A stretch of 50,938 nt of DNA from Prorocentrum cordatum (Eukaryota). Both the position numbers and the translations under genes were made by a program. The stretch covers positions 620,001-670,938 of the forward strand of contig CAUYUJ010000070.1 of NCBI GenBank assembly GCA_963575745.1, in the 5' to 3' direction. Every line of letters starts with the position of its first letter. Position 1 is the first letter of the stretch. The notes beneath the pieces are model-generated. The model made no database searches. It was not told the DNA's origin and was given only the letters and a program-made list of their open reading frames with translations. Positions 1 to 50,938 of the stretch are shown in pieces.

Positions 1-240
1 GAGGCCCGTCAAAACCTCCCCGAACTCACGCGACTGGTGGCTCCTGAGGTTCGATCCCCGCCTGCACCTTCTCGAGAGACGCGTCGGCGGAGAAGCAGCG
101 TGGTCACAAAACTCGAGCGGAAACAGCGGCACCTGTCGTGCTTCCCGCGCATCACTCTCGCCTGTCAGCGTGCATGCCGCGCGGCGACTGCGGCGCGCAC
201 TATCATCGGTCTTGCGGGCAAGGATGGAGGCCTCACTGAT
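1..240 (-). CDS. N-terminal part of a probable pol-like ORF of the 1-2020 element (runs off the window)
   Basis: A stop-free minus frame overlapping the end of ORF 233-1642 reads ...EARQVPLFPLEFCDHAASPPTRLSRRCRRGSNLRSHQSREFGEVLTGL. The LFPL...SRR.RR...L pattern resembles, from recall, the start of pol-like ORFs that follow this gag-like family. No catalytic motif lies inside the window. Confidence 0.4.
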   Translation of the reverse strand, partial: MSEASILARKTDDSARRSRRAACTLTGESDAREARQVPLFPLEFCDHAASPPTRLSRRCRRGSNLRSHQSREFGEVLTGL

Positions 241-1642
241 CTTTGCTCTCCTCCTTCTCCTTGCCCTTCCCTGTGGACTTCCCGCGCTTGAGGGCGACCT
301 TGGCCTCGTCCCTCAGAGCCTTGGCCTTGCTGGTCTGTTTGTCGATCTCTGCCTCCTCTCGCACCTCCTTGGCCACGTAGGTGCGAAGCGCCGGCGCCAC
401 AAGCTGTGCTCGGCGGTTGTAGCCCGAGAACTTATCAGCAATCTCGTAGTTCGGGTTCATAGGGTTCTTACCATGAGCCTCAAGTATAGCCTGCCATCTC
501 CGCCCCAACCTCTCGAAGGCCGCGAGCGAAGCCACGTCAAGCTGATCGTAAGAGATAGCCAGTTCAAAAACCTCCGCCATCACCCGCATCTCGTGAATAG
601 AGCGATCGTTCTCGCTCCATCCCGCCGTCTGGAGATGGCGCTCTAGCCAGAACGTAAGCACCATCGCCAGCTGGGCAAACGACATCATCAGCCACAAGAA
701 AGTGCGAGGACCATCCAAAGGCCAGTCCGAGAAGGCGCCCTCGACCATCTCCTTGACCGAGTCCACCCAGACGCGCTCCCTGCGGTTGAAGGCATTGAAC
801 TTCACCGACAGCGTGCGAACATCCTCGTCCGCCTTCTCGTCAGGCTCCTCACCCGCACCAGGAAGCTGCGGGCCAGCAGGAGCCCCCCGCAGGGCCTGGA
901 GCCCTGTGGGCGAGCCAGGGCCTCCATCACGCTCCTCGGGCGTGTGAGTGCCACCCAGGCCCACCAGCAGCAGGGACTTGCGGCCCGCGAAGTAGCCATC
1001 GAGGTCGTCCACCTTGATTCGCTCGAGCGCCGCGACGACTGAGCCAAACTTGGCGAAGCCGCGGTTCCCGAGCTTGCACGCCACGGACTCCTTAGCGACC
1101 TGAATACTGATCCTCGCCACCTCCTGGTCCCCGTCGAAGACAGGCTCCGACACGACCCAGACCTCGTCATTCTCGGGAGCGTCGGCAAGGTCAGCCTGCC
1201 CATCAGCAGGCTGCGGCAGAGGAGGAGCAGGACCTCGCGGACCGAGGAGGGGCCGACGGAAGTTCCTGATCGCAAACGTGTCATCCCGCACTCTAGCGCG
1301 CGGGATCCCGTCGAGCCCCTCGTCGGCGATGACCTGCGACGCCTCGGCCCTAAGCTCCGAGAACTTGCCCCAGGGCACCGTCTGATCGAAACGGTAGATG
1401 GGCCTCGGTAGCCCCCTCGGCACCGTGCGACCTTTCAGCACCTCAACTCTGATGGGCCCGCGATCTCCCGTGGTCCTCCATTCCTCCGCGTAGACATCGA
1501 AGTCAGGCGAAGCCCCAACCCAGATACGTCTATCATCCAGTGACTTAACTTCCCTCAGCAAAATCCGCTCATGACCGTATTCGTCCCCTTCGTACCAGTA
1601 GATGGCATAGCCACCTGGCAGAGCCTCCACGGCTCCCGCCAT
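233..1642 (-). CDS. Intact intronless 469-aa ORF, probable gag-like protein of a dinoflagellate retroelement (DIRS-like/YR type inferred)
   Basis: Long non-repetitive ORF with motifs DVRTLSV..R.R.W...V, DWPLDGPRT..W, EMRV..EVFELAISYDQLDVASLAAFE..RRWQ and a basic C-terminus. It is intronless, unlike the host genes here. ATG at 1642-1640. Confidence 0.7.
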   Translation of the reverse strand: MAGAVEALPGGYAIYWYEGDEYGHERILLREVKSLDDRRIWVGASPDFDVYAEEWRTTGDRGPIRVEVLKGRTVPRGLPRPIYRFDQTVPWGKFSELRAEASQVIADEGLDGIPRARVRDDTFAIRNFRRPLLGPRGPAPPLPQPADGQADLADAPENDEVWVVSEPVFDGDQEVARISIQVAKESVACKLGNRGFAKFGSVVAALERIKVDDLDGYFAGRKSLLLVGLGGTHTPEERDGGPGSPTGLQALRGAPAGPQLPGAGEEPDEKADEDVRTLSVKFNAFNRRERVWVDSVKEMVEGAFSDWPLDGPRTFLWLMMSFAQLAMVLTFWLERHLQTAGWSENDRSIHEMRVMAEVFELAISYDQLDVASLAAFERLGRRWQAILEAHGKNPMNPNYEIADKFSGYNRRAQLVAPALRTYVAKEVREEAEIDKQTSKAKALRDEAKVALKRGKSTGKGKEKEESKDQ

Positions 1643-2017
1643 CACTGTTCAATGCGACCGAACCCTCCTCGACGAGGGGCAGCAACACGACGAGGACAAC
1701 AAAGCCGAGTGAGCAGACCTCCGACTGCTGCTCCGAGTAGCACTCCCAGGAGGCCGACGTTGGCAAGGGAGACGCCGGGGTCCGTGGGTGCGATGTAGCA
1801 CGTCCTGTTGAAGAAGTCGGGCGGCACCTCGCACACGGGATGACGTTCCAGCGGCAGCGGACACACACACACAGTCGGGTGCCTTCGGACACTCCGAAGG
1901 CCGAGGGCAGTCACAGAAGCAGTCTGGGCACTGGTGTCGTGCGGAAAGTGAAGCTAATGAAGCGAGCTCCCTCGCAAGTCCGACTGCGAAGACACCGATG
2001 CCAACCTCTGGCCTCAT
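1642..2017 (-). pseudogene. Small (~124 aa) Cys-rich membrane protein ORF, frameshifted in a (TG)n run
   Basis: ORF 2017 (hydrophobic N-terminus, CPDCFCDCPRPSECPKAPDCVC) joins ORF 1914 (CPLPLERHPVC...VSLANVGLLGVLLGAAVGGLLTRLCC..RRGGFGRIEQ*) if the TG repeat at ~1861-1873 gains 2 or loses 4 nt. Confidence 0.55.
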
Positions 2018-2069
2018 GCGTATGAGCCGAAAAACTAATTACGAGCGCGCATAGATCATTCACGTACAA

Positions 2070-2191
2070 CTCACATCACCATCAGCATCATGATCATCAG
2101 CATCATCAGTATTATCATCAGCATAATCAACATCATCATCAGCATCATCATCCCCATCCTCATCCTCATCATGATCATGATCATGATCGTG

Positions 2192-2236
<45 letters not shown>

Positions 2237-2545
2237 AGCAGCATCAGTATCATCAGTAGCAGCATCATCATCAGCATCAGCATCAGCAGCATCATCATCG
2301 TCCTCCATCAGCATACACCTCCTCCTCCTCAGTCTTCTTCCCCTTCTCATCGTCATCAGTATCACCGTCATCAGCAGCAGAATAAGCCATCCTTAGCATC
2401 ATCATCATCGTCCTCATGATCCCGCCCCCGCCGTCATGCCTCATGTTCATTGCCTTCACCATCCCCTTCCCCCTCCTCATCCTCCTCCTCCTCCACTCCT
2501 GCTCCGCCTGGCTCCTCATCATCATCCGCCTTATAGTTATCATCA
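2070..2545. repeat. (CAT/CAG)n trinucleotide low-complexity tract
   Basis: Direct inspection. Confidence 0.95.
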
Positions 2546-2839
2546 CCCATTCCGCCTGGTCCTCCACAGCCCCCCTGCCGAAAGCGAATCACGAGAGGCA
2601 TATCCGCGCGATCCGGCGGTCGCCGCGCAGGCTCCGCCGCGCAGGCTCAGGGATGAAAAAGGGGAGAGAGGAGGGAGTGCGAAATTCGAGTGCGTGGGAT
2701 TGAAAGAGGAACGCCCCAACCCCCTCTGGTGGTGTAAATCCGCCACCATGCCGCAGGCACGGAGTGGGCGTGTCCTCAGGTCCTTTGTCTCATCCTCTAA
2801 GCCTAGTCCGCACTCCTGAGGAGTGCCCGGACCCCAAAT

Positions 2840-3495
2840 TCCCTATTTCTCCGGGGCTTGGCGCAAGCCCCCTGAGGTTCCCGGCGGCTTGTCGCGTGAC
2901 GTTTTCTAGCCCACGAGGGCCCCAAGAAAGGCCAAGAGGGCTCCATGAGGCCCCAAGACCTCCAAGACGCTCCAAGAGTGTTCCAAGAGGCCTCCCAAGA
3001 GGGTCCTTATAGGAAAAACTACTTGCTTTTCCATTGGTTTTTGAAGGTGTTTAGTGTTCTCGTCTTTTCGGCTTTCCGGCGCTCCAAGACGTCCCAAGAG
3101 GCCCCCGAGATCGCCCAAGACCGCAATGGAGGCGCCCAAGAGGATCACAAGACGGCCCAAGAGACCCCAAGACGGTCCAAGAGGCGCCCAAGACTGCTCA
3201 AGAGTGCCCCCAGACGGCCCCGAGAGGGGCCCACACGAGCTGAAAATCCGAGCCTTCTGCCCCAAGAGGCGCCCAGGAGGCCGCAAGCGGCGCCCAAGAC
3301 GCCCAAAGAGGACCCCAAGAGGCCCCCACGAGGCCCCCTCGAGGTCGATTGGCCGCAAAACAGTCCCCCAGAGGCATCAAAACTGCCTCTGGGACGCCCC
3401 GAGAGGTTTCGACGAAATCCCAACGATCATCCAAGAGGCCTCAGACCCACAACCCAGGCACGGTGGTGGGATGGGCCGAAGGCCATATTAGATAT
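2840..3495 (+). repeat. Copy of an abundant dispersed 'ccaagag/cttgggg'-rich repeat family
   Basis: Degenerate short CCCAAGA units, a gggcttggcgcaagccc hairpin near the left end and a ggccgaaggcc hairpin at the right end just before (TA)n. Confidence 0.8.
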
Positions 3496-3497
3496 TC

Positions 3498-3499
<2 letters not shown>

Positions 3500-3537
<38 letters not shown>

Positions 3538-4357
3538 GTATACATATATCCATACACAGACAGACACACATACAACCATACAGCCATACATCCATCCATA
3601 CATGCATACAGACAGACAGACAGGCAGACAGACAGACCTACAGGCAGCCGGACATACATACATAAGTACAGACAAACAGACGGACAGACAGACAGACAGG
3701 CAGGCTGGCAGACAGACAGACAAGCATACATACATACGTACATGCATACAGACATACGCACATACGAACATACATACATACATGCATGAATACATACATA
3801 CGCCAATGCGTGCATGCATGAATGCATCCATACATCCATCCATACATCCTTCCACCCATACATCCATCCATCCGTTCATCCAGCCAACCACACAGACAGG
3901 CAGGCAGGCATATATAAATACACACTACAGCAATACATACATACCTACATACATGCATGATTACGTAAACACCTGCATGCATACACATATACACATACAT
4001 ATATACATACAAACGTAGACACACATGCGTACACGCATCCATACATACACGCCGACATGCAAACATGCATACATGCAGACAGGCAGGCAGACATGCATGT
4101 ATGCACTTCTACAAACAGACATACGTACATATAGTCATCAGAATATACATACATAAATGCTTGAATGCAGACAAACATCCATACATACATACATACATGC
4201 GTGGGTGCGTGAGCACACATATACATATATATACATACATACATACATACATAAACATAAACATACATACATAAACATACATACATAAACATACATGCGT
4301 ACATATATACATACATACATACATACATACATACATACATACTTACATACATACATG
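3500..4357. repeat. (TA)n/(TACA)n/(CAGA)n compound microsatellite
   Basis: Direct inspection. Confidence 0.95.
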
Positions 4358-4464
4358 AACCATCGCGCGCGCTTCGCGCGCGCTCAAGTTCTAGCCCAGG
4401 CCGGGGGCGCGCTAGAAGATCTTGGACAGCGCTATCAAGCACAGGCGCGTGACGTAGTCGTGCC

Positions 4465-6090
4465 TCCTGAGGGCCTCTTGGGAACCTCTTGGGTCTTCGT
4501 AGGGGCATCTGAAGGGCTTCTGGGGGGTTCTGCGTGCTTCCTCAGTTGGCTGTTGGAGGCACCTCTTGGGTGCTTCTCTGGGGGGGGGCATCTTGGGGCT
4601 TTTTGGGGTCCCTTCGGGGCATCGTCAGGGTTCTCCGGGCAGTCGGGAAGTGATGTTGTGCAGTCTCTGAAGCAATCAATTGGCCGACTTGGCTGCGTGG
4701 AGGCCCGGCTTGAGGCCACATTGGGGCAATCCGGAAGCCTCCCGGGGCCTCCTTGAAGCAATTTTGATGCATCGAGAGCACTGTTCTGCTATATTGGGGC
4801 GTTTGGGGGCCTGGTGGGGGGCTTTGGGGGGCCTCGTCGGACCACTTGGGGACTGTTGGGGCCTCCTGTGGGCCTCTTAGGGCGGAAAGCTCTGCTGTTG
4901 GGTTCGCGTTCCCCTTCTTGGGGATCTCTTGGGGCCCTCTTGGGGCCCTGTCGGGCCGTCTTGGGCGCCTCGGGCACCGTCTTGGGGCCCTAGTGGGCCG
5001 TCTTGGGGCCCTCTTGGAGTCCTTCTTGGCTATCTTGGAGCGGCCGTGGGGGCCACTTGGGCCGTCTTGGAGCGTCGGGATGCCAAAAGGCTGAGAACTC
5101 TAAAACCCATCAAAGGCCGACGGGAAAACATGCTTCTTGGAACCTCTTCGGGCTTCTTGGGAGCTTCTTGAGGGCCTCTTGGGTCCCACTTGGGGGCCTG
5201 AGGGGCTTCCTGAGACCCTCTCGGGGTGAAGGCTCGGATTTTCGGTACGTCTTACCCCTCTTGGGCCCATTGGGGCCGTATTGGTGCCCTCTCGGGCTGT
5301 CTTGGGCCCTGTTGGAGGCCTCTTGGGCTATCTTGGATTGGTCTTGGAGGCCTTTTGGGCCGTCTTGGAGCGTCAGGACGCCCAAAGGCTGAAAACTCGA
5401 ACATCAATCAAAAACCTATGGCAAGACATAGATTTCTGCCTCTTGGGGCCTGCGTGGGAGGCCTCTTGGATACTCTTCGGCCCCCTGTGGGGCTTCTCGG
5501 GGCCTCTTGGAGCCTGTTAGGGGCTTTTCGGGGCCTCCTGAGAGCCTCTCGGGGTGGAAGACTCGGATTTTCGGTTCGTGTCAACCCTCTTGGCTCCATC
5601 TTGGGGCCGTCTTGGGGCCCTCTCGGGCCGCTTTGCGCGCCTCTGGCGCCGTCTTGGGACCCCCGTGGGCTGCCTGGTGACCGTCTTCGAGGCCTCCAGG
5701 GATGCCTTGGAGCGGAAATTAAAGCCTCTTGGGCCGTCGCGGAGCGTCAGGATATTCTTGTTGGGGCGACACATTGAGTATCTGAAATCCATCAAAAACC
5801 GAGGGACAATCAATGATTTTGGCGTCTCTTTGGGCCGTGTTGGAAGCCTTGTGGGCTGTCCCGAGGCCATCTTGGGCGTGTTCGAAAAATATGTCCTCGT
5901 TTCGGGGCCTCTTGGGGGCCTCTTGCGGCCCTTTCCGTCTGTGTTGGGGTTTTCTTGGGCCGTCTGGGGCGGCCCTGGGCTGTCTCGGCGCCCTCTTGGA
6001 AGCCTGTTTGGAAGATTTCTGGGTGTTCTGGACCGTCACATGATTTGTTGGGGTGTCGTTGGGCGCCTCCAGAGGCTTCGGGGCCTGACC
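4465..6090 (-). repeat. Several 'cttggggcc' family copies in inverse orientation
   Basis: Recurrent blocks gggccgtcttggagcgtc..ga..ccaaaggctga and ggctcggattttcggt. Confidence 0.8.
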
Positions 6091-6254
6091 CGTTTCCGAG
6101 CGTGGCGGCAGGTAGCGCTGCTTGGGACTTTCGTTTTTTACTTAACAGCGAAATCTGATTGGGTTTCTAGTAGGGTCAAAAGAGAAAGCAACATGACGCC
6201 CCAGGCGGGTCTGGGCGCGATCCGGAGAAATGCCGGGGATTGTTTTAAGCCAGC

Positions 6255-6770
6255 AGTTACACACTTCGTGCTCTTCGAGTTCCCAGAACTCAATTCCCGG
6301 GCCACATTTTGAATGCCCGGAACCAACTGTAAGCCACTTCGTGCACTTCGAGTTCCCAGAACTCCATTCCGGGGCCACATTTTGAATGCCCGGAACCAAC
6401 TGTGGGCCACTTCGTGCTCTTCGAGTTCCCAGAACTCCATTCCGGGGCCACATTTTGAATGCCCGGAACCAACTGTGGGCCACTTCGTGCTCTTCGAGTT
6501 CCCAAAACTCCACTCCCGGGCCACATTTTGAATGCCCGGAACCAACTGTAAGCCATTTCGTGCACTTCGAGTTCCCAGAACTCCATTCCGGGGCCACTTT
6601 TTGAATGCCCGGAGCCAACTGTGAGCCACTTCGTGTTCTTCGAGTTCCCAGAACTTCATTCCCGGGCCACATTTTGAATGCCCGGAGCCAACTGTAGGCC
6701 ACTTCGTGTTCTTCGAGTTCCCAGAATTGCACTCCCGGGCCGCATTTTCAATGCCCGGAGCCAACTGTAG
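6255..6770 (+). repeat. 73-bp tandem minisatellite, about 7 copies
   Basis: Unit gccacttcgtgctcttcgagttcccagaactccattccggggccacattttgaatgcccggaaccaactgtgg; successive ORF starts are 73 nt apart (6313, 6386). There are no unique spacers. Confidence 0.95.
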
Positions 6771-6902
6771 GAGGAGCAGGGGCAAGAGCACGAGGAGGAG
6801 GACGAGCAAGACGAGGAGGACGAGGACGAGCACGAGGAGGAGGAGGAGGAGGAAACTCGCATCGGGGGAAGGCTAAGAATGCTATGGCCTGCATTCGAAA
6901 CC

Positions 6903-9900
6903 TTATTGGCGCGGTCCTGCCTGTCCAGGAAGGGCGACAGGAGGCGCGCCCCAGAGCACGGACAGGTCAGCGCGCCTCCGCACTACCTGTTGAAATCGGG
7001 CCTGTGCAATGGCAATGACAGATCGAGCAGCAACAGGCCGAGAACGAATGGTGTGGTAAGTGATGAAACACGCGTCAATGTACATCACAATCGAAATCAA
7101 TGCTGGGTCAGGAAGTGGGAAAAGCTTATAGACCTGACACCTAGACAAACCATCGGCGAGACAAAACTGGGCGGGGAGATGGGGCAGGAAGATAGTAATA
7201 CAGTCAAACCTAGGGCACTCGAGAACGCGTTTAAGATGGTCGGCCTCAGAGAGGCCACACATCGGGCAGGCAAGAGTGGCCGACCGAAAGCGCCCAGAAG
7301 TGCACCAAGCATTGCACACCGTCTTGAAAAAAGACGACAGGACCGAGGGCGGAACTTTCTGAGCGGCCCTCAGGAAGGCCAGGATAAAACATTTGATATT
7401 CCAGGCAGACATGTGCGGGTCGTATGTTCTAGCACGGGCTATTACACAGGCGGTCACATCTTGGCGAAGGGGTTGACGGAGAGCCAGCTCTGCCTCTTTC
7501 TGGAGGGGGAACGCATATTGGGGCATGCCAGGGATAGCAGTCATCACGCCATAGTTGTTAATCATAGCCTTTAAGATACTTGTTTTCCACCAGGGGTGTT
7601 CAGTCCATGCACGGCAGCAGTCTTCGTCTTCTTCGAAGGCGCTCAGGTCGTTCCGAATCTCAAAAAAAGGCGGGCGAGTAGAACGCAGCACGGTACATGG
7701 CCGCGCGGCTGACGAGCGCAAGCGACCGTGCCTCAACAGGAAACCCGAGCTGTTTGAGGCCCATCATCATCTTGGCAGTAATAGCACCGTTGGAGCCCAT
7801 CGCGAGCTTCTGGAGCCCCGACCTCTCAAGCTTCAGTTACATCTGGGCAATTGGCACAAGCTGGCACAGAAAAGTGAGCACCGAGAAAGCGATCATGTTG
7901 TACTGAGCGACAGTTTTGATGAGCCCTAACCCGAGGCCGCGAATGAGGCGGATGCGGCGGACGAACTTCTGAAGGGCGGGTTCCCAGGACGCATCGATAC
8001 TATCAGGACCAAGACCCGGTACGTTCATCCCGAGGACCCCCAGCGCGGCCAGGAAATCAGCCTGACTCATTCCGAGAAGGACCACGACAGTTTTGCCCAG
8101 GTTGACGCACGATCCAAATCCAGGGCCAGCCAGGGCCCACACGCTCATGTTCAGGAAAAAAGCTTTGACAATGTCTCCAGAGCCGAGGCCGACATCGTCT
8201 GCAAAGGCTCCCAGGGAATGGGCGGGACGCGGCAGCAGGAGGCAGATCTTGCGCAGCACTGGGTCCACGGCCAGCGCAAAGAGAGAACCGCTGGCAGGAC
8301 ATCCTTGCTTGATGCCGCGGGCGAGCCAATAACCGATGTCCCGATGCATACCACGATACGATATAGATATCCAAACCCCTCGATAGAGACACTTCAAGGC
8401 TTTGATGAAGAAGGTGGGCACTCCCATGGCATCAAGCGTTGCGAACATAGCTTCGCGCAGCAGACTGGGAAACGCGGCACGTACATCGTAGAAGATGAGG
8501 CCGGCCTGTAAACAATGTCGTTGCACATACCAGTGGAGCGCGCAATACTCGAGCTCAAGAATATTCTCGTTCATATTCCCCCCACCCACGAACCCCCTCT
8601 GCTGCTTGATGCACGTAAATTGACATATGGCACTCAAGGGCTTGTTGAGAGCTAGTGAGATCAGCTTATTCGAAGTGCACGACAATGTGAGCGGCCTAGT
8701 AGCAGAGGGCTTGCGCATACAGAGCTGCCCGTCCCCTTCCTCTACTCCTTTGGCTAAAAATATGTTTCATCCATGGTTAAAGTCCCTGTGGCATTCACCC
8801 TGATCCAGAATATGATGATACAACCGATATAAAGCAGACGTCCCCAGAGTCCCAGAGATGCTCCAACCGCTATACGGGATCCCGTCGGGGCCAGGGGCGC
8901 TGTCGTGAGCCTTACCCATCATCTTGACAAAAACTCCTCCTCCTCCAGCCTCCACTGAATATTGCCAGGAATCTGGGGGACATCAGAGAGCAGCTCGTAC
9001 ATGGCCGCGGGTTCAGCATCCACGGCTCTGTGCACTTGTCCCCAGTGTCGGGCGAGTTCTCTCGCTCCTTCACGCGGGTCAAAAATTGGCGCCCCGAGCG
9101 GGTCCGCAATCGCCTGCAACGAAACACTGGCGCCTCGAGCTGTCCAGGCAGATCGGTAAGTGTATAACGTGTTGGTATGTTGTTGTTTCCGTGTTTGGGA
9201 CATGTCTGGGTCATTCTGGACAAGCTCGATCTGGCCATCGATCTGCTGCCGCTTGAGCGAGGCCAGCAGGTGATGGAAGCCGACAAACTCCGAGAACCGA
9301 CAGGACTCGACATCAAAGAACTGCTGGAGCCTGGGGTACGCCTGCACGGCACGCCTCAAGACAGACTGAGACCCAGATCTTTCGGCCCGCATAGCAGCCA
9401 ACGCCCAAGACACGTATTCTGGGAGCGAATGAGCCCCGCGCTGTTCCAAAATGCCCAAGACCTTCCTTGACGCCGCCTGGATGCCCTCCCGCACTTCCTC
9501 CACCGCCTCCAAGGGATTCTCCGAAAGCGGGCCAGCCCCTTCCAAAATCTCGCCCAGGACCTTCGGAAACATAGGATGCTTGGTGACCCAGGACTTGACC
9601 GTGAGGATCCCGTCGGGGCATTTGGGGGCCAATACCACATACACAGGAACATGATCAGATAGTGTGCTGGGGTCTGCAGGGCACCCAAGGACGCCCGAGG
9701 ATGGCGCGAAATCGAGCAGCACGCCAGGTGGGATACTAGTGTAAATGCGATCCAGACGAGCGAGCGACTTGATGGCCGTGCGGCCCTCGACAGACTCCTC
9801 CACCCTGTGGGTAAACTGCGGCTGCTCAACCTCTGTCAAGAACGGAAACACCTCGAATAGTCGAGAGAATAGCCCGAAGAGCAGGTTTGACATTAATGAT

Positions 9901-10140
9901 ACATCCTCCAGAGTGGGGGTTGTCCATGAACGAGGCAAAACTTTTGAGTTGAAAAACTTCCCGCTCTAACGCTCTAAAGCATTCGTCCGACCCCCGAGCC
10001 TCCTGGATACACACTATATCGTGTTGTTGAATCAACTTGATAACAAACCTGATCTTTGCTTTATGGGCGTGCTGGGGGGCGACGATGGCACCAAAGAGCG
10101 AGCGGGTCTTCCACGACACAATTGAGAATCGCTGAGCAGG
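6903..10140 (-). mobile_element. Decayed non-LTR retrotransposon (LINE) with APE endonuclease, reverse transcriptase and C-terminal Cys motif; several frameshifts
   Basis: APE motifs: IVSWKTRSL, DIVCIQEA, ARLDRIY, SDHVPV. RT motifs: SAPGPDGIPY, RPLTLSCTSNKLIS, QRGF, FYDVRAAFPSL, GIKQGCPASGSLF, AFADDVG. C-terminal motif CPMCG..DHLKRVLECP. These are split over ORFs 9826-10428, 8919-9938, 8767-8955, 7837-8718 and 6903-7736. Confidence 0.93.
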
Positions 10141-10849
10141 CAGGAAAGGACGGCAATCAGCAGGCAACGGCGGCCAGCTGCTGCCATGGTGCGAAGAACC
10201 CGACGAAGAGGAGCTGGACGAAGAAGAAGAGGTAGAACTCGCCGATGATGTGCTAAAAGTGCTCGAGGAAGTGGAGCTCGTTGAAGAGGCTGTTGCTCTC
10301 CTGCGTTGTCGTCGCCGCCGTCGAATTCGAACTGGTAGCGCATCAACATCTTGATGTGACCCGACAATGTCCTGGTCGTCCGCTGCCGCCAGAGTGCCCG
10401 TGCTCGACGAGGCGGTGCTGGCACCCACACAGCGCTGGACACCCAGGAGGAGGAGCAGGAGAAGGAGGACGAGCAGGAGGAGGAGGACGAGGACTCCTAC
10501 ATGCGAGGACGAGCAGGAGGACGAGCGACTGCGAGGACACCAGAATTCTACACCAGGACTCCTACATGAATCTCAAGGGCAATGCTTCCAGATATGCTTC
10601 TACACATCGCTGTTAGGTTGCTTTGCTTGGATAATTATGCTGGCAGGCGTTTAAAAACATGGTATGGGGAGAGGGCGGCAACCCGAGAATCATGTTCCCG
10701 GGAAGCTTTCCGGAAGCATGATTTGTCCGGCTCTCTTAAGAGGGTGGGCTCTGGGGGCTTACCGAGGAGCTCTTTTTGGCCTTGTCGGCAAGCCTATTGG
10801 AAACATGGTTGGGGCGATGGGCGGAAGCCCAAGGAATCATGTTCCAGGA

Positions 10850-12366
10850 AAGCTCTGGGAAATGCGATTTACCGAGGTCTCTTGGGGGCCCGCAGGGGGC
10901 TTCCCTGGGGGGCGCTTGGGGGCTTATTGGGGCTTCTGGGGTGCCTCTTGGGAGCCTCACGGGGCTTCTTGGGAGCCTCTTGATGGCCTCCGGGGGCGTC
11001 CTAGGAGCCTCTCAGGCCAGAGACCTTGAAATGTCGCGCTCTTCGGGCCCTCTTGGGTCGCTCTTGGGGCGCTCTCGAGGCCCTCGTGACTTATCTGGGG
11101 AGAGCCTCCTGGGCCGTCTCTGGTCTTTCCTGGGGAGCCTCTTCGGCCGTCTTGGAGCGATCTGAAGGGCCTCTGACGCCGTGCGGAACATGCGAGAGCG
11201 CAAAATGCGAGCCGGGGAGGCGGAACATGCGAGAGCGCAAAATTGCGGGGCCCTTTGGAGGGGCCTCTGGAGGCGCTCTTGGGGCGTCTTGGTGGCGTCG
11301 TCGGCCGTCCTGAGGCCATCTTCGGCGTGTCTGGGGCCTCTTGGGGCTGTCTTGGCAATCTTTAGGGCCCTCTTGGCGTGTCGCGGCGTGTTTGGGAGCG
11401 GGCCCGGGCAGTCCCGGGAGCCCTGGGGGCTGTTGAATGCTAGGTGTTGTCTTGGAGGCGGAGGCTGTTGAGTGCAGGGTGGCGCGTGCTACGCGGAAGG
11501 CGGGCGAGCGGCCGGGCGGGCGGCGGGCGGGCGGGTGGCGGGCGGGCGGGCGGGCGGGTCGGGATGTGAATGAATTCCTTAAGGGTGCTCTCTTGCAGCG
11601 GGAGCTTGTTGGAGACTGAAGCTGTGTACAGAGTGGTGCGTGCTACGCGGACGGCGGGCGGGCGGCGGCGGGTGCCCTAGGTGGTGGGTCAGAGGCCTCA
11701 TGGGTGTTGGTTTGGATCTCGTGGTTGGCCTGTCGGGGACGTCGTGAAGGCAGTTTCGCAGCTTCTCGGTAGCCATTTTGAAACCGTTGTGGGACCTCCT
11801 CGGGCCTGTTTTGTGGCCTCTTGAGGCCTTGTTTGGGTCTCCTGGGTGCCTCTCGGGGGCCTCCTGGGGCCTCTGGGGGGCTCCTTGGGGCCTCCTGGGG
11901 CACTCTTCAAGCGGGAAGGTCGAATTTTGGAGTCGTGGTCCCCCTCCTGGGCGCATCATGGGGCCGTCTTGGGGCTCTCTTGGGCGCTTCTGGGGCCGTC
12001 TGGGGGCCCTCTTGGGCCGTCTTGGGGCGCTCTTGGGGGCCTCTGGAGCCGGCCTGGAACGTCGGACAGTCGAAAAGGCTGGAAGGCCAAAATCGATCCA
12101 AAACCTCCGTAAAATTAACGATGTTGGTCTCTTGAAGCGCTCGGGAGAGGCGTCTTGAAGCGTCGTGGAGTGCCTTGGGGGGGCTTCTCGGGCCGTCTTG
12201 GGCCTATCTTGGGCGTCCAGGAGCGGTCTTTCGGCGACTCGGGGGCCCGCTTGGACCGTCTGGGGAGCGTCTGGAGGCCCTCCAGGACTATTCTGGACCT
12301 CCCCGGCCGCCCCGTCCTCCCATGGGGGGTCGGGGCACCTGTTTGTGGGCCCCGGGTCTGCCCCGC

Positions 12367-12370
<4 letters not shown>
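10850..12370 (-). repeat. Further 'cttggggcc' family copies with a (GGGC)n patch at ~11510-11560
   Basis: Same degenerate units as 4465-6090; ends at (AT)n. Confidence 0.75.
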
Positions 12371-12427
<57 letters not shown>

Positions 12428-12446
12428 TATACATATACACATACAA

Positions 12447-12493
<47 letters not shown>

Positions 12494-12564
12494 CATGCAT
12501 ATACATATGCATATACATATACATATACACATACACATACATAAACATATACATATACATATAC

Positions 12565-12604
<40 letters not shown>

Positions 12605-12762
12605 GCAAATACATATACATATACAAATACACATACATATACATATACATATATATATATATATGTACATGTGCATGTAGACATACATGTACACATACAT
12701 ATACATATACACATACACTTACACATACACATACACATACACATACATATACATATACAGAT

Positions 12763-12796
<34 letters not shown>

Positions 12797-12828
12797 GCAT
12801 ATACATATACATATACATACACATATGG

Positions 12829-12893
<65 letters not shown>

Positions 12894-12941
12894 TATACAA
12901 ATGTGTATACATATACATCTACATATACATATACATAGACA

Positions 12942-12987
<46 letters not shown>

Positions 12988-13182
12988 CATGTATACATAT
13001 GCATGTACATGCCCATAAACATATACAGATACAAAGACATATACCTATACATAAGCATGTTTATATAATATATATATACACATACACGTACAACTACAAA
13101 TACATGTACATATGCATATGCAGATGCATAAACATATACAAACACACATAAACATACATTTATACATATATACATATATATA
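12371..13182. repeat. (AT)n/(ATATAC)n microsatellite
   Basis: Direct inspection. Confidence 0.95.
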
Positions 13183-13579
13183 CTTCTTCTGGGGCACGAG
13201 CCCTTGTTGCTTTACGCATGTGCATATAGATCCGCCATATCCTGGAGCACGAATCCTTCGTACGCGTGTGCATATAGATTACCCTTCCCCTGGGGCGCGA
13301 AACTTTTTTTATGTTTCACGTATGTGCCGATAGATCGGCCTTCTCTTGGAACACGAACCGTTTTAGTGTTTTAAGTCTGTGCCTATAGATTGACATTTTT
13401 CCTATGGCGCGAATCACTCGTGCTTCACATGCGTGCTGATAGAGTGGTCGTGTCATGGGGGACGAATCCTTAGCGTGAGTGGCCCTCTCCTGGGGCACGA
13501 CCCCATTCCAGGGGCACGAATCTTTGTTGTTTTACGTAGCATCTTATAGAGTTGCCCTCCCCTGGGGCACGAGCCGGGC

Positions 13580-14170
13580 GAAGCGTCACGAGCTTCACCG
13601 GGCGTCAGGAGAATAAGTTTCAGGCCGAAAAGAGGCTTCAGGAGCTTCACCAAGCGCCGGGGGAATAGAAGTTTCAGGCCGAATAGAGGCTTCTCACCGG
13701 GCGCCAAGGGAATAAAGGCTTCAGGCCGAATAGAAGCTTCACGAGCTTCAGCGGGCGTCAACGGAATAGAGGCTTCAGGCCGAATAGAGGCGTCACGAAC
13801 TTCACCGGGCGTCGGGGGAATAGAAGCTTCAGGAGGAATATAGCCCTCACGAGCGTCACCGGGCGTCAGGGGAAGAGAGGCTTCAGGCCGAATAAAGGCG
13901 TCACGAGCTTCACCGGGCGTCGGGGGAATATAAGCCTCAGGCCGAAGAGAGGCTTCACGAGCGTCAATGAGCGTCAGGGAAATAAAGGCTTCAGGCCGGA
14001 TAAGCGCGTCTAGGGTCGCTGCCCCACCAGCGCGTCGCAATTCGTAGGCCGAATAGAGGCGTCACGAGCCGAATAAAGGCTTCTGGCCGACTAGAGACTT
14101 CAACGGAATAGAGGCCCCAGGCCGAATAGAAGCGTCACGAGCTTCACCTGGCGCCAGCGGAATAGAAGCG
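13580..14170 (+). repeat. ~60-bp tandem minisatellite, about 9 degenerate copies
   Basis: Unit approx. gcgtcacgagcttcaccgggcgtcgggggaatagaggcttcaggccgaatagag; preceded by a degenerate ~60-bp repeat containing ctggggcacga (13190-13575). Confidence 0.9.
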
Positions 14171-14259
14171 CCACCGCAGCTCCTTTGGGGAATACCGTCT
14201 TCAAATAAAGTCTTCGCCGCCGGCTCGAACTGGGACCCCCCCGGGCCAGGCCCCTGTGT

Positions 14260-14301
<42 letters not shown>

Positions 14302-14889
14302 AGGCAACAACCTTTCTTAATTTATATATGGTATGTGTGTATGCATGTATGTATGCATGTATGTATATATGTAGGTATGTGCATATGCTTGTATATATGT
14401 AAACAGTTATATATAAACCTATGCGGTGCACGCTTTGCGGTGCAAGCTCCGCGGTGCAAAATAGTTGACAGTCCGCGTGGCGCAGTCTATGCAGTGCAAC
14501 TTCGGCGCAGGGCAGCGGAGCTCGCGGAAGGGAGGAGAAAGGAATGGAGCGGAATGGGAAGGGAGGAGGGGCGGGAGGGAGGGGAGGGAGGGAGGGGAGG
14601 GAAAGAGGGAGGGAGGTGGAACGGGAGGGGAGGAAGGGAGGAAGGGGAGAGAGAAAGGGGTAGTGGAGGAGGAGGAGGGAGGGGGAGTGGGGGAGGAAGA
14701 GGAGGGAAAGGACGGAGGGAGGGAGGAGGAGGATCCCGGATTTTGGATGTGCTTCCGGCACCGACGTTCAACCGCGAGATGCAACGACGCATGCCGCGCA
14801 CACTTGCACCGAGCTGGCCTGAGCCCGCCGACACCTTGCGGGTCTATTGGCGTATCAGAATCTTCCCCTCCATAAGCCCCCGCTGGGTT

Positions 14890-15978
14890 TGGCCTATAGG
14901 GGGGATCTCTTGGGGGCTTGTTGGAGCCTCTTAGAGGCCTCCAGGGGTCTCCTGGGACCTCCTTGGGCGGAAGGGTCGGATTTTCGGTTCGGGCTCCCCC
15001 TCTTGGGCTCTTCTGGGGGCCGTCTTGGAGCTCTCCTAGGTCGTATTGGGGACCTCTTGGGGTATCTTGGCCCTCTCTCGGGACGTCTTTGGAGCCTCTC
15101 GGGCCGTTTTGGGACTCTCTTGGGGGCCTCTTGTACCGCCGTCACCGTTGTGAGGACCGACAAGTCGTAGATGTTAAGAATATACGTCTTCCTATGCAAA
15201 ATCAATGATTTTGGCCTCTTGGGACCCTCTAGCCTCTTGGGGGCCTCTTGGGGCGTCTTTGCGATCTCTTGGGCGCTGTGAGAACCGTCTCGGGCGTCCA
15301 AGGGCTAGCTTTGAGCGCTCCGGGGCTAGACCGAAAAGACGTAGATGCAAAAAAGCACGTTGTCCTATGCAAAAACCGTGGTTTGGGGCGCCTGGGGCTA
15401 CCTTGGAAAGCCTCTTGGGGCGTCGTAGCGGCCTCTTGGGCTCTATGGGAGCCATCTTGGGCGTCCAGGGGCGATCTTTGAGAGCCCTGGGGCCGTCTTG
15501 GACCGATTTGGGAGCCTCTTGGGGTTCCGTGGACACGTCTTGGCCGCCTCTTGAGCACGCCTTGGCCGCCTCTGGGGCTGTCTTGGGCTCCTCTTGGGCC
15601 GTGTTGGGAGCCTCTTGGGCCGTCTTGGGGCCGTCGTGGGGGCCTCTTGTACCCTCGTGCACGCCGTGAAGACCGAAAAGACGTAGATGCTGAAAATGCA
15701 CGTTTTCCTATGCAAAATCAATGATTTTGGCCGCTCGGGGCTCTCTTGGAAAGCAACATGGGGCGTTGTAGCGGCTTCTTGGGCTCAATGGGAGCCATCT
15801 TGAGCGTCCAAGGGCGATCGTTGAGCGCCCCGGGGCCGTCTAGGACTCGTTTGGGGGCCACTTGCGCCTCCTTGGGCACGTCTTGGCCGCCTCTTGGCCC
15901 GGACAGGAGCGCTCCCGGAGCCCCGGAGCGGCCATGGGGGACGCAGGTCCCGGCCTGGCGGCCCCGATCCCCTTTCGC

Positions 15979-15982
<4 letters not shown>
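14890..15982 (-). repeat. 'cttggggcc' family with an internal ~525-bp duplication
   Basis: cctatgcaaaatcaatgattttggcc occurs at ~15191 and ~15707; ends at (AT)n. Confidence 0.8.
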
Positions 15983-16019
<37 letters not shown>

Positions 16020-17040
16020 GTATAGACATGTGTATATATATACACACACATATATGTGGGTGTGTGTACATGAACATACATACATGTATATAGATATATA
16101 CAATGTATATACAGACATACATGCATACATACCTACATGCATACATACATACATACATACATCCATACATCCATACATCCATACATCCATACATCCATAC
16201 ATCCATACATCCATACATACATACATACATACATACATACATACAAACGTGCATACATGCATGCATACATACATTCATACATACATACATACATGCATAC
16301 ATGTACACGTACGTACATACATGCATGCATACCTACATACATACATACATGCATACATGCATACATACATATATGCATACACACATGCATACATACATAT
16401 ACTATACAAGCATACATACATACATACACATATGCATGCATGCATACATGCATATAAGCATACATGCATACATGCATACGTGCATACATACGTACATACA
16501 TACACACACACATACACACATACATACATATATACATACATGCATACATACATACGTACGTACGTACGTACATACATAGATACATTCATGCAGACATACG
16601 TGCATGCACACATACGCACACACACAAAAACCAACATCCATACATACAGGCCGACACACCTACATACATGAATATATGCATGCATGCACCCATACATACA
16701 TACAAATGCATGTACGCATGCGTGCACACCTACATGCGTACATATATACATTCATGCATGCATCAAAACGTACATCTGCAGTCACATGCATACATGTGTG
16801 CATGCATGCATATGCATATGACCATACATACATGCATACAGACATGTGTACACACATGCGCGCATGCTTGCATGCCTACATACATGCATACGTAAATTCA
16901 TACGTACATACATACATGTTCACGTACGTACGTATACGTGCATACGTATCTACGTACAGACGTACATATCTATTCATATCTGCACACATGCATCCGTTAT
17001 ATGCATCCGGTATATGTGTATGTATGTGTGTATGCATGCA
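15983..17040. repeat. (AT)n/(TACA)n/(TGCA)n compound microsatellite
   Basis: Direct inspection. Confidence 0.95.
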
Positions 17041-18395
17041 TCGGCAGTTCTTAGCGGCGAGATGTGAATTTTGGGAGGGCCCTGCAACACACCTGCACCC
17101 AACGTGGCATGCGGCTATGGCACCTCCCAAGGGGGGGTGGGGACAGAGGAGGCGACGTCCGCCTAGCCTCGAGCCTCGAGAGTGGGCAGGGGCGGGGGCG
17201 AGGGCAGGGGCGAAGGGCAGGGCGAAGGCGGGGAGGAGAAGGAGAAGGGAGAGAGGGGGGGGAAGGGGGAGAGGGAGAGGGGAGAGGCAGATGGGGGCAG
17301 GGGAGGGGAGAGAATGGGAAGGGCGAGGGCAAGGGCTAAGAGGAGGAGACGGGCGAAGGGGACGGGGGCGGGGGGGGGGAGGGAGAGGCGCAGGAGGGAG
17401 GAGGGAGAGGCGGTCGCCTACGTGGACGACGGATGACTCTACGCACGCAGGCAGCACATGCCGCAGCAGCGACACACCTGCCGCCGAGTCGGGCCGTTGC
17501 CGCACGCTCGGCTGCAGAGGTGCGACGGATGACGTCCCTGCCCGCTGGCATGAGCCTGCCGAGGAGACAGGGTCAAGGCCTGCTGCCATACCTTGGCCTC
17601 CTCCCAGCCATTGGGAAGCACATTGTAGTTGGCGGACGCCAAGCTCCTTACTCAACCAGCCCTCATCCTTGATGTGCTCCTCCTCCTCCTCCTCCTCCTC
17701 CACCTCCTCCTCCACCTCTTCCTCCTTATCATCCCTCTCCGCCGCCGCCCCCCCCTCCTTCCTCCCTCAGCCCTTCCCCTTCTCGTCCTTATCATCCTTG
17801 CTCTCACCCCTCCTCTCCTGACTGCATTGTTCATGCAGCCGTTGTAAACCATTCAATGATATGTTGTGTACGGCTACGATGCTGCGACATGCAATACTGG
17901 GCTCCGTGATGTCATTTGCCAAAGCATGGCATGCCAGGCAAGGCTATGGTATGCAACGCTATGGGATGTCATGCCTTGCGACGCAATTATTTGATGTGCA
18001 ATGCTGCGATACGCAAATCCACACCATTATATGCCTGTCACGCTCTGCCGTGCTCTCATACGCCATGCTATGCCATGCTATGCCTTGCGATGCATCGCGT
18101 AGCCTTTGTGGATGGCTGCCCTCGTCGACATCCGACTGCGCAGGAAGAGAGAGGATATACGCAATGGTAAGGGATGGAGAAGGGAGGAGCAGGACGTCAG
18201 ATGCGACGCGAGCGCACCCGGCTTGTCTGCCGTCCCCGTCTTCTCCTTGGGCAGGCCGCTGGGCGAGCGAGGCGCCCGTGGCGTCCGCCGCGCCCGCGCG
18301 TGCGGGCCAGGCCAGCCTGGCCCAGCGAGAGCCCGGAGAAGCGGTGGAATACTGGACGACCCCGCATCCCACCTCCAATTCAAGACAACGTAGAC

Positions 18396-18597
18396 TTAAG
18401 TCGGGCGTGTCCCCCTACAGGAGGATGTTCGACGAAAAAATTAAGAAGAAGAATAATAATAATAATATATATATATCATATATATACATGTTTCTTCTAT
18501 AAATAATTAAAAAATGTGTTGATAATGTTTGGACTATGTTGGGGGTATTTCTTATTTTTCGTCGAAATCGCCCTGTAGGGGGACAGGCCCGACATAA
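18396..18597. mobile_element. 202-bp MITE with ~50-bp TIRs and an 8-bp TSD
   Basis: Left TIR ttaagtcgggcgtgtccccctacagg..ttcgacgaaaaa matches the reverse complement of the right end, ttatgtcgggcctgtccccctacagg..ttcgacgaaaaa. ACGTAGAC is duplicated at 18388-18395 and 18598-18605. The core is AT-rich. Confidence 0.92.
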
Positions 18598-18954
18598 ACG
18601 TAGACCCGCCTCCAGCAATCCAGCAGCAAGAAGAGCACCCGAAAGCACGGGCGACCTTCCCCCGCATCCTCGCCGCCTCCCGGCGGCGAGCGCGGGCCCC
18701 GCGCGCCCCGAGCTCTTGGACCGGGAGACGGCGCGCCCCATCCGACGCTCCTCGCCGCCCCCTATCAGGAGGCGGCCGCGGCACGCAGCAGGCAACGGCC
18801 ATCCCTCGGGGGGGGTGGGGGGACGCCGCGTCCGCTGGGGCCCGTACCTTGCGCTCCCCCCCCCCCCCGTGAGCAGTGCGGCGCACGCCACGATGTTGCA
18901 GACCCCCCCCCTCCTCTGAGAAAGCACCCAGCGAGGTCCAACGAGAATGTGCTC

Positions 18955-19660
18955 CCCCTCCGCCTCCTCCTCCGCCTCCTCCGCCTCCTCCTCCGCCTCC
19001 TCCTCCTCCGCGGCCTCCTCCTCCTCTGCCTCCTCCTCCTCCCTGCCCCCTCCTCCTTCTCCTCCTCCCTTTCCCCTCCTCCTTCTCCAGCGCGGCCGTG
19101 CAGGCCACCCTGGCCGTCTGCCCCCAGCGCGGGCGCCCGCCTTGAGGTTCCTGCCCTGGGGCGCGGCACTCTCGCGGTCGGAGGAGCGGCAGCCAGGAGC
19201 AGCCAGGAGCAGCCAGGAGGATCGAGGAGGATCGAGGAGGAGAATCGAGGGAGGGATCGAGGGGGATCGAGGGGGATCGAGGGGGATCGAGGAGGATCGA
19301 GGAAGATAGAGGAGGATCGAGGAGGATCGACGAGGATCGAGGAGGATCGAGGAGGATCGAGGGGGATCGAGGATCATGGGTCTATGCTGGAAAGCCTCCA
19401 GCCGCCTCGGAGGCCCTCTTCCTCCCTCCTCCCTCCTCTTCTTCTCCCGCCTCCCTCTCGCCGGAGTCCTGGAGCAGAGGAAGTCGAGGAGGATGGGGAA
19501 GAGGAGGGACAAAGGACGGAGGAGGGAGGAGAAAGGAAAGAGGAAGGAGGGAGGAGGGAGGGAGGACAGAGGGAGGAGGGAGGGAAAGAGGGAGAGAGGA
19601 GGGAGGAGAAAGGAAAGGGGGGGGCAAGGAGAAAGGAGGGAGGGGAGGCGGGTGGAAGAG
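18955..19660. repeat. (CCT)n, (GAGGATCGA)n and purine-rich low-complexity tracts
   Basis: 9-12-bp gaggatcga units at 19215-19375. Confidence 0.9.
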
Positions 19661-21084
19661 AAACTAGCGCTGGACGTAGCGGCGGCGACGGAAGAGCGGA
19701 GGAAAGCCGAAGTCGATTACATGTGCGCGTCTGCTGGGAGTACTGGGAGCACGGTCGCGTTACGACTAACAGACAGGATGATGCATTCACATGATCATTC
19801 CCCAGTGACCGCTACAGGCTACAGCAAAGGCCACACTTCCAACGCCTATTGGGCATGCACGCCGAGGGAAGCCTGCCGAAGTCAACGACTAGGTGAGACC
19901 GGGAAAGCACATCAGTAGTAAACTCGCTGGAACTAACTTTCAAAATAGCTACGGTCGAGCCGCAAATAGCTGAACAAGAAAGTAACACGCAAGAAGAAGA
20001 TCAGCCCGGAGCAGTGGGGCCTGAAGGAGGAGGAGGAGGAGGAGGACGGTGAAAAGAGGAGCAGGAACGCACGTACCCTGAGAGGAACGGTGCACGATGA
20101 AGCTAGGGAGCCGCCTGCGGGGGCACCTCAGGACATGAACGGGTACATAGCAGGAGGACAGGACGAGGATGATGATAAAGGAGGAGACCAAGGACGAGGA
20201 TGAACAAAGAGGTAGAGAGACACAGGGGGGCGATAAGCAGACGGAACGGCAGCACGAAGACAATGGGGGGAAGGGGGGGAGGTCAGGCCCGCATCGGGGA
20301 CGAGGGGAAGGAGGCGGACAAGGATAAGCGAGGGAGGAGCAGCAAGAGTCGTAGGAGGAGGAAGGAGAGGGCAGAGGAGGCGGAGCGGCCAAAAAGGCTC
20401 AAGCGCCGAACAAATGGGCATGGATAGGAGCAGCCTACACTGGAGATTATGCCCAAGGAAACTTCAGCCTCAGAGCACCGGTCTTGCAAGTCTCATTGTC
20501 TTAACTGGTGGCCCAGGTCTGGGAATGCATTATATCTACCAGTCGACCAGAGTAAACACCCACAAACGACAACATTGGCTCGTAATAACAATTACGTAGC
20601 ATGAGACATGTGTGTCGCTGGTATAATCCTCTATACTTGGAGCACAAGTTTCTTACATAACCGAAGAAAACTCAAGCTCTGAGCTGGAATCTTTTTCATC
20701 CGCAAGTTTCATGGGTGCACAGCTGAGCAACTAGTGTGTCGACGCATACAGCCACTCGTCCACAAGCGCGTGCAGGCCACTACCACGCTCAAGCACAAGC
20801 TCATCGCGGCTCGACAGCACATATCGGCTCTCATGTAGACTGGCTGGAACATCTCATAGTTGGTGGAATGTATCCTCTCAATAGGCGTGCCTGCAGGAGC
20901 TCGTGCTCCTTCCAAAAAGAAAAAGTGGCAGGCTGGTTCCCTAGACCGTGTCTAGCCCCAACTATCCCCCATGCTTCTGGACCTCTCCATGGATCGCGGC
21001 GGGTCGGTCCCGTGGCCCGCGTTGTGCCCAGAAATATCCTCATGGCTCTGGGGTCGTCACCAAGGCTCGGGGGGGGTGGCTTAC

Positions 21085-21845
21085 GTGTGATTTGTTGTGT
21101 TTGTTTGTGTTTGCTTGTGCCTGCTCGTGCAGTACTTGCTCGTGCTTGCTTGCGTTTGCTCGTGTTTGCTCGTTGTTGCGTGTGTTTGCTTGATTGCGAT
21201 CGCTTGCTTGTTTGGTAGCATTCGTTTTGCGTTTGTGTTTGCTGACTGTGTCAGTTCATGATATTCGAATGGCTTGCTTCCAAGCGTACGTGCTTTGATT
21301 CGGACAGTTTGCATGCTGGGCTCGATTGCATGATTCGCATGGCTTGCTTACCTGCCTTCGCATGGCGTGTTTGCTTGCTTATTTGCGTGTATTCTGCAGG
21401 ATTGGTTCCTTGTGGTCGCATGGCGTGGTTGCTACTTGCATATATTCGTGTCGCATGACCTGCTTGCTTGTATTCGTATGTGGCGCACGCATATTTGTGC
21501 TCGATGGCTTGATTGCTCCCCTGATCGATTCGCACGTCTTGTTTCCATGCATTATGTGATTGCCTGCTTGTGTGCGCCGGGGTTGCTTGCTCGCTTGCTT
21601 TCTTGCCTGCTTGCCTGCATGCGCGTACTCGCATACCCAGCTTGGTTGGCATCGTATGGCTTGATTGCCCGCTTGCTTGTACTCGCATGGCCCTATTGCT
21701 TGCTTTCTTGCTTGCCTCTGCTTGATTGCCTTTCGCGCTGATGGCATCCGCATGGCGTGACTGATTGTTGTATCCGCACGGCGTGCTTGCTCGCTTGCCT
21801 GCTCAAGCTCGAAGATACTCAAAGCACTTGCTCCTTTGCCTGCTT
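21085..21845. repeat. Degenerate (GCTT)n/(GCAT)-rich repeat
   Basis: Direct inspection. Confidence 0.8.
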
Positions 21846-22489
21846 CCCCGATCGACTGCATACGCATAGCCTCCCTGCCTCCTTGCCACCGCCCACCCGC
21901 CTGGCGACCCGCCCCGCCGCCCGCCGGCAGCCTGCCCGCGGCCCGGCGACGACCCGCCCGCGACCCCGTGACGGGCCTGCGACCCGCGCCCGAAGCGCTC
22001 CGCCCCGTGACCCGCCCCGCGACCCGCGCCTCTGCCCGTCCCTCTGCCCCTCGGCGATCTGCCCGCGACTCGCCGACGACCCGCGCCGCAACTCGCTCCT
22101 GATCGGCGCCTACAGGCTGGCCCTGTTGTGCACGTGCCCTGGCCGCCTAGAAGTCACAAGGCCGCGTGGCAAACAGGCGCAACTCTTCATAGCGAGATAC
22201 GGAAGCGGTGCACGTGTGGCACCTCCCCGCATCATTGCAGCCCGGATCCGAGTATGCACTCATGGTAAAATTGATCCTGCTCCCTCTCCTCCGTCCTCCC
22301 ATTCTCTTTTCTTGTACGTCCTCCCACTCCTCCTCCCCACTCTGCTCACCCTGTTCCTCAATCCCTTTTCCTTCTGAATAGCTCCTCCCAACCGCACCCC
22401 CAGACGTGTCGGCAGAGCGGGCCGGGCGTTTCGCCTCAGAACTCATCATCATTTATGACCCTGAGACTCGAAAATTGAAAGGTTTTACG

Positions 22490-23070
22490 AACGGAGGGCG
22501 GGCCGCTGCTTGATGTAGCTCTCGCGCTAGCGCCGCACACTGTCGTCTTACGAGTATGCAACAGCTTCACGGATGGAGGGCGAGCGACTTTCAAAATGTG
22601 GCTCTCGCCTTAGCGCCGCACAGATTCGTCAAAGTTTGCAGCAGGGTCGAAGATGGGGGGGCGGGCGGTGTTCAAAATGTGGCTCCCGCACTAGCGCCCC
22701 ACACATTCGTCTTAAAAGTTTGCAACAGTTTCGAAGATGTAATACAGTCCCTTTTCAAAATGTAATGTTTTCCTTGGCGCCGCACGCATTCGTCTTTCAA
22801 GTTTGCAGCAGTTTCGAAGATGGAAGGCGGGCGACTTTCAAAATGTGGCTCTCGCACTAACTAGCGCTCCGCACATACATCTTAAAAAATTGCAGCAGTT
22901 CCAAAGATGGAGGGCGGTCCCTTTTCACAGTGTGGCTGTCGGGTTTGCGCCGCGCACATTCGTCTTGAAAGTTTGCACCAGTTTCAAAGATGGAGCGCGG
23001 GCGGTGTTCAAAATGTGGCTCTCGCACTAGCGCTGCGCACAATAGTCTTAACAGTTTGCAACAGTTTCAC
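22490..23070 (+). repeat. ~80-90-bp tandem minisatellite, 6-7 copies
   Basis: caaaatgtggctctcgcactagcgccgcacacattcgtcttaaaagtttgcagcagtttcgaagatgg recurs at ~22592, 22673, 22756, 22839, 22927 and 23009. Confidence 0.9.
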
Positions 23071-24161
23071 GAATCCGCACAGTCAAAATCCCAGCTGTGG
23101 TGCTGGCAAGATCTAGGACTGGCCGGACCAAACAGTCACGTTGACTCGCGGCGCTGCAGTCCCCAGCACAGCGTTCTGGCACGAATTCGGATTGTCAGGA
23201 CGCAACAATCAAGTTGATCCGCGGCGCTGAGGCCCAGAGAAATATGCTTTGGCACGGCTGAGGATTCTCAGACGGTTGTCTTCTAACAGACCACCACCTG
23301 CAATGGAAATGAACTCCTTCAGGGACCTATGAAGTGGGAACTTGGACGGAGGGTGGACTGCAACATCGTTGATGCGTCTGGGGTGTGCGATGGTCCTCCT
23401 CCTCCCCCTCCTTCTCCTCCTCCTCCTCATCCTCAGCATCATCATCAGCAGCGTCATCATCCTGGCACTCCGTCTCCTCCGCCTGGTCTTTCCCCTCCTG
23501 TTTCTCATCCTGCTCCTTCATCCCCTGTCTCCTACTGCTCATCTCATGCTGTCGTCCTCTCCCTCCTCATCCTCCTCACCATCCTTTCCTCCTCCTCAGC
23601 ATCATCCTTTCCTTCGCGGATATAACGGCCAGCAATTTCTTGTCATTGTGAGCTTCCTCGCTGTTTCAACCATCCCCTCCCCCTCAGCCAACCCTTCTCC
23701 TCCATGTCAGATTCGTCCATGTCTTCCTCCCATTCCCATCCCTCCCTCCCTCCCTCTCTCCCCCCTCCCTCCACATCCTTCTCATTCACCACTACCTCTC
23801 TAAAACCACGCTGCGCATGATCCCTCGAGATTCGAAACATAGCTCTGGCCGATGCCATGATGAACCTGGAACTGTCATGGCACTCGGCCTAGACATGGCC
23901 AGAGGTGAAGAGGGACGAAGATTGTCGAGGAAGACTGTCGAGGAGGAGGAGGAGGAGGAGGAGGAGGAGGAGGAGGAGGGTTCACGCCACAGGCTTTGCC
24001 CGAAGGTTTGCCTAACGTCGAACAAGGAGGACGAGAAGGAGGAGGAGGAGGAGGTGGAAAAGCAGGATGAGAAGAAGTGGGGGGAAGCAGCGGGACGAGG
24101 ACGAGGAAAGGGAGGGAAGGTGGAAGAAGAGGACTGCACACTGGCGACAAAAATCGAGATC

Positions 24162-24269
24162 CTGCGGACCGATGAGCTCCACGACGCACTGCCTCGGCAC
24201 CTCCACGGTCCTGGTCTTCCACTCGGTGGCCTTCTCGAACCCGTCTGTTGTGTACCAGTCGTTCGACAG
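24162..24269 (-). CDS. Exon encoding the start of a KH domain (host RNA-binding protein gene)
   Basis: Reads LSNDWYTTDGFEKATEWKTRTVEVPRQCVVELIGPQ, matching KH beta1-alpha1 up to the GxxG loop. 108 nt, with a CAG acceptor and a putative GA donor. Confidence 0.6.

Positions 24270-50938: not shown

Follow-up and report, generated by a model that had tools for sequence, protein, structure and literature searches.

The left end of a 50,938-nucleotide stretch of the Prorocentrum cordatum genome (the window) raises the question of whether a membrane protein, a gag-like protein and a pol-like protein encoded there are parts of one retroelement and, if so, what the membrane protein would do in it. The original prediction was a cassette of three co-oriented open reading frames (ORFs) with no intergenic gap. 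All of these frames were found on the minus strand between positions 1 and 2017, co-oriented and gapless, but the membrane-protein ORF, called ORF0 here, is not a single ATG-started ORF. The features are, by position:

1..312, minus strand: N-terminal pol segment, shifted by +1 with respect to the gag frame, with 104 open codons and no ATG, cut at the window edge.
233..1642, minus strand: gag-like ORF of 469 codons plus stop (ATG at 1642, last codon to 236, stop TGA at 235-233); 470 codons from the GTG at 1645.
1640..1644, minus strand: TGATG, the one-base overlap of ORF0 stop and gag start, seen in the sequence.
1642..1953, minus strand: 3' part of ORF0, with further Cys residues, a transmembrane (TM) helix, a basic tail and the stop TGA at 1644-1642.
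1643..2014, minus strand: interval from the ORF0 start codon to that of gag, free of ATG (0 in 372 nt; 3.85 in shuffles).
~1861..1873, no strand assigned: (TG)n tract seen in the sequence at the junction of the two ORF0 frames, the frameshift site.
1862..2017, minus strand: 5' part of ORF0 (frame of the ATG at 2017), with an N-terminal hydrophobic helix and a CxCxC motif.
2018..2070, minus strand: probable 5' leader or terminal-repeat region; the multicopy contig cover ends at ~2070.
2074-2299: (CAT)75 microsatellite, which bounds the element upstream.

Single-copy status, which would speak against a mobile element, was not found: 272 contig pieces of run X1 cover positions 1..2070 at 85-100% identity. 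An Rfam search of positions 1-2400 gave no match. In our main reading, to which we assign a probability of about 0.8, positions 1..~2070 would make up the 5' third of a DIRS-like (tyrosine-recombinase) retrotransposon, one of many copies, whose pol body would lie outside the window.

The predicted length of the gag-like protein, 469 aa, was exact. A gag HMM scored 430.6 bits on the window ORF, the sole copy in the window, and the dinoflagellate family comprises 1297 cluster representatives (E ≤ 1e-3), which puts the ORF far beyond chance. Named members come from Symbiodinium natans, Symbiodinium sp. CCMP2592 and P. cordatum; the closest proteins are from P. cordatum, where one copy is 94% identical. 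Among the copies, 15 of the 27 gag substitutions listed fell at third codon positions, by a hand count over 40 of 264 rows. No relative was found by a gag profile search of metagenome, viral and prokaryote genome contigs, Atlas searches with gag and with ORF0 gave nothing usable, and Pfam had no family at E ≤ 1 for the four ORFs of the window. In public dinoflagellate gene sets, these ORFs are labelled 'pksN' or 'unnamed protein product', or are fused to host genes.

The gag-like protein has two small beta-barrel domains (residues ~10-110 and ~155-230), followed by a C-terminal domain (~270-460) that is helical and conserved. The N-terminal domain resembles small Tudor, PWWP, BAH and WYL barrels at Z 5-6.2, which was rated a common arrangement. 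The C-terminal domain was modelled with a pLDDT of 91.2, and a fold search with it returned a best Foldseek PDB E of 0.66, a VIA wide Z of 4.4 and a BFVD E of 0.35, with no capsid chain prominent; the suggested retroviral capsid fold was not detected by these structure searches. A CCHC zinc knuckle is absent, the C-terminus being a Lys/Gly/Glu-rich tail without Cys or His, and a PDB sequence search with gag gave only a coiled-coil-type match to Vipp1 (E 0.19).

Next, the relation of this family to pol was addressed with 64 metagenome loci that were retrieved with a pol protein alignment and include the duplicate pairs L011=L031 and L024=L027. In 39 of the 64, a gag-like ORF immediately precedes pol on its strand; gag and pol are also fused in 10 annotated proteins, and such fusions occur in Symbiodinium and Prorocentrum. 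In the window, the frame 312..1 shares the last 26 gag codons, in keeping with the predicted overlap. An HMM of the pol N-terminus, built from 52 distinct segments, matched it with E 6.5e-4 (15.8 bits; the alignment covers 47 residues, 58-104, and reaches the window edge) and ranked it first among 1113 pieces, the runner-up having E 0.26; an LFPL motif is found in this frame at ~126..115. A GTGA at the gag stop of the window sits in another frame, which is closed after 23 codons, and tblastn of pol N-termini on the tail of the window was too noisy for use. Taken together, the metagenome loci, the fused proteins and the HMM match bear out the claim that the family is found upstream of ORFs for reverse transcriptase (RT) and tyrosine recombinase, as far as pol has these domains.

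For the domains themselves, signals below the Pfam cut-offs were obtained with RVT_1 (7/14 pol proteins and 4/8 intact loci; best E 6.9e-4) and with the RNase H-like DNA_pol_viral_C (4/14 and 2/8), and Phage_int_SAM_1 gave a signal below its curated cut-off in 2/14 pol proteins (best E 2.9e-4). These sub-threshold signals come in a consistent order. Near the C-terminus, a nearly invariant block of R-H-x-G-x-S and G-x-W was taken by eye as recombinase boxes. As a further weak signal, PHROG DNA methyltransferase families matched pol residues ~1210-1400 in seven of eight intact loci (best E 2.8e-6), and the UniRef name of one protein, P0168, is 'Reverse transcriptase domain-containing protein'. 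When pol proteins or profiles were compared with PDB sequences and NCBIfam, nothing relevant emerged, and no integrase-type family was found. The assignments of RT, RNase H and recombinase, for which sub-threshold Pfam matches, motifs read by eye and one paper speak, are putative.

In L012, L014, L016, L021, L055 and L063, pol is a single ORF of 1421-1515 codons from stop to stop that extends from the N-terminus to the methyltransferase region. Split direct repeats of the form A-coding-B-A-B, with 98.7-100% identity, were found in L014, L005, L063 and L054, and in intact relatives the ATG of ORF0 lies 23-25 nt past the 5' repeat A. In the main reading, elements of the lineage would begin with repeat A, followed by ORF0 and the gag-like ORF; next would come pol, with RT, RNase H, tyrosine recombinase and DNA methyltransferase, and at the end the repeats B-A-B.

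The 469-aa family could instead be a host or domesticated gene that happens to lie near retroelements and is not the element's own gag. The missing capsid-like fold, zinc knuckle and Pfam family would fit such a gene, as would one gene model in which a member is merged with a SET-domain gene. But the gag-like ORF sits between the 5' repeat and pol within the repeat-bounded unit, its stop is overlapped by the pol start (ATGA) in 19 of 31 loci, of 80 proteins that have the gag N-terminal domain 76 begin at their own Met and contain no other domains, and the family exists in multiple copies, many of them broken. We consider a host gene very improbable.

The membrane protein of the window is encoded in two pieces. 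The frame of the ATG at 2017 carries a hydrophobic helix (Kyte-Doolittle maximum over 15 residues of 1.58) and CxCxC from residue 33, a layout that agrees with the N-terminus of the ORF0 family described below, and then continues as a 122-aa non-membrane ORF to 1649. Offset from it by one base, the TM frame is open from 1953 to 1645, with a GTG at 1914 as its sole start; its TM helix (1773..1711) has a hydropathy of 2.06 and is followed by a net charge of +5 and an RRGG motif in the basic tail (1677..1657). The ORF0 HMM matched the TM frame with E 0.033, the sole match below E 10 among 10,077 pieces apart from the loci's own ORF0s, and phmmer with the window ORF0 gave a single non-self match, the ORF0 of L020 (E 0.0066). 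The resemblance to the metagenome ORF0s is thus weak in sequence (E 0.03 and 0.007), and position and architecture are the same. When the two frames were joined by an X at the break, the score was worse than for the TM frame alone (E 0.55). In other copies, four bases are missing at 1861 (X1, depth 11.3 of 25.7; X3, 2.22 of 2.22) or one base at 1829 (X1, three contigs), and either deletion fuses the frame of the ATG at 2017 to the TM frame; contigs of X2 lack two bases at 1861, which would leave the frames unjoined. Programmed frameshifting in this tract was considered and rejected, because a tract whose length varies between copies is the simpler reading. The window copy looks inactive, judging from the frameshift of ORF0 in this tract and the pol frame without an ATG.

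Could the small frames of the window be chance ORFs of G+C-rich DNA around a lone gag-like relic? The first 4 kb (62% G+C) hold 36 ORFs of at least 50 aa, and the two short frames, taken alone, would not be beyond chance; ORF0 is broken up between two frames, an ATG is missing from the third frame and the sequence matches of ORF0 are weak. Comparison with relatives supports both short frames, however: the ORF0 HMM and the non-self phmmer matches fall only on these pieces, and the pol HMM puts 312..1 on top of all pieces searched. Further, a stretch of 372 nt is without a single ATG, other copies lack four bases at the break, a deletion that fuses the frames, and 1..2070 is multicopy throughout. 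By this evidence from the window and the copies the chance reading is already largely refuted, and we regard it as highly improbable.

Among the relatives, the gag start is present in 30 loci, 29 of which carry an ORF0 of 90-130 aa in front of gag, so that the small TM ORF upstream of homologues, on which the proposal of a membrane-protein lineage depended, was indeed found. All 29 were matched by the ORF0 HMM (E 5e-33 to 6.6e-6), 12 of them not being in the training set. The shared architecture starts with a hydrophobic N-terminal helix and has a CxCxCxC motif, a single TM helix located ~35-75 residues after the first helix, and a basic tail ending in RRRGxG. Several members also contain NxT sites. 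TM hydropathy is at least 1.6 in 23 of 25 and CxCxC is present in 19 of 25; the net charge has a median of -1 ahead of the TM helix and of +3 behind it. This architecture persists though 31 of 36 pairs show saturation at synonymous sites, and ORF0 evolves fast (dN 0.64-1.12 between loci; dN/dS 0.31-0.70 in the five computable pairs). Pfam searches with seven ORF0s gave only sub-threshold matches to Neurensin and DUF4605, and the ORF0 HMM did not match the N-terminal extensions of P0028 and P0065. The predicted complex of L014 gag with the ORF0 tail, which was run without controls, scored 0.00 and gave no verdict.

From this conservation we judge that ORF0 very probably is a functional protein of the element. 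The proposal of a lineage with a membrane or envelope-like protein stands as regards a conserved small membrane-protein ORF, but not as regards the likeness to an envelope, since ORF0 is far too small to be a classical envelope protein. Envelope proteins of retroelements and viral fusogens have a large ectodomain with a fusion peptide or loops and are usually longer than 300 aa; unlike these, ORF0 has 87-128 aa and no Pfam family above cut-off.

The start and stop signals suggest how the three proteins could be made. Between the starts of ORF0 and gag, the relatives have 8 ATG, compared with 80.6 in shuffles, 92 CAT in the same DNA and 132 ATG in equal lengths of gag; in the window, 5 CAT occur within the ATG-free stretch, and 6 ATG within the 372 nt of gag that follow. 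The ORF0 AUG mostly lacks G at +4 and the gag AUG is mostly ATGG. Tight spacing of ORF0 stop and gag start, as in the window, was also seen in L051, L053, L055, L057 and L063, and in the larger group of loci ORF0 overlaps the gag start by 52-61 nt. In four loci beyond those with ATGA, the pol ATG lies 7 nt before the end of the gag stop.

We propose that ORF0, gag and pol would be translated from one polycistronic RNA. Some ribosomes would initiate at the first AUG, that of ORF0, and others would scan past the AUG-free stretch to the gag AUG (leaky scanning); where stop and start touch (TGATG), as in the lineage of the window, reinitiation at gag may also occur. For pol, ribosomes would terminate and reinitiate at ATGA. 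Together, the interval without AUG and this overlap suggest a route by which a single RNA could give rise to three proteins. The ORF0 product would be a small accessory membrane protein with a cytoplasmic tail that links the assembly of gag and RNA to an internal membrane, or modifies that membrane.

The same signals would fit an ORF0 that acts mainly as a regulatory upstream ORF (uORF), which tunes the flow of ribosomes to gag and pol and whose peptide is of little importance. ORF0 comes first among the ORFs behind the 5' repeat, its overlap with the gag start in the larger group of loci and its fast evolution are as expected of a uORF, and the start-codon contexts suit a leaky first AUG. A uORF need not, however, keep a length of 90-130 aa, nor the TM helix, CxCxC, the RRRGxG tail and the N-terminal helix despite saturated synonymous sites, and the tail motif is retained in the window, where the tail of ORF0 does not overlap gag. 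We therefore hold a purely regulatory ORF0 to be unlikely; regulatory and protein roles are not exclusive, and the functional membrane protein remains the preferred reading.

Parts of this scheme have parallels elsewhere. In the bicistronic vpu-env mRNA of HIV-1, Vpu comes first with a weaker AUG, and env is reached by leaky scanning across an AUG-free stretch. Here, too, a small single-pass membrane protein would be encoded first and followed by an AUG-free stretch, but there is no sequence relation, and Vpu is encoded late in the genome, on a spliced mRNA, unlike ORF0, which is first in the element and before gag. Stop-start overlaps (AUGA/UGAUG) couple CP and RdRp of victoriviruses, M1 and BM2 of influenza B virus and the ORFs of the non-LTR element SART1; the ATGA at gag/pol and the TGATG at ORF0/gag of the window are alike in form, which by sequence alone would point to reinitiation. 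The FAST proteins of reoviruses, with ~100-130 aa, combine a single TM helix with a short Cys-bearing stretch outside the membrane and a polybasic tail on the inner side. ORF0 resembles them in size, Cys-bearing outer part, TM helix and polybasic tail, a likeness of architecture only with no sequence or family match, and differs in its second, N-terminal hydrophobic helix.

Few retrotransposons are as poorly understood as DIRS-like elements, which in dinoflagellates are known mainly by pol and methyltransferase. In the classification of Goodwin and Poulter, DIRS-order elements with split direct repeats are reportedly the Ngaro/PAT-like ones. The element described here is like these in its putative order of gag, RT/RNase H and tyrosine recombinase, its split direct repeats and its overlapping ORFs, and unlike them in a gag that would consist of Tudor/SH3-type beta-barrels and a helical domain without structural match. 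As reported by de Mendoza et al. 2018 (PMC5890265), the RT of Symbiodinium DIRS elements aligns poorly with Pfam, their repeats are arranged as A-coding-B-A-B, SymbioDIRS-Dnmt3 has a Pol plus a separate recombinase ORF, and transcription is biased to the 5' region. The parts of that report considered here indicate that the present element shares with SymbioDIRS-Dnmt3 and the DNMT-free DIRS elements a dinoflagellate host, a putative RT divergent from Pfam and the A-coding-B-A-B repeats (PMC5890265). As in SymbioDIRS-Dnmt3, pol of the relatives also appears to include a DNA methyltransferase (PHROG match in 7/8 loci), but unlike there, a single pol ORF of ~1450 aa holds both the methyltransferase and a motif resembling that of recombinases. 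The 5' region that is rich in transcripts in Symbiodinium (PMC5890265) is the region where ORF0 and gag lie here. The main text of PMC5890265 has no 'gag' or 'capsid' and uses 'membrane' only for laboratory filters and blots; because these terms are absent, the gag-like ORF and ORF0 appear not to be described in that main text. More generally, a small membrane-protein ORF before gag in DIRS-order elements was neither found in the literature searched nor known to us.

As to what ORF0 would do, a membrane tether for gag is possible but doubtful, and a role in pore formation, egress or fusion is distinctly less likely. ORF0 might even act as a minimal protein of the Vpu or FAST type, which would collect particles of gag and RNA at a membrane and help them to be released or to pass from one cell to the next, in a lineage moving to or from an infectious life style, and the helical gag domain might be a new particle-forming fold. 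We regard this as a long shot; if true, passage from cell to cell could take place, for example, at gamete fusion.

In sum, ORF0 is, by comparison of its sequences, a conserved small membrane-protein gene that is previously undescribed as far as the literature was searched. As first ORF, it adds a component absent from the DIRS descriptions found, with an architecture that is kept across lineages saturated at synonymous sites. Profiles of these families would clean up many dinoflagellate gene models. Translation control in dinoflagellates is little known, and leaky scanning followed by termination-reinitiation would be a concrete and testable scheme for these organisms.

The left end of the window carries, on the minus strand, what the original prediction described as a virus-like cassette of a membrane, a gag-like and an overlapping pol-like ORF at 1..2020. 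This description holds, but the membrane ORF (ORF0) is split over two frames here and the third ORF lacks a start codon.

Features of the cassette, read from the sequence
From ATG 2017, minus strand: ORF0 5' frame, in the neighbouring frame, with a hydrophobic N-terminus and a CxCxC motif
About 1873-1861, minus strand: (TG)n tract, the junction of the two ORF0 frames
1953..1645, minus strand: ORF0 3' frame, open, with Cys residues, a hydrophobic helix (1773..1711) and a basic tail
ATG 1642 to 236, stop 235-233, minus strand: gag-like ORF, 469 codons
312 to the window edge, minus strand: third frame, downstream of the gag-like ORF, open, without ATG

The ORF0 3' frame (1953..1645) is devoid of any ATG and ends in a stop TGA (1644-1642) that overlaps the gag-like ATG by one base (TGATG); the third frame overlaps the final 26 codons of the gag-like ORF. 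The window holds just the 5' third of an element copy that is apparently inactive. Simple repeats are very abundant in the window: a (CAT)75 microsatellite (2074-2299), which is (ATG)n on the element strand, borders the element on its 5' side, directly precedes the ATG-free stretch and is probably flanking DNA, which the read alignment passed over as a repeat; long (ACATACAT)n-type arrays are found at 3504-4356, and a 73-nt unit is repeated seven times in tandem (92% matches) at 6262-6771.

The gag-like ORF matched no Pfam family, and a sequence search of solved structures gave no match. With a threshold of E ≤ 1e-3 an exhaustive search returned 1297 cluster representatives, and 535 passed E ≤ 1e-10; the named members belong to Prorocentrum cordatum, Symbiodinium natans and Symbiodinium sp. 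CCMP2592. Three of the best 150 matches are long proteins with RT-like motifs after the family region. The N-terminal domain was present in 80 proteins, and in 76 of these the protein start and the profile start are no more than ~30 residues apart. Three have an extension of 73-99 residues that includes a hydrophobic segment, in two cases together with a Cys motif, a first hint in sequence that a membrane-coding stretch may precede the gene elsewhere. Several public dinoflagellate proteins (P0006, P0061, P0065, P0183, P0209, P0210) bear names such as 'pksN', 'AMY1.1' or 'CACNA1H' or are fused to host genes; P0006, a P. cordatum gene model, contains a copy 94% identical across residues 270-470 joined to a SET-domain gene. 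Such names and fusions of retroelement proteins in dinoflagellate gene sets are likely annotation artefacts.

AlphaFold (40 sequences) modelled the gag-like protein as two small beta barrels plus a helical C-terminal domain. The latter (residues 270-470, window 236-838), folded alone with 76 sequences, reached a pLDDT of 91.2 and a pTM of 0.81. The first barrel resembled Tudor, PWWP, BAH and WYL barrels at Z 5-6.2 only. The original prediction raised a retroviral capsid fold as a question; the helical domain, although predicted with high confidence, had no match in PDB or BFVD and none at Z ≥ 5 among 48,161 PDB representatives. The model may represent a fold not yet solved. Since no matching fold was found, 'gag-like' names a position, not a fold.

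A search with the gag-like alignment in metagenome, viral and prokaryote genome contigs yielded no loci. Querying with the pol region of a Symbiodinium fusion protein retrieved 52 dinoflagellate proteins, and an alignment of 14 of them (A5) led to 64 metagenome loci, on which the family-level conclusions rest. A gag-like HMM match lies directly upstream of pol on the same strand in 39 of the 64, in agreement with the assignment of the 469-aa ORF to an uncharacterised dinoflagellate family upstream of RT/recombinase ORFs. All family matches within pol were under the curated cut-offs, yet consistent in order along the protein: RVT_1 (7/14 proteins, 4/8 intact locus ORFs), RNase H-type DNA_pol_viral_C (4/14 and 2/8), Phage_int_SAM_1 (2/14 proteins) and, near the C-terminus, PHROG DNA-methyltransferase families (7/8 intact locus ORFs). 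This content fits the Symbiodinium DIRS elements, for which the main text of de Mendoza et al. 2018 (PMC5890265) describes an RT too divergent for Pfam, DNMTs in pol and A-coding-B-A-B repeats. The same repeat arrangement was found in four loci (L014, L005, L063, L054). In L014, A (6142-6210 = 12600-12668) and B (12332-12408 = 12690-12766) are each 100% identical, and 6142-12766 is an apparently intact full element of ~6.6 kb.

Open ORFs of the L014 element
6235-6570: ORF0
6518-7927: gag
7927-12285: pol

Where a locus includes the gag start, gag is preceded by an ORF in a different frame that encodes a protein of 87-128 aa. These proteins share an N-terminus of the form M-K/R-x-E, then a hydrophobic helix that closes with G-hydrophobic-K/R; also shared are a CxCxCxC motif, a TM helix and a tail with S-x-R-R-R-G-x-G-V. 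An HMM built from 17 ORF0s was run on 10,077 stop-to-stop pieces (64 loci and the window) and matched 29, every one immediately before gag and on the same strand as pol, and 12 of them outside model building. As anticipated, a small membrane ORF thus lies upstream of the homologues: of the 30 loci that include the gag start, 29 have such a match (counts include two duplicate pairs), and the exception, L054, has a TM ORF before gag that the HMM did not recognise. TM hydropathy was at least 1.6 in 23/25 members and CxCxC was present in 19/25. Median net charge changes from -1 ahead of the TM helix to +3 behind it, from which a cytoplasmic tail is predicted. Five loci (L051, L053, L055, L057, L063) form a second subgroup with the tail K-G-K...G-V-Y-G...K-G-L-Q instead of RRRGxG; in these, as in the window, the ORF0 stop touches the gag start, in place of the ~55-nt overlap between ORF0 and gag. 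A rebuilt ORF0 HMM gave a weak match far from the element (L024:10644-10766, minus strand, E 0.0047), which may stem from a piece of another copy or have arisen by chance.

In L014 and L005 the ORF0 ATG lies 23-25 nt past repeat A, making ORF0 the first ORF of the element. Such a position would also be accounted for by a purely regulatory upstream ORF, the main rival explanation, which leaves the conserved protein architecture unaccounted for: synonymous sites are saturated in 31/36 pairs, and the architecture is nonetheless kept. The evidence best supports reading the element as a DIRS-like retrotransposon in which an additional gene, encoding a small membrane protein, stands first.

The window copy of ORF0 agrees with the family in position, feature order and tail motif, whereas its sequence similarity is weak. 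Piece 1645..1953 was the only other ORF0 HMM match below E 10 among the 10,077 pieces (E 0.033), and phmmer with this piece gave one non-self match, the ORF0 of L020 (E 0.0066). Reading through with X at the break lowered the HMM score, probably because the Cys-rich part is about twice as long in the window. Contigs of four sequencing runs were aligned to window 1..2400; 1..2070 was multicopy throughout, with 272 pieces in run X1 (41 at ≥99% identity, 92 at 95-99%, 94 at 90-95%, 45 below 90%). Some copies lack 4 bases at 1861 (X1, X3) or 1 base at 1829 (X1), and each of these deletions brings the ATG-2017 and TM frames into register; with the 2 bases absent at 1861 in X2 the frames would stay unjoined. 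Judged from these frame-joining deletions, the window ORF0 carries a frameshift, and at least some sister copies keep the gene intact.

The third frame was correctly taken as pol-like. Pol proteins share an N-terminal block of L-F-P-L-P, a basic S-R-R-x-x-Q-R stretch and A-L-N-W-M, and an HMM of this region (52 distinct segments) ranked 312..1 first of 1113 pieces (E 6.5e-4; next E 0.26), aligning residues 58-104 up to the window edge. The gag stop region (233-238) reads GTGA where most relatives have ATGA, and the GTGA frame closes after 23 codons. Base 238 differs in all aligned contigs (Q to E, last gag codon). Since the contig-comparison rows listed contain no indel between 58 and 240, the ATG-less layout may be common to sister copies.

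Between the ORF0 and gag ATGs, 18 loci (5088 nt in total) contain 8 ATG versus 80.6 in shuffles, 92 CAT, and 132 ATG in equal lengths within gag; the 372-nt interval of the window has 0 ATG and 5 CAT, and the next 372 nt of gag 6 ATG. The base after the start codon is mostly A or C in ORF0 and mostly G in gag. Together, interval and start contexts are what one would expect of leaky scanning beyond a weaker first AUG, of which the HIV-1 vpu/env mRNA is the textbook case. In 19 of 31 loci the gag stop and the pol ATG overlap as ATGA, and in 4 more the pol ATG lies 7 nt ahead of the end of the stop, which would suit termination-reinitiation, a pattern found in victoriviruses and others. A polycistronic RNA would then give ORF0, gag and pol by leaky scanning and reinitiation. 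Transcription of SymbioDIRS is biased toward the 5' region according to the main text of de Mendoza et al. (PMC5890265), and this is where ORF0 and the gag-like ORF lie here.

Full-text literature searches and term look-ups in PMC5890265, PMC3266345 and bioRxiv 10.64898/2026.05.21.726589 gave no account of a gag-like or membrane ORF in dinoflagellate DIRS elements, nor of any DIRS element with a small membrane ORF. The main text of PMC5890265 describes no 5' gag-like or membrane ORF, although its supplementary figures may show 5' ORFs, and none of the six terms looked up occurs in PMC3266345. We favour ORF0 as a membrane anchor or organiser whose basic, predicted cytoplasmic tail would serve gag/RNA assembly; a bolder alternative would be a role in pore formation, egress or fusion. 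For experiments, the L014 element would be a good reference copy.
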